This document shows, piece by piece, positions 1-64,000 of a DNA stretch of 64,000 nt. The stretch is from a virus: IMG/VR virus record IMGVR_UViG_3300046543_000082, positions 1 to 64,000 of that record, one strand, 5' to 3'. Position 1 is the stretch's first letter. The number at the start of each line of letters is the position of its first letter. The position numbers and the translations under genes are program-made. The notes beneath the pieces are model-generated. The model was not told where the DNA came from, did not search any database, and saw nothing but the letters and a program-made list of their open reading frames with translations.

Positions 1-125
1 TGCACTGAAGAACAAGCAGCGCATCGGATAGCCCGGCAACGTGAGTTGGGAATGTCTAGCCCGAACTGCAATCGGGCCGACCGGATGACCTGGCGAAATC
101 GGAGCCAGCGACGCGACAGAGCCGA
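1..125 (+). repeat. 125-bp exact direct repeat, copy 1 (PL leader); may extend left of the window
   Basis: Identical to 40587-40711 by base comparison. Confidence 0.97.
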
Positions 126-182
126 AGGTTTTACTAGAGCGCCACGGGTTGACGCTCCACTAAGACCACACAGGGGATAGAA

Positions 183-392
183 ATGATCGACGCAAATAAG
201 AAGTGGCACGGCGGTGAAAAGGTGGTCATCAAACACATCAGCGAGATCGGCGCCAAGGCGCTTTACGAAGGGTTGACCGGGACTGTGGAGCTCGAATACG
301 ACACGCTGGTTTATGTGCTGGTGCGAGCCAAGGGACAGCGCAAGGATCGCAGCATCTGCGTACATCGCGACTCACTGACTGTGAAGCACTAA
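183..392 (+). CDS. Hypothetical early protein
   Basis: 69-aa ORF with GGGG RBS; first gene after the leader. Confidence 0.7.
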   Translation: MIDANKKWHGGEKVVIKHISEIGAKALYEGLTGTVELEYDTLVYVLVRAKGQRKDRSICVHRDSLTVKH

Positions 393-402
393 GGAGACGG
401 AC

Positions 403-543
403 ATGAGCGACCTAGCACTCGATTTGATCGAACTGAAGCGCCTCTCTGCTGGCGGCATGGGCGCCTTGACCGAAAAACTGTTGCACGAAGTAGCAGCTCG
501 AATCATCGCATCCGGTATGCGAAACGAACTGGAGGGATGCTGA
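403..543 (+). CDS. 46-aa conserved early protein (MSDLALDLIELKRL...)
   Basis: AAGGAG RBS; homolog at 40864-41004 with mostly synonymous changes. Confidence 0.75.
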   Translation: MSDLALDLIELKRLSAGGMGALTEKLLHEVAARIIASGMRNELEGC

Positions 544-544
544 A

Positions 545-613
545 ATGGAACTCGCAATCATATTCGCGGTACTCGGGTTTGGTGATTGGTTTATTTTCGG
601 GTGGACGCGATGA
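545..613 (+). CDS. 22-aa hydrophobic microprotein MELAIIFAVLGFGDWFIFGWTR
   Basis: GGAGG RBS, ATGA coupling to next gene; homolog at 41346-41414. Confidence 0.6.
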   Translation: MELAIIFAVLGFGDWFIFGWTR

Positions 614-768
614 AATACGGATGCACTGTGATCAACGCTACTCGGCTCGGCGAGTACGTCTTCGAGAAAGAGCTTGCCGAATACGACGATGAAGCGATTG
701 AAGACGACGGCGATAGAAGCGACGAGCAATTCGACCGGATGGACAGACAAACCGAACTGAGGGGATGA
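610..768 (+). CDS. Small, highly acidic protein
   Basis: ATGA overlap; homolog at 41411-41575. Confidence 0.7.
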   Translation: MKYGCTVINATRLGEYVFEKELAEYDDEAIEDDGDRSDEQFDRMDRQTELRG

Positions 769-1076
769 GAATGGCAACGACCAAAATCGAAGGCTTCATT
801 CTGGCGCAAGAGAACTGGAGCAAGAACGGGTACATCTACACATGGTCACCTGTGGAACTGAAGGACCACGGGTACATGACCGTCATGCCGAAAGTTCTTG
901 AATTCGAGTTGCCAGACGATTTCAATCCTGTGGCGGCAATGATGGATGCCCTCATGTCAAAGAGGAAAAAAATTCAAGCCGAGTTCACCGCCCGCATCGC
1001 CGAGATCAACGACCAAATCTCGAACCTGCAAGCGCTGACGTTCAATCCAACGGAGGTGGTATGCATGGATTCGTGA
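765..1076 (+). CDS. Hypothetical phage protein with C-terminal coiled coil
   Basis: 103-aa coupled ORF. Confidence 0.75.
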   Translation: MRMATTKIEGFILAQENWSKNGYIYTWSPVELKDHGYMTVMPKVLEFELPDDFNPVAAMMDALMSKRKKIQAEFTARIAEINDQISNLQALTFNPTEVVCMDS

Positions 1077-1144
1077 TTGGCTGCATCAGCTACTTCGCCA
1101 TCGGATCGACACTGGCGATTGCGTTTATTCGGGGTGCGCGATGA
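1061..1144 (+). CDS. 27-aa single-TM microprotein
   Basis: GGAGGT RBS; MHGFVIGCISYFAIGSTLAIAFIRGAR; homolog at 41886-41957. Confidence 0.6.
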   Translation: MHGFVIGCISYFAIGSTLAIAFIRGAR

Positions 1145-1284
1145 CACAAGAAGAATTCGACGATGTACTCAAAGCATATGGCGAAGAGCACAGGATCATC
1201 CCGCGAGCAGTCATGTACGCGATGCTGTCGGATGCTTACGGCGAATTGCTGCTCGCTAAAGACGAAAACAAGGAGAAGTCGTGA
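1141..1284 (+). CDS. 47-aa hypothetical protein, absent in unit B
   Basis: ATGA and GTGA overlaps on both sides. Confidence 0.6.
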   Translation: MTQEEFDDVLKAYGEEHRIIPRAVMYAMLSDAYGELLLAKDENKEKS

Positions 1285-1406
1285 GAATCGTAACGGAGCA
1301 GGAATTGAATAAATGCGTAACGCTCAGCGATTTGGCGGTCGGCATTGCAGTCGGCGCACTGATGGGGCTTGTGTTCTACGGCGCGCTTCTCGTCGGGATC
1401 GGCTGA
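1281..1406 (+). CDS. 41-aa protein with C-terminal TM segment
   Basis: AAGGAG RBS; homolog at 41954-42079. Confidence 0.65.
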   Translation: MRIVTEQELNKCVTLSDLAVGIAVGALMGLVFYGALLVGIG

Positions 1407-1407
1407 C

Positions 1408-1533
1408 ATGTGGCAACTAGCGAAGATATGGGCCGCAACCATGCTTCTCGCGCTGCTCTACCTGATGGCAGGCGGAGTGATGGATAGCTTGGAGCAGCGT
1501 GCAGAACAGTGCCGCACCGTTCATTGCGCTTGA
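1408..1533 (+). CDS. 41-aa protein with N-terminal TM segment
   Basis: Homolog at 42081-42206. Confidence 0.6.
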   Translation: MWQLAKIWAATMLLALLYLMAGGVMDSLEQRAEQCRTVHCA

Positions 1534-1585
1534 GCGCGTAGTACAACTAACGCCCAACCTAGTCTTGGGCACATTGGAGAAATAA

Positions 1586-2374
1586 ATGAGTACAGCACTT
1601 GTAACACTTACATCGAAGTTGGCCGCACGTTTGGATATGGGTGACAGCTCGGGCTTGATGGAAACCCTGAAAGCGACCGCATTTAAGGGTCAAGTATCCG
1701 ACGCGCAGATGACCGCGCTGATGATCGTCGCGAATCAGTACGGTCTGAATCCGTGGACGAAGGAAATCTACGCCTTCCCGGACAAGAACAACGGCATTGT
1801 GCCGGTGGTCGGAGTCGACGGTTGGTCGCGGATCATCAACGAGAATGCTCAGTTTGATGGCATGGACTTCGAGCAAGATAACGAGTCCTGCACCTGCATC
1901 ATCTACCGGAAAGATCGCACGAGGCCGGTACGCATCACCGAATACATGTCCGAATGCAAGCGCGGTACAGGACCGTGGCAGTCACACCCGAAGCGGATGC
2001 TGCGCCACAAAGCAATGATCCAGTGCGCCCGTCTCGCCTTCGGATATGTCGGTATCTACGACCAAGACGAGGCAGAGCGCATCGTCGACATGGGCGCCGC
2101 GCAAGAGGTTAGGAAGAGCGCCACTGAGATTGCTCAGAAGGCCGCTGAAGACTCCCGACCGAAGCGAACCGAGTATCACGACGAGATCATCAAAAAGCTG
2201 GAGAAGGTCGCGAAGGATTTGGGCTTCGAGCCATTCAAGGAAGAGTGGAGCAAGTTGTCCGTCGAAGACCGCTCGGCGATCGGCTTGAACGAACGAAACC
2301 GGATCGGCGCAATCGCCAACTCGACGCCTGTCGAAACGACCGAACAACGCCAGCCAGGAGCCGACGATGAGTGA
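1586..2374 (+). CDS. bet: Phage recombination protein Bet (RecT/Red-beta family annealase)
   Basis: ANQYGLNPWTKEIYAFPDK-GIVPVVGVDGW and PWQSHPKRMLRHKAMIQCARLAFG match lambda Bet. Confidence 0.95.
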   Translation: MSTALVTLTSKLAARLDMGDSSGLMETLKATAFKGQVSDAQMTALMIVANQYGLNPWTKEIYAFPDKNNGIVPVVGVDGWSRIINENAQFDGMDFEQDNESCTCIIYRKDRTRPVRITEYMSECKRGTGPWQSHPKRMLRHKAMIQCARLAFGYVGIYDQDEAERIVDMGAAQEVRKSATEIAQKAAEDSRPKRTEYHDEIIKKLEKVAKDLGFEPFKEEWSKLSVEDRSAIGLNERNRIGAIANSTPVETTEQRQPGADDE

Positions 2375-3047
2375 TGTGATCGAGCAGCGCAGCGATGCGT
2401 GGCGCGCCGAGCGCGCAGGGAAGCTGACCGCGTCGCGCTTCATCGACGCAATCGCGATGACCCGTCCGGAGCCGGGCGAGGTCTACAAGTCTGGCCCGCG
2501 CAAGGGCCAGCCGAAGCTTCCCGAGTCTTTGGCGCCGCGCGAGAAGTACAAGCGCGAGGTCGCTTTCGAGCGGATGGCCGGTATCCCGCGGCATGAGATC
2601 AGCGGACAGGCGCTGCGATACGGGACGGAGGTCGAGCAGTTTGCTCGTGAGGCGTACGAGCTGGCGACAGGAAACATCGCTGTCGAGGCGCAGTTCGTGT
2701 GCCACCCCGACTATCCGTTTATCGGTGCCTCGCCGGACTTCCTCGTCGACGACGACGGCGGCGGCGAAATGAAATGCCCGATGGATGAAGGCGTTCACAT
2801 CGGCACGTGGCTCGACGGCGTGCCGCCGGATCACCTTCCGCAGATTCAAGGCGGGATGCTCGTCACCGGCCGGCAGTGGTGGGACTTCGTCTCATACGAC
2901 CCGCGCCAGTGCGAAAAGCTCCGCCTGTTCGTCAAGCGCGTCCCGCGCGACAGCACCTACATCGACAAGATCCTCCTCCCCGGCCTGCTGCAGTTCAACG
3001 CAGAGGTCGATCAGATGATCGAAGAACTCAACCGCCGCGCAGCATGA
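2367..3047 (+). CDS. exo: YqaJ/lambda-type exonuclease
   Basis: QRSDAW..R.GKLTAS, GASPD, EMKCP, QIQGGM, WDFVSYDPR motifs. Confidence 0.92.
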   Translation: MSDVIEQRSDAWRAERAGKLTASRFIDAIAMTRPEPGEVYKSGPRKGQPKLPESLAPREKYKREVAFERMAGIPRHEISGQALRYGTEVEQFAREAYELATGNIAVEAQFVCHPDYPFIGASPDFLVDDDGGGEMKCPMDEGVHIGTWLDGVPPDHLPQIQGGMLVTGRQWWDFVSYDPRQCEKLRLFVKRVPRDSTYIDKILLPGLLQFNAEVDQMIEELNRRAA

Positions 3048-3118
3048 CCGGAAGCAACATCGTGCTTGCTGTAATCGCTGCGATGTATGTCTTGCATTTT
3101 TTAATCGAAAGGATATGA
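3044..3118 (+). CDS. 24-aa TM microprotein MTGSNIVLAVIAAMYVLHFLIERI
   Basis: Coupled to exo stop; near-identical copy at 43428-43502. Confidence 0.6.
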   Translation: MTGSNIVLAVIAAMYVLHFLIERI

Positions 3119-3119
3119 G

Positions 3120-3326
3120 ATGAGCGAGAAGAACAACGGGGGCGCCGCCTTCCCTAATATCGAGTACATGGCTGAAGAGGGAATGTCATTGCGTGACTAC
3201 TTCGCGGGACAGGAGCTTGCGAAAACCATCGGCCCGGTGATGTGCGACGAGGCATCGTTTTATGACCGCCTCGCGGACCACTGCTACCGCATGGCCGATG
3301 CAATGATTCGCGCCCGTGACGCATGA
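3120..3326 (+). CDS. Common phage hypothetical protein (GGxAFP...GMSLRDYFA family)
   Basis: Characteristic motif and C-terminal YRMADAMIRAR. Confidence 0.8.
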   Translation: MSEKNNGGAAFPNIEYMAEEGMSLRDYFAGQELAKTIGPVMCDEASFYDRLADHCYRMADAMIRARDA

Positions 3327-3387
3327 CCCACCGCACAAAGACCGCCGCTCTCACGCACCTACGAGCGATAAACGATATGAGGTAAGA

Positions 3388-4035
3388 ATGAACGGGATCG
3401 TAGTCGACTTGTTCGATAAAACGGGGAACATGGCTAGACCGTGGGCAGAGGCAGGATACGAGTGCGTCTGTTACGACATCGCGCACGAGCATCCTCGATT
3501 CGAGCGCGTGGGCGCCGGTTCGATCATGTTCGTCCCGTTCGATCTGATGCACCGCGCGCCGCTCGTCACCGGGAAGGTTGCGATTGTGTTTGCCTTTCCG
3601 CCCTGCACTCACCTGGCTGTATCTGGTGCGCGCTGGTTCAAGGGAAAGGGACTACGCGCCTTGGCTGAGTCGGTGCAGATGTTCGCCACTGCTGCGGAGT
3701 TTGCAGAGGCCAGCGACGCGCCGTACTTGATCGAGAACCCGGTCAGCACTATCTCGACATACTGGCGAAGGGCTGATTACACGTTCCACCCGTTCGAATA
3801 CTCGGCGTTCGACCTGAACGACAACTACACAAAGAAAACTTGTCTTTGGACTGGTGGAGGATTCGTGATGCCAGAGCCAGAGATAAATCTCTATCTCGGC
3901 AAGCCAGACAATCGGATACATGCGGCGCCGCCGTCAGACGAACGCGCCGATTTCCGAAGCGCTACGCCGATGGGCTTTGCTCGGGCAGTGTTCGAATCGA
4001 ATCGCTCTCTGGTCGAAACGCGACTGGCAGCTTAA
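3388..4035 (+). CDS. Compact phage C5-cytosine DNA methyltransferase-like protein
   Basis: DLF..G, FPPCT and IENPV motifs; GAGGT RBS. Confidence 0.8.
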   Translation: MNGIVVDLFDKTGNMARPWAEAGYECVCYDIAHEHPRFERVGAGSIMFVPFDLMHRAPLVTGKVAIVFAFPPCTHLAVSGARWFKGKGLRALAESVQMFATAAEFAEASDAPYLIENPVSTISTYWRRADYTFHPFEYSAFDLNDNYTKKTCLWTGGGFVMPEPEINLYLGKPDNRIHAAPPSDERADFRSATPMGFARAVFESNRSLVETRLAA

Positions 4036-4074
4036 CTCACGCACCTACAACGAACGCGCAAAAAAGGAACAGAA

Positions 4075-4701
4075 ATGAGAGATGACCAGAAACGCGCCCT
4101 TCTATCCGATGGCGGCAAGGGTGAGGCGGTGTATCAGTACAAGGTCCGAGATTTGAGCGGCTGGCATGACTGCGATGCAGGGGCATATGAGCGGATCACG
4201 ACAAACATGCCTGAGCATGTGGAAGCGCGCACGCTATTCACCGCCCCGCAAGCCATCGGCAAGGGTGAGGCGCAGAACGTGATGAACATTCCGCTGGACG
4301 CTGCCGCTACGGTGGCTGATTACGCCCCGCAAGCCGAGTGCGCACCGCGTGAGGCGCAGCCGGTCGATCTTCTCGTCTGCTCGGAAACGATCCGCACGGC
4401 GATTTTGCGAGGCAATGCACATGCCGCTGGCCTTGCTGCTGGTCTTGCGTCGCTAGCGAAAGAAAAGGGATTCCCGAACTACGCCGCCCCTACGCCTGAG
4501 CGTGCGGACGCCATGCGGTATCGATTCCTACGCGCTGGCGCATCGTTCACAGCCGAACAAAGCGCTACGCTCCGGTTTCAACGATTCGTAGGCGTGGAGC
4601 ACGACTTTCACTCAGATTGGGTTGGCGAGCGTTTCGACGCCAGTGTTGATGCAGCAATCGACGCCGCTATCCTCGCCGCCAACAAGGAGCCGCAACCGTG
4701 A
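4075..4701 (+). CDS. Modular early protein with internal repeat-bounded segments
   Basis: Shares repeat blocks with 44470-45378. Confidence 0.7.
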   Translation: MRDDQKRALLSDGGKGEAVYQYKVRDLSGWHDCDAGAYERITTNMPEHVEARTLFTAPQAIGKGEAQNVMNIPLDAAATVADYAPQAECAPREAQPVDLLVCSETIRTAILRGNAHAAGLAAGLASLAKEKGFPNYAAPTPERADAMRYRFLRAGASFTAEQSATLRFQRFVGVEHDFHSDWVGERFDASVDAAIDAAILAANKEPQP

Positions 4702-5285
4702 CCGATCATACAAAGCTGCGCGAACTGGCGGAAGCCGCGACGCCAGGAGAATGGTTTCCGGAAACGTACAGCGATGGTCATCGACAGGTATGCGGAAATC
4801 AGCGTGTCGTTGACGATGACGAAGAGACGTATGCGACGATAGCCGATGTGCACAATCGCGCGGATCATGAGTATTTGGTAGCCGCCAATCCATTGATGAT
4901 CATCGCCCTGCTCGACGAAATCGGCTGCCTTCGCAAGAGTCTCGCCGAAGCCCTGCTATCCGCCGAGCGAGCGCGAGAAGAACGGAACCGCGAGCATGTC
5001 CGCCTCAATGCTGAGTGGATGGCGAAGTGCGAGGAGTTGCGGAAGGAGCGCGACCACTACCAGATGGCGGCCGAAGCTGAGGCCAAGTTCGCAGACGAGT
5101 TTCGAGAGAAAGCAGAGGAGTTGGCGGACAAGATGCGCATGGACATTATGAATATCCCGTGCAAAGAACCGGAGCATTTCGAAGATGCAGCAGTTCGGAT
5201 GGCCTATCGCGTAGGCCACCGAGACGCAAGGCACGCTGCGTTCGATATTGTTGGCTCGGTCGTGGCGAAGAAGGAGGGAGCGTAG
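4698..5285 (+). CDS. Ead/Ea22-like protein
   Basis: LRELAEAATPGEW and AANP..IIALLDE motifs. Confidence 0.8.
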   Translation: MTDHTKLRELAEAATPGEWFPETYSDGHRQVCGNQRVVDDDEETYATIADVHNRADHEYLVAANPLMIIALLDEIGCLRKSLAEALLSAERAREERNREHVRLNAEWMAKCEELRKERDHYQMAAEAEAKFADEFREKAEELADKMRMDIMNIPCKEPEHFEDAAVRMAYRVGHRDARHAAFDIVGSVVAKKEGA

Positions 5286-5483
5286 ATGAAGCTTCGACTC
5301 GACGAATGGTTGCGCCGGGAATTCGAGCCGGCGCCGGCCATCCGAACCGCGCGCCTGTGGATTCGTGACGGAAAAATATGGCCGGCGCCCGTGAAGGTCG
5401 GGCGAGCGTACTATGTCGATCAGAACGCCACGTTTCAGGACCGATCAACCCGGCCTTCACTGGCCCAGCGCATACAAAAATAA
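5286..5483 (+). CDS. xis: Excisionase (lambda Xis-like)
   Basis: LDEW...P...T.RLW.RDGKIWPAPVKVGRAY; directly upstream of int. Confidence 0.9.
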   Translation: MKLRLDEWLRREFEPAPAIRTARLWIRDGKIWPAPVKVGRAYYVDQNATFQDRSTRPSLAQRIQK

Positions 5484-6592
5484 TGGCAGCCCGCCCACGG
5501 ATAAGACGCCGCGCCAACTGGCCGGCGAACCTGCATGAGCCGCGCCCCGGGTACTATACGTGGCTCGATCCGCGCGATAAGAAGACGCACATTCTTGGCC
5601 GCATTCCGCTCGCGCAGGCCATCCACGAGGCGCAAGAGGCGAACGTGATCGTGGAGAACGGGAAGCTGAATCGAACGCTTGCAGAGCGTCTATCAGCCCC
5701 GACGAACACGGTCGCCGACCTTATCAAACGTATGTCGACGGACGGCCAGAAGGCTTCGACGCTGAAAACGCGCGGGTATCTCGATGGAGCGATTGTCAAT
5801 GCAATCGGCACAGTCCCATGCAACGAACTGACGACAAAGCACGTCGCCGAGTTTATCGAGCCGCTTGTGGAGCAGGACAAAAAGCGCACGGCTCAGGCGA
5901 TTCGCAACCGCCTGATGTCAATTTGCCGGAAGGGAAAGCAACTCGGCTGGATGACAGAGAACCCGGTCACGGACACGGAACGGCCGAAGCCGAAGACGAA
6001 ACGGCGCCGGCTGAAGCTGGAAGAATTTCAGGCGATCTTCGAGAAGGCGCCGGAAGTGAACGACTGGTTGCAGAACGCGATGCTTCTGGCGCTCGTCTCA
6101 GGACAGGATCGGGCAACCATCGCGCGTTGGGAACGCTCGTTCTCGTCCGGAAGCGTCGTCCTTCTTCAGCGCTCGAAGACTTCGGTGAAGATCGAGATTC
6201 CAGTTGCGTTGCGACTCGACGCGATTGGTCTGTCGCTGGCTGATGTAATCGCGCGTTGCAAGTCGACCGGCGTCGTTAGCAAGTACCTGATCCACCATAT
6301 CAAGAATCAGGGGCGCGCCGTGCGTGGCTCGCATGTGAAGCTCGGCAGCATATCGATGGCGTTCGCCGCGGCGCGCGAGCTGGCGGGAATCACAGGCGAC
6401 GATCCGCCCACGTTTCACGAGATTCGCAGCCTGGCGAAGCGGCTTTACGACGAGCAGGGTGGCGTCGACACGAAAGCGTTGCTCGGCCACATGACCGACG
6501 CGATGGCGGAAATGTACGCCGACAGCCGGGGAATCGCGCCGATCAAAGTCACGATTGAGGAAAAAAATGGCGAGACCAAGAAGCAAGGGTAG
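5483..6592 (+). CDS. int: Tyrosine integrase with lambda-type N-terminal arm-binding domain
   Basis: PTFHEIRSLA, LLGH and catalytic Tyr (MYADSR); TAATG coupling with xis. Confidence 0.95.
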   Translation: MAARPRIRRRANWPANLHEPRPGYYTWLDPRDKKTHILGRIPLAQAIHEAQEANVIVENGKLNRTLAERLSAPTNTVADLIKRMSTDGQKASTLKTRGYLDGAIVNAIGTVPCNELTTKHVAEFIEPLVEQDKKRTAQAIRNRLMSICRKGKQLGWMTENPVTDTERPKPKTKRRRLKLEEFQAIFEKAPEVNDWLQNAMLLALVSGQDRATIARWERSFSSGSVVLLQRSKTSVKIEIPVALRLDAIGLSLADVIARCKSTGVVSKYLIHHIKNQGRAVRGSHVKLGSISMAFAAARELAGITGDDPPTFHEIRSLAKRLYDEQGGVDTKALLGHMTDAMAEMYADSRGIAPIKVTIEEKNGETKKQG

Positions 6593-7145
6593 AACGGGGC
6601 TTCCGGAGAATCTATATTCTCAGATCAGAAACGGAAATGAGCATTTCAGATACCGAAGTCTTATAACTGGACGTACTAAATCAATTGGAACTGACCGCGA
6701 ACGCGCCGTCCAATATGCCGAAGAAGCCAATCGTGAAGTTGAAGGTAGGCGTGGTCTTAGAACTCACGCTCAGCAATCTGTTAAGCATGGCTATATAGAC
6801 TATCGTGGTCTTTTGGAGCAGGACACCATTGCCATGAAGGCACTGATGTTCGATCACATTTGCGGCGTCTATTTCCTATTGGATCAGGAAACGATAGTCT
6901 ATGTCGGTCAATCGCTGAACGTCATGGCACGTTTGTCAGATCACAGAAGAGAAGGACAAAAGCAGTTCAATCGAATTTTCGTCGTCGAATGCAAGATCGG
7001 AGAATTGACGCATCTGGAGGCACTATACATCGACAAGTTCAAGCCGATCTATAACCTAGCACGGCCGGCCGTTAACCCCGAGTCAACGGCATGGGATGCA
7101 TCTCTTTCAGACCTGCTTCGAGGGGCAGTGTATGAGCAGAATTAA
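6567..7145 (+). CDS. Integrase-N (arm-binding) domain fused to GIY-YIG nuclease
   Basis: N-term MARPRS..R..LPENLY...FRYR..ITG....IGTDRERA...A.EAN; C-term GVYFL...VYVGQS.N...RL..H...LE..YI....P.YN. Confidence 0.85.
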   Translation: MARPRSKGRTGLPENLYSQIRNGNEHFRYRSLITGRTKSIGTDRERAVQYAEEANREVEGRRGLRTHAQQSVKHGYIDYRGLLEQDTIAMKALMFDHICGVYFLLDQETIVYVGQSLNVMARLSDHRREGQKQFNRIFVVECKIGELTHLEALYIDKFKPIYNLARPAVNPESTAWDASLSDLLRGAVYEQN

Positions 7146-7217
7146 CGACAAATATTCCACGCCTGTTCAACGCCCATCCGAAAAACGTTGCTGATAAAGG
7201 GATCTAGGTTAATCGGT

Positions 7218-7243
7218 ACCACCTCGGAGATGTAGGCGCCTGA
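7218..7243. other. Putative attP core of unit A
   Basis: GC-richer island in AT-rich intergenic DNA after int; minus strand reads SGAYISEVV. Confidence 0.5.
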
Positions 7244-7332
7244 AGACGTTGATTTTCGCTTTATTTTCAAAGAATTATCTCCGTTTCAGCACGCAAAAAC
7301 ATGTGCCGAAATGAGCAATTACGTCCTAATGA

Positions 7333-7345
7333 AATCAAATACTTG
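7333..7345 (+). promoter_or_regulatory. IHF binding site in attP arm
   Basis: AATCAAATACTTG matches WATCAANNNNTTR. Confidence 0.6.
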
Positions 7346-7435
7346 CGCTTAGTTTTGAACAGATGAATATCGCGCTGTAGTAAAATCCGCGCGCTGACTG
7401 AATAAAAACTAAGCAAAAAATACCGAGAGGAGATT

Positions 7436-8587
7436 ATGGGCCTACTTCGAATAATCCTGGCGCTGTCCGTCTTCGCGGCGCATGCCTACGACGCCTTTGG
7501 CGGTGGCGCGCGGCTGATGGACTGGCATTCCCCAGCGTCGAGAAATGGCATGCACCTGTACGTCTGGTCGGGGCATGCCGTCTTCGCGTTCTTCATCCTG
7601 TCCGGCTTCTACATGGCGATGGTGATCAACGAGAAGTATTCGAAGATGCCCGACGGAACGCGACGCTTCTATTTCAACCGCGCGCTGCGGCTGTATCCGG
7701 CGAACTGGGTGATCCTGGCCGGGTTCGCGCTGGTCTATGTCGCGAGCGGTACGCCGTCGTTTCTCACATTCACCCACGGCGAATCGTGGATGACGCCGAT
7801 CGCGTTCTTCTGCAACCTGTTCTTCTTCGGCGCGGAGATCCTTCCATTCAAGCATCCGCAGAACTGGCAGTATGTCATCGGCCCGATCTGGTCGCTGAGT
7901 CTCGAAGCCTACTTCTACATCCTGGCGCCGTTCATCGTCACGCGGTCGCTGAAGTCGATTGCGCTGCTGGCTGCCGCGAGCGCTGCGCTGCGCCTCACGC
8001 TCTACCATACCGGCGTCGGTCCCGAGCCGTGGCGATACTTCTTCTTCCCGTCCGATCTCGTCTTCTTCCTGATGGGCGTGATCGCGTACCGCCTGTTTGC
8101 CTGCGTGAAGGATGCCGCGTGGACGAAGCCGGCCGGGATCTTCGCGGCTGCAGTGATCTTCGGTCTGATCGCGTTCCCGCCATTCTGGAAATATGCTTCC
8201 AATCTCGACTGCTGGCAGAGTTGGGCGTTCTATTTAACCGTCGCCGCGGGCACGCCGTTCCTGTTCAGCCTGACGAAGAACAGCGCGATCGACAACTTCA
8301 TCGGCCAGCTTTCATACCCGGTTTATCTCGGGCACATCTTGGTCTTCTCGGCGATGCTGTGCTTCTACAATGGCCCGATGGACAAGGGATTGCTGTCGCT
8401 GATCCTGACATTCATCATGGCAGTCGGCATTTATCTAGCCGTGGACAAGCCGATCGATTCCATCAGGCACAACATCGCTAGGCGGCGGGCGCCGGCGCAG
8501 GAGCCGCAACCGGACCGTACTGCGCCAGTGCTGCCGACAGAGCCGTCTGGAACGCGATCAGGCCAATCTGGATTGCGGTCTTCGTAG
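7436..8587 (+). CDS. Acyltransferase-3 family membrane protein (Oac/OafA-like; probable lysogenic conversion)
   Basis: LR..LA..V..H, AV..FFILSGF, R.LRLYP, WSLSLE..FY, G.LSYPVYL.H motifs; next to attP. Confidence 0.9.
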   Translation: MGLLRIILALSVFAAHAYDAFGGGARLMDWHSPASRNGMHLYVWSGHAVFAFFILSGFYMAMVINEKYSKMPDGTRRFYFNRALRLYPANWVILAGFALVYVASGTPSFLTFTHGESWMTPIAFFCNLFFFGAEILPFKHPQNWQYVIGPIWSLSLEAYFYILAPFIVTRSLKSIALLAAASAALRLTLYHTGVGPEPWRYFFFPSDLVFFLMGVIAYRLFACVKDAAWTKPAGIFAAAVIFGLIAFPPFWKYASNLDCWQSWAFYLTVAAGTPFLFSLTKNSAIDNFIGQLSYPVYLGHILVFSAMLCFYNGPMDKGLLSLILTFIMAVGIYLAVDKPIDSIRHNIARRRAPAQEPQPDRTAPVLPTEPSGTRSGQSGLRSS

Positions 8588-8918
8588 CCGGGTCGACGGG
8601 AAGCAGCGCGACGCCCTGAATCGCCGCGGGGATGCTCGAATTGACGAGAGTCGCGACGCTGGCCGGGTCGATGGTTGCGGTGCCCGAGCAGACTGCGGCG
8701 TTGTCCTTCACGATCTCAGCGAAGAGAGCCTGTTTGGCCGCATCACCGGTCGTCAGCGCTTGCATCGAGAGCAATGTGGGCTGGACGACGCTACATGCCT
8801 TCGCGGCCTGTTGCTGAAGCATCTGGGCCTTCTGTGCCACGTCGGCCTGTTGGGTCGTGGTGCAGCCTGCAAAAGCGATAGACGCGGCAATTCCTGCCGC
8901 GAGCAGCATACGTTTCAT
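8478..8918 (-). CDS. Lipoprotein, candidate unimolecular spanin
   Basis: Lipobox FAGC plus C-terminal hydrophobic helix; last gene of lysis cassette. Confidence 0.65.
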   Translation of the reverse strand: MKRMLLAAGIAASIAFAGCTTTQQADVAQKAQMLQQQAAKACSVVQPTLLSMQALTTGDAAKQALFAEIVKDNAAVCSGTATIDPASVATLVNSSIPAAIQGVALLPVDPATKTAIQIGLIAFQTALSAALAQYGPVAAPAPAPAA

Positions 8919-8928
8919 GGTCTTTCCT

Positions 8929-9141
8929 TCAGGGCTTGAGGGTAGGTACTTCGGGGGTGCTACGGGCGTTGATGAGGTTGACGACGTAGTGCGCCGCGGT
9001 CAGGACGATTGCGCCCATTGTTCCTGCCACTTCAGCGGGAGGCGCGGGAAGCTTGCATGCTTGGCATAACCAGACAATGCAGCCGCCGAGCATTGCGCCG
9101 GTAACAGCCGATGCGCCGGTTGAGACGGGTGAGCTATTCAT
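8929..9141 (-). CDS. Small 2-TM protein, candidate holin
   Basis: Two hydrophobic segments; adjacent to endolysin. Confidence 0.55.
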   Translation of the reverse strand: MNSSPVSTGASAVTGAMLGGCIVWLCQACKLPAPPAEVAGTMGAIVLTAAHYVVNLINARSTPEVPTLKP

Positions 9142-9611
9142 TGCACGGCCTCCGGTTGGGCGTGAGCTTCCCCCGATAGATCGGCTCCGAGGGTGAACAG
9201 CGCGCGCTCGGCATTGCGCCGGCGCAGCAGGCCGGCGACGTGCTGGCCGCCCGATACGTCCCAGCGTTCAAATTCACCGATCGCGCCTTCGATGTCGTTC
9301 TCGTTGAGCAGTCGGAGCATCGTCGAATGCTGAAACGCGGTGATGCCGACGTTAAACGTAAAATCAACGAGAGAATCGAATTCTTCCTGCGTCAGACCGA
9401 TCTTGACTAGCAGGTTGACCGCGTTCACCGCGGCGGCAACGTCGTCGAGAAGCCATTTGTCGGCCTCTTCCTGCGTGCAGACCATGCCCGGATGCACGGC
9501 CAGCGTATGACCCCAGCCGATCGTCATCACGCCCTTGACATCGGGGTATGCCACGAGACGACAGCTTTCGAATTGCTCGGTGAGAGCCATTCCCTGTTTC
9601 GAGTACTGCAT
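9138..9611 (-). CDS. Endolysin, GH24 lysozyme
   Basis: FES.RL.AY.D..GV.TIGWGHT and GL.RRR.AE. Confidence 0.93.
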   Translation of the reverse strand: MQYSKQGMALTEQFESCRLVAYPDVKGVMTIGWGHTLAVHPGMVCTQEEADKWLLDDVAAAVNAVNLLVKIGLTQEEFDSLVDFTFNVGITAFQHSTMLRLLNENDIEGAIGEFERWDVSGGQHVAGLLRRRNAERALFTLGADLSGEAHAQPEAVQ

Positions 9612-9977
9612 TCATTCCTCCCTTGCGGTGAGTGTTTTCAACCTGCGTTCTTCAATATCGCGAATCGCACGCAAATGCGTTCCATGCTCGATCGTCATTT
9701 CTCTCTGTGATTCGGCCATCGAAAGGAGCGCGTCGAGTTGTTTGCGCTGCATTTCCGCCATTTCGTCCTGTTTCCGAGATACCCCCTTCACCATCATTGA
9801 AGAGACGACGCCATAGATTGATGCTTCCATGGACAGAATCAGATTCGTCAGCCCGAGATCCGCGTCATATGCGCGCATGACGTGCGCGGTCAACGACATC
9901 GTGATGAACCCGCATAACACCGTCAGGAAGACTTTCGGCTCGCGGAATACCGCGTAGAGGCGCAGAAGGCTAGGCAT
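9612..9977 (-). CDS. Membrane protein (DUF1003-like)
   Basis: Two TM segments, L.NLILS.EA motif, coiled-coil tail. Confidence 0.55.
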   Translation of the reverse strand: MPSLLRLYAVFREPKVFLTVLCGFITMSLTAHVMRAYDADLGLTNLILSMEASIYGVVSSMMVKGVSRKQDEMAEMQRKQLDALLSMAESQREMTIEHGTHLRAIRDIEERRLKTLTAREE

Positions 9978-10170
9978 GTGGGTGGAAGTACATGAGGATT
10001 TCGAAGACCGCTTCGAGCGCGACGAGCACGATCACGATCCATTCGAGCCGCCGGCTATGACTCTGATCGCGCGCGCCTTCGAGCATGTCGATGCGCTCGC
10101 CGTAGTGGTCGAGCCGCTCGTCGTGAAGCTCGAAGCGGCCCTCTATGGTTTCGTCATCCATGATGCGCAA
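9970..10170 (-). CDS. Small coiled-coil plus C-terminal TM protein
   Basis: Coupled ORF in lysis cassette. Confidence 0.6.
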   Translation of the reverse strand: MRIMDDETIEGRFELHDERLDHYGERIDMLEGARDQSHSRRLEWIVIVLVALEAVFEILMYFHPHA

Positions 10171-10456
10171 GGAACAGCGTGATCACCGCGATCAGCACCG
10201 AGCCGCCCGTCAGAAACAGGCCAATCTTTCCCGGTATCGAGTTGTGCGCATCGGTGAGTTGCTTGTTGAACTTCTCGTCGATGTTCCGGCTGAGGTGGAG
10301 AATATCGTCCTTCGTCGCGACGATCGCTATAGCTGTGCGCAACTCGGCCACCGTTTCATCCAGCTTCGCCAAGTGCTGATCATGCCTAGCAATATCTTCG
10401 TCATGCGCTCGAACCCGCTCGCGCAGTTCTACAATGGCAGCCATGTGTTGATCCAT
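10154..10456 (-). CDS. Coiled-coil plus C-terminal TM protein (holin/XhlA-like architecture)
   Basis: First gene of lysis cassette. Confidence 0.65.
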   Translation of the reverse strand: MDQHMAAIVELRERVRAHDEDIARHDQHLAKLDETVAELRTAIAIVATKDDILHLSRNIDEKFNKQLTDAHNSIPGKIGLFLTGGSVLIAVITLFLAHHG

Positions 10457-10474
10457 GATTTCCCCGGTGATGGT

Positions 10475-11350
10475 CTATTTAGATTTCAGTGCGTCGACTT
10501 CCGCCGACAATTCCTTGATGGCTTCGACGAGCAGCCCGACGAGGTTCCCGTATGCGACCGACAGATAGCCGCCCGGACCTTCCTTGACCGCTTCAGGCGC
10601 CGCGCGCTGCACGTCCTGTGCAATCAGACCGATCTGCCGCACGTCGCCATCCTTGAGCCGGTACGTGATGCCGTTGAGCTTCTGGAGGCGCTTCAGAGCG
10701 TTGTCGATTGCCCTGATGTCGGTCTTGAGGCGCCTGTCCGAGTGCTGGGTGAGCGTCCCGGCAATGGTCATGTTCCCTTGGTCCGTCATCGTCGCGAACG
10801 TAGCGCCGAGCATCGTCTGATAGGCGAGCGTCCAGCCGGAGCCATCGCCGAAAGCGATTGGAGCCACAAAGGGGGAAACGATCTCGCTGAGTGTCAGGCC
10901 ATTACCGCCCGTGACGGTCAGGGACGCGCACGAGAAATTCGTGAAGCTCGGCAGCGATGAAAAGGCCGGATTCAGCAGACCGACGTCGACTTCTGACAAG
11001 CCGCTATCCAGAGCGCCCGAGTCCCATTTGACGGTGACGGTCGTGAGTGACGTGAACGCGGACGCGGAAATTGTTCCGTAGATCGTGCCCGCGCTCACCG
11101 TCGCGCGGACGCGGCGCCCGAGCGGGTAAATGACTCCCTGATTCCCAGCCATCGTGAACACGGTTGCGCTGACGTACGTCGGCGTGACGCCGTAGTTGAG
11201 CCATTCAGGACCGGCATACCATGTCGCGACATCGGCCATCATCTGGCGTGCACTGTCGTTGACCGTCGACGCGGGTTGCTGTTCAGCCCAGTTGATCGAA
11301 CCAGCCGACGCATTGTTGGCCGGCGTGGTGGACCACTGATACATTGCCAT
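10475..11350 (-). CDS. Short tail fibre with C-terminal intramolecular chaperone (peptidase S74)
   Basis: SDRRLKTDI...GLIAQDVQ...PEAV...LVEAIKEL. Confidence 0.88.
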   Translation of the reverse strand: MAMYQWSTTPANNASAGSINWAEQQPASTVNDSARQMMADVATWYAGPEWLNYGVTPTYVSATVFTMAGNQGVIYPLGRRVRATVSAGTIYGTISASAFTSLTTVTVKWDSGALDSGLSEVDVGLLNPAFSSLPSFTNFSCASLTVTGGNGLTLSEIVSPFVAPIAFGDGSGWTLAYQTMLGATFATMTDQGNMTIAGTLTQHSDRRLKTDIRAIDNALKRLQKLNGITYRLKDGDVRQIGLIAQDVQRAAPEAVKEGPGGYLSVAYGNLVGLLVEAIKELSAEVDALKSK

Positions 11351-11368
11351 TTCGGTTCACCTATAATG

Positions 11369-11392
11369 AAAAACCCCGCGCGTGGCGGGGTT
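11369..11392 (-). terminator. Intrinsic terminator after ejection genes
   Basis: CCCCGC-loop-GCGGGG followed by T-run on minus strand. Confidence 0.7.
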
Positions 11393-11402
11393 CGGGGGAT
11401 TT

Positions 11403-11531
11403 ATGAACAACATTGGAATGATCGCGATCGGACCTCTTTTGTCGATCGCGATCTATCACTTGCTGTCTGGCAGTGTTTCAGCGATACGCCGCTGGCGCGG
11501 AAGACGGCAGGCCAAGCGGCAATGGCGGTAA
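11403..11531 (+). CDS. 42-aa antisense TM peptide with Arg-rich tail
   Basis: GGGGGA RBS; syntenic analog at 51918-52139. Confidence 0.55.
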   Translation: MNNIGMIAIGPLLSIAIYHLLSGSVSAIRRWRGRRQAKRQWR

Positions 11532-13541
11532 CGGAGACGGCGGGACAGGAGCCGGCGCGTTGCCAAGTGACCCGGCAAGCGCTCGCGTCACGAATGCCCG
11601 GTTCTGCGCGCCTTGGATCAGTGGCCCGATGTACGGAACCTTCTTCACGCCTGTTCCGAGCAAGCCAGTGATCGCCGATGCCGTGTTCGAGGTATTGACG
11701 GGCGCGGCGCTTGGGAAGCTGTTCATGTAGCCGCCGACGCGGCCGATCGTGTGAAGCTGCGCGATCTCGTCTGGCGTATAAAAGGCACCCAATTTCGTAT
11801 CGCCTAGGTTGCTCAGCACATTCGCGTAACGGTTCGGAGCGAATGAGGCATCGCCGCCTGAATTCTGCCCGAACGCACCTTGAGACAGCCTGCCGCCGAC
11901 CTGTGCGCGCATTTCCGCGAGAGTTGCTGGCGAGTGCTGCTTCAGGAGATTCGACAGCCCTAGGACGCTGTTCGTATCGCCATTCAGCACGAAGCGATTC
12001 ACGAAGGCATCGGGCGTTACGCTTCCGCTTGACGCCGCTTCGAGCGCCGGAACCTGATCCTGAAGGGCGAAACGCTGCGCCGCCAAGGCGCGAGCCGGCG
12101 CAAAGACGCCGCCCTTGTCGTCAGCAGACAGGATTGCGTTTTTCACGCTATTGCGCAGTTGACCAAGCGCCGCGTTCGTCGCCGGATCGTTACTCTGGTT
12201 CGAGTTGATGACCTTTAGAAGATTTTCGGCGTTCTCAATCGAAAACGTCTTTTGCTGCGTACCACCCATCAGACCAAGCTGATTGAAGTTGTTTCGAACG
12301 CCACTCGGAACCTTGTCGCCGAAGTCGTTCATAACCTGCGCATAGTCCTGCGCTACGCCCGTAAGCGGCACATCGAGATTCTTGCCACTTGACGCGCGCG
12401 CGGCGTTATATGCCGCAGTGACCTGCGATCCCATCTGATTGTCGATGGATTTGAGCGTGTTCTGAAGCTGTGTACCCGCTGCGTAGGCATCGGCCGGCTG
12501 ACCGGCGAGGCTGAACAGGTTCTGCTGAAGCTGCGTGTTCTGTCCATTGAAACGCTGCGTGAGCGGCGCTCCCACTTCCGGGACGCCCCGCAAGTTCATC
12601 TCTTGCGCGAACTGCATCGGGTCGCGAGTGATCTGACCGAGAGTGGGTTGCATTCCGAGATTGCGGAAGTCCTGCGCGCGTACCGCCGCTGCCGGGCTCG
12701 CGGTCGGGAATTGCTGGATCTGACTTGCGACTTGCTGCTTGAGCGGATCGATTTCAGTCGGCGAGAACAGCGATCCGCCTTGCGGGCCAAGATCAGAGAT
12801 CGTTCGATCAACGCCCGCGTCGGCGCGAGCAGCGGCTTGCGGGCCGCTAAGCGGAGGCGCGGTGAAATTTCCTACCTTGCCAGCAATGCCCCGAGCGGCG
12901 GAAGTCAGCGCCGAACCGGCACCTACGCCAAGCGTGCTACCCAAGACACCGGCGCCAAGCTGCCACCACGGATTCAACCCGAGTTCCGCTGCGCCTTGTG
13001 AACCCGCGCCAGCGCCAGCCCCGCCGAAAATCTGCATGCCGGGAGCGATCTTCATGCCGTTCCCGACAGCTGCCACGACGGGAGATGCAGACCCCGACAA
13101 GATGCCGCCTAATCCCATAGATGTAGGCGCCGCAGCCATTCCAGCGGTCGCCGCCTGGACGACGCGCTCGGTCGGGTTTTGAGGCTGCGCGAATCCAGCG
13201 GAGTTCATTCCTTGCTGGATCACGTTCGAAGGCATCTGAAGCTGCGGGATATTCGAGCCGGCCGCGGAATTGACGCCGCGAATCCCGAGATTGACGCCCG
13301 AGTTCAGCGCATTGCCAACCATCGCCGGAAGTGCAGTTACGCCAGTCACGCCCGCGCGAGCTGTCAGCCCGAGTTGGTGGCCGACATCTCCCCAAAATGA
13401 CGAGCTATCTGGCACTTTAGGCGGAACAACCTGAGCAGGAGTATTCGGCGTCGCATCCCATTGCGCCGCCAGAGACGGCGCGGATGCTGATGCGGGCGCA
13501 CTGGCCGCCTGAATGGCGTCGAAATCATCCGCGAGGCTCAT
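11478..13541 (-). CDS. Internal virion (DNA ejection) protein
   Basis: Large Ala/Gly/Gln-rich ORF at ejection locus; PTLGQIT motif echoed by TPGQTL in 51987-53711. Confidence 0.75.
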   Translation of the reverse strand: MSLADDFDAIQAASAPASASAPSLAAQWDATPNTPAQVVPPKVPDSSSFWGDVGHQLGLTARAGVTGVTALPAMVGNALNSGVNLGIRGVNSAAGSNIPQLQMPSNVIQQGMNSAGFAQPQNPTERVVQAATAGMAAAPTSMGLGGILSGSASPVVAAVGNGMKIAPGMQIFGGAGAGAGSQGAAELGLNPWWQLGAGVLGSTLGVGAGSALTSAARGIAGKVGNFTAPPLSGPQAAARADAGVDRTISDLGPQGGSLFSPTEIDPLKQQVASQIQQFPTASPAAAVRAQDFRNLGMQPTLGQITRDPMQFAQEMNLRGVPEVGAPLTQRFNGQNTQLQQNLFSLAGQPADAYAAGTQLQNTLKSIDNQMGSQVTAAYNAARASSGKNLDVPLTGVAQDYAQVMNDFGDKVPSGVRNNFNQLGLMGGTQQKTFSIENAENLLKVINSNQSNDPATNAALGQLRNSVKNAILSADDKGGVFAPARALAAQRFALQDQVPALEAASSGSVTPDAFVNRFVLNGDTNSVLGLSNLLKQHSPATLAEMRAQVGGRLSQGAFGQNSGGDASFAPNRYANVLSNLGDTKLGAFYTPDEIAQLHTIGRVGGYMNSFPSAAPVNTSNTASAITGLLGTGVKKVPYIGPLIQGAQNRAFVTRALAGSLGNAPAPVPPSPLPPLPLGLPSSAPAAYR

Positions 13542-15532
13542 TGAAACACCCCCAACGATTCAAGGTTGCGCATTTGCTTGCCGAACGAAGCCTGTTGCGC
13601 GGGGGTCATGCTGGCCTTGAACGCCTGCCTCTGCTGCGGGTTCATGTTCTGGAATTGCCAGATGCGCGGATCGGCGTTCTGGTCGAACGTCATTTCCTTC
13701 TGACTGTAGGCTTGCGGGTTGCGCGAGTTGAAGTCGCCTTGCAAGAGGCGCGCTTTCGCCTGCGTCATTTGGCTTGCGCCGACGAGGTTGTCTGCCGCCT
13801 CATTAATCGCGTCCTTATTCATGTGCGAATTCGGATAGGCGGATTGGAGGATAGAGCGCGCCGCATCCGTCCCAAGATCACCGGAGCCGAGGCGCGAGAC
13901 GATCTGGTTGCTGTATTTGTCAAGCAGGTTATTGGCAGTGACCGTATCCGTAGCCTTCTCGGAACCTGCCAGCGACAGCAGACCATTCACATAATTCAGT
14001 TTGTCCGACTGCTGACCGAGTGCCGCCTTTTGAGCAAGCGACCGGATGTTGTCCAGATATGAAACGGTTGTCTGAGCCTGCGAGTTCGCGCTATTTAGCG
14101 CCGTCCATTTCTTCGAGAGATCGCCTTGCAAATCCTCTTGGCCCCTGCTGTAGCCCGCCGGATTCTCCGGCGCCACCGCAGGAGCGCTGCCGCCCTGACC
14201 TGAAAAATTCTGCATCTGCGCGTGAACCTGCCCGACGTACGACTGAGTTTGGGGGGGAAGCATCTTCCACGGGCGCCCAGCAGAAATCCACTTGTCGGCG
14301 TTCTGCGGCCCCCAGTTGTACGCGACAGCCGCATCCGTGTCGTTGCCATAATGCTGCTGCATAGCATTCGCATAGTCGGCGCCGACGCGCTGCAATTCAT
14401 GAGGCGAGTTATTTGCTGCCGGCCGAACGCCGAAGCCCGGATTGGACGAACCCGCGCCGGTCGGCGTGACCTGCATGCTTCCGGCCGCGCCAGAAGCCGG
14501 ATTGACAGCAGCGGGACTGCCTTGGCTTTCGACCTGCCGAATCGCGTTCTGGAACGGCGTGAAGCCGGGCACGCCCGCGCCGGGAGACCCACCCGTCAAC
14601 TGATCCGAGAGAGCGCCCTGATTGACGAAGACCGGCTTGCCATTTGAATATCCGGTCGTGTTCGTGCCGTATGCCTTGCCGATTGCGCCAGCCGCCGCAT
14701 TGGCCTTCTCAACGTCGGTTGCCCCCGGCAAGCCGGTTACCCCGGTTATGCGACCGCCCTGAATATTGGGGATAGCATTATCCGGAATCTTCGGAGCCAT
14801 CGCCACGATATTGCCTTGATAGTCGTACATGGGCGCGCCGGCCCGTCCGGCCACCAATGGAATATTGGTGGCCTTCGTGACGCCCGCCAAATTCGCAGCC
14901 TGAAGTTGTGCTGGCGTCATCCCAGCTTGATAGCCCATCTTAGAGATGTCCGTCGGCATCTGCATCGCCAACGTCGGATCGTGCTCGACTGCCACGCGCA
15001 TGAGATCGCCGCCGCCCTGAATGCCGGCAACGTTCATCAGCATGCCCTGCTGGAACAGTTGCTGAGGCGAGCGCCCGTAGATGGTGCCGGCAGCGGAAGC
15101 GGGGCCGGCCGCCGGCGCTGCCTGCTGCGGCATCTGCGGCGCCATCCCGCCCATCCCGGCAGACAACCCGGACATCGGGCCGGCATTCGCCGCGCCCGTT
15201 ACCGGCGCGCCCTGCGCCATCGTCGGATTGGGCTGGCTCGGCTGTGCCGCAGGCGCACCGCCCATGCCCGTCGTATCGCCGCCCATCAACCCTTGCATCG
15301 CGCGCATCTTCAGCATCTGCTGCTGCATCTGAAACGCATTGCCGGCGCCCTGCTGCATGCCCTGCATACCCGCGCCCATCGCCTGACCCATCGATACAGG
15401 GATGCGCGACGGCCCCGAGGCCGACAGAAGCCCTTGCGACATGCCAAGCAACGCAGCCGTCTGCGGGTTGGCATACATGCCCATCAGGCCCATGCCACCG
15501 CTAGGATCGCCCGATCCGTCAAACAGTCCCAT
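13538..15532 (-). CDS. Ejection protein with lytic transglycosylase (SLT) domain
   Basis: IRQVES.G...AV...GA.GSMQ.TP...AVAYNWGP...T..YV. Confidence 0.85.
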   Translation of the reverse strand: MGLFDGSGDPSGGMGLMGMYANPQTAALLGMSQGLLSASGPSRIPVSMGQAMGAGMQGMQQGAGNAFQMQQQMLKMRAMQGLMGGDTTGMGGAPAAQPSQPNPTMAQGAPVTGAANAGPMSGLSAGMGGMAPQMPQQAAPAAGPASAAGTIYGRSPQQLFQQGMLMNVAGIQGGGDLMRVAVEHDPTLAMQMPTDISKMGYQAGMTPAQLQAANLAGVTKATNIPLVAGRAGAPMYDYQGNIVAMAPKIPDNAIPNIQGGRITGVTGLPGATDVEKANAAAGAIGKAYGTNTTGYSNGKPVFVNQGALSDQLTGGSPGAGVPGFTPFQNAIRQVESQGSPAAVNPASGAAGSMQVTPTGAGSSNPGFGVRPAANNSPHELQRVGADYANAMQQHYGNDTDAAVAYNWGPQNADKWISAGRPWKMLPPQTQSYVGQVHAQMQNFSGQGGSAPAVAPENPAGYSRGQEDLQGDLSKKWTALNSANSQAQTTVSYLDNIRSLAQKAALGQQSDKLNYVNGLLSLAGSEKATDTVTANNLLDKYSNQIVSRLGSGDLGTDAARSILQSAYPNSHMNKDAINEAADNLVGASQMTQAKARLLQGDFNSRNPQAYSQKEMTFDQNADPRIWQFQNMNPQQRQAFKASMTPAQQASFGKQMRNLESLGVFQ

Positions 15533-16523
15533 ATGCGCTCCCGAATCCGAACGGATTGGTCATTCCAGGTTGTCCCGCCTGATTGAAGCTCGCGTAGGTC
15601 ATCGACGGACCAAGCGGCATTTGCTGCTGCGGGCGCTGATTACCGAATCTCTGCGGCTGCGGCATCTGGCCCATCATCTGGGGCTGCTGATTGCTCCGCT
15701 GCATCATGTTTTGCCCTTGGTTCATCATCTGGCCCATGTTGGGCGAGGGCGATCCGTTCAACAGGCCGCCCATCGTTGCGTCGCCCACCGGCGCAGCGCC
15801 GGCCACGTTTCCAGAGATGCCGCCACCGAGCGCGCCGGCTGAAGTGCCACTCATGCCGCCACCGGGTAGCAGGCCGCTAAACATCCCCGTCGGCGCGGAC
15901 CCGAGCGCGGCGCCCATGTCGCCCGCAGCACCGAGGCCCGAGCCGCCCGCACCGACTGCGCCCGTCAGCCCCGCGTCGCCAAGCGCCGCAGGACCGCCCA
16001 AGAGGCCAGTCATTCCGCCCGCGCCGGCGCCCGAACTGAACAGTCCGGCCGTGCCGCTGCCGACCACTGGGGACGCCGCTGCGCCGCCCCATGCCGCGCC
16101 TGTGCCAAGGCCGGCACCGCCAAGCCCCGAACCTATGCCGGCACTCCCGGCGTCCGCCACGCCTGCACCCGCTGCACCCGCGCCTGCACCGCCAGCACTC
16201 CCCAATGCCGCCCCGATGCCGGGAGCAGCAAAGTTGCCTGCAATCATCGGCGCGATCTTGTCCGCGATACCGTTGAGGCCGCTGAACATGTTGAGCGCAC
16301 CGGTATTGCCCGGGTTGTTGCGATACATGTCCTGCCACGCGCCTTGCGTGAAGTTTCCGGTCGGGCTGAACAACGCACCGCCGGAGCCGTTATTGAACAG
16401 ACCGCCGATCAGCGGGTCGTAGCCGGGGACGCCCGCGGCCGCGCCCAATGCTTGAAGCGGATGCCCGGCGATTTCCCCCAGACTGTCTTTCGCGAAATCG
16501 AAGACGTTACCGAATAAGGACAT
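15519..16523 (-). CDS. Gly-rich internal virion protein
   Basis: GDAGLTG...FSGLLPGGGMSGT core shared with 55593-56687. Confidence 0.75.
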   Translation of the reverse strand: MSLFGNVFDFAKDSLGEIAGHPLQALGAAAGVPGYDPLIGGLFNNGSGGALFSPTGNFTQGAWQDMYRNNPGNTGALNMFSGLNGIADKIAPMIAGNFAAPGIGAALGSAGGAGAGAAGAGVADAGSAGIGSGLGGAGLGTGAAWGGAAASPVVGSGTAGLFSSGAGAGGMTGLLGGPAALGDAGLTGAVGAGGSGLGAAGDMGAALGSAPTGMFSGLLPGGGMSGTSAGALGGGISGNVAGAAPVGDATMGGLLNGSPSPNMGQMMNQGQNMMQRSNQQPQMMGQMPQPQRFGNQRPQQQMPLGPSMTYASFNQAGQPGMTNPFGFGSAYGTV

Positions 16524-17673
16524 GAGCGCCTCCGATCGCGTCGTAGTTCACCTTGTCGAAGCCGGTCGAATCCCGCTCGACTGCATGCGGCGCCACGCGG
16601 CGCACTTCGTCGGCCATGACGCCAAAGCGGCGCGTTTCCGGCGCATCCCACAGGTAGCGATAGCGATAGACCGGCAAACCGTTGTCGAGGCTTTCGTCGG
16701 TGAGTTCGATGTCCATCTTCAGGCGTCGATCGGAATAGGCACCCATGAGGCCACCGAGGGCCGCGCCCGCGCCGCTTCCATAGTTGGAACCGTTGCTGAT
16801 CATGCTGCCGAGCGCAGCACCGCCCATCGCCCCGCCCATCGCGCCCGCTGCCGGGTTCGTGTAGTACGGCGTCGTGGTGCTCGTGTTGCCGCCGTACTGA
16901 CCTTGGATCAGGTTCGAGAAGTTATTCAGCATCTGCCACGGCGCATTGATATACGACTGGTTCAGCGCCTGCTGATTGCCGCCCGTGTTGTAGAGGTTCG
17001 TCGCGGCCGAGTTGATCGAATTGACCACGTTCGGCGCGTTCGCCGAGCCAGCAAGCTGCTGCTGAGACGCCGTGTTGTAGTTGTTCGAAAGCCCCTGCGC
17101 GCCTTGCAGCATGTTGCCCATGTTCGTCTGGTACATGCTGTTCGCGAGCGTCGCATCGGTGTTGCCGAGCTGCGTCGCGAGGTTCTGCTGGTTCTGGCTG
17201 ACCGCGTTCTGATTGGCGCCCGAGCCGTACCGACCTGAAGCTTCCATTGCGCTCGTCGTCTGCGGTGCCGTCGCGGTCTGATAGGCGCGCGTGATCGAGT
17301 CGTTCGCGGCGTCCATCGCACCCGTCTGGTACGGGTTGTTCATCATCGAACCGTTGGCGAAATTCGAGAACGACGAATTGCCGGGGTTCGAGTTCAGGTA
17401 ATTGCCGTTCAGCAGGTTCTGCGTATAGCTGCCGGCCGAATTGTTGACGTTCGGCGCGAATCCGAACTGTGTCCCGTTCGCGATGTTCTGCGTATCCTGC
17501 ATCGACTGCTGCTGCATCGGCGTGAAGCCTGCAACGGAAGATGACGGGTTGCCTTGGAAGCCGGCGTACGTATTGTTCGCGTTGTTGAAAACGCTGCTCA
17601 GATACGACTGCTGCCCGGTCCAGGGAGTCGATACCGAATTGCTTGTGGTGCTGCCGCTGCCACCGGAACTCAT
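16507..17673 (-). CDS. Asn/Gln-rich pilot-like protein with C-terminal S74 chaperone domain
   Basis: YSDRRLKMDI...GL.VYRYRY.W...GVMADEV. Confidence 0.8.
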   Translation of the reverse strand: MSSGGSGSTTSNSVSTPWTGQQSYLSSVFNNANNTYAGFQGNPSSSVAGFTPMQQQSMQDTQNIANGTQFGFAPNVNNSAGSYTQNLLNGNYLNSNPGNSSFSNFANGSMMNNPYQTGAMDAANDSITRAYQTATAPQTTSAMEASGRYGSGANQNAVSQNQQNLATQLGNTDATLANSMYQTNMGNMLQGAQGLSNNYNTASQQQLAGSANAPNVVNSINSAATNLYNTGGNQQALNQSYINAPWQMLNNFSNLIQGQYGGNTSTTTPYYTNPAAGAMGGAMGGAALGSMISNGSNYGSGAGAALGGLMGAYSDRRLKMDIELTDESLDNGLPVYRYRYLWDAPETRRFGVMADEVRRVAPHAVERDSTGFDKVNYDAIGGAHVLIR

Positions 17674-18074
17674 AATGCTTTCTCCAGATAGAGATGTGTC
17701 GTTTCAAATCCCCGGCCGCGCATCCGGCGCGACCATCCGGGACGTGCACAAAGCTCCATCGCGTGACATCCGTTCGCCTTGGCCCAGCGCTCGATCGTTT
17801 CCATCGCCTGTTCCTGCCACTCGGCGGCATTCGTGCCGGTGACGATGCGGATCGTGCAGACGCGCTGCTTCGGGTAGTTCGCGAGACGGGTGATTCCGAT
17901 AGCGAATGCCGTCGGCGTCTTCCAAATCCACAACTGGTCTTCACCCGTCAAAAGACCAGCCTTGATATCGTTGGCGTCGTACTTGCCGCGATTTCTCTTG
18001 CACGCCGCTTCAATCCACGGGCGCACCTCTCCCCACACCGCTTCGATTTCGGCGGGTTGAATTCCAAAGAGCAT
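17670..18074 (-). CDS. GNAT-fold virion morphogenesis protein
   Basis: IERWAKANGC...E...RPGW.R; same position as GNAT 58393-58839. Confidence 0.65.
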   Translation of the reverse strand: MLFGIQPAEIEAVWGEVRPWIEAACKRNRGKYDANDIKAGLLTGEDQLWIWKTPTAFAIGITRLANYPKQRVCTIRIVTGTNAAEWQEQAMETIERWAKANGCHAMELCARPGWSRRMRGRGFETTHLYLEKAL

Positions 18075-18077
18075 TGG

Positions 18078-18404
18078 TTAGCCGATCAGGAGAACGTTGA
18101 AGGTGCGGTCGACGCTCGCAGTACTGGCGTGCGTAAGCGTCGCGTCGCCGTTGGCTTGCGAGGAGACGTAGAGGCTGCCGAGAGCCGCCGCCGCGTCTGC
18201 CGTCAGCGGCTGGAATCCGAAATACGTATTGGCGCCGATGCGCTTGTCGGTGACGGTCGTCGTGGTCGAGCTCGCCGTGAGCGTCATCTGAAGGACCGCG
18301 TTCAGCTTGCCGGTCAGTTGCTGGTTGACCGCCTGCGCGATCTGCCGGCGATGCTCTTTCTCATCGGGCATCATCACCGGCACGGCCGGATAACCCTTGT
18401 TCAT
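18078..18404 (-). CDS. Hypothetical tail protein
   Basis: Coupled ORF in tail operon. Confidence 0.7.
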   Translation of the reverse strand: MNKGYPAVPVMMPDEKEHRRQIAQAVNQQLTGKLNAVLQMTLTASSTTTTVTDKRIGANTYFGFQPLTADAAAALGSLYVSSQANGDATLTHASTASVDRTFNVLLIG

Positions 18405-19915
18405 CGCGACCCCGAGACATGAACCGCGTTGTCAGGGATCTCGACGCCCTGAAGGTGCGAGAAGTTGCCGCTCGTCTGGATGCGCGCGCGCAGGTAGCGC
18501 CCGTCAGCACGCACCGGACACTCGCCGTTGTCGTTCAGCGAACTCGCCGTGGTGAATGCCGGCGCATCGACAAGCCGATTGCGCACGCCGATCTGCACCG
18601 AAGGCGCCGCGCCGTCGATCATCGGCCGCGTGGTGCTCAGAAACGCCCGTTTTCCCGTGCTGCCGAATGGCTCAATCTCCACCGTGTCCGCCGTGGCGGG
18701 CGCCGGCGAGCCGGTGAAATAGGCCAGTTTGTGATCTGGCGTGAACGCGCCCATCAGGACTTGGCCGCCCGTCCACACTCGCGAATCGAGCGAGAACGGC
18801 AGCGAATCGAGCGTGTAGCCGGTGCTGTCCAGCGAGTCGAGCGAGTAGCCTTGCGTGATCGCGCGGAAGATGTATTCGGCGTTGACATCGGCCGAACCCC
18901 ACTTATTCAGCGCCCAGTTGTAGACGAGGATCGAATCGGGAATCCCGCCAGGCGCCGATGTCGACGGATACAGCCACATCACCAGTCGGTTGATCGGATC
19001 GACCGCACCAATCACGTTCTGCAGATAGGCCGTGTTCACCGTGTTCCAGAACGTCTTGTCGACGCGATCTACACCGATCGGCATCGAGGTCGAGCCATCG
19101 AACGCATAGAACCCGTCTTCACCGAGGTAATAGACCAGCGCGCCCAATTGCGTGATGCTCTTGGGTGCGGGCGTGCCGCGCGCGCCTTCAGCCGGGTAGA
19201 AGCCGAAGATCGTCGGCGAACCCTGAAACACCACCCGGAAGATGCCGCGCTCGAAGAAGATCGCGCCGTCAGACGTGCCGAGGTTGCCGACGCCACCCAT
19301 GATCCAGCCCTGATCGCCGGGGATGATCTGAGAACCCGCGAGCAGTTGCGCCTCGGTCGTGCTGCCGGCCGTCGGCCAATTGGTCGGATCGTCGAGAGCA
19401 CACCACTGCACGCGCTGCGGCTGCTGTCCGTTCGTGCCATCGAACGTATTGCCGACCATCACGAAATCCTTGATGGTCCAGATGTAGCGCGCCTGCGGTG
19501 CCGCCGCGGCGAGATCGGCAAACGCGGTGCTCGAATTGAGAACGAACGATTGCAGGTTCTGCCCCTGCGCGGCCGCGATGACGCGCTGCCCGTATTGCGT
19601 GAAGTTCCAGCGCTCGCCGGCCGGGACCGTGTAGCCGCCGCCCTTGCTGACGTTCGTGAAGGTCGTATTGCCCGGGATCAGTTCGTACAGCTTCGCCGCG
19701 TCACCCGCAAACGTGTAGTTGTCGCCGCCCGAGTCGATCGCAACCGTGGCGCCAAGGCACTGCGTGTCGAGTCCGTTGCCGCTGAACTTCGACAGCGTGC
19801 CGACCGGTCCCCACGATTCTTTCGTCTTCGGGAACAGGTTGACGAGGTTCGCGGAGGCGCCCTGCTGATTGTTGACCGGAAGGTCCGGCGCGAAATCGGC
19901 AATCGACAGGATCAT
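18401..19915 (-). CDS. Tail nozzle / stabilization protein
   Basis: 504-aa beta-rich ORF after adaptor gene. Confidence 0.7.
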   Translation of the reverse strand: MILSIADFAPDLPVNNQQGASANLVNLFPKTKESWGPVGTLSKFSGNGLDTQCLGATVAIDSGGDNYTFAGDAAKLYELIPGNTTFTNVSKGGGYTVPAGERWNFTQYGQRVIAAAQGQNLQSFVLNSSTAFADLAAAAPQARYIWTIKDFVMVGNTFDGTNGQQPQRVQWCALDDPTNWPTAGSTTEAQLLAGSQIIPGDQGWIMGGVGNLGTSDGAIFFERGIFRVVFQGSPTIFGFYPAEGARGTPAPKSITQLGALVYYLGEDGFYAFDGSTSMPIGVDRVDKTFWNTVNTAYLQNVIGAVDPINRLVMWLYPSTSAPGGIPDSILVYNWALNKWGSADVNAEYIFRAITQGYSLDSLDSTGYTLDSLPFSLDSRVWTGGQVLMGAFTPDHKLAYFTGSPAPATADTVEIEPFGSTGKRAFLSTTRPMIDGAAPSVQIGVRNRLVDAPAFTTASSLNDNGECPVRADGRYLRARIQTSGNFSHLQGVEIPDNAVHVSGSR

Positions 19916-20595
19916 GCCGCCACCATCGCCAGCGACGAGCCGGATAGTTCTTCGGCCTTGTCGCCAAGGATGAAGCTATTCAACTGCATCTGGTAGACGC
20001 CATCCCACATCGACAGCGATTCCTGGTCCTTGTTGAACCGGGATGCCGCGCGCGCACACGCCGCGAGCAGGATGGTCGGGATGATATTGGTCATCCACGT
20101 GGTCGTGTTCGATGCCGTCAACTGGCTCGACTTCTGCCAGTACGTGCCCGAGAGCGAATAGTTCGCATCCGGGTACGGGCCGAACACGAACGTCTGCCCG
20201 AGGCGCGCGTAATACTGAGGCACGCCCGATGCGGTCTGATCGGGATACTGCGTGTAGATGAATTCTGGCGTGACGCGCTGCAATTCGAACGTTTGGCCAT
20301 TCGACGAGATCAGCAGAATCTTGATGCCGAGGTAGCCAGTCGGCAGTGCCGCCGACCCGCCGTTGATCGTCTCGCTGATCGCCGCTTCGAATGCTTGAAC
20401 GCCCTTGCCCTGATTGTTCGTGAAGATGTCGCGATAGATGTCCGCTTCCGCGATCTGGATAAAATAGTCGATCCAGTTGCCGAGATCGGAGCGCGCGAAC
20501 CAGTCTTGAATGGCCTGCTTCAGCGAGAAGTAGTCGTACACGCCCGCGACGCCGGCCGGGGTGCCCGAGCCTACCGGTTGGATGAAGATCGTCAT
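19912..20595 (-). CDS. Head-tail adaptor protein
   Basis: Y..LK.AI.DW..RSDL....FI..AEA.I and G.P.YY...P.PD.NY; start at MTIFIQ. Confidence 0.75.
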   Translation of the reverse strand: MTIFIQPVGSGTPAGVAGVYDYFSLKQAIQDWFARSDLGNWIDYFIQIAEADIYRDIFTNNQGKGVQAFEAAISETINGGSAALPTGYLGIKILLISSNGQTFELQRVTPEFIYTQYPDQTASGVPQYYARLGQTFVFGPYPDANYSLSGTYWQKSSQLTASNTTTWMTNIIPTILLAACARAASRFNKDQESLSMWDGVYQMQLNSFILGDKAEELSGSSLAMVAA

Positions 20596-20603
20596 GGATG
20601 CCC

Positions 20604-22361
20604 CTATCGGATGCGGCGCGCGCGGATGAAACCGTTGATGGTCTGTGTGCTGCCACCGAAGCCCGAATTGGCGACGCAATAGACGTTGGAGGCTGTTGAG
20701 AGCAGCACGCGCGTGACTGGTGATGCGAGGGTTGGGCCGACACCTGCTGGCGTCGTCGGGTTGCTGATGACATACGCGCCCAATGCGCCCTGAGTCGCCG
20801 ATGTCGTGCTGACGCCGAGCGCCGCGCTCGTAACGGTCGTGCCGCCAGCAGGGACGAATGAAGCGACACACCCCACATCCCAATCGCCCGCGCTTAACGA
20901 CGTGATGCTCGTCGCGTTCATCGGCGTGGCGGTCGTCATGCTCGTGCCGCTCGTCGAGTTGGTGATGTACTCACCGACCGATCCCGCGTTCGCGTTGTTG
21001 TTGGTCGTGGTGCCAACGATGCCGTTAGTCTGAGACGGCGTGAGCGCACCCGTCACCAGCAAGGCGCCGCCGATCGACGCGCTATTCGTGACGCCGAGGC
21101 CCGTACCGGCCGCCGTGATCGAAACCGGGACGGATGCCCCTATCCCGGTCGACTTGACCGTAAAGGCAGTCGTGCTGTTCTGGACGAACTGCCATCCGTT
21201 CGTCGCGTTGTCAACGATCTCGTCGTTGCCGGGGTTCAGCGTGTTCGGGAACGTGCCGCTATTCGTGGCGTTGCCGTAGATGCCGACCCCCACCGGCAGA
21301 GCGATTCCGATGCCGCCGCCCGTCATGCCGCCAAGGTCAAGACCGATCGTCGCCGGACCTTTTCCCGAGAAGAATGCGTCGACCTGCTTCGAGCCGAGCG
21401 ATTGAACCCGCTGCCCGATCCACGTCTCACCGAGCGCGGCCGTGTTGACGGTGCGATCGAGGTTATAGACGCCACCGATACAGGCCGAATCGAACCCGCC
21501 ATCCACGCAGTCAAAGTCGCCGTTCGGCTCCATGAAGACGTGAGCCGCGCCGGCGGTGATCTGCCCGGAGATGATGTTCGCTGAGGGAGAAGCGAGGAAG
21601 TTGGTCGCGCCCGCCTGCGTCCCGCTCAGGAAGATGTTGCCGACCCATCCCGAAAAGTCACCTTGCCCCGCTTGCGTGCCGTAGAAGTAGTTCCCGCCCG
21701 CCATCGTGCGGCATTGCACGGAACCATTCAGTGAGCACTCGTAGCCGCTCGAATTGAACAGATACTCGGCCATGATCGCCGTTTCGGGGATCTCTGATTC
21801 ACCGCTGACCGGTTGCCCGAGCGTCGTCGACCCGGTGATGTAGTGCGCCGCGGCGAACGGCACATGCGACAGGTTGCCGTCGAATGCCGAGAGGATCGAA
21901 TTCCAGTTCCCTTGCGTCGGCGTGCTCGAAACGACGTCGTGAATCGGCGCCGAGAGATGGGCATCGGCCGACTTGACCTGGCCCGGGCCGCGCAGTGGCC
22001 CTGTGACGGCCGCGTTGGTCGCGAGCGTCGTCAGACAGGGATTGCCCGTGTACGGCAGGTAGCCCGGTCCGCCAAGCCCTTCGAGCGCCGTGATCGCGCT
22101 CGTGTCGTTCGTCGAGCCATTGCACGCCGCGCCCTGACTCTGCGGCGTTGGCTGGAACGACTGCCACTTCGACAGGGAAATGGCTGTGGTGCCGCCGGTC
22201 GCCGTGACAGTGCCAGCGCCAAGACTCGCCGCGCCCGTGCCGCCGCTACCAGAAGGCAGCGGAGTATCGAGCGTGATCGCGTGGAATCGGGGCGACGGAT
22301 AGGTTTGGGCGAGCGCCAGCAGCGGCACGAAGAGCGCCGCGATCAGGATTTTTTTTATCAT
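20604..22361 (-). CDS. Tailspike/fibre-like protein with N-terminal Sec-type signal peptide
   Basis: MIKKILIAALFVPLLALA-Q; GA.CNG.TNDT.AI beta-helix cap; C-terminal NAGSVGEY...AGDWDV...ARRIR. Confidence 0.7.
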   Translation of the reverse strand: MIKKILIAALFVPLLALAQTYPSPRFHAITLDTPLPSGSGGTGAASLGAGTVTATGGTTAISLSKWQSFQPTPQSQGAACNGSTNDTSAITALEGLGGPGYLPYTGNPCLTTLATNAAVTGPLRGPGQVKSADAHLSAPIHDVVSSTPTQGNWNSILSAFDGNLSHVPFAAAHYITGSTTLGQPVSGESEIPETAIMAEYLFNSSGYECSLNGSVQCRTMAGGNYFYGTQAGQGDFSGWVGNIFLSGTQAGATNFLASPSANIISGQITAGAAHVFMEPNGDFDCVDGGFDSACIGGVYNLDRTVNTAALGETWIGQRVQSLGSKQVDAFFSGKGPATIGLDLGGMTGGGIGIALPVGVGIYGNATNSGTFPNTLNPGNDEIVDNATNGWQFVQNSTTAFTVKSTGIGASVPVSITAAGTGLGVTNSASIGGALLVTGALTPSQTNGIVGTTTNNNANAGSVGEYITNSTSGTSMTTATPMNATSITSLSAGDWDVGCVASFVPAGGTTVTSAALGVSTTSATQGALGAYVISNPTTPAGVGPTLASPVTRVLLSTASNVYCVANSGFGGSTQTINGFIRARRIR

Positions 22362-22363
22362 GG

Positions 22364-22702
22364 TCAGGTAATCGAGACGACGCCGCCGTTGTCCCAGATG
22401 ACACCGGTCGACGCTGGCAAAGAAGTCGCAAGCGCCGTCAGGTCCGTCAACAGCACGTCGTTTAGCGTGGTCGTCTGGATGTTCAAGCCCGAGATGACGA
22501 GCTGGTAGTGACCATTGGCCGCGTAGAAGGAGAACGCGCCATTGACGTCGGTCGTGACCGGATTCGGCGCGGCAGTGATCCCGTTGTCGGAGAAGATCGA
22601 CGCGGGCGTGCCGCCTGGGAAGTTGTTGACCTGCACCAGCGCGCCAAGCACCGGCAGCCCGTTTGACCCCGCGATCGCGTTGACGTAGCGCTGCATGATC
22701 AA
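22364..22702 (-). CDS. Small beta-sandwich virion protein resembling tail-fibre N-terminal domains
   Basis: NPVTTD.NG.F.FYAANG.Y motif. Confidence 0.65.
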   Translation of the reverse strand: MIMQRYVNAIAGSNGLPVLGALVQVNNFPGGTPASIFSDNGITAAPNPVTTDVNGAFSFYAANGHYQLVISGLNIQTTTLNDVLLTDLTALATSLPASTGVIWDNGGVVSIT

Positions 22703-23004
22703 ATCTGCCCGTCGTAGGTGCGGAACGCGGCGTATTCCGGGCGCTTCAGGATCTCAAGGATTTGCTTCGCATCCTCGGGATTGAAGAAGTCGAGGCCGGT
22801 CTGCTGCCCGATCTGCATCAGGACGACCGTCGGGACGCGCATGACGTGGTGCATGTCGCCCTTGCGCGCGAGCCGCGACGACATGGCGCGCTGCTCGTGA
22901 TTGACCTTCAGAACCGCCTCGATGTCCTGCTCATACGAGACGATCATCTTTCCTTCTTCTTCGTGATACGCCGTGCGCATCCCGTCGGGGCTGTTCGTGC
23001 TCAT
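22699..23004 (-). CDS. Hypothetical head-region protein
   Basis: TGATG coupling; start MSTNSPD. Confidence 0.7.
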   Translation of the reverse strand: MSTNSPDGMRTAYHEEEGKMIVSYEQDIEAVLKVNHEQRAMSSRLARKGDMHHVMRVPTVVLMQIGQQTGLDFFNPEDAKQILEILKRPEYAAFRTYDGQI

Positions 23005-23306
23005 CAGTGCGTCATGGGAATGAGGTTGAGCGTGCCAGTCGACGACTGGTCCTGAATCGCCGCGATCTTTTCGCCCGGCGAGATCCGAATCAGAAACGGT
23101 GGATCGCTCGCCTTCACGAGCATGTCTGTACCCACGGCAACCGGAGCGGTCCCTACTGCGACATGGCAATTGCCGCCGATGGCAGACACGAGAACCGCCT
23201 GAACGGTCGAATCAAACGTCGTTGACGCGACCGACGCAGAGCCAATCGTGAGGTTCTGACCCGTGCCGGATACTGGCCGCCACGGTGAAATTGGTGCCCA
23301 TGTCAT
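23004..23306 (-). CDS. Small beta-rich virion protein
   Basis: GAGGT RBS; 100 aa. Confidence 0.7.
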   Translation of the reverse strand: MTWAPISPWRPVSGTGQNLTIGSASVASTTFDSTVQAVLVSAIGGNCHVAVGTAPVAVGTDMLVKASDPPFLIRISPGEKIAAIQDQSSTGTLNLIPMTH

Positions 23307-23321
23307 TTCGTGACCTCAAAT

Positions 23322-23347
23322 AAAAAGGGCGCCCCGAAGGACGCCCG
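23322..23347 (-). terminator. Intrinsic terminator after capsid/decoration genes
   Basis: GGGCG stem then TTTTTATTT on minus strand. Confidence 0.75.
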
Positions 23348-23367
23348 AATCGCTGCTGGATGGTTGC

Positions 23368-24075
23368 TTAGCTGAACGTGCCGACGGCGACGTTCTGCAG
23401 GGTGATAGCCGACGCGCTGGTGACAGTCACTACGAACTCGCGCCATGTTGCCGTCGCGATAGTCATCGTGCCGGTGAGCGTCCAACCGGTCGCCGTCGTC
23501 ACCGTGATCGTCTGCCCCGTGTTCGTGTTCGTGATGCGCAGACGATAGGTGGTGCCAACCGCAGGACCATAGAGCGACTGCAACAGATTGGCAGCCGTCG
23601 GCAGGTTTGCGGTGATCGCGCCACCCTGCGCGCCGGTGATCGCCAGATCAACCGAGGCTTCGCCGCCCGAAATCTGTGCGGCGTTGAGGTTTAGTGTCGC
23701 CGCGCTGGCAACGGTGTTGAACGCTGCGGTCTGCGGAGCATCCAGCAGACACGTCCACGAACCCGGATTCGCCTCGATGAAGGTTGCCGACGAGTTCGGC
23801 GGCATGGCGACGCCCGTCGCGCCCGCAATGCCATTGATCGTGTCGGCCGTGCCGGACGAAACGTTGTAGCTGTAGACCTGAACCGGATTGGCCGTGTTGT
23901 TGATCAGGAACACCTTGTCGGTGCCCGAGCCGATCTGCGGCAGTGCTACGCCGTCGCCGAAGTTGGTGCCCGCCGTAGCGGCCGTGGAAGTGTTGACGGT
24001 CGTTACGTCCGCCGTGATCTGCGTTGCACCCGCTTGCGTGCGCGTGGTGCCCGCCGTAATTACGCTGCCTGCCAT
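23368..24075 (-). CDS. Short in-frame form: 235-aa Thr/Ala-rich capsid decoration-like protein
   Basis: Internal AAGGAG-cagtc-ATG at Met547. Confidence 0.6.
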   Translation of the reverse strand: MAGSVITAGTTRTQAGATQITADVTTVNTSTAATAGTNFGDGVALPQIGSGTDKVFLINNTANPVQVYSYNVSSGTADTINGIAGATGVAMPPNSSATFIEANPGSWTCLLDAPQTAAFNTVASAATLNLNAAQISGGEASVDLAITGAQGGAITANLPTAANLLQSLYGPAVGTTYRLRITNTNTGQTITVTTATGWTLTGTMTIATATWREFVVTVTSASAITLQNVAVGTFS

Positions 24076-25713
24076 GACTGCTCCTTTGAATGTGACGACG
24101 GGGAACCCCACCGCCAGGGTTGTTTTGCCCCAGGGGGCGTTCTGTTGGCCGATCTGGATGTTCAGTCCGAGAGCCGGGCCGCTGACATTCGCGCCGCTAT
24201 GGAACAGACGCAGCGTTCCGTCACCTGCATCGACAATGAATGAATCGAAGTTCTGAGTGCTTTCCCACGAATACGCACCGGGCTGCCCAGCGCCAATTCG
24301 CCATGCCCATGTCACGCCGCCGTCGAGCGAAATGCCCTGCCCGATCCAGCGCGCAACAGCCGGATTGCCGGATTGAGTCTGCGGCACATAATCGAACGAG
24401 ATGAGGTACTGCTTGCCTTCCTGCCCAGGCGGGACATAGATAGAAGGCTCGCCAGCAGAGTCATTGCGGAACAGGCCCACGGGCGGAAGTGCAGCCGGAA
24501 TGACCGCACTTTGATCGACCCACGTCACGCCAAGGTCGCTCGACGCGAGCAACCCGAAGCGTCTGATGGAGTCGAGGCCGACGCCGCAGCACCACATCTC
24601 AATGACGTTGCTGCCCTGCCGGACGCGCAACATCGGATCGAATACACCTTGCGCCCGCCATGCACTGTTCGCCGCCGGAACGGTATTGCTGCATATCAAG
24701 CCGACTCTAGTCCACGTATGCAAGTCGGGGCTTGTCGCCCACCGTATATCCGTGCCGTTATCAGACACGTAGGCTTGGTAATACGTGCTGCCGATCAGAA
24801 TGGCGCCGCCGTTGAACGAATAGAAGCCATCCGTTCCATTCGCGAGCATCACCGGATTCGAAACGTCTGCGGTCCACGGCCCATCGATGGTCGTCGATGT
24901 CCACAGCCCGAGGTTCAGAATGTTCGAATTGGCCGCGTTCCCGTTCGTCGAATGCGCGGCAGCGGTGTAACCCGACACAAGCATCGCCCAGCGAGAATTT
25001 AGGCTGTCGTAGAACGGTTCCGGATTGGCGATGTCCGTTGCGTCCCAAGTGCCCGCTGAACCCTTGGGAATAACCGGAGCGCCGCCATTCGCCGAGATCG
25101 GCGTAAAGGCCGGCCAGTTGTAATTCAGCCCGAGCAAGGTCTGGACTTCTATAGGCCCCCAAGTGGCGTTTCCGCCTGATGGCCCGTTGACGCCCATGTA
25201 GATTCCGCACTTGGTCGCCGTCTGATAGAGCGTGGACACAAGCGATGAAACCTGCACACCGTTAACAAAGACTGTGATGTTCTGGCCCACGCAGTCGATG
25301 CGGACAGCGGTGACGGCGTTGTTAATCACCGTCGCATCGGCTATGTACATCTGATCGAACTGCGAGCCGCTCTGCTTGTTGTAGAGCGTGACGCGGTTAT
25401 ACCGAGGGTCTACCTGAATTCCCCAGTGATTGTTCGCGTCCACATAACGGAACAGAAGGACGGCGATAACGCACAGGTTGTTATCCGGCGAATACGACGA
25501 CATGGCGCATGAGACGGTGAAGTCTGATACGCCAGCGTCGAAAGTATTGGCGTTCGCATTAACCTGAATCGCCGCCTGCGCCTTCCCACTACCATTCAGC
25601 GTGAAGGCGCCGGCCGCGTTCGTGCTCCATGCTTTGTTGCCGATATTCGTCGGGCGGGATTCAACGAACGTTCCACTGGTCCCAAAGAAGTCGTCTTCCG
25701 CAAAAACGGTCAT
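23368..25713 (-). CDS. Long form: lectin-like domain + five-bladed beta-propeller glycosidase-like domain + decoration-like C-terminus
   Basis: WD...IANP, NPVM, VFDP, AGEP propeller repeats; directly after capsid gene. Confidence 0.75.
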   Translation of the reverse strand: MTVFAEDDFFGTSGTFVESRPTNIGNKAWSTNAAGAFTLNGSGKAQAAIQVNANANTFDAGVSDFTVSCAMSSYSPDNNLCVIAVLLFRYVDANNHWGIQVDPRYNRVTLYNKQSGSQFDQMYIADATVINNAVTAVRIDCVGQNITVFVNGVQVSSLVSTLYQTATKCGIYMGVNGPSGGNATWGPIEVQTLLGLNYNWPAFTPISANGGAPVIPKGSAGTWDATDIANPEPFYDSLNSRWAMLVSGYTAAAHSTNGNAANSNILNLGLWTSTTIDGPWTADVSNPVMLANGTDGFYSFNGGAILIGSTYYQAYVSDNGTDIRWATSPDLHTWTRVGLICSNTVPAANSAWRAQGVFDPMLRVRQGSNVIEMWCCGVGLDSIRRFGLLASSDLGVTWVDQSAVIPAALPPVGLFRNDSAGEPSIYVPPGQEGKQYLISFDYVPQTQSGNPAVARWIGQGISLDGGVTWAWRIGAGQPGAYSWESTQNFDSFIVDAGDGTLRLFHSGANVSGPALGLNIQIGQQNAPWGKTTLAVGFPVVTFKGAVMAGSVITAGTTRTQAGATQITADVTTVNTSTAATAGTNFGDGVALPQIGSGTDKVFLINNTANPVQVYSYNVSSGTADTINGIAGATGVAMPPNSSATFIEANPGSWTCLLDAPQTAAFNTVASAATLNLNAAQISGGEASVDLAITGAQGGAITANLPTAANLLQSLYGPAVGTTYRLRITNTNTGQTITVTTATGWTLTGTMTIATATWREFVVTVTSASAITLQNVAVGTFS

Positions 25714-25746
25714 TACTGCCCCTTATGCGCTATCGCCAGACAGCGA

Positions 25747-26727
25747 TCAGCCGTTCGTGTCGAAAATCGCGCCTTGGGCGTGCTCGTTGCCCAGTTCCAG
25801 CGTGTATTCGACGAGCAGTTCCTTCTTGTCCGAGTCACCCGTCTTTGCGAGCGGGATCGTCTGGAACGGGCGCAGGTACGCGACGCGCACGTAGTTCGGG
25901 TTGATGCCGAACACGTCGCCCGAGTGCGCCAAGAAGATGTCCGGGATGATCTTCACGTCGCCGAAGTCCGACTGGTAGATATCGACGGCGGTCTTCAGCG
26001 TCTTGTCTTCCACTTCGATGAAGCGCGTTCCCGGACCGGCGAAGGCCGAGATGTTCTGCTTGTTCGTCGGCGAGACCAGCATGTACTCGGGGCAGTCGCC
26101 GGACGACGAGAACACCTTCTGGATCATCGACTTGACCATTGCTTCGGTGATGGCCACGGTCGTGCCGTTGTAGGTGCGCGTGTTCGTGCCGTCGGTCCAG
26201 CCGTTCGAAGCCAGCGCCGGGTTCGCGCCCGACGGCGAGCCGCCCGTCTGGAACACGACGTTGGTCGTCAGGAAGGCCGGCAAGCCAGCGGAATTGCGCG
26301 CGACCGACGACGAACCGGCGCTCTTCGCCTGGTTGTAGGTCAGAATGCCTTCCATGTCGCGCTTCATTTCCTTCGACTTCTTGAGCAACTGGTAGCCCAT
26401 CTTGTTCGAGCCACCGGCAGCGACGACAGCCTGCGACGTGCCCGAGATCTGGACGACCTTCGTCGAGATCTGCGTGTTGTTGCCGATACGAGCCGTCGGC
26501 GTGAGCGTCTGAGCGGTCGGATCATCGCCTTCGATGGCCGCATTGCTCAGGTTCTGCGCGTCGAGCTTGTCGGTGTTCCACTCGTGATTCGTCTGCTTCG
26601 CTTCCGTCTTCTTGCACATGTTCAGGAAGGGCGTTTTAAACGGATCAACGTTGTAGATTGCGTTGATCAGGTCTTCGCGGATGTTCTTCTGCGTGTAGAC
26701 CTGGAAGGTATTTGCAGGTACGGACAT
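25747..26727 (-). CDS. Major capsid protein (DUF5309/SU10-like)
   Basis: REDL...IY.VDP..TPF, HEW.TD.L, LAKTGDS.K...EYTLE. Confidence 0.9.
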   Translation of the reverse strand: MSVPANTFQVYTQKNIREDLINAIYNVDPFKTPFLNMCKKTEAKQTNHEWNTDKLDAQNLSNAAIEGDDPTAQTLTPTARIGNNTQISTKVVQISGTSQAVVAAGGSNKMGYQLLKKSKEMKRDMEGILTYNQAKSAGSSSVARNSAGLPAFLTTNVVFQTGGSPSGANPALASNGWTDGTNTRTYNGTTVAITEAMVKSMIQKVFSSSGDCPEYMLVSPTNKQNISAFAGPGTRFIEVEDKTLKTAVDIYQSDFGDVKIIPDIFLAHSGDVFGINPNYVRVAYLRPFQTIPLAKTGDSDKKELLVEYTLELGNEHAQGAIFDTNG

Positions 26728-26745
26728 TTTTAACTCCGGTATGGT

Positions 26746-27810
26746 TTAACCAAGCAAATCGAAGACAGCCGCTTGTGCGTCCATGTCTCTCGGGTTGCGG
26801 TTGAATCGTTCAAGAGCGGCCTGACGGCGCGTCTCGTTGGGGTTCGAATCCACCCGTGATCCCGGTTTCGCCACCACGGGCGCTTGCCGGACCTGCTTCA
26901 GTGCTTGGGGCTTCGATGCTTGGAGCGCCTGATAACGCGCCGCGTCGTGCAGAATTCGCATGTAGCGGTGGTCGTAGATCTGGTTCAACTCGGCATCCTG
27001 GAAGCCCAGACTGCGGGCGTACTGCGACATTGCATTTCGGTCTTGCGTGAAAACTTCGGTGTTGCGCCATTCGGGAATGACGCTGACGAGCTTCTCGCGC
27101 TCGCTGGCAATGGCTTGCTGCAATCCCTGCTGGTGCCGCTCGGCTTCCTGATGGGCTTGCTGCTGCACTGCCGACAGATAGTTCTGGATCTGGCCTTGGC
27201 GCTGCTGGAACTCGGTGTTCAGCGCGGCGAACTCAGCCGGGTTCTGCGCGCGGAGAGCGTTCCAATCGATCGTCTGGTATTCGTGCGTCAGCATCTGCAT
27301 CGCGAGATTGCCGAGCGCGCTGTTCTGCTGGATTTGCTGCTGGAAAAGCGTGCGCGCGGCCGTGCGCTCTTGATCGAACTGCGTGCGCTGGTTCGAAAGG
27401 TCGATCGACTTGTTGTTGACGTGACCTTCGAGCTGGTACGACTTGAGCACGTCCTGCAGCGGAACCTGCGTTTCAACGCCGTCGATCTTGGTCGTGACGT
27501 GCAAGTTCATGACCGATTCGGGATCGACCTTCATCGAGGTTAGAAGCTCGTCGAGGCTTTTGTATGCCGGCGCTTCTTCCTGCGCCGCTTCCTTGGCTTC
27601 GGGTGCTTCGGTGTTCTCTTGGGCTTGGCGTTGCTCGCCGTCGTCTACAGCGCGGTTCTCGTCCGTGGACGACGCATGATCCTGTCCGCCTTCCTCGCGC
27701 GGAGGAATGCCCTTCGGATCGAATGCGCCCGAATCCCACAAGCCTTGGAACTGGTCTTCACCGCTCGACTCAACGCCCATGGATTGGGTGGTTGCAACGA
27801 CATCGCTCAT
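26746..27810 (-). CDS. Scaffolding protein
   Basis: Acidic coiled coil, KIDGVE..V.L..., between portal and capsid. Confidence 0.8.
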   Translation of the reverse strand: MSDVVATTQSMGVESSGEDQFQGLWDSGAFDPKGIPPREEGGQDHASSTDENRAVDDGEQRQAQENTEAPEAKEAAQEEAPAYKSLDELLTSMKVDPESVMNLHVTTKIDGVETQVPLQDVLKSYQLEGHVNNKSIDLSNQRTQFDQERTAARTLFQQQIQQNSALGNLAMQMLTHEYQTIDWNALRAQNPAEFAALNTEFQQRQGQIQNYLSAVQQQAHQEAERHQQGLQQAIASEREKLVSVIPEWRNTEVFTQDRNAMSQYARSLGFQDAELNQIYDHRYMRILHDAARYQALQASKPQALKQVRQAPVVAKPGSRVDSNPNETRRQAALERFNRNPRDMDAQAAVFDLLG

Positions 27811-27824
27811 TTGCTGGCCTCAAT

Positions 27825-27849
27825 GAAAAAGGCCACCCGAAGGTGGCCT
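27825..27849 (-). terminator. Intrinsic terminator
   Basis: AGGCCACC-TTCG-GGTGGCCT-TTTT on minus strand. Confidence 0.75.
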
Positions 27850-27868
27850 GTGTGGAAAGTGGTGTTGG

Positions 27869-28150
27869 TTATCCGAAAATCTTGAACCGCTTCTTCGCTT
27901 CTTCCTGCTGCGTCACCTGAAACTGTGCGATCTCGCCCGTCTGCTTGATCTGCTCGAAATACGATTCGAGCGTGTTCCACAGTTGCAGGACCGTGATCAG
28001 CCGCGTATGCATGATCTGGTCGGAGAGCGGGACCGCTTCCATCTGGCGCTGAATTCCTTCGAGCACGGCTTTCTTTGCCTCGACGAAGATCGGCGCATCG
28101 AGAACCTGTGCGGCATGACCGCCACGGACGATTTCTTCGTCATTGCCCAC
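27869..28150 (-). CDS. Small head-assembly protein
   Basis: Typical position after portal. Confidence 0.7.
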   Translation of the reverse strand: MGNDEEIVRGGHAAQVLDAPIFVEAKKAVLEGIQRQMEAVPLSDQIMHTRLITVLQLWNTLESYFEQIKQTGEIAQFQVTQQEEAKKRFKIFG

Positions 28151-30356
28151 GCTGCACCTCGCTCACGTCGTGATTGACCATCTGGCCGGCGTCGGCCGCC
28201 GCGTTCTGCTTCAACTGCGACGCGACGATCTGGCCGATGATCTTCACGACCGTCTGCCATTCCTGCGACTGGATCTGTGCGACCTGAATGTCGCGGTCTG
28301 CGCCGCCCTGCTGCGCCGCGTGCATCAGTTCGGCCTGCGCCTTCAGTTGCGCCGAGCGCTCGCCAGCCTGCGCCTGGATCAGATCGCCCAGGAGGCGGTT
28401 GTTCTCCGTCGCCTGCTTGCTCTGAGTTTGCATCTGCACCGTCTGCGCGCGCTGCCCTTCCGACTGGGCCTTGATCTGCGCGACCTGAACGTGCGGATCG
28501 GGCGGCGCATGCTGCTTCTGCTGCATCGCCTGCTGGTATTCCTGCGAGTCCGGGTCCATCGCGAATTCAGACGGGTTCTCGAAGCCGAGCAGGTGCGACA
28601 CCTTGCGGAACGTGTTGTAGGCTTGCTTCGGGCCAACCAGACCGAACACGGCCAGTTCCTTCTGCGCCTGACCCAGCAGCATCACGTTCGCGCGCGCTTC
28701 CTCGCGGTTGCCCGAGCCGAGGCCGACGTTGATCACCAGTTCGGACCGCTCGCGCCACTCAGCCGGATTCGTCGACAGCCATTGCTTGTTGGTCAGCATG
28801 ACCGTCATCTCTTCGTCCTGATGCCGGCGCAAGAGATTGTGGATCTTCTGGAACACGTCTTTGACGCCCTCAGCGAGCAGCCGCGCGACCAGTTCGACCT
28901 TGGCTGCCGCCGCCGACATCGAAGCCAACTGGCCGCCCTTGGTGACGTCCTGCAACGCATCTGCGTCGACGCCCATCGTGTCCTTGCCGATGCCTGTTCG
29001 CATCTCGCGCTGCAAGTCGCAGTACTCCATCGCCGGCAGGATCTGCGCCATCAGGTTCGACGGCTGCACAAACGGCATGATGTTGTCACCGATCGGCCCG
29101 TCGACGCGGATAATCCCGCCCGGACGCGACACAAGCAAGTCCTGCACGTTCACGTTGCGCCAGTTCACCGCGGTGCGCTGGTTGTTCGAAATGTAGATGT
29201 TGTCGAGCGCCTGGCGAAACAGCGTCGTCTTGCTGACCTGCAGATCGTTCAACAGGTCGTAGTAGCTGATGCCCACGTGCCTATGCGGCATGCGGATCGG
29301 CGAGCAGTACGAGAACGAGCCTTCCTCGATCTCCTCGTTTTCGAGGATCTTGTCGCCGCCCACCACCACGCGCCGAAACTCGGCGATGCCGTCGCCGTCG
29401 AAGTCGACGCGGATGTAGTTCGTCCGCACGTCGATCATCTGGCTGGCCGGATCGCTCGGATTCTCTTCCGAAAGTTGGTCGGTGACTTCGTTCCGCGCCA
29501 GCGAGATCAGGTCGAGCCATTCCGGCCGCGCCACGGTGATGGCGTCGATCATGTCCTTGTCGAAGCCCAGTTCCTTCGCCTCGGTGCGCGACATCGTGCG
29601 CATGTGCTGCGTGAATGGAGATTCGTCCAGACCGTGCCGAGCCTGCGGAGACACGCGCATTTCCTCGGGCGGAACACACTCGACCTTGACGCATCCTTTC
29701 TTCGACGTGCGCCGGATCTTGATGTCGAACGATGTCGACTGCTGGGGCGGCCCGCCCATCGGGTTCGTGATGATGTCGATCGTCTCTTTCTGCTCGAGAA
29801 CCTCGATCTCATCCTTCGTCTGAAGCAGCATAGCTACTTCGTTCTCGTTCAGGCCGGTGTACGACTCGACGCTCGTCTTGGTCTTCTTCACCCAATACGA
29901 GTTGACGTAGCCGTTGCGCAGCAGCAGCGCGTCCTTGAACATGTCGTGCAGGATGAAGAAGCCGGGGTTCTGCTTCATGAACACCCAGTTGACGACTTCC
30001 GTTTCCTGCTCGGCCTGTTCCTCGTCGCCCGGCGCTTCCGGATCGAACTGCACCGGCTTGCCCGAGCCGACGAACATGCGCATCAGCGTCGGCATGATCC
30101 ACTCGACCGTATCGCGCAACTCAGGCAGCACGATCTGCGAGCGATCCTCGACCTCGTTGCCCATCGGGCGGCCGAAATAGGCGTTCAGCGCGTTGTAGCG
30201 GTCGATCTCAAGCGTGGTCATCGTCTGACCGGCCGGCTTGATGTTGCCGCCGACAGACGGGCCGGCAGCGACGGACGAGCCGAGGGACGAGCGTTCGTAC
30301 TGCCCGATCAGCCCGAGCAATTCGTCGTCCGACATGCCCTTCTTCGTCTCAGCCAT
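28140..30356 (-). CDS. Portal protein
   Basis: RS..V..E.RDTVEW.MP.LMR.F, KDALL..NG, VPPEE, INVGLG.G; start MAETKK. Confidence 0.9.
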   Translation of the reverse strand: MAETKKGMSDDELLGLIGQYERSSLGSSVAAGPSVGGNIKPAGQTMTTLEIDRYNALNAYFGRPMGNEVEDRSQIVLPELRDTVEWIMPTLMRMFVGSGKPVQFDPEAPGDEEQAEQETEVVNWVFMKQNPGFFILHDMFKDALLLRNGYVNSYWVKKTKTSVESYTGLNENEVAMLLQTKDEIEVLEQKETIDIITNPMGGPPQQSTSFDIKIRRTSKKGCVKVECVPPEEMRVSPQARHGLDESPFTQHMRTMSRTEAKELGFDKDMIDAITVARPEWLDLISLARNEVTDQLSEENPSDPASQMIDVRTNYIRVDFDGDGIAEFRRVVVGGDKILENEEIEEGSFSYCSPIRMPHRHVGISYYDLLNDLQVSKTTLFRQALDNIYISNNQRTAVNWRNVNVQDLLVSRPGGIIRVDGPIGDNIMPFVQPSNLMAQILPAMEYCDLQREMRTGIGKDTMGVDADALQDVTKGGQLASMSAAAAKVELVARLLAEGVKDVFQKIHNLLRRHQDEEMTVMLTNKQWLSTNPAEWRERSELVINVGLGSGNREEARANVMLLGQAQKELAVFGLVGPKQAYNTFRKVSHLLGFENPSEFAMDPDSQEYQQAMQQKQHAPPDPHVQVAQIKAQSEGQRAQTVQMQTQSKQATENNRLLGDLIQAQAGERSAQLKAQAELMHAAQQGGADRDIQVAQIQSQEWQTVVKIIGQIVASQLKQNAAADAGQMVNHDVSEVQRGQ

Positions 30357-30528
30357 TTGCGTCCTTGGGTTTCGGGCCGGGTTTGCGGGCCTCAATGCGT
30401 TCGATGCGGAGTTCAAGCTGTGCGATGTACGCGAGCAGTTCGACGCGCGTCATGCCGCCGAGACCTTGCTCAAGCGTATTGATGCGATGTTCGAGAACCG
30501 CGACTTTCGCGTTCAGCGCAATGCTCAT
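30349..30528 (-). CDS. 59-aa coiled-coil protein
   Basis: GAGG RBS; MSIALNAKVAVLEHRI...RKPGPKPK. Confidence 0.6.
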   Translation of the reverse strand: MSIALNAKVAVLEHRINTLEQGLGGMTRVELLAYIAQLELRIERIEARKPGPKPKDANG

Positions 30529-30593
30529 TTCGTTTTTCGCCTCATTTTGGGCAGTTCATTTCTTCCAGACCCGCGGGCGTCGCGCGGAATCTG

Positions 30594-31907
30594 CTACGCG
30601 ATCGACAATTTCGGGTAATTGATGGGCTTCATCTCGACCGGTTCCTGCCACGCGATGCACATCAGGCCGAAGCCGTCTGCGCTGTGGCTTGACCAGTCGT
30701 GATCAGGACCGAGGCCGATGCCGCGCTCAAGGTCACGCTTCTCGTGATACCAACCGAGCGCCGAGCGTCCTGCCTCAGTCGTCACGTCGTTGAACCGGAT
30801 CTGCGGGAACAGCACGCGCGCGCGCTCGATACGAGCCATCGCAGCGCCCTTGCCCTGATTCGGCACGACCGTGACGCTGTAGCCAGCCTTCCTCAGCGCC
30901 GACTCATACGACACGTCGTACACCTTGTCCTGCGTCGAGCCGTCGTGCGGCAGCCATATCTGCGCCCTGGACGGCTCGTAACCCTGCGACCGTGCCCAGG
31001 CAAGGTGAGCGTCGACGGGCTGCCCTACGGCCTCGTAGTGGTTCACAACGCGCACTTCGCGCCCGATGAACTGCGCCGCCCAAATGGCGAACGCGTCAGC
31101 CTTGGCGCCTGTCCCGCCGATGTCGCAGAACAGCCGAATCGTCATCAGCGGATCAGCCGGGAAGAATCCGATGCGTCCTTCTTCCTTCGCCTTCTGAAGA
31201 TGCTTGGCGAAGTACGCGCCCTCAAGCGCTGTGACGAAGCCGCCTTCCCAGATGTGGTCGTACTGCTCAGGCCGCTCTTCGAGATCGCGCTGCCTGTCGC
31301 GCTCAAGCTTGGCCGGGAACTTCGGATTGTCGCGCCAGTTCAGCACAACAATCTTGATGCGCGGATCGTTGCTGTTGACCGTGAAACGCTTCTCGACCGG
31401 CGCCGTCTTGCGCTTCGGGTTCCATGTGATCCACAACTCTGCGTTCCAGCCCTCGCCTTCCTCACGCAGCGTCGGAATCAGCGTCGTCCAGGCTTCGTCT
31501 GTGACCGGCTCGGCCTCGTCCACCCAGCAGACCAGAATCCGGCCTTTCGACTTGATGCTGGCGATGTTCCGATCCAAGCCCGCGAACACGAACGAGATTC
31601 GCCCGTCGCGGCTCCTGATGTACCGATCGCCGATCTCGTAATACGACTTCAGGAACGGCTCGTCCTCGATCGCGCGCTTGCATTCCTCAAGCGACGAGTC
31701 TTCGAGCGAGTTCATGTACTGCCGACCGCACAGCAGAATGCCGCTGATGCCGGACATACCGAAGATGTAGCCCTTCACGGCCACCATCTTGGCGAAACTG
31801 CGCGTCTTGGCCGAGCCGCGACCACCCTTGGCGCCGCGCACGTCGGCCTCGCCCTCGAAGACTGGAATTAGCTTCTCGGGGAGCGCGATATGCGCCGTTG
31901 CGCTCAC
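30594..31907 (-). CDS. terL: Terminase large subunit (PBSX-like)
   Basis: GGRGSAKT Walker A, WVDEAE Walker B, LPHDG, HDWSSH.AD. Confidence 0.95.
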   Translation of the reverse strand: MSATAHIALPEKLIPVFEGEADVRGAKGGRGSAKTRSFAKMVAVKGYIFGMSGISGILLCGRQYMNSLEDSSLEECKRAIEDEPFLKSYYEIGDRYIRSRDGRISFVFAGLDRNIASIKSKGRILVCWVDEAEPVTDEAWTTLIPTLREEGEGWNAELWITWNPKRKTAPVEKRFTVNSNDPRIKIVVLNWRDNPKFPAKLERDRQRDLEERPEQYDHIWEGGFVTALEGAYFAKHLQKAKEEGRIGFFPADPLMTIRLFCDIGGTGAKADAFAIWAAQFIGREVRVVNHYEAVGQPVDAHLAWARSQGYEPSRAQIWLPHDGSTQDKVYDVSYESALRKAGYSVTVVPNQGKGAAMARIERARVLFPQIRFNDVTTEAGRSALGWYHEKRDLERGIGLGPDHDWSSHSADGFGLMCIAWQEPVEMKPINYPKLSIA

Positions 31908-32245
31908 TGTTCGCCCTTCAGCGCGACCAGCGTTACCTGAGTGACTGTCTCGATCGGGCCACCGTTCGGGCCGCTTGCCTCGACCGGCTGCACCGGCTTG
32001 CCGTATCCGCGCTCAATGATCGCCATCGCTGCGGAGAGCTTGTTCCGCTCGTTCTCGCCTTCCATCATGATGGACTCGATCACCGCGAGCGCTGCGGGCG
32101 TTCTGCCCTTACAGGCTGCGATCAGATCAAGCTCTTCTGCGGTGCGCTTCGGCCGGCCGCCCGGATTGCCTGATACGCCCTTTTTGAACGCAGTTTTCGG
32201 TGCGGCTCGCTTTGGCTTGTCTGTTACCTTTCTGTTTTGAGGCAT
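31904..32245 (-). CDS. Terminase small subunit candidate (DUF5681-like)
   Basis: FKKGVSGNPGGRPK and RGYGKP; upstream of terL. Confidence 0.8.
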   Translation of the reverse strand: MPQNRKVTDKPKRAAPKTAFKKGVSGNPGGRPKRTAEELDLIAACKGRTPAALAVIESIMMEGENERNKLSAAMAIIERGYGKPVQPVEASGPNGGPIETVTQVTLVALKGEQ

Positions 32246-32376
32246 ATCGAGCCGCGTCCTTTCGGGTAGCGCTCCAGTTTCAACAGGTGCTTAATTTCGT
32301 TCTGAGGTATCCCATCGCGACGATCAGCCCGCACAGAACGAGCGCGGCTATCAGTCGGATGAGGGCTTTCCACATT

Positions 32377-32562
32377 TCAATCGCTGCCCATCTTTTCCCA
32401 AGCGTCGTGACTTGCCGGGTGCCGTGCGTCGCTCGTGCGCTTGTTCGTTGCGGTGCGCTCGCCGCGCTCGGGCATCTTCTTCCCAGTGGGTGCTTTGGCG
32501 GCAGGCATAGCCTCGGCCTTCGGTGCGGCCATCATGGGCTTGCGGGTGCTGAACTTGGCCAT
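32377..32562 (-). CDS. Small basic hypothetical protein
   Basis: 61-aa ORF with GGA RBS early in late operon. Confidence 0.5.
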   Translation of the reverse strand: MAKFSTRKPMMAAPKAEAMPAAKAPTGKKMPERGERTATNKRTSDARHPASHDAWEKMGSD

Positions 32563-32666
32563 TGCGGTTCCAGTAGGGTTAGAAGTGCTTCTCGTGCGGA
32601 TTGCAGCAGGTCGTCCCGAGCGGGATCAGCCTTGAGCACCAGAAACAGCGATACATTTCTGGCTCC

Positions 32667-32741
32667 AAATAAAAACGCCCGCGCGTGGCGGGCAAACCCT
32701 GCGGAGGAGAATCGCAGGGGGAGGAGGCAAAAACTCAATCT
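32667..32741 (-). ncRNA. Candidate PR'-tR' small RNA with two CUCCUCC anti-SD motifs
   Basis: Promoter, hairpin with C-rich loop, terminator GCCCGC/GCGGGC plus T-run. Confidence 0.55.
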
Positions 32742-32747
32742 AGCAAA

Positions 32748-32776
32748 ATTGTACGTTTTAAGAGGGTATGTGTGAA
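32748..32776 (-). promoter_or_regulatory. Late promoter PR'
   Basis: TTCACA-17 bp-TACAAT downstream of the Q-like gene. Confidence 0.7.
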
Positions 32777-32801
32777 CTAGCGAGACGTGAACGTTAGATG
32801 T

Positions 32802-32996
32802 TCACACTGACTCTTTGATATCCCATAGGTAGTTCGACATATCTTGAACGCTGTCAAGTTCGCTTTCTAGCGCGCCTTTGAGTTCTGCTGCGGATTCGGA
32901 AAACTCGCTACCGAGAGTCGCCTTCTCGATTTCCGACCTCAGCAGCATCGAATATCGAATCAGCTTCCCAGCAATCTCACGCGTGTTGTAGCTCAT
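32802..32996 (-). CDS. Hypothetical protein
   Basis: GAGG RBS; start MSYNTRE. Confidence 0.55.
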   Translation of the reverse strand: MSYNTREIAGKLIRYSMLLRSEIEKATLGSEFSESAAELKGALESELDSVQDMSNYLWDIKESV

Positions 32997-33384
32997 TTTC
33001 TTCCTCACGCTCTGCCACAGGTTGGCCTTCCATCATAGCCCGATATGCGCGGTGCGCCTCAGCGCGGAACGTGCGGAGCAGCCGATAGAAGTATGAGGTC
33101 GAGAATCCCATCTCGTGCGCGATCGCCTTGATGTTCTTGGCGCGGTGCAGGTAGAAGAGATAGAAGATGAACTTCGACTGGCTTTCCTTCTGAGCGAGAA
33201 CTGACAAGTTGAAGTAGCTCAGGTTCGCGCTCAGCAGCGCGTCAGGCACTTCGCCGCCTCCAGATGGTCCGCGCATACGTGCGAGGATGTTGGCAGGCAC
33301 AGGAGGCGCGAATAGGCGCCGGGAACGATGCCATTCGGCCCAGCGGAGGCAGAACAGGTGCAATTCTTGGTTTTCTTCGGTCAT
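32977..33384 (-). CDS. Late antiterminator Q-like protein
   Basis: RWAEW N-terminus, C-terminal HTH, position before PR'. Confidence 0.6.
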   Translation of the reverse strand: MTEENQELHLFCLRWAEWHRSRRLFAPPVPANILARMRGPSGGGEVPDALLSANLSYFNLSVLAQKESQSKFIFYLFYLHRAKNIKAIAHEMGFSTSYFYRLLRTFRAEAHRAYRAMMEGQPVAEREEENELQHA

Positions 33385-33659
33385 TTTCTACCCCCGTAAA
33401 GTCGTTCGATCGTCGCCGCTAGGCAATCTAGTTCGCTTACTTTCACCACTTCCCACATGCGGCGCTGGCCGTGGATTCCGTTGAAGCTTCCCTGATGACA
33501 GTCTTTGCAGAGAGGAATCACGCAGAATCCTGGGCTTTTCCTTCCTGGCGTGCGGCCGGCGAGGATGTGATGCGCATCGCTCGGGCCATGCGTGCCGCAT
33601 ACTGCGCAGTCGAGTTCCTTCACGCGCGCAATGTGAAGTCGTTCGGCTGCGGCGGTCAT
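33381..33659 (-). CDS. Ref/DUF968-like His-Cys nuclease
   Basis: C..CG....AHHI...VIPLC..CHQG..GIHG. Confidence 0.75.
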   Translation of the reverse strand: MTAAAERLHIARVKELDCAVCGTHGPSDAHHILAGRTPGRKSPGFCVIPLCKDCHQGSFNGIHGQRRMWEVVKVSELDCLAATIERLYGGRK

Positions 33660-34057
33660 CCCTCGCTCCCGGAAAACCTCACCTCGTTGTCCGCTGCCCA
33701 TGCCGTCACATATTCAATCAGGCTGTTCAGCCGCTTCACGCCCATCTGCGCCGACGATTCCCGAATATTCACGAACTCGCCTTCCAAGCCTGGGACGATA
33801 TCGGCGCCCAGCCCAGTCGCCACGGCGTGACCAGAGATAAAGATCACCTTCCATTCTGCGGGGGTACGCCTCTTGCCGTGAAAACCTATTTGCCTAGCGA
33901 TGTCGGTGAACATGGCGTGAAGCTTGGCGTTTTGATCCAGCGTGCGCGTCTTGGGCTTCACTTCCACCACATAACCGGCCGGCGCTCGCGTAACCGCTCT
34001 GACAGCCATCTGACGAGCGGTATCGTGCACGAGCGAGAAGAACTGGCGGTCGCTCAT
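33656..34057 (-). CDS. ninB: NinB-family recombination protein
   Basis: RTLDQNAKLHAMF.DIARQ, VPGL.GEFV..R.SSA.M. Confidence 0.85.
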   Translation of the reverse strand: MSDRQFFSLVHDTARQMAVRAVTRAPAGYVVEVKPKTRTLDQNAKLHAMFTDIARQIGFHGKRRTPAEWKVIFISGHAVATGLGADIVPGLEGEFVNIRESSAQMGVKRLNSLIEYVTAWAADNEVRFSGSEG

Positions 34058-34266
34058 GTCGGCTCCTGCATCGCCATCCGAGTAGGCCATTTCGCCTGAA
34101 GGAAACGCTGGCCTTCTTCCTTCCCGTATCCGTAGGCGGTTCGAAGCCTGTCCTTTTCCTCGTATGGCAGTCCATTCCAGTTCATGAAATTGAGGAAGTG
34201 CTCGAACAGGCAATCTGTCGTGTGCGAATATTTCCCCGGTTCAGCGCAGCCAGCGCAATCAGTCAT
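34054..34266 (-). CDS. Hypothetical nin-region protein
   Basis: ATGA-coupled ORF. Confidence 0.6.
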   Translation of the reverse strand: MTDCAGCAEPGKYSHTTDCLFEHFLNFMNWNGLPYEEKDRLRTAYGYGKEEGQRFLQAKWPTRMAMQEPT

Positions 34267-34439
34267 TCCGCCTTCTCCTCAAGCACGCGAATCTCAACTG
34301 CCGGCCCGTGCGCCTCAAGCAGCGCGACCTGCGCCGCCAGCCATGTCTGCCAGTGCTTTTCCTTCACCGACGCCAGAAGGCAGCCGCCGGCTTCACGATA
34401 AAACTTCTCGAATTGCTCTCTTCCATTTAACGCGCTCAT
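34263..34439 (-). CDS. Hypothetical nin-region protein
   Basis: GGAG RBS; SALNGREQFEK..W..W.AA. Confidence 0.6.
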   Translation of the reverse strand: MSALNGREQFEKFYREAGGCLLASVKEKHWQTWLAAQVALLEAHGPAVEIRVLEEKAE

Positions 34440-34648
34440 TTCTGCTCCTCTGTAAGACCACGCCAACGGTCCATTTCGTAGATGATCGGCGCACGAAGCA
34501 TGTCGCGGTCGCTCAGCCGAAAGTCGCCAAGTTTCCAGTAGTAGCGGCGGTTCTTTTCGTCCGCTCCGTTCTGGTAAATAATCTCCACGTCGTACCAACC
34601 CTCTCGGATTGGCGGTGTAGCGCATGGAATCCATTCGGTAAGGTTCAT
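34436..34648 (-). CDS. Hypothetical nin-region protein
   Basis: LTEWIP....P.REG.Y.V...WRGL. Confidence 0.7.
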   Translation of the reverse strand: MNLTEWIPCATPPIREGWYDVEIIYQNGADEKNRRYYWKLGDFRLSDRDMLRAPIIYEMDRWRGLTEEQK

Positions 34649-34727
34649 TTCTGCTCCGGTGCGGGCTTGGTCCAGTCACGGCGTTTCACGCCCATGACGG
34701 CGAAGTACGGATCGAAAGTGTCGGGAA

Positions 34728-35333
34728 TCATGCTGCCTCCTCGAAATCGCGCAAAGACATGGACTGCTGGTACACGCGGCTTTCGTAGCGCCCTTTGATT
34801 GGTTTTGGCGGTTCCGCATCCAGAATCTGCGCCATCGCGACGGCAAAAACGTTGCTAACCAATTTCCCTTCCTTCATCCGTTGCTTGATCCAGCGGCGAC
34901 GGTTGTATTCCTTACTCGTCTTGGCTGCGGGGCGCACGGCATCAGGTTTGTTGCCCCATGCGTAGACAGCCAAATAGGGGCCCGCCGTCCGGGTTCGGAT
35001 CCATTCCGCGACGTGAATCTCTGCACGGTTACGCGATGCCTTCAGGAGTTCGCCTGCATGCTTGACATGGCATGAGTACTTGGCTACCACGTCGAGAGAC
35101 GACATGGACGCGCCGGATTTCATCTCGCGATGCACGAGCGAAAGGATCGTCGAACGAGCATGCTCGTCTATCTTTCTGTTTCCAGAGATGCCGAGCGCCT
35201 GGGCGTGAAGCACAATCGCCCGCTCACCGCGATTCGGCAGGCGATGAAATCCTTCCTTGACCGGGCGCGAGCTCGCCCAAATTTCACGAAGGATCGCGTT
35301 TTCTTCTTCGCTCCAAAGCTTATGCTTGCTCAT
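34728..35333 (-). CDS. Putative DNA-binding protein
   Basis: WSEEE.AILR repeat-like start; VYAWG..PD...P. Confidence 0.65.
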   Translation of the reverse strand: MSKHKLWSEEENAILREIWASSRPVKEGFHRLPNRGERAIVLHAQALGISGNRKIDEHARSTILSLVHREMKSGASMSSLDVVAKYSCHVKHAGELLKASRNRAEIHVAEWIRTRTAGPYLAVYAWGNKPDAVRPAAKTSKEYNRRRWIKQRMKEGKLVSNVFAVAMAQILDAEPPKPIKGRYESRVYQQSMSLRDFEEAA

Positions 35334-35842
35334 GCTGCGCTCCTGAATTCGTACCGTGCCGTTTTCTTCATCGGCGCCACGCCGACCACCTGGCCATCCC
35401 GCATCCGCTTCTCGATCTGATCCGACGCCCAAACGTATTTTCGCTTGCTCACCGTCTCCACCAGTTCCTCGAAGACGTGAATCCCGCCATTGACGGCCGT
35501 CAGCTCGTCGCCGGTACTTACCCTGCGACCCATCGCGAAGAACCGCTCCTGCACCGAAATAAGCGCGTTGCTGGCGTCATATACGGCTTGCAGACCGATG
35601 TGCTTATTTTTGGCTTGCTCGCACAACACGAGGCACACGTTGCAGGCGGTCACGAGCGCGCCCCAGTCGTCTTGTGTCGCTTCGCCCTTGGAGAGCGCCA
35701 GCGCGGCCATGTGCGTCGTCAGCAGTACTTTGTCCTTCAGTTCGCCCTTCAGCGGTTCGTCGCCTTCGAATAGCGTCGTGACCGTATCCTTAACTCCGGT
35801 TTTCGGCACATACTTACGTCTCGGTTTCCGATTTCCTGCCAT
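35330..35842 (-). CDS. Conserved phage hypothetical protein
   Basis: RKPRRKY.PK...L..G.AT..DW..L. Confidence 0.75.
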   Translation of the reverse strand: MAGNRKPRRKYVPKTGVKDTVTTLFEGDEPLKGELKDKVLLTTHMAALALSKGEATQDDWGALVTACNVCLVLCEQAKNKHIGLQAVYDASNALISVQERFFAMGRRVSTGDELTAVNGGIHVFEELVETVSKRKYVWASDQIEKRMRDGQVVGVAPMKKTARYEFRSAA

Positions 35843-35857
35843 TTCTCCCTCCCCCGT

Positions 35858-36086
35858 TTAGTCTTCAAGCCCTGCCAGATAATCGATTGAGCATTCCAAC
35901 ACTTGAGCCATTTCCACCACGATCAAGAATTTCGGCATCGTGCCGCGGTTCTCGACTGCAGTGATCGTGGAAACGTGAACTCCAACCTGAGCCGCGAAAA
36001 TCGCGCAACGCGAACCCGCGTCGGACCCTTTCGGCTTTGAGCCGCTTTCCAAACTCGCCGAATCCAGGCTTGCGTGCGAATGCCAT
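35858..36086 (-). pseudogene. XRE-family HTH gene split by a one-base frameshift
   Basis: FGKRLKAER.RRG..LRDF continues in +1 frame as AAQVGVHVSTI..VEN...SIDYLAG. Confidence 0.8.
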
Positions 36087-36095
36087 GACTGATCC

Positions 36096-36422
36096 TTATG
36101 ACATGTCCGTAATGCGATGAATCCAGTTCTTAGTCTTGGGGCACCATTTCCAGCCTATGACCCAAACTCCCCATCCGATCTTTCGAACCAGCGGCAGATT
36201 CGGTGATTCCGTGATCTTCGCTACCCGCGCTGCTACGTTCGTCCAACTCGTCGCCTGAACCGCCAACACTTCGCCATCTTTGAAACAGAGCTGGTCTATA
36301 AACCCGAGCAAGTCTTTTCGAATGTTGGCGCCCGGAATCCATCTCTCAGTCGTTTCGACCAGCCAGCCTTGCTCCTTCAGCAGTTCGGCAGTTAAAGCGG
36401 AAGGACTACGTTTCATCCTCAT
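36096..36422 (-). CDS. PD-(D/E)xK nuclease, resolvase-like
   Basis: DLLGFID.L......LAVQ.T; after helicase. Confidence 0.65.
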   Translation of the reverse strand: MRMKRSPSALTAELLKEQGWLVETTERWIPGANIRKDLLGFIDQLCFKDGEVLAVQATSWTNVAARVAKITESPNLPLVRKIGWGVWVIGWKWCPKTKNWIHRITDMS

Positions 36423-36555
36423 CCTCCGGGTCGGGCTGCTCCTCCCATTTCTCGAAGGCCCGTCGATCTCGCTCGCGCTGATTTTCCAATGGCTTACCAG
36501 CTTCGAAGGCGCCCAATATTTCGGCCATGTAGTCCTGGACGGGAATCAAACTCAT
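36406..36555 (-). CDS. Small hypothetical protein
   Basis: GGAGG RBS, ATGA coupling. Confidence 0.5.
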   Translation of the reverse strand: MSLIPVQDYMAEILGAFEAGKPLENQRERDRRAFEKWEEQPDPEDEDET

Positions 36556-38330
36556 GCGGCCTCCGCTTTTGAGAAATGAAAAGCCGGACGCGGGTGCCAA
36601 TCTGCACTCTGCGTGAACGTCAGCGAATCCTTATGGAACCAGAGCTTTAGCGCGCCTTCATAACCCGTCGCGCGCTGTTTATGGCAGTACAGGCGCGCAT
36701 CTTCGGTATCTGGGCTAGGCTCACGCTCGATTTCCTTCTTCTTGTTCCGCCACACCGTGAAGACGTTATCGGCAAGGTCGGAAATTGCCCCGGTCCCCTT
36801 GATGTCGAGCTTGCCGGGTGCCTTCTCTTCCGATTCGCCTTTCCGTGCGTGTGCGATCAGGTGGACGTGCACGTTGAAATCGTTCTTGAAGTCGCACAGA
36901 GCGTCGACGAACTGTTTCTGTCCCTTGTAATCGTCTTCTGCGATGCCGCATTTCATCAACGAGTCGACAACGAAATGCGTAACGCGGTAACGCTTGGCGG
37001 CATAACGGAACGCCTCCATAAGCTTCTCTTGGCTGACGCTCCCCACATGGTCATAAAGCCACAGCGAGCCCGTCATCCACTCCGTAGCAGCCTTGACGAA
37101 CGGAATCGGAGCTTTAAGCGTGGCGCAAGCCTGCGCGGTCAGTCTAAAGAGCAGCATCTTCGGCTTGATTTCGCCCGAGAAAATGCAAATCCGCTCGCCG
37201 TTATTCATCAGGTTCACGAGAACGTTCCCTAGCAGGTCGCTCTTTCCGTGCCCGTTTATCCCGGTCCAGATCGACAATTCAGCCGGGCGCAGACGCACCC
37301 GATCCTGCCAAGTCGGCCACGGCATCGGCGAGCCAGTCATTCCGAGCGGCTGGCCGCTGAACATCTCTATCACGTCATCCAGGTACGCTTCGGGCGTCTT
37401 CAGGTCGGACGGCTCGATTCGCTTTGCCGCTGCAATCGCTTGGATGATCTCGTCACGGTCGACGCCGGCCTGTAATGCCTCGTTTGCATCCTTCAGGCGG
37501 AAATCGACGATTCGGCAGCGCTCAATACCGAGGCGCGCGGCAACCTCACGCACACCCTTCTGCCCTGCCTCGTCGGCATCGAACCACAAGAAAATCTCTT
37601 GGAAGCGTTCCAGACGCTCGAAGTCCTGGTCGATCCACTGGTGATTGCCAGCGCCCTGATTAATCGACAGCGCGTCGAATCCCCACTGGTACAGGCTCAT
37701 CGCATCGATCTCGCCTTCGACGATCAGAACCGCCTTCACGTCGTCCGTGATCAGGTCCCAACCGAACAAGCACGGCTCTGCGTTCGCAGCCTGCCACGTC
37801 TTTTTCTTGCCGTTCTCGTCACGCTTCAGCGCGAGGTGCTTGACGTTCACTAGTTCGTCGTCACGCAGGAACGGGAACACAATCGCGTCGTCTTCCTTCG
37901 AAGCGCCAACCTTGAACGCCTGGATCGTCTCCAGCGTCAGCTTTCGATCTTCGGTCAGGTAGGAAAGCACCCGACCTACGGGTTTCGTGACGGGCGGCTT
38001 AGACGGCTTCGCATAGACGCGCTTCGGGCCGGCAAAAGCCGGTTCGGAGATGCCGAGGTAGTTGCGGCACGCTTCGAACGCGTCACGCTTCGTAGACCCG
38101 TTCACCGCTGCCCAAAGGTCGATCAGATCGCCACCTTCACCAGTCGCGAAATCCTTCCAGACGCCAGCCTTGTTCCCGTTGATTCGTACCTTGAGCGAAT
38201 CTCCTGCTTCGCCCTGCACGCTGCCAACGCACCACTCTGCCCCTGCGCGCTTTCCGTTCGGAAGCAACATGCCGGCAATAGCTTCAGCCTCTTGTGCGAG
38301 TCGATACGATGTTTCTGTCCAGTTGCTCAT
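36552..38330 (-). CDS. Primase-helicase (Toprim + DnaB-like)
   Basis: IVEGEIDAMS, FDADEAG, KDANE, GINGHGKS, VVDSL, IAHARK. Confidence 0.93.
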   Translation of the reverse strand: MSNWTETSYRLAQEAEAIAGMLLPNGKRAGAEWCVGSVQGEAGDSLKVRINGNKAGVWKDFATGEGGDLIDLWAAVNGSTKRDAFEACRNYLGISEPAFAGPKRVYAKPSKPPVTKPVGRVLSYLTEDRKLTLETIQAFKVGASKEDDAIVFPFLRDDELVNVKHLALKRDENGKKKTWQAANAEPCLFGWDLITDDVKAVLIVEGEIDAMSLYQWGFDALSINQGAGNHQWIDQDFERLERFQEIFLWFDADEAGQKGVREVAARLGIERCRIVDFRLKDANEALQAGVDRDEIIQAIAAAKRIEPSDLKTPEAYLDDVIEMFSGQPLGMTGSPMPWPTWQDRVRLRPAELSIWTGINGHGKSDLLGNVLVNLMNNGERICIFSGEIKPKMLLFRLTAQACATLKAPIPFVKAATEWMTGSLWLYDHVGSVSQEKLMEAFRYAAKRYRVTHFVVDSLMKCGIAEDDYKGQKQFVDALCDFKNDFNVHVHLIAHARKGESEEKAPGKLDIKGTGAISDLADNVFTVWRNKKKEIEREPSPDTEDARLYCHKQRATGYEGALKLWFHKDSLTFTQSADWHPRPAFHFSKAEAA

Positions 38331-38332
38331 GA

Positions 38333-39049
38333 TCAGTTGTCGAACCGAATTCCGTTTTCGTCACGATCGCGTGCATATTCGCGATGCCCGTTCATCTGCC
38401 CTGCGTACTGCGCGAACTTTCTTGCTCCGAACAGCGTTTCCGGTCTCAGGAATTCGGCCATCTTCGGATCGTTCCCCCAGGCCCTTACCTTTCCGTCGAT
38501 TACTGCCTTGATCTCGTCGACCGTGGCGCCTTCCCTGATTCGTGCCATCACAAGCTCTGTGTTCGCCTTCACATTCCTGAAAGATCGCCCTGACTTCTCA
38601 TTCAGGTAATCGATGATTTCGGATGCAGGGTCCGGCTTGCCGGGCAATGTCTTTTCTGTCTCTGTCTCTGTCTCTGTCTCTGTCTCTTGTGCGGAAGCGC
38701 TACGCTTTGCTAGCGGCTTGCTAGCATCAGCTTGAGACTTGCTTGCATCAGACGCAAAGTCTTGATCCGTAAGCACTTCTAAAAAGCCGACTTCAATAAG
38801 AGGACCGAAATCAGGAGGGCCGCTCAGATATGCAACTCGCTGGATATAGCGAGGGTTATCCGGAATCTGATTGTCCGTAGCAGCTGCTAGCAACATGCAA
38901 GCAATTGCTAGCACCCTGCTAGCATCGTCTACAGAAACCCACGTTTCGCTAGCAAGAAGGTCGCGATGGAGTTTGATCCAAGGAGGATTTCTGTCCTTGT
39001 AGTGCTGGAAGCGCTCCCAGTTCTTGATGCGGTAGTACGTACCCATCAT
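38333..39049 (-). CDS. Replication initiator (O-like)
   Basis: IKNWERFQHYKDRNPPWIKL; C-terminal IIDYLN...FLRPETLFG. Confidence 0.85.
   Translation of the reverse strand: MMGTYYRIKNWERFQHYKDRNPPWIKLHRDLLASETWVSVDDASRVLAIACMLLAAATDNQIPDNPRYIQRVAYLSGPPDFGPLIEVGFLEVLTDQDFASDASKSQADASKPLAKRSASAQETETETETETEKTLPGKPDPASEIIDYLNEKSGRSFRNVKANTELVMARIREGATVDEIKAVIDGKVRAWGNDPKMAEFLRPETLFGARKFAQYAGQMNGHREYARDRDENGIRFDN
38655..38953. repeat. Putative replication origin: GCTAGC(A) iterons plus (TCTCTG)n tract
   Basis: About six GCTAGC palindromes in two clusters inside the initiator gene; hexamer tract encodes ETETET. Confidence 0.6.
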
Positions 39050-39202
39050 TCCCCCTTCAGGTCAAACAGACTGAATGCCTTTACGACCGTGGTTGAGGAA
39101 ATCCACCCCAGGCAGTACGCGCGCATCACGACTCGCTTCAAAACACTTTTCATGGCTACCCCAAGCTTTTTCTATGTGACGATCCGACTTTAGAGGGGTC
39201 CT

Positions 39203-39466
39203 TCAATCGCCCTCTTCAGGACCCATTCCAGCGACCATGAACATGCGGGTTTTATATAACCTAGCTACATGTTCACGCCCATACACCCGAATCATCATCA
39301 ATTCACGAATGAACTCGGAGGTTCCCATGCCTGCTTCGTAAGCCAGTCGGTCAAGTTCGTCTTTGGTCTCTTCGTCGACCCGAACCTTGACTTCAGCCGT
39401 CAATTTCCCGAGCGTGGTGGTGCGCCGTCCTAGTGCCATGCCTTCCCCTATTTGGTTGTCGTCCAT
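39203..39466 (-). CDS. CII-position regulator (ribbon-helix-helix-like)
   Basis: VKVRVDEETK..L..LA...G...SEFIR. Confidence 0.7.
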   Translation of the reverse strand: MDDNQIGEGMALGRRTTTLGKLTAEVKVRVDEETKDELDRLAYEAGMGTSEFIRELMMIRVYGREHVARLYKTRMFMVAGMGPEEGD

Positions 39467-39541
39467 GTGACCTCGTAGTACTAAGGGCCGCTGTACGGCT
39501 CTGGCTATTGCTGTTGCGTGTGGGTGCTACGAGGCTGCGGG

Positions 39542-39742
39542 TTATGCCGCTGCTTGTTCTGTTGCGTGTTCTTCCAGGTCGGCGAAAAGCTCGGGCCTGA
39601 CGAGTCGGAGCCATTGCAGACGCAGTTTCGGGATGCCCTTCTTGCGCCATCCGGAGATCGACGCGGGTTCGATCTCGAAGTAATTAGCGGCCGCAGTCGT
39701 GCCGCCCATGCGGTCAATCACGGTGTTGGCTAAGGAAATCAT
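39542..39742 (-). CDS. cro: Cro-like repressor
   Basis: VID.MGGT.A.A..F.I...SISGWRK.GIP; divergent from cI. Confidence 0.85.
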   Translation of the reverse strand: MISLANTVIDRMGGTTAAANYFEIEPASISGWRKKGIPKLRLQWLRLVRPELFADLEEHATEQAAA

Positions 39743-39770
39743 GGGGTGCCTCGCTGTTTAACTAGCCCCT

Positions 39771-39882
39771 ATGTTAGCCAAACCTAATCCAGAAAGCAAG
39801 TCATACCTAACTATAAAGTTGCCCACGCCTAATTATTCGGACGCGAGCATACCTAAGATGCCACCTGATAGGCTTGCCTAAT
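39771..39882. promoter_or_regulatory. OR region: PR (TTGCTT-17-TAACAT, minus strand) and five CCTAA operator half-sites
   Basis: CCTAA at 39783, 39806, 39828, 39852, 39877 (22-25 bp period); best site ATAGG-N4-CCTAA. Confidence 0.75.
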
Positions 39883-40348
39883 GAACTGGAACCGAAGAAT
39901 TACTGAAGCCAGAGAAGCCCGCTCGATGTCCAAGGCGGAGTTGGCGCGCGCCTGTAATGTGTCGGCGCCGACCGTGACCGACTGGGAAAGCGGGAAAATA
40001 AAAAACCTCGACGCGGCCAATATGCTGACGATCTGCGAGGTTTTGGGAGTCGAACCCCGGTGGCTAGTGTGGGGATTTGAGAGCGGCAAATCGCCGAACA
40101 GAGGGGACTTCGTGCCTATTACCGGCGAAGCAAAAAAGCTAATTCAGTGCGTCATGCGTCTGGACAAGGGGGGGCCAAAAGTACGACAAACGTTTGCTTA
40201 CACTCTCGGCATCCTTGAAATTGTCGAAAGATTGGGATTGGTACATGATGCCGATGTGGTGGCCGAGCTTGCAGAACAGGAGCAGCTCTTGGCACTCCAC
40301 GCCGAGCCATCTAGGGTTTTAAAACATGCCCCCCGCAAGCACAAATGA
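39881..40348 (+). CDS. cI: CI-like XRE repressor without recognisable S24 peptidase domain
   Basis: N-terminal HTH; only 155 aa. Confidence 0.85.
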   Translation: MNWNRRITEAREARSMSKAELARACNVSAPTVTDWESGKIKNLDAANMLTICEVLGVEPRWLVWGFESGKSPNRGDFVPITGEAKKLIQCVMRLDKGGPKVRQTFAYTLGILEIVERLGLVHDADVVAELAEQEQLLALHAEPSRVLKHAPRKHK

Positions 40349-40499
40349 AAAAACCATCGTCAGCATGGACCTTTACCGGCAGCGTCGAACTGTCGAATCC
40401 AAGCAGAAGGAGTCAACCGATCCGGCCGAAGAAGCGTTAAACGAAATCGCCCGATACCTTCTGATGGCCGTTCGCGTCATCACGGCTAGGCGTCACTGA
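40326..40499 (+). CDS. 57-aa hypothetical protein co-transcribed with cI
   Basis: MPPASTNEKTIVSMDLYRQRR...; ends just before terminator. Confidence 0.5.
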   Translation: MPPASTNEKTIVSMDLYRQRRTVESKQKESTDPAEEALNEIARYLLMAVRVITARRH

Positions 40500-40506
40500 A
40501 TTCCCC

Positions 40507-40530
40507 TCCCGCTTCGGCGGGATTTTTTTT
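40507..40530 (+). terminator. Intrinsic terminator after cI operon
   Basis: TCCCGC-TTCG-GCGGGA-T8. Confidence 0.85.
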
Positions 40531-40550
40531 GTCTTTTCGGTATAGAACGC

Positions 40551-40579
40551 TTGACTCTACCGGTGTAGCGTCCTACACT
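40551..40579 (+). promoter_or_regulatory. PL promoter with overlapping inverted repeat GTGTAG-N4-CTACAC
   Basis: TTGACT-17 bp-TACACT; start site near 40586. Confidence 0.8.
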
Positions 40580-40586
40580 ACATCCA

Positions 40587-40711
40587 TGCACTGAAGAACA
40601 AGCAGCGCATCGGATAGCCCGGCAACGTGAGTTGGGAATGTCTAGCCCGAACTGCAATCGGGCCGACCGGATGACCTGGCGAAATCGGAGCCAGCGACGC
40701 GACAGAGCCGA
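40587..40711 (+). repeat. 125-bp exact direct repeat, copy 2
   Basis: Identical to 1-125. Confidence 0.97.
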
Positions 40712-40771
40712 TGAAGTTTTATCAAGGCGTCTTGCTAAGGGCGCCGTGACAAAACCACAAAGGGGATAGAT

Positions 40772-40867
40772 ATGACGATCAAATTCCGCACGTTTAACGT
40801 TGTTCGTGGCACACACAACCTTCGCGTGAAGGTCTGGCTTAAACAACTGCGCTCGGAGGCTATGTGA
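40772..40867 (+). CDS. 31-aa basic peptide
   Basis: Same GGGGATAGA RBS as 183-392; GTGA coupling. Confidence 0.5.
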   Translation: MTIKFRTFNVVRGTHNLRVKVWLKQLRSEAM

Positions 40868-41004
40868 GCGACCTCGCACTTGACTTAATCGAACTGAAGC
40901 GCCTCGCTGCTGGCGGCATGGGCGCTTTGACCGAAAAACTGTTGCACGAAGTAGCGGCTCGGATCATCGCTTCGGGGCTGCGTGACTTTCGGGAGGGATG
41001 CTGA
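40864..41004 (+). CDS. Homolog of 403-543
   Basis: GGAGG RBS; near-identical protein. Confidence 0.7.
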   Translation: MSDLALDLIELKRLAAGGMGALTEKLLHEVAARIIASGLRDFREGC

Positions 41005-41005
41005 C

Positions 41006-41344
41006 ATGGAAGCGAAAGAAAGGCTTACCGCACGCATGGAACGCGTCTACACCGCAGACGGCAAACACATCGTCACTGTATGGGCCGAGTCCGTCGACTG
41101 CAAGGCGCAGACGGGCGAATCTTATCTCGGCATGCGCGATCGCACGGAACCGATGCGGATTTCGGCTCAGCAGCAGACGTTTGACCGTGCTCGTCTGTTC
41201 GCCGCCGCTCCTGACCTTCTCGAAGCGCTGATCTTGCTTGAAGCGGAAATGGTTCTTTCCGGCAATGCCGGGGCGACTGATTACGGATGGAAGCCTGCGA
41301 TCGAAAAGACGCGCGCCGCTATCGCCAAAGCCACCGGAGACTGA
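41006..41344 (+). CDS. Phage hypothetical protein (ARLxAAAPDLLEAL family)
   Basis: Motif plus RAAIAKATG end; flanked by 11-bp direct repeat. Confidence 0.8.
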   Translation: MEAKERLTARMERVYTADGKHIVTVWAESVDCKAQTGESYLGMRDRTEPMRISAQQQTFDRARLFAAAPDLLEALILLEAEMVLSGNAGATDYGWKPAIEKTRAAIAKATGD

Positions 41345-41345
41345 C

Positions 41346-41414
41346 ATGGAACTCGCAATCATATTCGCGGTACTCGGGTTTGGTGATTGGTTTCTTTTCG
41401 GGTGGACGCGATGA
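41346..41414 (+). CDS. Homolog of microprotein 545-613
   Basis: Near-identical sequence; GGAG RBS. Confidence 0.6.
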   Translation: MELAIIFAVLGFGDWFLFGWTR

Positions 41415-41575
41415 GATACGGATGCACTGTGATCAACGCGACCCGGCTCGGCGAGTTTCTCTACGACAAAGAGCTTGCCGAGTACGACGACGAAGGATAC
41501 GACGGTTGGATCGACGACGGCGATAGAAGCGACGAGCAATTCGACCGGATGGACAGACAAAACGAACTGAGGTGA
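41411..41575 (+). CDS. Acidic protein, homolog of 610-768
   Basis: Sequence similarity. Confidence 0.7.
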   Translation: MRYGCTVINATRLGEFLYDKELAEYDDEGYDGWIDDGDRSDEQFDRMDRQNELR

Positions 41576-41578
41576 GCG

Positions 41579-41674
41579 ATGAAACATCCGTTATTGGCTT
41601 GGGTGGCTGCGGTTAGTGTCGGTCTTCTCTCGGGAAGCGTGATTGTGATGTCGGCGACGGGCTTGGGGTTCTGA
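41579..41674 (+). CDS. 31-aa TM microprotein
   Basis: GAGGTG RBS; hydrophobic. Confidence 0.55.
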   Translation: MKHPLLAWVAAVSVGLLSGSVIVMSATGLGF

Positions 41675-41675
41675 G

Positions 41676-41882
41676 ATGAAGACATACCACTACGCCGACA
41701 AGCGGCCAAGCATCTACCCGCAATTCATGATGGATGATTTCGGCGACGAGATCATGACGGTTCATGAAGTGACGCCGGACATCGATAGCTTCCAGATCAA
41801 GATGCATCCGGATACGTATTGGCACATTTTCGACTTGTCCGGAAAAGTGCTTGAGTGGGCAGACGGCCACGATGAGGAATAG
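41676..41882 (+). CDS. Hypothetical acidic protein
   Basis: 68-aa ORF in operon. Confidence 0.65.
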   Translation: MKTYHYADKRPSIYPQFMMDDFGDEIMTVHEVTPDIDSFQIKMHPDTYWHIFDLSGKVLEWADGHDEE

Positions 41883-41885
41883 ATC

Positions 41886-41957
41886 ATGTGGATGCTAATT
41901 GGCTACTTCGCCATCGGATCGACACTGGCGATTGCGTTTATTCGGGGTGCGCGATGA
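41886..41957 (+). CDS. TM microprotein, homolog of 1061-1144
   Basis: GAGG RBS; shared YFAIGSTLAIAFIRGAR. Confidence 0.6.
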   Translation: MWMLIGYFAIGSTLAIAFIRGAR

Positions 41958-42079
41958 AACTTGTAACGGAGCAAGAATTGAATAAATGCGTAACGCTGAG
42001 CGATTTGGCGGTCGGCATTGCAGTAGGCGCGATCATGGGCCTCGTGTTCTACGGTGCGCTTCTCGTCGGGATCGGATGA
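41954..42079 (+). CDS. TM protein, homolog of 1281-1406
   Basis: Sequence similarity. Confidence 0.65.
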   Translation: MKLVTEQELNKCVTLSDLAVGIAVGAIMGLVFYGALLVGIG

Positions 42080-42080
42080 G

Positions 42081-42206
42081 ATGCTCAAACTCGCGAAGAT
42101 ATGGGCCGCAACCATGCTTCTCGCGCTGCTCTACCTGATGGCAGGCGGCTTGATGGATAGCTTGGAGCAGCGTGCAGAACAGTGCCGCACCGTTCATTGC
42201 ACGTAG
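42081..42206 (+). CDS. TM protein, homolog of 1408-1533
   Basis: Sequence similarity. Confidence 0.6.
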   Translation: MLKLAKIWAATMLLALLYLMAGGLMDSLEQRAEQCRTVHCT

Positions 42207-42255
42207 GCGCGTAGTACAACTAATGTCGGAATCACGGTCAACTTGGATAACCGTA

Positions 42256-42762
42256 ATGGACGAAAAATTAACGCATTGGAAGAGATTGGTTAACCCGGAT
42301 TACATAGGCGCCTACGCGCTTGATCCGGATCAGGACCTGACCGTGACTATCGACTATGTGACACGGGAAGCAGTTAAGGGGACTGGGGGGAAGTCGGAAG
42401 AGTGCACTGTGGCGCACCTAGTCGGTCAGAAGCCGTTGATTCTCAACGCGACGAATTCGAAGTCGATCCATCGCTTGTATGGACCCTACATAGAACAATG
42501 GAGCGGAAAGCAGATTACTTTGTTCGCCAGCACCACGCGCATGGGCGGTGAGACTGTTGAGTGTCTTCGCATCCGCGCCACGGTAGCCAAGCCAGCTAAG
42601 AAGCGAATCGATGACGCTCGGTTGAACAAGGCGATTGAATCAATCAAGGGTGGCCAGTATACGACTGGAAAGCTCCGCGCTCAGTTCGATCTGACACAAG
42701 AGCAAGAAACGAAGGTTGACGAAGAGATAAAAGCGCATATGGAGTCCAGCCATGAAGAATGA
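42256..42762 (+). CDS. Putative ssDNA-binding/annealing protein in the bet position
   Basis: THWK....PDYIGAY...KPLILN.TN...IEQW.GK.ITL; upstream of exonuclease. Confidence 0.6.
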   Translation: MDEKLTHWKRLVNPDYIGAYALDPDQDLTVTIDYVTREAVKGTGGKSEECTVAHLVGQKPLILNATNSKSIHRLYGPYIEQWSGKQITLFASTTRMGGETVECLRIRATVAKPAKKRIDDARLNKAIESIKGGQYTTGKLRAQFDLTQEQETKVDEEIKAHMESSHEE

Positions 42763-42798
42763 CAGAACAAGCCGAAAGAAGAAAACTTGGAGGCATGT

Positions 42799-43428
42799 AT
42801 GACGTTCCGAATCCGCGCAAGCTCACTTGGGAAAATAATGGCCGAGCCGAAGAACAAGGGCGAAATACTTTCCGTGGGAGCGAAAACCTACGTTGAGGAA
42901 CTGGCTAAAGAGTTTGTTTATGGGTTTCAGCGCGTCATCACATCAAAGGAAATGGACAAAGGAATCATCGTTGAAAACGCCTCCATTGCGTTGCTCAACG
43001 ATGTGATGTTCGCCAGCTATGTGAAGAACGCCGAGCGGAAGAACAATGATTGGCTGACCGGTGAGTGCGACATCTTCACAGGCTCGAAGATCATCGATAT
43101 CAAGTCGTCGTGGTCGCTCCAGACATTCCCCGCTACGGTGTTTGCCGGACGTGATACGGGCTACGAATGGCAACTTCGTTCGTACATGATGCTATGGGAT
43201 GTTGATGAGGCAGAGATCGCCTACTGTCTCGTCACGACGCCCGATGAACTGATCCGGTTCGAACCAACCGAGATTCATTACGTCGATCACATCGATCCGG
43301 CTCTGCGCGTTACTCGCGTCCCGTACCAGCGCGACAAGGCGCTCGAAGAGAAGATCAAGGCGAAAGTCGAAGCGGCTCGTGCGTACTTCGATGAGGTAGT
43401 CGAACTGATCGCAATCGAGCACGCGTAA
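42799..43428 (+). CDS. Lambda-exonuclease-like protein
   Basis: RASSLG, G...E, TGECDI, IDIKSSW, YEWQL..YM.L. Confidence 0.85.
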   Translation: MTFRIRASSLGKIMAEPKNKGEILSVGAKTYVEELAKEFVYGFQRVITSKEMDKGIIVENASIALLNDVMFASYVKNAERKNNDWLTGECDIFTGSKIIDIKSSWSLQTFPATVFAGRDTGYEWQLRSYMMLWDVDEAEIAYCLVTTPDELIRFEPTEIHYVDHIDPALRVTRVPYQRDKALEEKIKAKVEAARAYFDEVVELIAIEHA

Positions 43429-43502
43429 TGACCGGAAGCGACATCGTGCTTGCTGTAATCGCTGCGATGTATGTCTTGCATTTTTTAATCGAAAGGATAT
43501 GA
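43428..43502 (+). CDS. TM microprotein, homolog of 3044-3118
   Basis: One nucleotide difference; TAATG coupling. Confidence 0.6.
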   Translation: MTGSDIVLAVIAAMYVLHFLIERI

Positions 43503-43503
43503 G

Positions 43504-44304
43504 ATGACGAAGATTGATCTTGAGTCGGTAGTTCTGAAGAGTGGCGCACATGAGTCGCCGGAAGACGGTATGTGTCTGCTCGAAGTCGTGAGCATGTTTG
43601 CCGATGAGGATTTCGGAGACTCGCCGGCGTGCGTTGATTCGATCCTCGCTCAGTTTGGGCGGTCATGGAATGACGGAATGCGCTCCGACGCTGAGCGCGC
43701 CCAATTGAAGCAATACATCGCACGGCTACCCGGCACGAACAAGGGTTCGGCGCTCTCGCAAAAGCGAGGATGGATGGCGCTTGACTGGCTTATTCGTGTG
43801 CACACGGCAGCGTGGCTCGCTTTGAATCCCGGCCTCGTGCATCACGCCGAAACGCTCAAAATGCTACCGCCGATTACCTGCTCGGCCGATCTCGTTGCGG
43901 CACAACCGAAGCTCGATGCAGCAAAGAAAGATGCGGCCGCCGCATGGGCCGCCGCAGGGGCCGCCGCACGGGACGCCGCATGGGACGCCGCATGGGCCGC
44001 CGCACGGGCCGCCGCACGGGACGCCGCATGGGCCGCCGCATGGGCCGCCGCACGGGACGCCGCAGGGGACGCCGCACGGGCCGCCGCACGGGACGCCGCA
44101 TGGGACGCCGCATGGGCCGCCGCAGGGGCCGCCGCACGGGCCGCCGCACGGGACGCCGCATGGGCCGCCGCATGGGACGCCGCAGGGGCCGCCGCACGGG
44201 ACGCCGCAGGGGACGCCGCAGGGGCGAAACTTGAACCCACCGTTATTGAATTGCAGGCGAGCGCCCACGAACTATTTTCGCGGATGATCGAAGCAACCGA
44301 ATAA
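43504..44304 (+). CDS. Phage protein with AA[WRG][AD] tetrapeptide repeat
   Basis: L..GAH......MC.LE.V.....E...D.P.CV N-terminus plus repeat. Confidence 0.85.
   Translation: MTKIDLESVVLKSGAHESPEDGMCLLEVVSMFADEDFGDSPACVDSILAQFGRSWNDGMRSDAERAQLKQYIARLPGTNKGSALSQKRGWMALDWLIRVHTAAWLALNPGLVHHAETLKMLPPITCSADLVAAQPKLDAAKKDAAAAWAAAGAAARDAAWDAAWAAARAAARDAAWAAAWAAARDAAGDAARAAARDAAWDAAWAAAGAAARAAARDAAWAAAWDAAGAAARDAAGDAAGAKLEPTVIELQASAHELFSRMIEATE
43939..44226 (+). repeat. 24 x 12-bp tandem repeat GCCGCA[T/C/G]GGG[C/A]C
   Basis: Counted from the sequence and translation. Confidence 0.95.
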
Positions 44305-44469
44305 CCAAAGCGCATCGCGCCGGACACGATAGAAGGATGGTTCGCACGATACGCGCCGATGGCTCGCTGGGCGCCCTGAAGGAACTACCTTGGTGGCGCA
44401 AACCTTCGGTTGTCGTCTAACTCACCCCACAAAGACCGCCGCTCTCACGCACCTACGAGGATTGAAGAC

Positions 44470-45378
44470 ATGACCAACGGAAATAGCGCGGAGCGGGAAC
44501 GCTTCGAAGAATGGGCTTTCGATATGGGCTACCGTAACTTCACGTATAGCGAGGAGTTCCACGGATATACGGAGGAAAGCATTCAACGCGTCTGGTTTGG
44601 CTGGAAAGGTGCGCTGTCGGTTTTCGCCGATGGCGGCAAAGAGCAGGTGACTGCGACTATGGGTGAGGTGGTGTATCAGGTTCAGACAGGCGATTGCTGG
44701 CTCGACATGACGCAGGAGCAATACGAGCAGCACTCAAAAACGCGGCCGACACGAGTCTTGTACACCGCCCCGCAAGCCGAGTGCGCACCGCGTGGGGCGG
44801 TTGGTTACGCAGAGGTGTGTGATGGAAGTGGTGGCGATTTCACTATGGCGGTATTCAATTCCTCAGACGTTCCCGAGGGTGCCGCACTATTCACCGCCCC
44901 GCAAGCCGAGTGCGCACCGCGTGAGAAACAGAACGTGATGAACATTCCGCTTGACGCTGCCGCTACGATGGCTGATTACGCCCCGCAAGCCGAGTGCGCA
45001 CCGCTGCCGAAGCAGGAACCGCTTGGCGAACCGTTTCAAACGGTGCTGGACGAGAACCGATGGAATCTCTATGCCGAGTGCACACCGCGTGAGGCGCATC
45101 CGGTGGCGTATTTGGTCGATCCGGGCGCAGGTTCCGCCGTAGATAAGTTCCAGACCAACAAGCCGGATTATTTGCAGTTGGTGGACATCAAGCGGCGCGG
45201 GGGAAGCGTTACGCCGCTATACGCAGCCCCTACGCCTGAGCGTGCGCAGGAATCGGAAGGCGTGTTGACGGACGGAGAATTAATTGCGATTAGCAACGCA
45301 TTGCAAGGAACCGGATACGCACATATCGCGGATAAATTGCGCGCCATTCTCGCCGCCAACAAGGAGCCGCAACCGTGA
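44470..45378 (+). CDS. Modular early protein with PQAECAPR repeats
   Basis: GAGG RBS; four repeat copies. Confidence 0.75.
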   Translation: MTNGNSAERERFEEWAFDMGYRNFTYSEEFHGYTEESIQRVWFGWKGALSVFADGGKEQVTATMGEVVYQVQTGDCWLDMTQEQYEQHSKTRPTRVLYTAPQAECAPRGAVGYAEVCDGSGGDFTMAVFNSSDVPEGAALFTAPQAECAPREKQNVMNIPLDAAATMADYAPQAECAPLPKQEPLGEPFQTVLDENRWNLYAECTPREAHPVAYLVDPGAGSAVDKFQTNKPDYLQLVDIKRRGGSVTPLYAAPTPERAQESEGVLTDGELIAISNALQGTGYAHIADKLRAILAANKEPQP

Positions 45379-45680
45379 CCAAAGCATTTACCGCAGTCTT
45401 TCTGAATGTCACGCCGGAAGAAGCCGGAGAAATTACGAACCACCCAAAATGGTCGGCAGGCTCATGGAGCCACGCGCTTGACGACAGAAATGCGGCGCAG
45501 ATCGACGCCGAGCGAGCGCGTGAAGAACGGAACCGCGAGCATGTCCGCCTCAATGCTGAGTGGATGGCGAAGTGCGAGGAGTTGCGGAAGTTCGTCGAAG
45601 AGATCGCCTTGGGGAATATCGACCCGGACAAGATCGCTGGTAAAGCCCGGAGTCTGGTGGCGAAGAAGGAGGGAGCGTAG
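45375..45680 (+). CDS. Hypothetical protein sharing an internal block and C-terminus with 4698-5285
   Basis: AERAREERNREHVRLNAEWMAKCEELRK identical. Confidence 0.75.
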   Translation: MTKAFTAVFLNVTPEEAGEITNHPKWSAGSWSHALDDRNAAQIDAERAREERNREHVRLNAEWMAKCEELRKFVEEIALGNIDPDKIAGKARSLVAKKEGA

Positions 45681-45866
45681 ATGAGCGAGCTTCTCACACC
45701 TGACGAAGTGGCTTCGAAATTGAAGATCGAACGCCGCTCTTTCTTGCGTACAGTAGCCAAGCAGCCGGACTTCCCGGCGCCGATTCGGATCGGTCCAAGA
45801 ATCCTACGCTGGCATGCAGAGCATGTTGCTCAGTGGATCGAGCGAAGCACGCGCCGTGCGGCCTAG
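45681..45866 (+). CDS. AlpA-like excisionase
   Basis: LLT..EVA..L......PDFPAPIRIG....RW; convergent with int. Confidence 0.85.
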   Translation: MSELLTPDEVASKLKIERRSFLRTVAKQPDFPAPIRIGPRILRWHAEHVAQWIERSTRRAA

Positions 45867-46858
45867 TCCAGTTTGGCCGCCAACTCTTCGGGCGTCGGGT
45901 TGTAGTAGATCAGCAATGATTTCAAATCCCGATGCCCGATCACGCGCGCAAGCTCCAAGACGGTCAACTTATTGGAAAGCCGAGTACAAGCCTCGTGGCG
46001 GCTGTCGTGAAAATGCAGAGTTGTGATACTTGGCATTTCCTTTGCGGCCTTCTGGCGCGCCTTTCTGAAAAGCGTACCGAGCGATTGGCCGTGGAACGTG
46101 AAAACATTCGTTTCGTGGCGACCCCGGAGTTTTGCGATTAGATCGACAGCTCGCTTTGATAGCGGAACATGGCGCTCATCATAGTTCTTCGTCTTGCTCA
46201 GGTGGACGCTTCTTGGGCTGACTTCCGGCCAATGTAGAGAGCATAGTTCACCGACGCGCATCCCTGTTTCGATTGCCAGCATGAAAGCGACAGCCATTTC
46301 CTGCTGTTTTGTCGTAACCGGTTGATCTTCCGAATAACCCAATGCCGAGCACATGATTTTTATTTCCGACTCGGAAACACGTCTGTTGCGTGGCTTCGGA
46401 TCGCGCGGACGCTTCACGTCTTCAAATGGGATCGAATCGAGCCATCGCCATTCTTTCCTCGCTATCTGGAAGACGGACATAAGCAGGTTCCATTCTCGAT
46501 TCACGCTGGCTGCTGATACCTCTTTCAATCGAGCGTCGCGCCAAATGGCAATGTCAGTCTGCGTGACCTCGCTGATTATCTTGTTCCTGAATGGAAGTTC
46601 TCGACCGAGCTTGGCGAGGCGGACACGTTCCCATCGCTCGCCTTTCTTGGTCGGCGCCACTTCCTCTGCGTACTTGACGAGCGCTTCTGAGACGAAACGC
46701 TTTGGCAAATCACCTCTGACGCCTGCTAGTATTTCCGCCTCGCGAGCAGTCGCCCATGCGACAGCCTGGGCCTTGGTCGGGAACGTGTCAGAATCCCGCA
46801 CACCGGCCTTCTCGATCTCTGCCCGCCATCCCTTGGAACGCTTCCTGTAGTACGCCAT
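45863..46858 (-). CDS. int: Tyrosine integrase (short type)
   Basis: ETGMR.GEL, TKN, HFHDSRHEA, GHRDL..L..YYN. Confidence 0.95.
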   Translation of the reverse strand: MAYYRKRSKGWRAEIEKAGVRDSDTFPTKAQAVAWATAREAEILAGVRGDLPKRFVSEALVKYAEEVAPTKKGERWERVRLAKLGRELPFRNKIISEVTQTDIAIWRDARLKEVSAASVNREWNLLMSVFQIARKEWRWLDSIPFEDVKRPRDPKPRNRRVSESEIKIMCSALGYSEDQPVTTKQQEMAVAFMLAIETGMRVGELCSLHWPEVSPRSVHLSKTKNYDERHVPLSKRAVDLIAKLRGRHETNVFTFHGQSLGTLFRKARQKAAKEMPSITTLHFHDSRHEACTRLSNKLTVLELARVIGHRDLKSLLIYYNPTPEELAAKLD

Positions 46859-46868
46859 AGCCGCTCCT

Positions 46869-47099
46869 TGGCGGGAAAATGGCGGGATTCTATCGTAAAC
46901 AGATTCGGATATTGGCCTGTAGCGGATCGATTAGGCTTTTGTGATCACGCCGCAACTCGTTGAAAACGTTATCTAAACGCTCGTATTGGCGCGAGATGTG
47001 TTTTGATGTACCATTCAATCTCAAGTCCGGTCCCCGGCACCACGACATCTATAGTTCATAAGGGATTCCGTCATGCTTGGCGGGATGGTGGCGGGATCG
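46869..47099. other. attP of unit B: tRNA-Leu-type 3' fragment core (47021-47042) with paired TGGCGGGA arm repeats on each side
   Basis: TCAAGTCCGGTCCCCGGCACCA = T-loop, acceptor strand and CCA; arm repeats near 46869-46888 and 47078-47097. Confidence 0.85.
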
Positions 47100-47110
47100 A
47101 CTCTCTAACC

Positions 47111-48388
47111 CTACGCCGTGCCCTGCCGCAAACCATTCATGAAATAGCGCTGCTTGGCGGCCGGCGCTGCGGTGCCCGCGACCATCAGATTGATCCCCGA
47201 TGAATCGATGTCGCCATGGAATCGGATATCGAAAAATGGGATCGTCGAGCCAGAAACGGCATTGAAATATGCGACGTTCGGCGTTGACGCGCTGTCGAAC
47301 AGAAACTCGCAATTTCGGAACTGTTGCATCGTCGGCGCTGTGCCTTTGGTGGCGTAAAGATACGTCCCAGCGGCGTAGACCGTTCCGGGCGTAATGACGT
47401 TGAAGTTCGAATTCTTGACCGTCGAGCCGTTGAAAAATGCGATTGCAGGCTGGCCGTTCGACGGCGGGTTGGCGCCCGGAAAGCAGATACCGGAAATGTC
47501 CAGCCGTTCGTTGGCTCCGTTCAGATAGAGCAGATATGGGAAATAATCGTTCTCTACCTTGATGCGAAGGTCAACGCAGTTGTCGATCTGGATCGCATAC
47601 CCGCAACCGGAATATGACGGCTGCCCGACTCCTACGTAGACCGTGTAAAGCTGCACGAAATCATTGTCGTTTGCATACTCCAGCCACAGGGCCGGGTTCG
47701 TCCCGTAATTCAAAAGGCAGCAACCTATGAACGTGTTGCCGTCACTCTGCACCACCGGACCGAAGGTAGCAAATGGGCTGGCAAGATTCAGAACATTGTT
47801 AGAGCATAGGACGACGCCATACTTCCCCGCCGTCGTGACGTTATTGAAGCGCGAGATGTTGACGTTATTAAGATAGATCGGGATCGATGCGCCAGCATTC
47901 TGCATGCACACAGCGACGTTTTCCATGATTATGTTCGAACCGCCAGGCGCACCGAGGCGCTGATCTGTGGAAGTACCGCCGATGATCCCGACCGACGAAG
48001 GATTGGACGAAACGCCGAGCGCGGAAATGTTGAAATTCCGCAGCGTAATGTTGTTTGAGCCGGTAATGTCGAGCAGGACGCCTCCCGTCCCTGCGAGAAG
48101 CGTGCTGCCCGACGGAGGCAGAATGTAGACCAAGCCCCAGTCAGGCGCAATCATGCCGGCGCCTTCGATGGTCAACTGATCGAGATTCGTCGCATTCAGC
48201 GGATGGCGGATCATGTAGCCCGCTGACGTTTTTGGAATACGGACGAAACCGCTGTTGATCGCAGCCTGAAACGCGGCGCTATCGTCCGTTATGCCGTCGC
48301 CCTTGGCTCCATAGTCGATTACGGTCGGCAGACGGTCGGTCGGCTTGTAACAGAAGCCCTCGAAAGGATCGATCCATCTTGCTAACAT
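47111..48388 (-). CDS. Pectate-lyase-like beta-helix protein (depolymerase-like), no virion anchor
   Basis: V.DYGAKGDG.TDDSAAFQAAIN begins at about residue 23. Confidence 0.8.
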   Translation of the reverse strand: MLARWIDPFEGFCYKPTDRLPTVIDYGAKGDGITDDSAAFQAAINSGFVRIPKTSAGYMIRHPLNATNLDQLTIEGAGMIAPDWGLVYILPPSGSTLLAGTGGVLLDITGSNNITLRNFNISALGVSSNPSSVGIIGGTSTDQRLGAPGGSNIIMENVAVCMQNAGASIPIYLNNVNISRFNNVTTAGKYGVVLCSNNVLNLASPFATFGPVVQSDGNTFIGCCLLNYGTNPALWLEYANDNDFVQLYTVYVGVGQPSYSGCGYAIQIDNCVDLRIKVENDYFPYLLYLNGANERLDISGICFPGANPPSNGQPAIAFFNGSTVKNSNFNVITPGTVYAAGTYLYATKGTAPTMQQFRNCEFLFDSASTPNVAYFNAVSGSTIPFFDIRFHGDIDSSGINLMVAGTAAPAAKQRYFMNGLRQGTA

Positions 48389-48910
48389 TTAAAAAGTTGG
48401 CGTAAAGCAGATCGGTAGACGGTTATCAGGTCCGCGCGATGTCGGAAGCTTGTCGATCAACTTCCAGTTCTCATCGAGCGCCCACCAGAGCTTGTACCCG
48501 AGTTTGAGGCCCGCGCTGGTCGTATGGCAGAAATGCTTGCCGTCGGCTGTGTGCGCCTTGAACTCCGTCAGCGTCGTGCCGTCATGCGTCAGTAGATCGA
48601 CAACCCATGTGGCCGGATCGTAGGGCAAGCCGAGCGGCCAATAACAGAAGCCGTATGCCGGGTTTCGCCATAGCCAGCGCGTACGAAGCCACCACTTCTC
48701 CCACCCGATCGGAGCGGGAGCGCCTGCTGGCTGGAAATAGCCGTCGATCCAACCCGAATCGAGCGGAGCATCGAACGTCTGAAACCAGCACAGCCAGTTC
48801 GGCAGGTAGCCGTCATCCTTGCAGAAAAGCGCGATGAGCGGTGCGAGCGGTACCGCAAGCAGGTACGTGAAAAGCACCTGAGCGATCGTAGCCAATACAT
48901 AGCGAATCAT
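48389..48910 (-). CDS. Trp-rich phage membrane protein
   Basis: LP.WL.WFQT.D..LD, WLWRNPAYGF. Confidence 0.7.
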   Translation of the reverse strand: MIRYVLATIAQVLFTYLLAVPLAPLIALFCKDDGYLPNWLCWFQTFDAPLDSGWIDGYFQPAGAPAPIGWEKWWLRTRWLWRNPAYGFCYWPLGLPYDPATWVVDLLTHDGTTLTEFKAHTADGKHFCHTTSAGLKLGYKLWWALDENWKLIDKLPTSRGPDNRLPICFTPTF

Positions 48911-48911
48911 C

Positions 48912-49520
48912 TCAGTGCCCCTTGAACAAGCTTGTTTCAGGGAGCGACGCCGGCGCGATAGGATCGGCGGCTGCCTGCGTATGAATGTTGATAGGAGCAT
49001 TCGCCGCTGCGTACCCGACATCAGCGATCATCTTCGTCTGACCAGCGCTTTCCTTGCTAGAGCCGAAATAATAGGAAATGATGGCTACCCACGCGGTTTG
49101 CAGGGTTCCCGTCATAACCAGCATCAGATTCTGCGCTGCGCCTTCCAGATGAGCGAACATCACCAATCCGAGCGTCCCGAAGAAGCCCAATGTGACGCCA
49201 ACCGCGAGGAACTGAAGCGTGTAGTCTTTTGGGTTCGCCGTTTGACGCGCTCGAGCGTTCTGGACATCTGCGAGACGATTGGCCTCTGCGGTAATCACGA
49301 GGCTCTGCATCTGCACTTTGTTCGCCATCTCCGCCTCTTTTAGCTTCTCGAGTGCGGTAGGATCGGCGGCAATAGCTGTGTTGACTGAATCGGCATCGTT
49401 GGACGTTCCGAGCACGCTCGAGATCAGTGCGCCGGCTACTCCGCCGAGCGGACCGCCGAGGGCCGTCCCGAGGAGAGGAGCAGCCTTTCCGACTACACTT
49501 GCGATATCAGACCATTGCAT
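48912..49520 (-). CDS. Holin-like membrane protein (3TM type)
   Basis: AP.LGTALGGPLG, D.QNAR.R, YYFGSS. Confidence 0.75.
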   Translation of the reverse strand: MQWSDIASVVGKAAPLLGTALGGPLGGVAGALISSVLGTSNDADSVNTAIAADPTALEKLKEAEMANKVQMQSLVITAEANRLADVQNARARQTANPKDYTLQFLAVGVTLGFFGTLGLVMFAHLEGAAQNLMLVMTGTLQTAWVAIISYYFGSSKESAGQTKMIADVGYAAANAPINIHTQAAADPIAPASLPETSLFKGH

Positions 49521-49521
49521 A

Positions 49522-49941
49522 TCAGGCTCCGTTTCTCATCATGTCGGCGAGACGCGTAGCGCGAGCGCCAACTTGCGTCGCCCATTTACTGGCGAGCATC
49601 CCGTTAGCTGCGGCCGCATAGTCGCCCCGCTGCACCGCCGCAAGCGTGTTCGCGAACGACAGCAGACCGCCCCCCATGTTGAACGCCATGTTGACCAGCA
49701 CGCGCTGACGAACCGGATCGAGTGTCGACCACCACGGCAGGTTTCGATCAAGCCATGCCGTCGTCCTACCGATGTCGTTCTCAAGCAGCGCGTTGCATTC
49801 ATCCTGCGAGATTCCGACATCGGTCAAGTTTCTGCCAACGCCGATGGTCGTCTTACCTACCGTGTCTACATACGGTTTGAGTCTCACGCCTTCGTCCCGG
49901 CATAGTTCCGAGACAAGCGTTGGCATGTCGAAATTGCTCAT
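49522..49941 (-). CDS. Endolysin, T4-lysozyme-like
   Basis: DEG.RLKPY.DT.GK.TIGVGRNL, NMAFNMG, SKWA.QVG.RA. Confidence 0.93.
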   Translation of the reverse strand: MSNFDMPTLVSELCRDEGVRLKPYVDTVGKTTIGVGRNLTDVGISQDECNALLENDIGRTTAWLDRNLPWWSTLDPVRQRVLVNMAFNMGGGLLSFANTLAAVQRGDYAAAANGMLASKWATQVGARATRLADMMRNGA

Positions 49942-50261
49942 GTGTTCACCTTGGCTCGGAAGTAGTACCAAACGGCCGTAGCAAGCCCGACAATAAGCGC
50001 CCACAGCCCTTTCTGCGCGAGATCCACGCGAAGTTCTTCATAGAACCTCGCCTTTGCCTCATGCCGCGCGATCATCGCCTCATGTGCTCTGCGATGCCCG
50101 TCCCAATCGCCGTTGGGGAATGCGTTGTGTAAGTCATCCACTCTGCGTATAACCTCGTCAACTTTGAGATCAGTTACACGCTGTTGTGTAACGTTCTCGG
50201 AGTGCCGCTGGTCCATGTCGGCTGAAAGGGCGTGAATCGCCGCGACTATGTCTTCGTGCAT
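49938..50261 (-). CDS. Lysis-cassette protein with C-terminal TM
   Basis: AFP.GD.DGHRR.HE motif. Confidence 0.7.
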   Translation of the reverse strand: MHEDIVAAIHALSADMDQRHSENVTQQRVTDLKVDEVIRRVDDLHNAFPNGDWDGHRRAHEAMIARHEAKARFYEELRVDLAQKGLWALIVGLATAVWYYFRAKVNT

Positions 50262-50273
50262 TCGAAGCCCCGT

Positions 50274-50295
50274 AAAAAAGCCGCTCTAGGCGGCT
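50274..50295. terminator. Bidirectional intrinsic terminator
   Basis: A6-GCCGC-TCTAG-GCGGC with downstream T-rich tract. Confidence 0.7.
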
Positions 50296-50310
50296 ATTGT
50301 TTTTTGTGCG

Positions 50311-51864
50311 TCACACTCGCGCGTCCGCAATCAACAAGGCGCTTGTGCTGAGTCTCAAAATTCCGGCTTGACCCGTAGTCGCGCCAGCCACCGTGCAGTT
50401 CACGAGCAGCCCTGTCGTCGACGATGAGGCAGTCACTAACGACATAGCGGAGATCGCGAAGCTTGATCCTGCTACGGCAACAAATGCCGCTGCGGTGCCG
50501 GAAACGAATGTCAAGACAGGCTGCAGCCGCATAGGTGCGGCGAGAGGAATCAGCGCCTGGAAGTTTGTCGCAGACGTGAAGACGCCCGTTCCGATCACTT
50601 CCTGAGTGAATGCGACGGGATCGGTAAGGTTCTGGACATTCCGATTCACGCGCCCCAATTCGGCATCCGCTCCCCTATATTCGAACGGCGTCGGGAGACC
50701 TGCGGCCGGAGCATTGGGCGGGCTTTCTTCAAGTTGCCATTGGGCCGTATTGACAGCGAACGTGACGTTCACAGGCAAATTAATTCTGATAGACAGATTG
50801 TCCGAAAAATCCGTACCTATAGTTTTTCCCGAAATAGAGGGGATAGCCAACGAGACAGAGAAGAATGTTGGAACCGTCGTGATATTCCAATTTACTGTGT
50901 TGGTCGTTGTTACTGAAGAACTCCCCCCGGCGCCGAAGTTTTGAGTAGTAGCCACGGTAGGAATGGTGATCGTTCCGGAGTCAGTCCATAGCCACATGCC
51001 CAGGGTTGCAGTATGGTTCTCAAGCGTGCGAACACTTGGGATATGTTGACTAATTGCGCTTCCGGTAACGCTTGCTGCGACCGTCTGAGATAACTTCATG
51101 AAAGAAGAAGCGGGCGTTGTCATCCCTACAGGCGTACCGCCCGCTGTAAATGCCGTCTTCGATACCGTGATAGAAGATGACCCGGCGCCAGAAACACAAA
51201 TCCACATATCGGCGGTGAACGGGAAAAGGCCCGAGGCGATCGTGAACGAAGTACCGGAGCGCCAGAAATCGAAATTGCCATCCGCAATATAGTTGCGATG
51301 GCTCGTGCGGCTCTGATAGTACGGAATTCCCTGCGCGAGTTGCCCCGTCTGAACGCGGAAATTCGTGCCGTCGTAATATAGTTGATACGGCGTTCCTACC
51401 GCTAGTGCGCCTGACCACAGACCAAGGCCGTTCGATTGTGTAATCGTCTTGGCGCCTACCGACGAAATGTTGATAGTCGGATTGGTCAGCGTGTTAGTCG
51501 ATGTCGGCGTGTAGGTGAACTCTTGACCAACCGTGTAGGCAGTAATCGCAGGAGCCGAGCCGGCAATGATCGCATCGCCTGTTCCGCTGATCGAACTGAG
51601 TACGGTAGAAGTGCTGTTCTGGATTTGGCTAAGATTCGCAGCGTCTGTGAGCGCCGTACCGTTGCCGAGGTTGGTGATCCGGAAGCCACCAAGCGGGATG
51701 TTCGCGATCGGAGTCTGCTGGCCGTCCTTCGTCAAACAATTCGTGAGGCCATTGTTTGCGATGTCAGAAAGCGTATTATTGGCCCAGGTCGAGCTAATGG
51801 TAGTTCCTGTAACTACAGGATTACCCGAAATTAACGAGAACACGCCGGAGCCGTTGTAGGCCAT
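50311..51864 (-). CDS. Tail fibre protein
   Basis: MAYNGSG N-terminus; RN.I..GNFD.W and PTPFE.R....EL motifs. Confidence 0.85.
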   Translation of the reverse strand: MAYNGSGVFSLISGNPVVTGTTISSTWANNTLSDIANNGLTNCLTKDGQQTPIANIPLGGFRITNLGNGTALTDAANLSQIQNSTSTVLSSISGTGDAIIAGSAPAITAYTVGQEFTYTPTSTNTLTNPTINISSVGAKTITQSNGLGLWSGALAVGTPYQLYYDGTNFRVQTGQLAQGIPYYQSRTSHRNYIADGNFDFWRSGTSFTIASGLFPFTADMWICVSGAGSSSITVSKTAFTAGGTPVGMTTPASSFMKLSQTVAASVTGSAISQHIPSVRTLENHTATLGMWLWTDSGTITIPTVATTQNFGAGGSSSVTTTNTVNWNITTVPTFFSVSLAIPSISGKTIGTDFSDNLSIRINLPVNVTFAVNTAQWQLEESPPNAPAAGLPTPFEYRGADAELGRVNRNVQNLTDPVAFTQEVIGTGVFTSATNFQALIPLAAPMRLQPVLTFVSGTAAAFVAVAGSSFAISAMSLVTASSSTTGLLVNCTVAGATTGQAGILRLSTSALLIADARV

Positions 51865-51917
51865 CTTGTCACCTAAAATGAAAAAGGCCGCGCTTGGCGG
51901 CCCTTAAAGGGAGAAAT

Positions 51918-52139
51918 ATGAACAACAGTCAGTTCTGGCAGATCGCGATTTCGTCTGCCGTTGTCGGTGCCATACCGGCTATCAAATCAGTGGTTAGCGA
52001 GTGCCGCGCCAAGCGCCGCCGCGAAGGGAGACGCCCCTTTCTGTACGAATTGGCCTACCGGTTGGGCAAACGCTGGTCGAGCCATAAGAGCCGCCTGCGT
52101 AGCTCGTTGCCCGATGCCGGTATAGGGAAGCGCGGATAG
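51918..52139 (+). CDS. Antisense TM peptide with Arg-rich tail
   Basis: GGGAG RBS; syntenic with 11403-11531. Confidence 0.55.
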   Translation: MNNSQFWQIAISSAVVGAIPAIKSVVSECRAKRRREGRRPFLYELAYRLGKRWSSHKSRLRSSLPDAGIGKRG

Positions 52140-53711
52140 CCCTGCTGCCGCGGCTGCCGCAAGGGTAGGAACACCAAATCCCGCTGCCGTCGCTCCGCCG
52201 CCACCTAATGCGCCGATAATTCCCATCAGCGCCGCGCGACCCGGCGTCCCGCTATCAGGATATTTCGAGCCGAGCACTTTTTGGCCAGCGCTCGACAAAT
52301 CCTGCATGAGCGCATTCCCCGTTGCTGTCGCGCCCTTTCCGACCGACTTATCGGAGCTGCGCACGGCGTTCTGGAGTTGCCCGGCGGTGAAAATGCCGTC
52401 ATTATTCATTGCACCTTGCGATCCGGCTGCAGCTCGAAGGCGCACGAATTTCGCATACGCCGCGTTGGCGTTCGAAAGATTCTGCACATCGGCAGGCGCG
52501 TTATAGCGCGTTAGCGATGTATCGATGGCGTTCTTAATTTCGCCGACAGCCTGGCCGAGTTGGCGATTATCGAACGACGCATCTCCGGTGTAGCCGCTTG
52601 CTATGCGCGACAATTCGCTCTGAGCACCCTTGAGCGTCGGTCCATCCATTTGTCCCTGCGGCCCAAGCTTACCCATCACCTGAGTTTTAAGGATATTCAT
52701 GAACGTCTGCTGCTGCGGAGCGGGAAGGTTCTGAACCATTCCCGTAAGATTCGAGATGTCCGATTGGAAGTGTGGATCGGTCGCCTTGAACGTCATGTTA
52801 GAAAGCGCGCCATCATAGGCATTGCTGATCTGAGACTTTACGGCTTGCACCGCGTCCTGCCCTACAGGCCCATCATAAGTCTTGCCAATCGGCGCTAGAA
52901 CGTCGTTGTAGACAGCTTTATTGAAGCTTTGAACTGATCGCTGCTGAGCGTTCTTTATCATGTCGCCGAGGATCGGGACGCTCGTGAGTTTGTCCTCGGT
53001 ACGTGCGAATCCGCCGCCGAGCGTTTGGCCGGGCGTCATCGTCACGCCAGCATCTGCCAACGTCCTTTGCGCGGTTCCATTGGCGCCAGAAATGACCTTC
53101 CCCAGTGCATTTGCCAGCGTTGCGCCGACCGCGCCGAAAGCTGCGCCGGTGCCTGCTTGAGTGCCTTTCTGTTGCCAATAGCCTTCCTGGCTATTCGGAT
53201 CAGAAGGCGTCATCGCCCCGCTTGCAGCACCTACAGCCGCGCCGGTTCCAATTCGACCGAGTGCAGTTGCCGTAGCGGCGGCCGGCGCTAGAGTCGCCAA
53301 CGGAGCAGTCGCAACGATATTGCCGCCGATCTTGCCCGCGGTATTCGTGAGCGGGTTCGCTGCCGCATAAGGCTGATTCTGAGTGTCTAAGTTCTTGACG
53401 CCCTGCTGCGCATCGTTGACGAGCCACGGACCAACATTGTCCGATCCCACCGCGCTCAGCCCTTTTCCAAGCAATTCTTGAGCGCCGAGAACGGTGTTTC
53501 CGAACCCATGTCCCAAGCCTGCGCCGAGCGATGCCAGATATCCAGGCGCTCCTTGTTGCGGAGGCTGCGGCGGTTGAGGCGGCTGAGCCGGAGGAGCAGA
53601 TGCAGGTTGAGCACCAGATGCGGCTTGCGCATTGTTCGCAATCAGCGCATCCAGCGGAGACGCCTGCTGAGGCGCGGCATTACTCGCAATAAGATCATCC
53701 AAGGCGCTCAT
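51987..53711 (-). CDS. Internal virion (ejection) protein
   Basis: TPGQ.LGG, PDSGT..R motifs; position. Confidence 0.75.
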   Translation of the reverse strand: MSALDDLIASNAAPQQASPLDALIANNAQAASGAQPASAPPAQPPQPPQPPQQGAPGYLASLGAGLGHGFGNTVLGAQELLGKGLSAVGSDNVGPWLVNDAQQGVKNLDTQNQPYAAANPLTNTAGKIGGNIVATAPLATLAPAAATATALGRIGTGAAVGAASGAMTPSDPNSQEGYWQQKGTQAGTGAAFGAVGATLANALGKVISGANGTAQRTLADAGVTMTPGQTLGGGFARTEDKLTSVPILGDMIKNAQQRSVQSFNKAVYNDVLAPIGKTYDGPVGQDAVQAVKSQISNAYDGALSNMTFKATDPHFQSDISNLTGMVQNLPAPQQQTFMNILKTQVMGKLGPQGQMDGPTLKGAQSELSRIASGYTGDASFDNRQLGQAVGEIKNAIDTSLTRYNAPADVQNLSNANAAYAKFVRLRAAAGSQGAMNNDGIFTAGQLQNAVRSSDKSVGKGATATGNALMQDLSSAGQKVLGSKYPDSGTPGRAALMGIIGALGGGGATAAGFGVPTLAAAAAAGLSALPYTGIGQRATQAALMARPAFAQPVGQFVQKGASPFAAALGAALANH

Positions 53712-55600
53712 TTCAGAATCCCGTTCGAGACAGCCCATTCAAGCCGCTGACGCAATTGCGGATTAGATGCCGCAGCTTTCAAAGCCTGCGCTTTTGCTGG
53801 ACCGGTTGGCATGGAATTGAAGCTCGACACCTGATTGGCGACCGCGGGCGTCATGTTCTGATCGAACTGGTTTTCCTTCTGGTTGTATGCCTTGGCATCA
53901 CCAGAGGTATAGGCGCCGGACAAGTAATCGGACTTCAGCAGACGCGTTTGAATCTGTCCGCGCAGTGTGTCAAGACCATTTTGAACCGCTTGTTTCGGTG
54001 CACCATACGAAGGAATCGAGCCGTAGACGAGATCGCGCGCTGCGTCTGAATTGATGCCGAGCTGAGAGCCGAGATTCGTCACAAGGTTGTCGCGCGACTT
54101 CTCATATTCGGCTGCGTTGGCGCTGAACAGGCCGGCGAACTTTGCTCCCGCAGGGCCGATTGTAGCCATCGAAGCACCCTGCGCAAGCTTCGACATGTTG
54201 TCCACGTCTTGAAGGGCTGCTGGCGCGCCAGAGCGAACTGTTTGCAGGTTCTGATACGACTTCTGCATCGTATCCACTTGTCCTTTGACGGTTGCCTCGG
54301 CGTTGGCTTGGGCGCCCATCGGAGCACTTGCCGCAGGCCGGCCGGACGGCGCACTACCTTGTCCGCTCCCGAAAACTCCGCTCGGGCCATTCTCGTGCAG
54401 CGCGATCGCCGTCGACAGAGCCTGGCGCTGAAGCGGGTTGGTCAGGTCGATTTTCTGGTTCGGCGGGATGCCAAGACGTTGCGAAACGTCTTTGATATAC
54501 GCCTGCGTGTCGTTCTCGTTCGGAGGAGCCCATTTCGAGATAACATCGGAAATCGTGTTGACGCCCTGCTTACCGTAGCTCGCGAGATTGCCATCGAGAG
54601 CAGCCAAGCCCGTTTGCATGTCCGGGTATTGCGCCAGTTTCCCACCGGGCATCATCGCGCCGGGGTTGTTGTTGCGCACCGGAGCAGGAGCGCTCGGATT
54701 CGTTACCTGCGCCTCATTCGAATACTCCATTTGCTGCGTTTGCGGGTTATACACTTGAACCGGCTTGAACTGAGCGCCACCAGCCGCATTCGCTGAGGCG
54801 TTGCCCTGCATGACCCCCTGAGCGCCTTGAATCGGCTGCACCTTGGCGACGTTGCCAGATGCGTCGAAAAGAGGCGTCGAGCCGTCCGGGATCGCGGGAT
54901 TGAATGCGACCGGTTGCTGAGTGAACGGATTACGCATGATGCCGGGGCCGGTAGTCGGCGCGACATAGCTGTCTTTTTGGAACTGAGCTTGATTTGCCTT
55001 CACCGGGTCGAAGCCGCCCTGTCGGGCCTGCATTGTAGCTGCGGTCGGCGCATATGCCGCAACAGTCGACTTGAACAGTTCCTTTTGCCCTTCCGGCGTC
55101 ATATACATCATTGCTGCTGCGGTCGTCGGGATGCCGTTCGGATTCAGCGGACCACCGGGCGAAAGCAATCCTCCGCTCTGTTGCGGGGCAGCAGTTTGTG
55201 CCGGCGCCGTTGATCCGCTGCTGCCAAGTGCGCTTGCCAGCGCTTGCGGATTCGCGCTCGACGAGTCACTTGACCCATCCGAAGTGCCGCCAGTGCCAGA
55301 CGATGCAGGAGGTGAACCAGTAAGAGCAGCCCATTGATTCTGTCCAAGCTGGTTGTACCCCTGCGCGACGTTTTGCTGCATCTTCGCTGCCATCAGCGCT
55401 TGGCCCAATTGAGCCAACCCACCGACCGCACTGTACTTCGGCACGATCGAATATTGGCCCGATCCGACAGCCTGGGTGTTCTGCGGCTGGAAGGATTGCT
55501 GCATCAGAGCCTGCGCTAACGCCTGCTGCTGCTGAAGCTGATATGCGTTCCCCTGAAACTGCGGAAGAACCGTCATTCCCGGCATTGCTGCGCTAGCCAT
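53708..55600 (-). CDS. Ejection protein with lysozyme-like domain
   Basis: RNNNPG...G..AL..NL..Y...G.NT...I.KWAPP.ENDT.AYI...HENG. Confidence 0.8.
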   Translation of the reverse strand: MASAAMPGMTVLPQFQGNAYQLQQQQALAQALMQQSFQPQNTQAVGSGQYSIVPKYSAVGGLAQLGQALMAAKMQQNVAQGYNQLGQNQWAALTGSPPASSGTGGTSDGSSDSSSANPQALASALGSSGSTAPAQTAAPQQSGGLLSPGGPLNPNGIPTTAAAMMYMTPEGQKELFKSTVAAYAPTAATMQARQGGFDPVKANQAQFQKDSYVAPTTGPGIMRNPFTQQPVAFNPAIPDGSTPLFDASGNVAKVQPIQGAQGVMQGNASANAAGGAQFKPVQVYNPQTQQMEYSNEAQVTNPSAPAPVRNNNPGAMMPGGKLAQYPDMQTGLAALDGNLASYGKQGVNTISDVISKWAPPNENDTQAYIKDVSQRLGIPPNQKIDLTNPLQRQALSTAIALHENGPSGVFGSGQGSAPSGRPAASAPMGAQANAEATVKGQVDTMQKSYQNLQTVRSGAPAALQDVDNMSKLAQGASMATIGPAGAKFAGLFSANAAEYEKSRDNLVTNLGSQLGINSDAARDLVYGSIPSYGAPKQAVQNGLDTLRGQIQTRLLKSDYLSGAYTSGDAKAYNQKENQFDQNMTPAVANQVSSFNSMPTGPAKAQALKAAASNPQLRQRLEWAVSNGILK

Positions 55601-56687
55601 AGATGTTCCCCTGATTCAATGCGTATGCAAGTGCTTGCCTGCGCTGCTGATCGCGCGCGAGGTTTTGCTGAAGCGATTGCGTATTCGCCACGTTTTGCTG
55701 ATTCATCGCGTAGTTCATCAGCGCAGCGTTACTCGGGCTGAAGTTATTTTGGTTCGCCGCCTGCTGATTCTGTTGCGATTGCTGCTGATTGTTCTTGCTC
55801 TGCTGGCTTAGCATCTGCTGCGCCATGTTCATGAAGGTGCTGTTATTCAGCAATCCGCCCATCGACGCGCCACCGATCGACGAGCCGCCTGCGGACGCAC
55901 CAGACAGGCCGCCTCCGAGCGCACCGCTGGCCGTGCCGCTCATGCCGCCACCAGGAAGCAAGCCGCTAAATAGACCGGTAGGTGACGACCCGAGAGCGCC
56001 CCCCATATCGCCGGCCATTGCCCCGCCAAGCCCTGAGCCGCCCGCCGAGACAGTGCCGGTCAAGCCAGCGTCGCCGAATGCAGCCGGGCCGCTGAACAAG
56101 CCTGTCAATCCGCCAGCACCGCCCGTAATCCCACCGGTCGCGGCGGCATCTGTTCCTAGACCAGTCCCTAATGCAGTCCCAGCAGTCGTGCTGCCACCCA
56201 AGCCACCAGCGCCGAATAGACCAGATAAGCCGCCGCCTCCGAACAGTCCGCCGCCCCCAGCCGCCGCAGCGCCTCCGATACCTGCATCAGCGGCGCCCGC
56301 AGCACCTGCGCCGGCTGCTGCACCCGCTCCGCTTCCTCCTGCTGCGCCCAATGCACCACCCAATGCGCCGCCAGTGAACGCCGAGCCGATCCCGATCCCG
56401 ATCGCATCGCCGGGCTTCGCATATGCCGTGTTTGCTAGGTTGTTGACGATTCCAATTTTGCGCAACGGATTGACAGCAGAATCCATCTTGTTAATCGGCT
56501 GCGCGATCGGCTGGAGCACCTGATTCGTCATCTTCGGAATCTGATGCGACGTGAGGTTCACCCACTTATCGCCGATCCCGCCGGGAATCCATGCGATAGG
56601 ATCAGTCCACTTTTGGATTTTCCCGCCGATAGCGCCAATCGGCGAATCTTGGTTGCCAGCGCTGAGCGAATTTCCGAAGACGCCCAT
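55593..56687 (-). CDS. Gly-rich internal virion protein
   Basis: Core shared with 15519-16523. Confidence 0.75.
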   Translation of the reverse strand: MGVFGNSLSAGNQDSPIGAIGGKIQKWTDPIAWIPGGIGDKWVNLTSHQIPKMTNQVLQPIAQPINKMDSAVNPLRKIGIVNNLANTAYAKPGDAIGIGIGSAFTGGALGGALGAAGGSGAGAAAGAGAAGAADAGIGGAAAAGGGGLFGGGGLSGLFGAGGLGGSTTAGTALGTGLGTDAAATGGITGGAGGLTGLFSGPAAFGDAGLTGTVSAGGSGLGGAMAGDMGGALGSSPTGLFSGLLPGGGMSGTASGALGGGLSGASAGGSSIGGASMGGLLNNSTFMNMAQQMLSQQSKNNQQQSQQNQQAANQNNFSPSNAALMNYAMNQQNVANTQSLQQNLARDQQRRQALAYALNQGNIYG

Positions 56688-58418
56688 TTAAGCCGCCATT
56701 TGGTAGTTGACGCGATCGAAGCCGTCGGCGCCGCGGCGCACAGCCTGCGGAGCAATCTTGCGCACCTCGTCTGCCATGAACCCAAGATGCCGGACGTTCT
56801 TCGGTTCCCACATGTACCGGTAGGTATAGACGCCCAACCCATTCGCCCATGTCCCAACGCGCCTGATGGAGCGCTTTGCGCGACGATCGGACATCATCAT
56901 GCCCATGATGCCGGCAGAGCCAAGACCGAATAGACCGCTCATCATGTTGTTGGAACTAGCTTGTCCTGCGTTGTAACCAGCGAGTTGACCTTGATACTGG
57001 TTGTTGTAGAGGCCGGCCATGTCCGCTGGAGCCGCACTGCTCTGTCCGGTGCCCGAATACCCTGGGATCAGGCTCGCGATACTGCCGAGTTGCGAGTATG
57101 GGAGGTTCGCATTCGAGGAAAGCTGGCCCATTAACCCGGATTGCGCGCCATATGTGTTGCCTTGCTGACCGTACAAAGCGCCAGCGTTGGAAATGTTGCT
57201 ACCCTGAAGGCCGTACAATCCGGCCTGCTGCCCGGTGAGTCCTGCCTGCTGCCCGTAGAGTCCTGCCTGCTGGCCCGTGATCCCCGTCTGTTGGCCGACA
57301 AGACCTGCCTGTTGACCGGTAAGCCCGCTTTGCTGGCCGATAAGACCGGCCTGAGCGCCAAGCATGTTTCCTTGCTGACCATACAGATTCGCCGAGTTCA
57401 TCAGGTTCGAACCCTGCTGGCCGAGCAATCCGGCTTGGGTATTGATGCCGGAAATCTGATTTTGCAAATTCTGGGCGCCGAGTTGCGATCCGGTCATGAT
57501 CGCTTGGTTCTGCGCGTTGCTATATGCCTGCTGCTTCGTGTTATTGAAGTTCGTCTGAGCGTTGTTGTACGCCTCTGAACCTGGGGTCAGTCCTTGATTG
57601 GCAAGCTGCGCGCTCAGCGATTCGCCCTGCTGGGAGAATTGTGGATTCAGATATTGCGTCTGCGCCGCATAGGCCGCGTTTTGCCCCTGCTGCTGCGCGG
57701 CCTTGGCTGCTCCCTGATCGAGTTGCGACCCGAGGCCGCCAAGCTGACCATTGATGCCGCCTAATTGAGACTGAAGCGAATTCAGCCCCCCGCCGAGCGA
57801 TGCATATTGAGAGCCTAGATTCCCCAACCCTTGGGACTGTCCAGCGTAGGCTCCGTTGAGTCCATAAAGCGATTGCGTTTGATCGCCGTAGTTATTGTTC
57901 AGCCCGTTAAGACCGTGGCTGATGTCGCCGTACTGGTTATTTAGATTGCTAATACCTTGGTTAAGCCCAAGCTGCTGCTGCGCCAAGCCGGAGAACTGGT
58001 AACCGAGGCCGTTGTAATTGTTGTTAAGCGAATAAAGACCGGTGAGAGCATCCTGATTCACCTGTCCACTATTCGATGCCTGCCCGAGAAGACCATTAAG
58101 GGCGCCGGTGAGTTGCGGGTTAGCGCTTACCTGAGTGTTGTAGATCGGTGCGCCGGTCTTCGGATCGGTGCCGGTCTGCGTGGTCTGTTGAGAACCAAAC
58201 GGATTGTTATAGTTGTTGAGATTCAGCGCTTTGTTGTAGGCGGCAGTATCCGTATTCGTCTGTGTTGTGGCTGCTGCGACCTTCGCAGGATCAGGCGGCG
58301 GTGGCGCGCTTCCACCGCCGCCGCCGCTCTTGCCTTCCAATGTTTCCGGGCGATTCTTGAACAGCGCTCGGCGAAATGCGAGCGCCGGCAAATCAGGCTG
58401 ATCGAAGTAATGCCGCAT
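56688..58418 (-). CDS. Gln/Gly-rich pilot-like protein with heptad repeats and C-terminal S74 chaperone
   Basis: LxGQQAG repeats; SDRRAKRSI...GL.VY.YRY...GFMADEV. Confidence 0.8.
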   Translation of the reverse strand: MRHYFDQPDLPALAFRRALFKNRPETLEGKSGGGGGSAPPPPDPAKVAAATTQTNTDTAAYNKALNLNNYNNPFGSQQTTQTGTDPKTGAPIYNTQVSANPQLTGALNGLLGQASNSGQVNQDALTGLYSLNNNYNGLGYQFSGLAQQQLGLNQGISNLNNQYGDISHGLNGLNNNYGDQTQSLYGLNGAYAGQSQGLGNLGSQYASLGGGLNSLQSQLGGINGQLGGLGSQLDQGAAKAAQQQGQNAAYAAQTQYLNPQFSQQGESLSAQLANQGLTPGSEAYNNAQTNFNNTKQQAYSNAQNQAIMTGSQLGAQNLQNQISGINTQAGLLGQQGSNLMNSANLYGQQGNMLGAQAGLIGQQSGLTGQQAGLVGQQTGITGQQAGLYGQQAGLTGQQAGLYGLQGSNISNAGALYGQQGNTYGAQSGLMGQLSSNANLPYSQLGSIASLIPGYSGTGQSSAAPADMAGLYNNQYQGQLAGYNAGQASSNNMMSGLFGLGSAGIMGMMMSDRRAKRSIRRVGTWANGLGVYTYRYMWEPKNVRHLGFMADEVRKIAPQAVRRGADGFDRVNYQMAA

Positions 58419-58839
58419 GATGTTTCCCTTCTAGGAAGCGGCACTCTCGTTTGAGCATGCCATAAATTATAAGATCAGAACCGTCAGCGCATCCTTCCCG
58501 CATGATGCCTTCCTGCATAAAACCAAGATGCTGTACGAAGCGGCGCGAATCACAATTATCGGCACGCACGTTTGCAGTAATGCGAGAGCATCGGATTTGT
58601 AGAAATGGATACCGGAAGATGGAAGACAGGTATGCCGGCGTTAGCCAATGGCGCGACCCGTCAGAAGCGATATGCGTATGAACGGAGATGCCGGTATAGC
58701 ATTCGTATAAAACCCCAGCGACGAGTTCGCCGTCTTTCTCAAGTCCTATCGCCGTGTAGTTGAATAGCTCTTTCTCGCCGACGCGCTCAGCCACGAAGCG
58801 CATGACGCGCTCCGGTTGATCCCACACAATTCGCTTCAT
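58393..58839 (-). CDS. GNAT (RimJ/RimL-like) acetyltransferase
   Basis: F.YPF.Q..C.RIT..V..DN..S..F...LGF..EG..R. Confidence 0.88.
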   Translation of the reverse strand: MKRIVWDQPERVMRFVAERVGEKELFNYTAIGLEKDGELVAGVLYECYTGISVHTHIASDGSRHWLTPAYLSSIFRYPFLQIRCSRITANVRADNCDSRRFVQHLGFMQEGIMREGCADGSDLIIYGMLKRECRFLEGKHHAALLRSA

Positions 58840-60416
58840 ACGGTCCAGCCGGTCTCAAACACGATGTCAGAGGCCGCCCAGTGCGTCTCTGTACCGTTGA
58901 TGGCTGCCTTGAGGGTTGGCGATCCAGTCATGCCGACGCCAACGACGCCCTGCCATGCCTTGGCGATCTGAAGCGAGCCGCCCCAGATGCCAGAATCCCA
59001 AATGGCGCTATCCCATATGCCGAAGTTGGTCGGGAGGTAATTTAGCGTTGAATTCGGGATGTTCTGGTCATAGTCGACGTTGATTCCGGCCGCTAGGGCT
59101 GGCGCACCGTTCGTCCACAGGATCGGTCGCATCATCGTGAAGCGCTTCTGAAGCGGCGTCCCGAACTCGTTGAATGCCTGCTGCGCTATGGTGTTGATGT
59201 TCGTGCTGTTGTCAGATAAGCCATTCCATGCAAGGCCGACATATCCAGTGCTCGCGAAGTAAATCTGATCTTTGTAGCGTTCCCAATGATTCGCGTTCCA
59301 ACCCGTGAAGTTGCACCACGCGCCGGTGATCGTGTTCATGACGTATTGCTGCTGCTGCCCTGACCCAATAGGGATATTCAGAATCAGCATGTTCTCCAGA
59401 GGAAAGAGAACGAGACACCACCCGTAATTGTTCGGGTAAAGGCTAGTCGCTTGGGAAATCGCGCCCTGAATCTTCCCGGTCAGGTTCAAGTTGCTGTTGA
59501 CGCGGGTCGAACCAAGCAATGCAGAGATCGGGCCAAGGCCGTCTTTGCCGATGTAGAGCAGATCGCCGCCGTACTTCATGAACGATCGGAAGCCCATCGG
59601 CGTACCGACCTGATATGTGCCTTTCTTCGCGAATGTGGATGCCTGGGAAGGGTCTGTGCCGCCATAGACGGCAATCTCGCCTTCGCTGGTCGCGAGCACG
59701 AGATAATCCTGCATTCCTTCGCCACCGTCGACAGTCCAGATACCCATCGCGACAAGGAAGCCGCCTCGCTTGAAGATCGGCGAAAAGTCGAATTGTGACG
59801 CCGCACCGCCAACCTGGCCGACCGGGAGATACCATGCGTGGAGGGTATTCTTTTCGATAAACCAGACGCGCGAGGCGAAGACTTCGACAAATGACAGATT
59901 GTTCGGATTGACGCCGGTGATCGAAATAGGCGTCGAACTCGAAGTGACGTTCTGCCAAGTCGTGCCGTTATAGACGTAATATCCATCCTGCCCATTCACA
60001 AGACACATGAACGGGCCGGCGCTCGTCGCAAAGTTGGTGTATGACCATTTGTCGTTAGTGAATCCGGTAACGGAAGGCGCGCCGATTGCGCCGCCGCCGC
60101 TGATGTCGTAGATGGACGCACCAGACGCCGCGAATAGCTTGCTGGTGCCTGTTGCCGGGTTGAACGGCATGACCGTGTTGACGTCGCCCGCAAACCCAGT
60201 CGCCCACTTCGTGAAGCCTGCGCGACCCATCACATCGGAAGTCGTAGGAAACCAGTTCGTGAGCGTTACGGCATCTTCGGGCGGCATCTGTGCGAGCGAA
60301 TCACGCGCATTCCAGCCACCAATAGGCGCCGGGAGATTGACCGTGGTCGAGCGCTGCCCTTGGGCCTGCCTGCGCGCGCGCTGGGCCGCTGCTGCAATAC
60401 CCGTGATATTGGTCAT
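58836..60416 (-). CDS. Tail nozzle / stabilization protein
   Basis: PAP.GGWNARD.LA.M...DA..L.NWFP. Confidence 0.75.
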   Translation of the reverse strand: MTNITGIAAAAQRARRQAQGQRSTTVNLPAPIGGWNARDSLAQMPPEDAVTLTNWFPTTSDVMGRAGFTKWATGFAGDVNTVMPFNPATGTSKLFAASGASIYDISGGGAIGAPSVTGFTNDKWSYTNFATSAGPFMCLVNGQDGYYVYNGTTWQNVTSSSTPISITGVNPNNLSFVEVFASRVWFIEKNTLHAWYLPVGQVGGAASQFDFSPIFKRGGFLVAMGIWTVDGGEGMQDYLVLATSEGEIAVYGGTDPSQASTFAKKGTYQVGTPMGFRSFMKYGGDLLYIGKDGLGPISALLGSTRVNSNLNLTGKIQGAISQATSLYPNNYGWCLVLFPLENMLILNIPIGSGQQQQYVMNTITGAWCNFTGWNANHWERYKDQIYFASTGYVGLAWNGLSDNSTNINTIAQQAFNEFGTPLQKRFTMMRPILWTNGAPALAAGINVDYDQNIPNSTLNYLPTNFGIWDSAIWDSGIWGGSLQIAKAWQGVVGVGMTGSPTLKAAINGTETHWAASDIVFETGWTV

Positions 60417-61333
60417 TGAGTCATGCCGTAGTTCGAGTCCGGGATGTTCTCCGGCCCAAGCAGGACTTGGCTAAGCCGCGGCGCGAACGAAAGCATCGGC
60501 GCGCCTTGTTCTTCGCCCTTGATCGACGAAAGGATGGCGTCGTATTCCGCCTGCAAAATCTGCGTCTCGAAGCCCTTGATGCCGAAGTACTTCAGCTTCA
60601 GACCGGCGACCATCAGCCTGTCATCGAACTGGCACGTATCGGTGTCGCTCGTGAACGAGCCTTTCGGCGTCCCGCTGACATCCGTCACCCAGTATTTCGA
60701 GACATACTCGAAGCCGAGGTATTCAGACGTGCTAACGCCCGGCCAAATCTGAAAGGTGTTGCCGAGGATTCGCCAACGGATGCGCGGGCCGGTCGCGATA
60801 TAGCCGGATTTCAGCCATTGCCACTGTTGCGGGCTTTCCGGCCCGAGCATTTCCCAGTGCTTCGACTTATCCCATTGCGTACGGTCGATGATGCGCTGGT
60901 AGTCCGCCGGGAACGCGTACTTGGTCTGCGCGAACGTCAGCGTTACGCCAGTTCCACTCGCCGCGGCCGCCTGGCTCATCGTCACCTGCGTCGACGAATC
61001 AACCGATTGGACGTACGTGTCCTGATTGATGCCGCTTCCGGTCACCATGTACGTGCCGGCGACAATCCCGGCTGTCGATGGAATGCCCGTGATGACGGCC
61101 GAGCCGCCCGTCACGTTGCCGGTCTGGATCGCCCATTGACTGGTGAAACGGTATTCGGTCGTCAGAGCCTGCCAATTGAATGCAGGCTCGCGAATCAAGT
61201 CGTAGCCGACCGCGTTGAGCAACGCAAGCTGCTGCGTCGTGTCTTGGGCTGTATTGCCCGCAACTGAAAACGGCACAGCAAGCCCCAATTCTCCGGTAGC
61301 CTGCTGCACAAGCTGCAACATGGTCGACGACAT
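60413..61333 (-). CDS. Head-tail adaptor protein
   Basis: LQLVQQ...ELGL, WQAL, P.DY......TQWD. Confidence 0.75.
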   Translation of the reverse strand: MSSTMLQLVQQATGELGLAVPFSVAGNTAQDTTQQLALLNAVGYDLIREPAFNWQALTTEYRFTSQWAIQTGNVTGGSAVITGIPSTAGIVAGTYMVTGSGINQDTYVQSVDSSTQVTMSQAAAASGTGVTLTFAQTKYAFPADYQRIIDRTQWDKSKHWEMLGPESPQQWQWLKSGYIATGPRIRWRILGNTFQIWPGVSTSEYLGFEYVSKYWVTDVSGTPKGSFTSDTDTCQFDDRLMVAGLKLKYFGIKGFETQILQAEYDAILSSIKGEEQGAPMLSFAPRLSQVLLGPENIPDSNYGMTQ

Positions 61334-61336
61334 GGA

Positions 61337-61933
61337 TTACGCCTCTTTCCGGGGACGGCCGGGACCGCGCTTTTCGGGGTCCATCGCTTGCATTGCTTCG
61401 AGTTGCGAGCCGAGCCGCAGCACAGTCGCCTTCAGGTCTTCGATTTCCTGATTGCGGAGCATGAGGTCTTCGGCCTGCTTCTGAGCGAGGGACGAGTCTT
61501 TCGCCGAAGCGATGTAGGCTGCCGCCTTCGTGCGCATCTCGTAGCAGCCCATGCCGATGCGCTGGCATTGCTGGTCGGAGCATTCGGCCAATTGCTCGAC
61601 CGTATGGAATTCGAGCGCCTTCAGCTTCGCCACCGTCGCAACATCCAGGCGCGGCCAATCTTCAATCGGCGTGCCGGATTCAGGGCGATAGGTCGTGCGG
61701 CGCTCGTATGCCGCCCACTGATGCGGCCATTCGTCCTTGTCCTCGTCGCGCATCGGCCGCTCGATGACGTTCGTTGGATCGCCCGGATTGCACTTCTTGA
61801 TCATGGGAATCAGATCGAATTCGGGCTTTCCGCTCTCTTTGCTGCGGAATTCGTTGAAGCGCTTGCCAGGGTAAAACTCGACCCACAGACCAGCCTTCGG
61901 GTTCTGCGAATCACTTTCCAGTGCTTGGTACAT
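61337..61933 (-). CDS. Conserved head-region protein
   Basis: GTPIEDWP...TVEQLA..SD; C-terminal GPGRPRK. Confidence 0.75.
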   Translation of the reverse strand: MYQALESDSQNPKAGLWVEFYPGKRFNEFRSKESGKPEFDLIPMIKKCNPGDPTNVIERPMRDEDKDEWPHQWAAYERRTTYRPESGTPIEDWPRLDVATVAKLKALEFHTVEQLAECSDQQCQRIGMGCYEMRTKAAAYIASAKDSSLAQKQAEDLMLRNQEIEDLKATVLRLGSQLEAMQAMDPEKRGPGRPRKEA

Positions 61934-61957
61934 GCTTTTCTCCGTGGGTATGTCTTG

Positions 61958-62155
61958 TTATGCGGCCGGCGTTTCAACCGATGCGACTACAGCCTCGACT
62001 TCTGTCTTCACCGCTTCGACAGGCTTGGCTGCTTCTGCGACGGCATGTTCTAGAACCGTGTCGGCAAACGGGATCGGATTCAAAGAACCATTCACCTTCG
62101 CCAGTGCGCGCGCCATCAGATGCACGAAATCCTTCATCTCTTGGGTCAGATTCAT
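61958..62155 (-). CDS. Small hypothetical protein
   Basis: GGAG RBS; start MNLTQE. Confidence 0.55.
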   Translation of the reverse strand: MNLTQEMKDFVHLMARALAKVNGSLNPIPFADTVLEHAVAEAAKPVEAVKTEVEAVVASVETPAA

Positions 62156-62165
62156 TTCAAGCTCC

Positions 62166-62193
62166 AAAAAAAGGGGCGCCATATAGACGCCCC
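62166..62193 (-). terminator. Intrinsic terminator after capsid/decoration genes
   Basis: GGGGCG stem and T7 on minus strand. Confidence 0.75.
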
Positions 62194-62215
62194 AAAGGTG
62201 CCACGGGAGAAACTG

Positions 62216-62512
62216 TTAGACCGATGCCTTCGAGAACCAGCCGTAATCGCCGGTCGACATGTTGGTTGCCGGCGACGTGTATGCGCCCGCCGATGCCGTC
62301 ACGAGGAAGGTCACCGGGTCGACCGTGCAAGCGGTCGTGGATGCAGTGATCGAAGCATTGGCCTTGCCAAAGACGTAGCGCAAGCCGTTGCTGCCGAAGA
62401 CTTGCTCGCCGAGGTTGACGGGCACAGTCCGAGCGCCCGATGCAATGTCGGTTGCAAGGATCGTGTTAATCAGATCGAAGCCGATCTGGGGAGTGACTGA
62501 GAAAGCTGGCAT
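62216..62512 (-). CDS. Capsid decoration/cement protein candidate
   Basis: 98 aa, beta-rich, ends GDYGWF; after capsid gene. Confidence 0.65.
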   Translation of the reverse strand: MPAFSVTPQIGFDLINTILATDIASGARTVPVNLGEQVFGSNGLRYVFGKANASITASTTACTVDPVTFLVTASAGAYTSPATNMSTGDYGWFSKASV

Positions 62513-62513
62513 T

Positions 62514-62975
62514 TCACTGCTCCTTGAATTTGGTTGTCTTGCCGAGATCGATTCTGCTGATAGTCGTCTGATGAACGCCGAACTTATCCGCTACCTCTTG
62601 TTGACTAGCGCCGGCTTCCAACAAATCCAAGATTTCCGCGACTTGTGCCCGCGTAAACCGGCTTTTGGTGCCTCGCCTGCCCTTCGCATCCATATCTGCA
62701 ACGTTGTCGGCCAAGCTACCCAAAGCAAGATGCTCGGGGTTGACGCACAGCCGGTTGTCGCATCTATGCATGACGACCATCCCATTAGGAATGGTTCCCT
62801 TGAAAAACGCGTAAGAGGCGCGATGGGCGGTAAGTGTCCTGTGATTTTCATCCATGAACTTACCGTAGCCACCGCGAGCCAAACCCGCTTGCCACTCATG
62901 ACAACCAGATTCGACTTGCTTCACTTTGTCCAGAAATCGCTTAACAGGATCGACAGGGGGTCTACCGCCGGGCAT
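62514..62975 (-). CDS. HNH homing endonuclease with C-terminal HTH
   Basis: C.EW.....GYG...AHR.SY...VMHRCDNR.CVNP.HL..G....N..D. Confidence 0.92.
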   Translation of the reverse strand: MPGGRPPVDPVKRFLDKVKQVESGCHEWQAGLARGGYGKFMDENHRTLTAHRASYAFFKGTIPNGMVVMHRCDNRLCVNPEHLALGSLADNVADMDAKGRRGTKSRFTRAQVAEILDLLEAGASQQEVADKFGVHQTTISRIDLGKTTKFKEQ

Positions 62976-63035
62976 GGAAAACTCCTAAGGGTTAGTTAGG
63001 ATATTTTACCATTTATGCGAGTAAACCCCGCATAA

Positions 63036-64000
63036 TCACGCGATCAAAACTCCGCTGAACTGCGGACCACGGGACGTCAAGTTGCCGGCCCACCCGATCA
63101 ATTTGGTGACCGCATCCTGGTTGACTGCCTGACGCTCGCCACCGATCGGCACGAAGTTGCGGTCACGGTGCGGCCGGAACGAGATGTACTTCGTGTTGAG
63201 ACCCCACATGTGATTCGCCGTCGCGTTGGCGCCGATACCGCCATCAAGCACGACATCCGAAGCCATGCCGCCGCCGTAGAACTTGACAGCCGGGAAGCCA
63301 GCGCCTGCGAGCTTCGTGTTGCCGTCGCTCATGACGCGCTGCTGAGCAACCATCGATGCGATGTACATCGAGTAGTAGTTGTTATCAGCAACAAACAGGT
63401 CCATACGGTCACGACCGCGAACCGCCTTGAGAGCGAGCTGCGTCATGTAGTTCTGGATGTTCGCAGCAGAGACAGCAGCACCGCCGTTGGTCGTACCCGA
63501 GAACACCTGCGATTGCCAGAAGGCGAACGATGCGCGATTGATACCGCCATACGTGCCCGAGGTCGGCGCATCCGGAATAGCCGCAGCCAGACCGGTGATG
63601 TTCTTGCCGCTATTGCCCGTGCCATCGAGATAGATGTCGGCCGCAATACGGTTGATCAGTTGCGATTCGGCGATGTCCATACGCGAATCGAGCAGGTCGA
63701 TGATTGCCTCTTTCGACGAGTTCTGAAGCATTTCCAGACCCGAGATGGTCACAGCCGCCGCGTACTGCTGGATCGAGAACTGAGCCGCCGAAATCGGGCT
63801 GTTCGGCGCGATGTTCAGAACTTCGTAGCCCGAGTACGAGTTGACGTTGGTCGTCGTCGCGTCGGTGTACATGATTTCTTCCAAAATCACGTTACCGCCG
63901 CCGAACGGACGGACATTCCCACGCTCACGCAGAACCATGAGCAGGGCGTTGTTGTTTGTTACGTTGTCAGCGAGTTCGCCGCTACGAGATTGGATGGTCG
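63036..64000 (-). CDS. Major capsid protein (BPP-1-like), 5' end outside the window
   Basis: Frame open to edge: TIQSRSGELADNVTNNNALL...YSGYE.L...NQDA...IGWAGNLT. Confidence 0.88.
   Translation of the reverse strand, partial: TIQSRSGELADNVTNNNALLMVLRERGNVRPFGGGNVILEEIMYTDATTTNVNSYSGYEVLNIAPNSPISAAQFSIQQYAAAVTISGLEMLQNSSKEAIIDLLDSRMDIAESQLINRIAADIYLDGTGNSGKNITGLAAAIPDAPTSGTYGGINRASFAFWQSQVFSGTTNGGAAVSAANIQNYMTQLALKAVRGRDRMDLFVADNNYYSMYIASMVAQQRVMSDGNTKLAGAGFPAVKFYGGGMASDVVLDGGIGANATANHMWGLNTKYISFRPHRDRNFVPIGGERQAVNQDAVTKLIGWAGNLTSRGPQFSGVLIA

Follow-up and report, generated by a model that had tools for sequence, protein, structure and literature searches.

A structured non-coding RNA family in the PL leader of temperate Burkholderia phages and its possible role in antitermination

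In temperate Burkholderia phages, the transcript initiated at the early-left promoter PL harbors in its 5' leader, as judged from sequence comparison, a new family of structured non-coding RNA that is carried as a cassette, and the first ~190 bases of that transcript are predicted to constitute a conserved, structured and pseudoknotted non-coding RNA. The family is represented twice in IMG/VR record IMGVR_UViG_3300046543_000082 (80,256 bp), the first 64 kb of which were analysed and are hereafter referred to as 'the window'. Self-comparison resolves this record into two distinct, mosaic temperate phage genomes of ~40 kb, arranged head to tail as unit A (1–40586) and unit B (40587–80256). The present analysis establishes (i) the fold of the RNA, (ii) its non-coding nature, (iii) its fixed position and orientation, downstream of PL and preceding a recombination/integration operon, and (iv) that no phage protein is shared by its bearers. 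Based on the position of the RNA, it is then tempting to speculate that it acts in cis, while still nascent, by modifying host RNA polymerase, that is, by antitermination resembling that of the put RNAs but not homologous to it; we put this forward as a tentative proposal which we consider possible rather than probable.

Homologous loci, fold and non-coding nature

Pattern scans combined with a covariance model yielded ~40 homologous loci with 27 distinct core sequences, which can be classified into three subtypes represented by the window (type I), Burkholderia phage KL4 (type II) and genome G065 (type III). Burkholderia phages, prophages and metagenomes are the sources of these loci, which include IMG/VR contigs and three Burkholderiaceae genomes that serve as species representatives (B. 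turbans LMG 29316, B. cenocepacia NCTC13227 and G065). The model search of genomes matched one of 95 genus and two of 150 family representatives, numbers which constitute a floor because few candidates were scored per genome. The covariance model (R1) assigns 128.5 bits to the core of unit B and, when run on the window with filters off, retrieves only two copies, one per phage genome, with the next match having an E-value of 0.13; under the same settings, no second copy was detected in a PR operon within the window. In all loci the element lies in sense orientation in a leader. In the Rfam/Infernal search proposed in the initial annotation of this DNA, no family in Rfam 15 matched the window or 12 homologous loci at the gathering threshold, and at E ≤ 10 only noise was obtained, none of it on the core.

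The fold is supported by covariation across homologous leaders, which the initial annotation had likewise suggested as a check. In alignment A4, comprising the 27 distinct sequences, 93.9% of the cells pair as compared with 28–41% for slid controls, double compensatory changes are found in 18 of the 27 pairs, and 0 of 500 shuffles reach the support of the fold. For alignment A2 (MAFFT, 22 sequences), from which the fold was read, the corresponding figures are 95.7% of cells paired against 28–42% with slid partners, changes on both sides in 14 of 27 pairs, and again 0 of 500 shuffles. RNAalifold alone recovers the helices P1, P2 and P3. Since folding of single sequences performs no better than shuffles (z = −0.30 for 125 nt and −1.49 for 189 nt), all structural support is comparative.

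A ~100-nt core flanked by two hairpins makes up the RNA, with all features located on the plus strand. The 5'-terminal hairpin P0 (40586–40609 in unit B; 1–23 in unit A, where the contig starts at the second base of the hairpin) has an A/C-rich loop. It is followed by the conserved core, which spans 40612–40711 in unit B and comprises P1, P2, P4 enclosing P3, and a pseudoknot. In the numbering of unit A, P1 (26–56) consists of the outer pairs 26-56, 28-55, 29-54 and 30-53 and an inner helix (32–37/45–50), which is capped by a seven-nucleotide loop, A-R-C-G-U-G-A (38–44); 6 of its 10 pairs exhibit double changes, and in types II and III G.A or C.A mismatches occur at 35-47 and 36-46. A linker of only 1–2 nt leads to P2 (59–77), with the helix 59–64/72–77 and the loop R-C-U-G-N-A-A, in which 5 of 6 pairs are doubly changed and 99.4% of the cells are paired. 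P4 (82–113) is formed by the pairs 82-113 and 83-112, the latter being variable among the sequences (G-C 17, U-G 7, C-G 3), and encloses P3 (90–94/104–108), for which 4 of 5 pairs are doubly changed and 99.3% of the cells are paired. The pseudoknot (99–125) connects loop positions 99–102 of P3 with the 3' tail (122–125), with 100–102/122–124 as the supported register; the pseudoknot having been left out of the model to which alignment A4 was fitted, pair 101-123 is G-C in 21 and C-G in 5 cases, and pair 102-122 is G-C in 26 cases and C-G in one. The invariant, single-stranded segment GCGACAGAG (113–121) is located between the two strands of the pseudoknot. P5, a stable hairpin that begins 3–4 nt past the core, completes the RNA: in unit B it is two-tiered (40716–40755) and is followed by a ribosome binding site (RBS) and the ATG of the first gene at 40773, and in unit A it spans 127–167, with the RBS at 172–176 and the first gene at 183–392. 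The sequences of P0 and P5 change from lineage to lineage, a hairpin being formed in all of them, and the core holds ~40 invariant unpaired positions.

Two of the four structural elements described in the initial annotation are thus confirmed by covariation, namely stem-loop 2 (GCCCGA/UCGGGC, 59–64/72–77) and the third element (CUGGC/GCCAG, 90–94/104–108), and its statement that two stem-loops lie one base apart is consistent with the short linker between P1 and P2. The other two elements had been assigned to a wrong register: the CAAC-GUGA-GUUG hairpin with a GNRA loop exhibits 0 double changes with 59% of the cells paired, and the CCGG/UCGG pseudoknot 0 double changes with 83% of the cells paired, neither being better than shuffles. 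Covariation rejects both registers in favor of 32–37/45–50 and 100–102/122–124, respectively.

The claim that the repeat is non-coding likewise holds across the homologs. The only open reading frame (ORF) with a conserved start, an arginine-rich frame beginning at the ATG at position 52, was considered as a leader peptide and rejected on account of an in-frame TAG in the GGTAGA variants and of 1-nt indels. In L052, L069 and every type III sequence, 1-nt indels that arose independently disrupt all frames of both strands. The same stops and indels argue against coding on the minus strand, as is annotated in KL4, where the hypothetical protein AWD90817.1 overlies the RNA element on the opposite strand (L003:3893–4288; KL4 record 7942–8337, minus). 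Because the indels of the homologs break that frame as well, the annotation of AWD90817.1 is likely spurious.

The PL leader and the architecture of the record

The second copy of the repeat is preceded by an intrinsic terminator (40507–40530, plus strand), which ends the immunity transcript encoding the repressor and a 57-aa ORF, and by the predicted strong sigma-70-like promoter TTGACT-17-TACACT (40551–40579, plus strand), which is the only such site across 38000–42500. Transcription should hence start at ~40586, the first base of P0. The repeat itself starts ~7 nt past the −10 hexamer, in agreement with the earlier claim that it begins at the predicted PL start site. Nearly all homologous loci have an equivalent terminator 60–100 nt ahead of the promoter, and the −35 and −10 hexamers of the homologs occupy aligned positions despite otherwise different sequence. 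The distance between start site and core is flexible, with ~20 nt in type I and ~110 nt in KL4. A single metatranscriptome contig (n = 1) covers only the upstream gene, as far as the terminator.

By synteny, this promoter is a lambda-type PL. Upstream of the RNA, on the same strand, lie a helix-turn-helix repressor (39881–40348), the 57-aa ORF and the terminator; the opposite strand encodes a Cro-like DNA-binding protein, a replication initiator and a primase-helicase; downstream, again on the same strand, follow small ORFs, Bet/RecT (1586–2374), an exonuclease, a methyltransferase/methylase and an integrase (5378–6592). Phage KL4 exhibits the same synteny (repressor C, small gene, RNA element, ~20 early genes, exonuclease VIII and RecT), and the type III element likewise precedes Bet. 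The RNA occupies the slot in the PL leader that is taken by nutL in lambda and by putL in HK022 (PMC9378689).

The promoter at 40551–40579 belongs to the immunity system of unit B, because the operator-like half-site GGTATAGA (40538–40546), which directly precedes the −35 hexamer, is found again in the divergent PR/PRM region of unit B near 79.65 kb, whereas the PR/PRM region of unit A carries ACCTAA repeats instead. The operator/PL region of unit A itself is missing from the contig. The two units appear to be hetero-immune, with ACCTAA repeats (39750–39880) versus GTATAG-type half-sites (40538–40568 and ~79640–79720).

Positions 1–125 and 40587–40711 are 100% identical and, as previously described, the sequences of the two units diverge beyond position 125. 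The contig starts exactly at this 125-nt repeat and its end falls within a second shared segment (79997–80256 matching 40138–40397 at 98%), and the junction of the units coincides with the PL leader instead of an att site. Moreover, many other IMG/VR contigs begin or end at the RNA element, with one of them carrying it at both ends (L041 and L066). We infer that the record is probably chimeric, that is, an assembly concatenation of two co-occurring phages via shared repeats. Because the two head-to-tail genomes start and end in shared segments, and because many contigs break there, the perfect identity of the two copies probably reflects a single collapsed node of the assembly graph. Hence, identity of the repeat in both units, although correctly reported in the initial annotation, carries no independent weight, and the accompanying caveat that it may partly reflect assembly collapse is supported by the contig breaks at the element and by the two-genome record. 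As a repeat, the RNA motif fragments metagenomic phage assemblies or renders them chimeric.

Two further repeats were observed in the record. An 80-nt segment (3044–3123 and 43428–43507) is 99% identical between the otherwise divergent units; it contains a small hydrophobic ORF ending in a hairpin with a T6 tract behind it, a possible internal terminator of the PL operon. In addition, a 12-nt unit is present in ~23 tandem copies (43875–44282) within an ORF of unit B (43504–44304).

Distribution of the cassette and its possible partner

The core of KL4 shares ~80% nucleotide identity with units A and B, with no more than five proteins of KL4 having a match in either unit (24–65% identity). Furthermore, no ORF family was found to be common to all bearers. 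That the core is kept while almost no proteins are shared makes a dedicated phage partner unlikely and points to a host target. The invariant bases of the RNA, judging from their conservation, probably face a host macromolecule.

Comparison with related loci indicates that the core and P5 form an optional cassette. Six loci (L210–L215) match the bearers in the small gene, the kind of terminator and the presence of a PL promoter and are devoid of both core and P5; two of them (L210 and L213) also share the first gene of unit A. Ahead of the RBS, their leader holds a P0-like hairpin with a CA-rich loop and nothing else; no substitute device is present. Hence, the RNA is not needed for expression of the operon. 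As a separate observation, the loop of the 5' hairpin of the PL transcript is A/C-rich, with ARN-like AAC/AAA/CAA repeats (8–16 in the window; L210:3275–3310), and such a loop occurs in phages with and without the cassette.

Candidate functions in relation to known leader RNAs

The initial annotation had suggested a put-like antiterminator RNA. The put RNA of HK022 comprises ~70 nt forming two stem-loops joined by one unpaired base and mediates protein-independent antitermination, acting via the zinc-binding domain of the β' subunit of RNA polymerase. HK022 has put in both early operons, with putR lying 270 nt from PR, and about ten put sequences are known. The RNA described here resembles put in that it (i) is non-coding and located in the nascent early transcript directly downstream of PL in a lambdoid phage lacking N, (ii) contains two adjacent hairpins 1–2 nt apart, (iii) lacks a phage protein partner, and (iv) is located at a flexible distance from the promoter. 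In contrast to put, its core comprises ~100 nt with an additional P4/P3 domain and a pseudoknot, and it is present in one copy with none behind PR, while HK022 carries a put site in both operons; furthermore, its host is a β-proteobacterium and it is optional among close relatives. Homology to put was rejected with covariance models in both directions: R1 detects nothing at E ≤ 10 in putL (28238–28318, minus strand) or putR (29449–29532, plus strand) of HK022, and a put model (R2) retrieves its own training sequences only and nothing in seven element-bearing loci. What stands of the suggestion is thus a structured leader at the PL start with P1 and P2 in close succession, and not membership in the put family.

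To our knowledge, processive antitermination by RNA alone has been described for the put RNAs, a small family in enterobacterial phages, and for EAR, which lies in the eps operon of Bacillales. Like EAR, the RNA described here is a candidate RNA-only, multi-helix element of ~100–120 nt located within an operon; unlike EAR, it has no Rfam match, and it is found in unrelated hosts and in a phage context. It might represent an additional class of processive antiterminator that acts as RNA alone and has no structural relationship to the known ones, namely a ~100-nt pseudoknotted RNA which reprograms the RNA polymerase of β-proteobacteria, requires no phage protein and is portable among unrelated Burkholderia phages, a bolder reading that we regard as doubtful.

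If the RNA does serve antitermination as proposed above, it would fold while emerging from the polymerase and act in cis on the host elongation complex, with the action of put on the β' zinc-binding domain as a model. The modified polymerase would then resist Rho-dependent and intrinsic termination, chiefly the former, across the long early-left operon of tiny ORFs, and the distal genes (bet/exo, methylase and int) would be expressed more. Since the RNA would serve only PL, a non-essential operon, it could well be an optional and dispensable accessory. Antitermination is rendered plausible by the combination of a covarying structured RNA, the PL slot, the finding of no protein-based system and the absence of a shared phage partner, as well as by the flexible promoter distance (as for put) and by candidate terminators inside the operon, that is, the hairpin followed by T6 at 3044–3123, which is 99% conserved between the units, and a hairpin followed by a U-run 94–260 nt past the core in three KL4-type loci. 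Several findings argue against it: the lack of put homology, the single copy with none in PR, and the relatives L210–L215, which do without the RNA. Strong intrinsic terminators downstream are, moreover, rare, and comparison of bearers with non-bearers revealed no excess of them in the former. Finally, the complex pseudoknot and the many invariant loop bases fit a ligand- or protein-binding RNA equally well.

Nearly as good as antitermination in cis is the alternative of a trans-acting or otherwise stable RNA, while control by the leader, a riboswitch, a nut-like site and a ribozyme follow. A ~190-nt species cut from the leader, with its ends protected by P0 and P5, would titrate a conserved host macromolecule, with a defence protein, an RNase, a global RNA-binding protein or RNA polymerase being conceivable targets from the earliest stage of infection or induction. 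Such a role would agree with an optional, self-contained cassette that is found in unrelated phages and absent from close relatives, in the manner of 'moron-like' genes; with flanking hairpins that always accompany the core; with the many invariant unpaired bases, which suggest a specific macromolecular partner; and with the absence of a phage partner. However, the element has neither a terminator nor a promoter of its own and is always in sense orientation in a leader, and no downstream pairing targets were found for the loops L1 and L2: a survey of the 500 nt downstream in 29 loci revealed no consistent sites of at least 6 nt complementary to either of them. On the whole, we consider action in trans unlikely, though still worth taking seriously. 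The C4 RNAs of phages P1 and P7 and the CI RNA of P4, which control immunity, are similarly small structured RNAs in the leader of a phage early operon; unlike these, the RNA described here has no Rfam C4 match and no conserved loop-complementary sites downstream, and it is accompanied by ordinary protein repressors.

Rather improbable, in our view, is a leader that acts in cis by controlling mRNA stability or translation of the first gene, as in the lambda N leader, which consists of nutL and an RNase III hairpin next to the RBS of N. The two leaders occupy the same slot and share the order of promoter, recognition RNA and long hairpin just before the first RBS, the transcript opens with the hairpin P0, and P5 of type I ends 4–8 nt before the Shine-Dalgarno sequence. 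Yet the first gene varies among members, types II and III insert 130–400 nt more leader between core and first gene, the RBS is not sequestered in a conserved way, and for stabilisation alone neither a pseudoknot nor ~40 invariant unpaired bases would be required. Also unlike the lambda N leader, there is no boxA, no boxB-type 15-nt hairpin and no N gene. Specifically, no boxA (CGCUCUUUA-like) was found with up to 3 mismatches in either leader (1–200 and 40587–40790), and no N-like or PHROG antiterminator family was found among 30 ORFs around PL, in the immunity region and in the early-left operon, so that the earlier statement that neither an N-like gene nor boxA is evident stands, and an N/nut system, which would have refuted an RNA-only device, was not encountered.

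In the case of a riboswitch, the core would be a small-molecule or second-messenger aptamer that gates expression of the early-left operon by host state. In favor of such an RNA is the combination of a pseudoknotted and conserved core, invariant junction bases and a variable hairpin downstream, but no expression platform was detected, since P5 has no U-run, the RBS is free and no conserved alternative pairing with the core is found; in addition, the downstream genes are varied phage genes and no Rfam riboswitch matches, which makes the riboswitch very improbable. The same holds, if anything more so, for a nut-like site that recruits an unrecognised N-like protein, of phage or host, to RNA polymerase. 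Its position equals that of nutL and the loop of P3 starts with GAA, like a boxB loop; this loop is, however, engaged in the pseudoknot, no protein is common to all bearers, boxA is absent, and among the first genes, which differ between members, none encodes an arginine-rich N-like protein. Most improbable of all is a self-cleaving ribozyme or other catalytic leader RNA, for although the fold is compact and pseudoknotted with invariant junction nucleotides, and new ribozyme classes are often phage-associated, no known ribozyme family matches and nothing indicates a cleavage site.

Should antitermination in cis turn out to be correct, the RNA would provide a second test case, in another bacterial class, of a nascent RNA that reprograms RNA polymerase, and it combines strong covariation with a pseudoknot and the lack of a protein partner, while its helices offer clear mutants for this endeavor. 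Should its function differ, for example as a decoy of a host factor or as a sensor, it would still be a phage non-coding RNA that is new, widely shared and produced as soon as infection begins.

Additional modules were observed in the leaders of some members. In types II and III, an extra module located ~95–125 nt past the core is closed by a long-range stem of the type GAAUGGCG...CGCCAUUC (L191:1650–1790; L202:4890–5040; L020). Its interior in L191 is tRNA-like, with D-arm-like and T-arm-like sequences; ARAGORN called no tRNA in this stretch. In the KL4-type leaders L003 (4190–4290), L015 and L022, a GC hairpin followed by U5-6 is located inside the loop of another conserved hairpin, which is intact in L068 and L184; this block may be a terminator-like module inserted between the RNA and the first gene.

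Follow-up and report, generated by a model that had tools for sequence, protein, structure and literature searches.

What does a small gene do when it is wedged between the integrase gene of a temperate phage and the attachment site on which that integrase acts? The question is raised by a gene in the window, i.e., the 64,000-nucleotide stretch (positions 1 to 64,000) of IMG/VR virus record IMGVR_UViG_3300046543_000082 analysed here, in which all features described below lie on the plus strand. The gene closes a run of three that is opened by the excisionase gene xis (5286–5483; PF07825 Exc, E 2.4e-15) and continued by int (5483–6592), which encodes a lambda-type tyrosine integrase of 369 aa. 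The integrase aligned with lambda Int 1z1b over its full length (E 5.4e-46), carried PF09003 and Phage_int_M domains together with the H-x-x-R, H and Y motifs, and matched phrog_1 and phrog_7244. The third ORF (6567–7145; protein P0001) starts with an ATG at 6567, ends with a TAA at 7143–7145 and encodes 192 aa with the N-terminus MARPRSKGRTGLPENLY. As reported in the initial annotation, it overlaps the int stop codon (6590–6592), namely by 26 nt and in the +1 frame relative to int, and it is more AT-rich than its neighbours (47.5% GC compared to 59% upstream). By our reading of the sequence, a GAGGA ribosome-binding site (6557–6561) lies 5 nt ahead of the ATG. The A7 run at 6561–6567 that had been noted at this junction does exist and reads as the spacer between this site and the ATG; other lineages have no conserved copy of it. 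A scan for promoters and terminators gave no promoter for the nuclease gene, nor any terminator that would separate it from int; the gene therefore seems to share its transcript with xis and int instead of being expressed from the prophage.

The first ~60 aa of the protein had been described as following the pattern of the lambda Int N-terminal domain, and this was borne out at the levels of sequence family, profile and predicted fold. Residues 1–60 (6567–6746) matched Pfam PF09003 Arm-DNA-bind_1 (E 1.5e-10; 41.4 bits with a cut-off of 22 bits; profile positions 1–63 of 74), and a profile built from 24 family members matched 1kjk, the lambda Int N-domain, over its entire length (E 1.9e-13). 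The AF2 model of the domain (strands 16–21, 24–30 and 37–41; helix 44–70; pLDDT ~83) shows an antiparallel sheet of three strands against which a C-terminal helix packs, and could be superposed on 1kjk with a TM of 0.77 and an rmsd of 2.3 Å over 49 residues; 2wcc was matched as well. Similar to the lambda Int N-domain (1kjk, 2wcc, 1z1b), residues 1–60 contain the R-P-R tail and the LPxNLY, YxYR.P and LG.DR..A...AN motifs. Unlike lambda Int, the window protein has no core-binding or catalytic recombinase domains, its partner domain being a hydrolytic nuclease, and it therefore cannot recombine DNA: Pfam gave no match to PF00589 or Phage_int_M in the 192-aa protein, whereas the neighbouring product of 5483–6592 has those domains. 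Likewise, P0001 matched neither Exc nor HTH_17 in Pfam, Xis being encoded by the separate gene at 5286–5483. The domain is also clearly distinct from that of the adjoining integrase, as had been claimed, with a BLOSUM local score between the two of 49 compared to self scores of 319–336. At other loci, the corresponding scores were 67 (L009) and 117 (L004, the sole reciprocal case), while the N-domain of the L005 nuclease was closest to the window-type Int (score 138). In general, the N-domain of the nuclease has closer kin elsewhere than in its own Int, and the DNA target of the nuclease therefore need not be the arm sites of that Int. Co-variation of the two N-domains was considered and discarded, as only L004 fits it.

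Residues 61–98 (6747–6860) comprise the last part of the long helix and a linker modelled at low confidence (pLDDT 52–67) with a conserved KH..D.RGLL motif (alignments A1 and A2), and lead into the GIY-YIG catalytic core at residues 99–165 (6861–7061). The motifs of this core are intact, in agreement with the initial annotation: the residues G100-V-Y102, Y112-V-G114, R122, H126, E151 and N163 either do not vary or reach at least 90% conservation in alignments of 24 (A1) and 145 (A3) sequences. AF2 modelled the core with a pLDDT above 90 as a beta-beta-alpha-beta-alpha fold (strands 100–106, 109–116 and 136–141; helices 119–129 and 144–158), which Foldseek matched to the UvrC GIY-YIG structures 1ycz/1yd3 (E 2e-4, probability 1.0, TM 0.67), and the family profile likewise matched UvrC (E 2.3e-4). 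PF01541 scored 20.6 bits for the window protein, just under the gathering cut-off of 22.6, and matched 105 of the 145 relatives at E ≤ 1e-3 (best 9e-13). PF01541 and PF19239 were the only nuclease models found by Pfam, with no match to T5orf172 (PF10544). Judged by its sequence and model, the window protein has a GIY-YIG fold with all catalytic residues and is a predicted nuclease.

The family to which it belongs is undescribed and is named only "Arm DNA-binding domain-containing protein"; a literature search on the arm-domain/GIY-YIG architecture found no description. The architecture was present in at least 43 of the top 145 clusters (50% identity), with a uniform length of about 160–195 aa, and homologs include proteins of Burkholderia gladioli (P0009) and Caballeronia (P0013). 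No full-length homolog was found in INPHARED phages or PLSDB plasmids, a scan of genome contigs gave GIY-YIG-only matches and no full-length relative, and a scan of metagenome contigs gave nothing beyond further copies of the L001 phage. Linkage to integrase genes and att sites was checked across the homologs: a tyrosine integrase gene directly adjoins the nuclease gene at every full-length locus with upstream sequence, and integrated examples stop at the att junction. The order xis-int-nuclease, with a start that abuts or overlaps the int stop, was shared by the window, L001, L002/3, L006/7, L009–13, L015 and L017, and at L005, L045, L008 and L035 other tyrosine integrases are directly adjacent, those of L005, L008 and L035 being without a lambda-type arm domain. 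Fusions of this GIY-YIG clade to HTH_17 (7 clusters), DUF4224 and Arm-DNA-bind_4 occur as well, and some members of the clade adjoin DNA polymerase genes. Across lineages, nuclease and Int identities run in step (55–63% and 55–63%; 36–40% and 34–36%), and the gene therefore spread within lineages, not between them. Overall, the GC content of the nuclease gene was 4–12 points lower than that of its flanks in all 13 loci compared.

Comparison with close relatives delimited the inserted DNA. Three loci whose Int is 93–95% identical (L087, L088 and L089) have no nuclease gene; their DNA is 87–88% identical up to window position 6557, has ~22 nt in place of 6558–7150, and picks up homology again at ATTCCACGCCTGTT (7156). 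The cassette of ~593 bp (6558–7150), which consists of the ribosome-binding site and the ORF and is missing in these relatives, thus occupies a slot between the int stop and the tandem arm-type repeats of attP. A plain repeat search of 6500–7500 gave no convincing arm repeats, which became visible only by comparison with the empty alleles. The alignment with L087–L089 identified leftover int-proximal arm-type repeats (ATTCCAC and GTTCAAC; 7155–7171) and a candidate attP core, the block GGAGATGT(A/T)GGCGCCTGAA (7226–7250), which is kept in L087–L089. They are followed by an IHF consensus site (AATCAAATACTTG = WATCAANNNNTTR; 7333–7345), whose position is kept in nearly all related attP regions, and by a distal arm-type repeat TTTTGAAC (7353–7360) with equivalents in L101, L104, L005 and L045. 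The comparison thereby supported the statement that the gene ends at the attP arm. Compared to the empty alleles, the window is without the first TTTTGAAC copy of the int-proximal repeats; 11-bp tandem TTGAAC repeats occur in L088, L097, L098 and L104. Rfam gave no match in 6400–7500 or in the intergenic region of L005, in which a stretch resembling a tRNA 3′ end was seen.

The window lineage provided one cassette-bearing example, and presence and absence of the cassette at one locus, with clean boundaries, was found in four Int lineages: window versus L087–89, L096 versus L097/98, the L010 type (5 with, 11 without) and the L006 type (2 with, 4 without). In the L010 type, the region downstream of int is attP and comprises three tandem repeats of 11 bp together with a core and an IHF consensus; two loci of this type (L112 and L118) pass into host DNA after ...tatggtatcaaagcctg. 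A maximum-likelihood int tree of this type implied four changes in cassette presence, at least two of which are forced by well-supported branches. The int genes of the five L010-type cassette loci share 93.2% mean identity, compared to 99.85% across a 521-nt segment that begins at the int stop and runs through the nuclease gene, and pairwise diversity is ~10% up to −55 nt, ~0% to +576 and 2–5% beyond. This near-zero-diversity tract takes in all three arm repeats. The repeats are of the TTTTGGnGAGG type in all 11 empty L010-type alleles and read TTTTGGGATAT, ATTGGCGGAAA and TTTGGGGATAG in all four cassette loci whose sequence continues beyond the nuclease stop; L144, the fifth, extends no further than that codon and had no part in the repeat comparison. 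The Int N-domains are the same in cassette and empty alleles of the L010 type despite the different repeats, and the arm likewise changes between L096 and L098 and between the window and L087–89. The pattern shows that the cassette recently spread across diverged int alleles in the L010-type lineage, from which alone this signature comes and whose nuclease is only 39% identical to that of the window. The altered arm repeats could be a hitch-hiking flank from a diverged donor. A different small ORF of 82 aa fills the same slot in L170 and L175; a possible HNH motif seen by eye was not retained, as this ORF had no Pfam match.

Taken as a whole, we consider it about an even call that the ORF is a free-standing endonuclease, of homing type or excluding rivals, aimed at int-proximal attP arms. 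According to this proposal, a modular site-specific endonuclease would travel on a ~0.6 kb mobile cassette between the int stop and the int-proximal arm repeats of attP. Its N-domain, of the lambda-Int arm-binding family, would recognise arm-type repeats or adjoining sequence, the target being the int-attP junction in cassette-free relatives, whether phages or prophages, and the GIY-YIG domain would cut nearby on its flexible linker, as in I-TevI. A rival allele could then be converted by repair from the cassette-bearing copy (homing) or, if no repair occurs, the rival attP or genome would be destroyed, resulting in marker exclusion and competition for the same attB. Protection of the cassette allele would come from changes to, or partial displacement of, its own int-proximal repeats, which would still serve the unchanged Int. 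The initial annotation had likewise pictured an arm-guided homing endonuclease or weapon against competing phages. This idea gained real comparative backing from the L010 type (sporadic presence on the int tree, near-identity across diverged int genes, altered repeats that co-travel), while arm-repeat binding, cleavage, self-immunity and the outcome of homing or exclusion are what we infer. More tentatively, the cassette may be a two-part module for "att-site warfare", in which a nuclease directed, via a copied Int arm-binding domain, against the arm repeats of rivals for the same attB is linked to cleavage-resistant repeats that the shared Int can use. Such a module would destroy or convert the attP of competitors at the moment of Int expression, and would decide the occupant of attB and drive the diversification of arm repeats, Int and nuclease N-domains.

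An alternative explanation, which we regard as unlikely, is that the gene is a moron for lysogenic conversion or defence, whose nuclease attacks unrelated phage or plasmid DNA and for which the att slot is a permissive hotspot. The gene would then have spread by ordinary recombination through its benefit to the lysogen, and its Int-like head would have no tie to att arms; a beneficial gene spreading via ordinary homologous recombination would be expected to leave the same pattern as seen in the L010 type. The PADLOC models PDC-S14 (E 1.4e-8) and UzuA (1.6e-5) match the GIY-YIG region and thereby favour a defence role; however, the PDC-S14/Uzume matches cover only residues ~95–159 of models with 277–320 positions, are confined to the nuclease core and leave the full-length architecture, which differs, unmatched. 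The low GC content, the N-domain unlike that of the own Int and the different ORF that fills the slot in L170/L175 also agree with cargo in a hotspot, as does an acyltransferase_3 moron, the next gene beyond attP in the window. A generic defence gene would however not be expected to lie strictly beside an integrase gene, with four integrase types involved, nor to belong to a clade repeatedly fused to recombination-type DNA-binding domains (Arm_1, Arm_4, HTH_17 and DUF4224), and both the apparent co-transcription with xis-int in place of prophage expression and the arm repeats that travel with the cassette argue against it.

To a further alternative we attach little probability, namely that the protein is an accessory recombination factor that binds its own attP/attL/attR arm sites and adjusts integration or excision, whether through competition or cooperation with Int or Xis or through nicks that relax the DNA, with no action on rival DNA. 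The true Int-N fold, the apparent co-transcription with xis and int, the gene starts that overlap or abut, the distance of at most ~100 bp to the arm repeats and the repeat set carried by the cassette are all consistent with such a role. However, 11 of the 16 L010-type loci, with near-identical int-attP regions, do without the nuclease gene, i.e., about two thirds, and the gene is therefore dispensable for recombination. The strictly conserved nuclease residues would be needless for a pure competitor, the gene also adjoins integrases without a lambda-type arm domain (L005, L008 and L035), and low GC together with sweep-like spread fits a selfish element better. That the main product is an Int-nuclease fusion, made by the +1 slip on the A7 run at 6561–6567 that the initial annotation had floated or by transcriptional slippage there, is scarcely credible: the run lies inside the 26-nt overlap and the +1 frame would permit it, but there is no A-run at the junction in any other lineage (L010 type, 18-nt spacer after the int stop; L096, TGATG overlap; L006, GTG start; L001, TTG start), the GAGGA ribosome-binding site comes with the cassette and the family is uniformly about 160–195 aa long.

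The proposed arm-directed endonuclease shares features with several known systems. SegA–G of T4-type phages and I-TevI are free-standing GIY-YIG homing endonucleases in which a flexible linker joins the core to a separate DNA-binding module; they are encoded by AT-rich genes that lie between conserved genes, occur sporadically among close relatives and spread with short flanking tracts. The linker-tethered core, AT-rich insertion, sporadic distribution and co-spread of flanks recur here, whereas in those enzymes the nuclease domain is N-terminal (C-terminal in the window protein), the binding modules are Zn finger, HTH or NUMOD modules and the phages are lytic. To our knowledge, no enzyme of this type has been described that sits at an int-attP junction or carries a domain derived from an integrase. 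HNH-AP2 homing endonucleases of cyanobacteria and phages carry AP2-type DNA-binding domains with a three-stranded sheet; similar to the window protein, a three-stranded beta-sheet domain, related in fold to integrase arm domains, targets a mobile nuclease, but the nuclease family is HNH, the binding-domain subfamily is another one and there is no link to att sites. The origin-directed chimeric nuclease Odn (ICP1 Gp88; Barth, Nguyen & Seed 2021, eLife; PMC8263062) has an N-terminal DNA-binding domain copied from the RepA of its rival and cuts the rival's origin; its C-terminal domain is of the GIY-YIG superfamily and of homing-endonuclease origin, akin to putative homing endonuclease genes, and the target evolves through repeat restructuring. 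Both proteins combine an N-terminal DNA-binding domain with a C-terminal GIY-YIG-superfamily nuclease, and in both the head copies a domain used on repeated sites (RepA on iterons in Odn, Int on arm repeats here). They differ in the nuclease (T5orf172 versus PF01541-like), the borrowed domain (RepA_N versus the Int arm-binding domain) and the target (a satellite origin versus presumably the attP arm of related temperate phages), and activity has been demonstrated for Odn whereas the window nuclease is known from sequence and model.

Natural allele pairs with and without the cassette, which combine the same Int with different arm repeats, allow a direct test of the idea, and compact, programmable DNA-binding heads on a monomeric nuclease may interest tool builders. 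If the proposal holds, this would be the first known case of an integrase arm-binding domain steering a nuclease, and no earlier mobile nuclease would be known with the int-attP junction of temperate phages as its niche. It would also be an independent second case, after ICP1 Odn, of a nuclease given a new target through a copy of the site-specific DNA-binding domain of a rival. For temperate phages, it would provide a concrete reason for the fast diversification of arm-type repeats and Int N-domains, and would add a new layer to their competition for a shared attachment site.

The nuclease gene occupies 6567-7145 (ATG at 6567, TAA at 7143-7145) and encodes a protein of 192 aa, P0001. The neighbouring integrase gene (5483-6592; product P0002), directly preceded by an excisionase gene (5286-5483; PF07825), shares its last 26 nt with the nuclease ORF in a different frame. 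Residues 1-60 of P0001 matched Pfam Arm-DNA-bind_1 (E 1.5e-10), and a profile of 24 relatives aligned end to end with the lambda Int N-domain (1kjk; E 1.9e-13). In the AlphaFold2 model (mean pLDDT 76), a low-confidence linker connects two well-supported parts: residues 16-70 form a three-stranded sheet with a helix (pLDDT about 83) and residues 100-158 a beta-beta-alpha-beta-alpha core (pLDDT above 90). By Foldseek, the N-terminal part superposed on lambda Int-N (1kjk, TM 0.77, rmsd 2.3 A; 2wcc was also matched), while the C-terminal part matched the GIY-YIG domain of UvrC (E 2e-4). The catalytic set (Y102, Y112, R122, H126, E151 and N163) was invariant or nearly so in 24 close and 145 more distant relatives. 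P0002 is a full-length lambda-Int homolog (E 5.4e-46) with an N-domain clearly unlike that of P0001, and the GC content of the nuclease gene is 47.5% compared to 59% upstream. The initial annotation was therefore borne out on the ORF, its overlap with the int stop, the Int-type N-terminus and its fold, the intact GIY-YIG motifs, the AT-richness and the distinctness from the neighbouring integrase. Its further, speculative suggestion, that an A7 run could fuse Int to the nuclease by a +1 slip, was rejected because the run is not conserved.

Two further observations concern the protein itself. Its C-terminal tail (residues 166-192; 7062-7142), modelled with low confidence, carries an invariant Trp (AWDASL..LLG) and is kept only in the closest subfamily. 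P0049, a 103-aa database protein (6834-7145), is identical to P0001 residues 90-192; apparently, the gene was called from M90 at the source, without the arm-binding domain, and this could explain how the architecture escaped notice.

P0001 is not an orphan. A word-index protein search returned about 25 full-length homologs (157-195 aa, 30-63% identity), named by their sources, where at all, only as 'phage integrase Arm DNA-binding domain-containing protein' (e.g. Burkholderia gladioli, Caballeronia), and 3786 clusters reached E<=1e-3 when 1.84 billion cluster representatives were searched exhaustively with phmmer. Among the best 145 of these 3786, Arm-DNA-bind_1 was present in 43, and the same GIY-YIG clade also carried HTH_17 (7 clusters), DUF4224, Arm-DNA-bind_4 or winged HTH heads, all DNA-binding domains typical of integrases or excisionases. 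The full architecture was absent from INPHARED cultured phages and PLSDB plasmids, and was not found described in the literature searched; the combination of arm domain and GIY-YIG nuclease is real and the architecture undescribed. Same-clade relatives of about 245 aa, 130 of them in an N-terminal part that was not recognised, are encoded between DNA polymerase A and PD-(D/E)XK/SNF2 genes in unrelated phages (L021:5767-10890; similar loci among L019-L034), a slot typical of free-standing homing endonuclease genes.

In IMG/VR contigs, a tyrosine integrase directly adjoins every full-length homolog for which upstream sequence is available, confirming linkage to the int-attP locus. The order xis-int-nuclease, with the nuclease start overlapping or closely 3' of the int stop, was found in the window, L001, L002/3, L006/7, L009-13, L015 and L017, while the neighbouring integrase is divergently transcribed and of another type in L005 and L045, L008 and L035 (Int_N, P4-like Arm-DNA-bind_3 and another type). 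The nuclease gene lies 4-12 GC points under its flanks in 13 of 13 loci, and its stop is 0-190 nt from the contig end in several proviral contigs. Scanning detected no promoter-like site 5' of the gene and no terminator between int and the gene. Individual loci showed further features. At L001:4298-5389 (also L178 and L179), an in-frame stop after residue 86 interrupts the integrase encoded 5' of an intact nuclease gene; three metagenome samples contain this sequence at 99.9% identity, so int may be dead in this phage while the cassette is kept. An ATP-dependent DNA ligase domain gene (PF01068, E 1.3e-29) directly follows the nuclease gene at L008:5521-6201, in a phage with a P4-type integrase. 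Just beyond attP, the window encodes an acyltransferase_3 protein (7436-8587, plus strand; PF01757, E 9e-21), probably a surface-polysaccharide-modifying lysogenic-conversion gene, and in relatives this slot is taken by other small genes, for secreted proteins or lipoproteins. A second tyrosine integrase gene (45863-46858, minus strand; PF00589, E 2.1e-22) indicates two integrase-bearing units in the 80-kb virus record; PF00589 missed the lambda-type Int at 5483-6592 despite its lambda Int alignment at E 5e-46, and the R212-equivalent of this Int lies in GQDR, compared to GQR in lambda.

Searching with the integrases identified close relatives without the nuclease gene. L087-L089 encode an Int 93-95% identical to that of the window, with 87-88% DNA identity from 5263 to 6557, and have about 22 nt (GGTGGCTAGAGTTTTGAACGCTG) in place of 6558-7150, which comprises a GAGGA ribosome-binding site and the nuclease ORF; homology returns at ATTCCACGCCTGTT (7156) and the conserved region runs on to about 7360. 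The Int C-terminus reads ...KVTIGG* without the insertion and ...KVTIEEKNGETKKQG* with it. The same clean indel separates L096, which has the gene, from L097/L098, which lack it. Among loci with sequence past int, L010-type Ints (at least 94% identical) had the gene in 5 and lacked it in 11, and the L006 type had it in 2 and lacked it in 4, so that empty alleles exist in all four lineages. At L170:1763-2011 and in L175, another small ORF (82-93 aa, CxxC and HH motifs; no Pfam match) lies between the int stop and the arm repeats, exactly where L169 and L173 carry the nuclease cassette, which makes this junction a hotspot for more than one cassette.

In empty alleles, three tandem repeats spaced 11 bp apart come directly after the int stop; they are TTTTGAAC-type in the window lineage, TTTTGGnGAGG in L010-type loci and TTCTAGACG in L006-type loci. 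Beyond them lie, in order, a site matching the IHF consensus (WATCAANNNNTTR), a conserved block, another IHF-like site and one more copy of the repeat. Lambda has three tandem P' arm sites on the int side, a layout that these repeats mirror. L112 and L118 turn to host-like sequence directly after ...tatggtatcaaagcctg, where the remaining loci stay phage sequence, so that the crossover falls some 100 nt beyond the int stop and the region is attP. In the window, residual arm repeats (7155-7171, from comparison with empty alleles), a block that by its conservation is the candidate attP core (7226-7250), an IHF consensus (7333-7345) and a TTTTGAAC copy (7353-7360) follow the gene; the comparison supports the initial proposal that the gene ends at the attP arm. 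L112:4190-4690 and L118 are integrated L010-type prophages whose host flank opens with an ORF starting MKKARTWLDEHG..., ArsC/Spx-like by eye, giving the bacterial side of the L010-type attachment site. At L005:6595-7400 and L045:7770-8600, the nuclease lies beside a non-lambda integrase of 337 aa; part of the intergenic region resembles a tRNA 3' end by eye (no Rfam hit in L005), and an IHF consensus plus GGGTTTTGAACAG directly 3' of the nuclease stop looks like a remnant of a window-type attP distal arm.

The evidence for mobility comes entirely from the L010-type lineage, whose nuclease is 39% identical to that of the window. Cassette presence is scattered over its int tree, with 4 changes needed and at least 2 forced by well-supported branches; L144, with the cassette, pairs with L138, without it (support 97/97). 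Among the five cassette-bearing loci, int differs by 6.8% on average and the next 521 nt at 0-2 positions (99.85% identity). Compared pairwise, these loci diverge by about 10% until 55 nt short of the end of int, by essentially nothing between that point and +576, a stretch that takes in the nuclease gene and the three arm repeats, and by 2-5% farther on; empty alleles diverge by 3.6-14% over the same junction. Cassette-bearing and empty loci alike conserve the final 55 nt of int, so on its left side the shared tract in effect starts at the int stop. The arm repeats of the cassette-bearing loci (TTTTGGGATAT / ATTGGCGGAAA / TTTGGGGATAG) are unlike those of 11/11 empty alleles, although the two classes share one and the same Int N-domain; elsewhere, L096 has two TTTTGCCTGA copies and the window has lost the first copy. 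The near-zero diversity tract indicates that the unit that recently spread into diverged backgrounds was the gene with its own arm-repeat set. A beneficial gene carried along by ordinary recombination would leave the same pattern, and hitch-hiking of flanking DNA could account for the altered repeats.

A mobile, att-directed nuclease is the leading explanation of these comparisons, with about an even chance of being correct. The pattern fits a free-standing homing-type element because the gene is AT-rich, is precisely present or absent, has spread recently with short flanks and adjoins altered repeats. The nuclease N-domains form a diverse set interleaved with Int N-domains and their nearest relative is usually not the N-domain of the adjacent Int, L004 being the exception; that of L005/L045 most resembles the N-domain of a window-type Int, yet the neighbouring integrase is quite different. 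This would fit nucleases aimed at non-self arms and domains exchanged repeatedly. A defence gene is the main rival, in line with partial PADLOC matches (PDC-S14 and UzuA) and a slot that acts as a hotspot, but it leaves the strict integrase adjacency and the choice of fused domains unexplained. A recombination accessory factor is unlikely, as the gene is absent from most near-identical int-attP loci and its catalytic residues are conserved.

By its anatomy, P0001 belongs with modular or chimeric GIY-YIG nucleases. Like I-TevI and Seg proteins, it has a compact GIY-YIG nuclease tied by a flexible linker to a DNA-binding head, but the head is new and the domain order reversed. In logic, the nearest system described is Odn of phage ICP1 (PMC8263062): its N-terminal domain is a copy from a satellite's RepA, and its GIY-YIG-superfamily domain, which derives from a homing endonuclease, cuts the repeats of the satellite's origin. 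Most economically, the Int-like domain of an att-directed nuclease would read the int-proximal arm region of cassette-less alleles, which the GIY-YIG domain would cut; repair would then copy in the cassette together with its resistant repeats, and without repair the rival's attP would be lost. The homing or weapon role put forward in the initial annotation thus gains from the spread, the empty alleles and the altered repeats, which do not separate one from the other; homing and rival exclusion are two outcomes of this one proposed activity.
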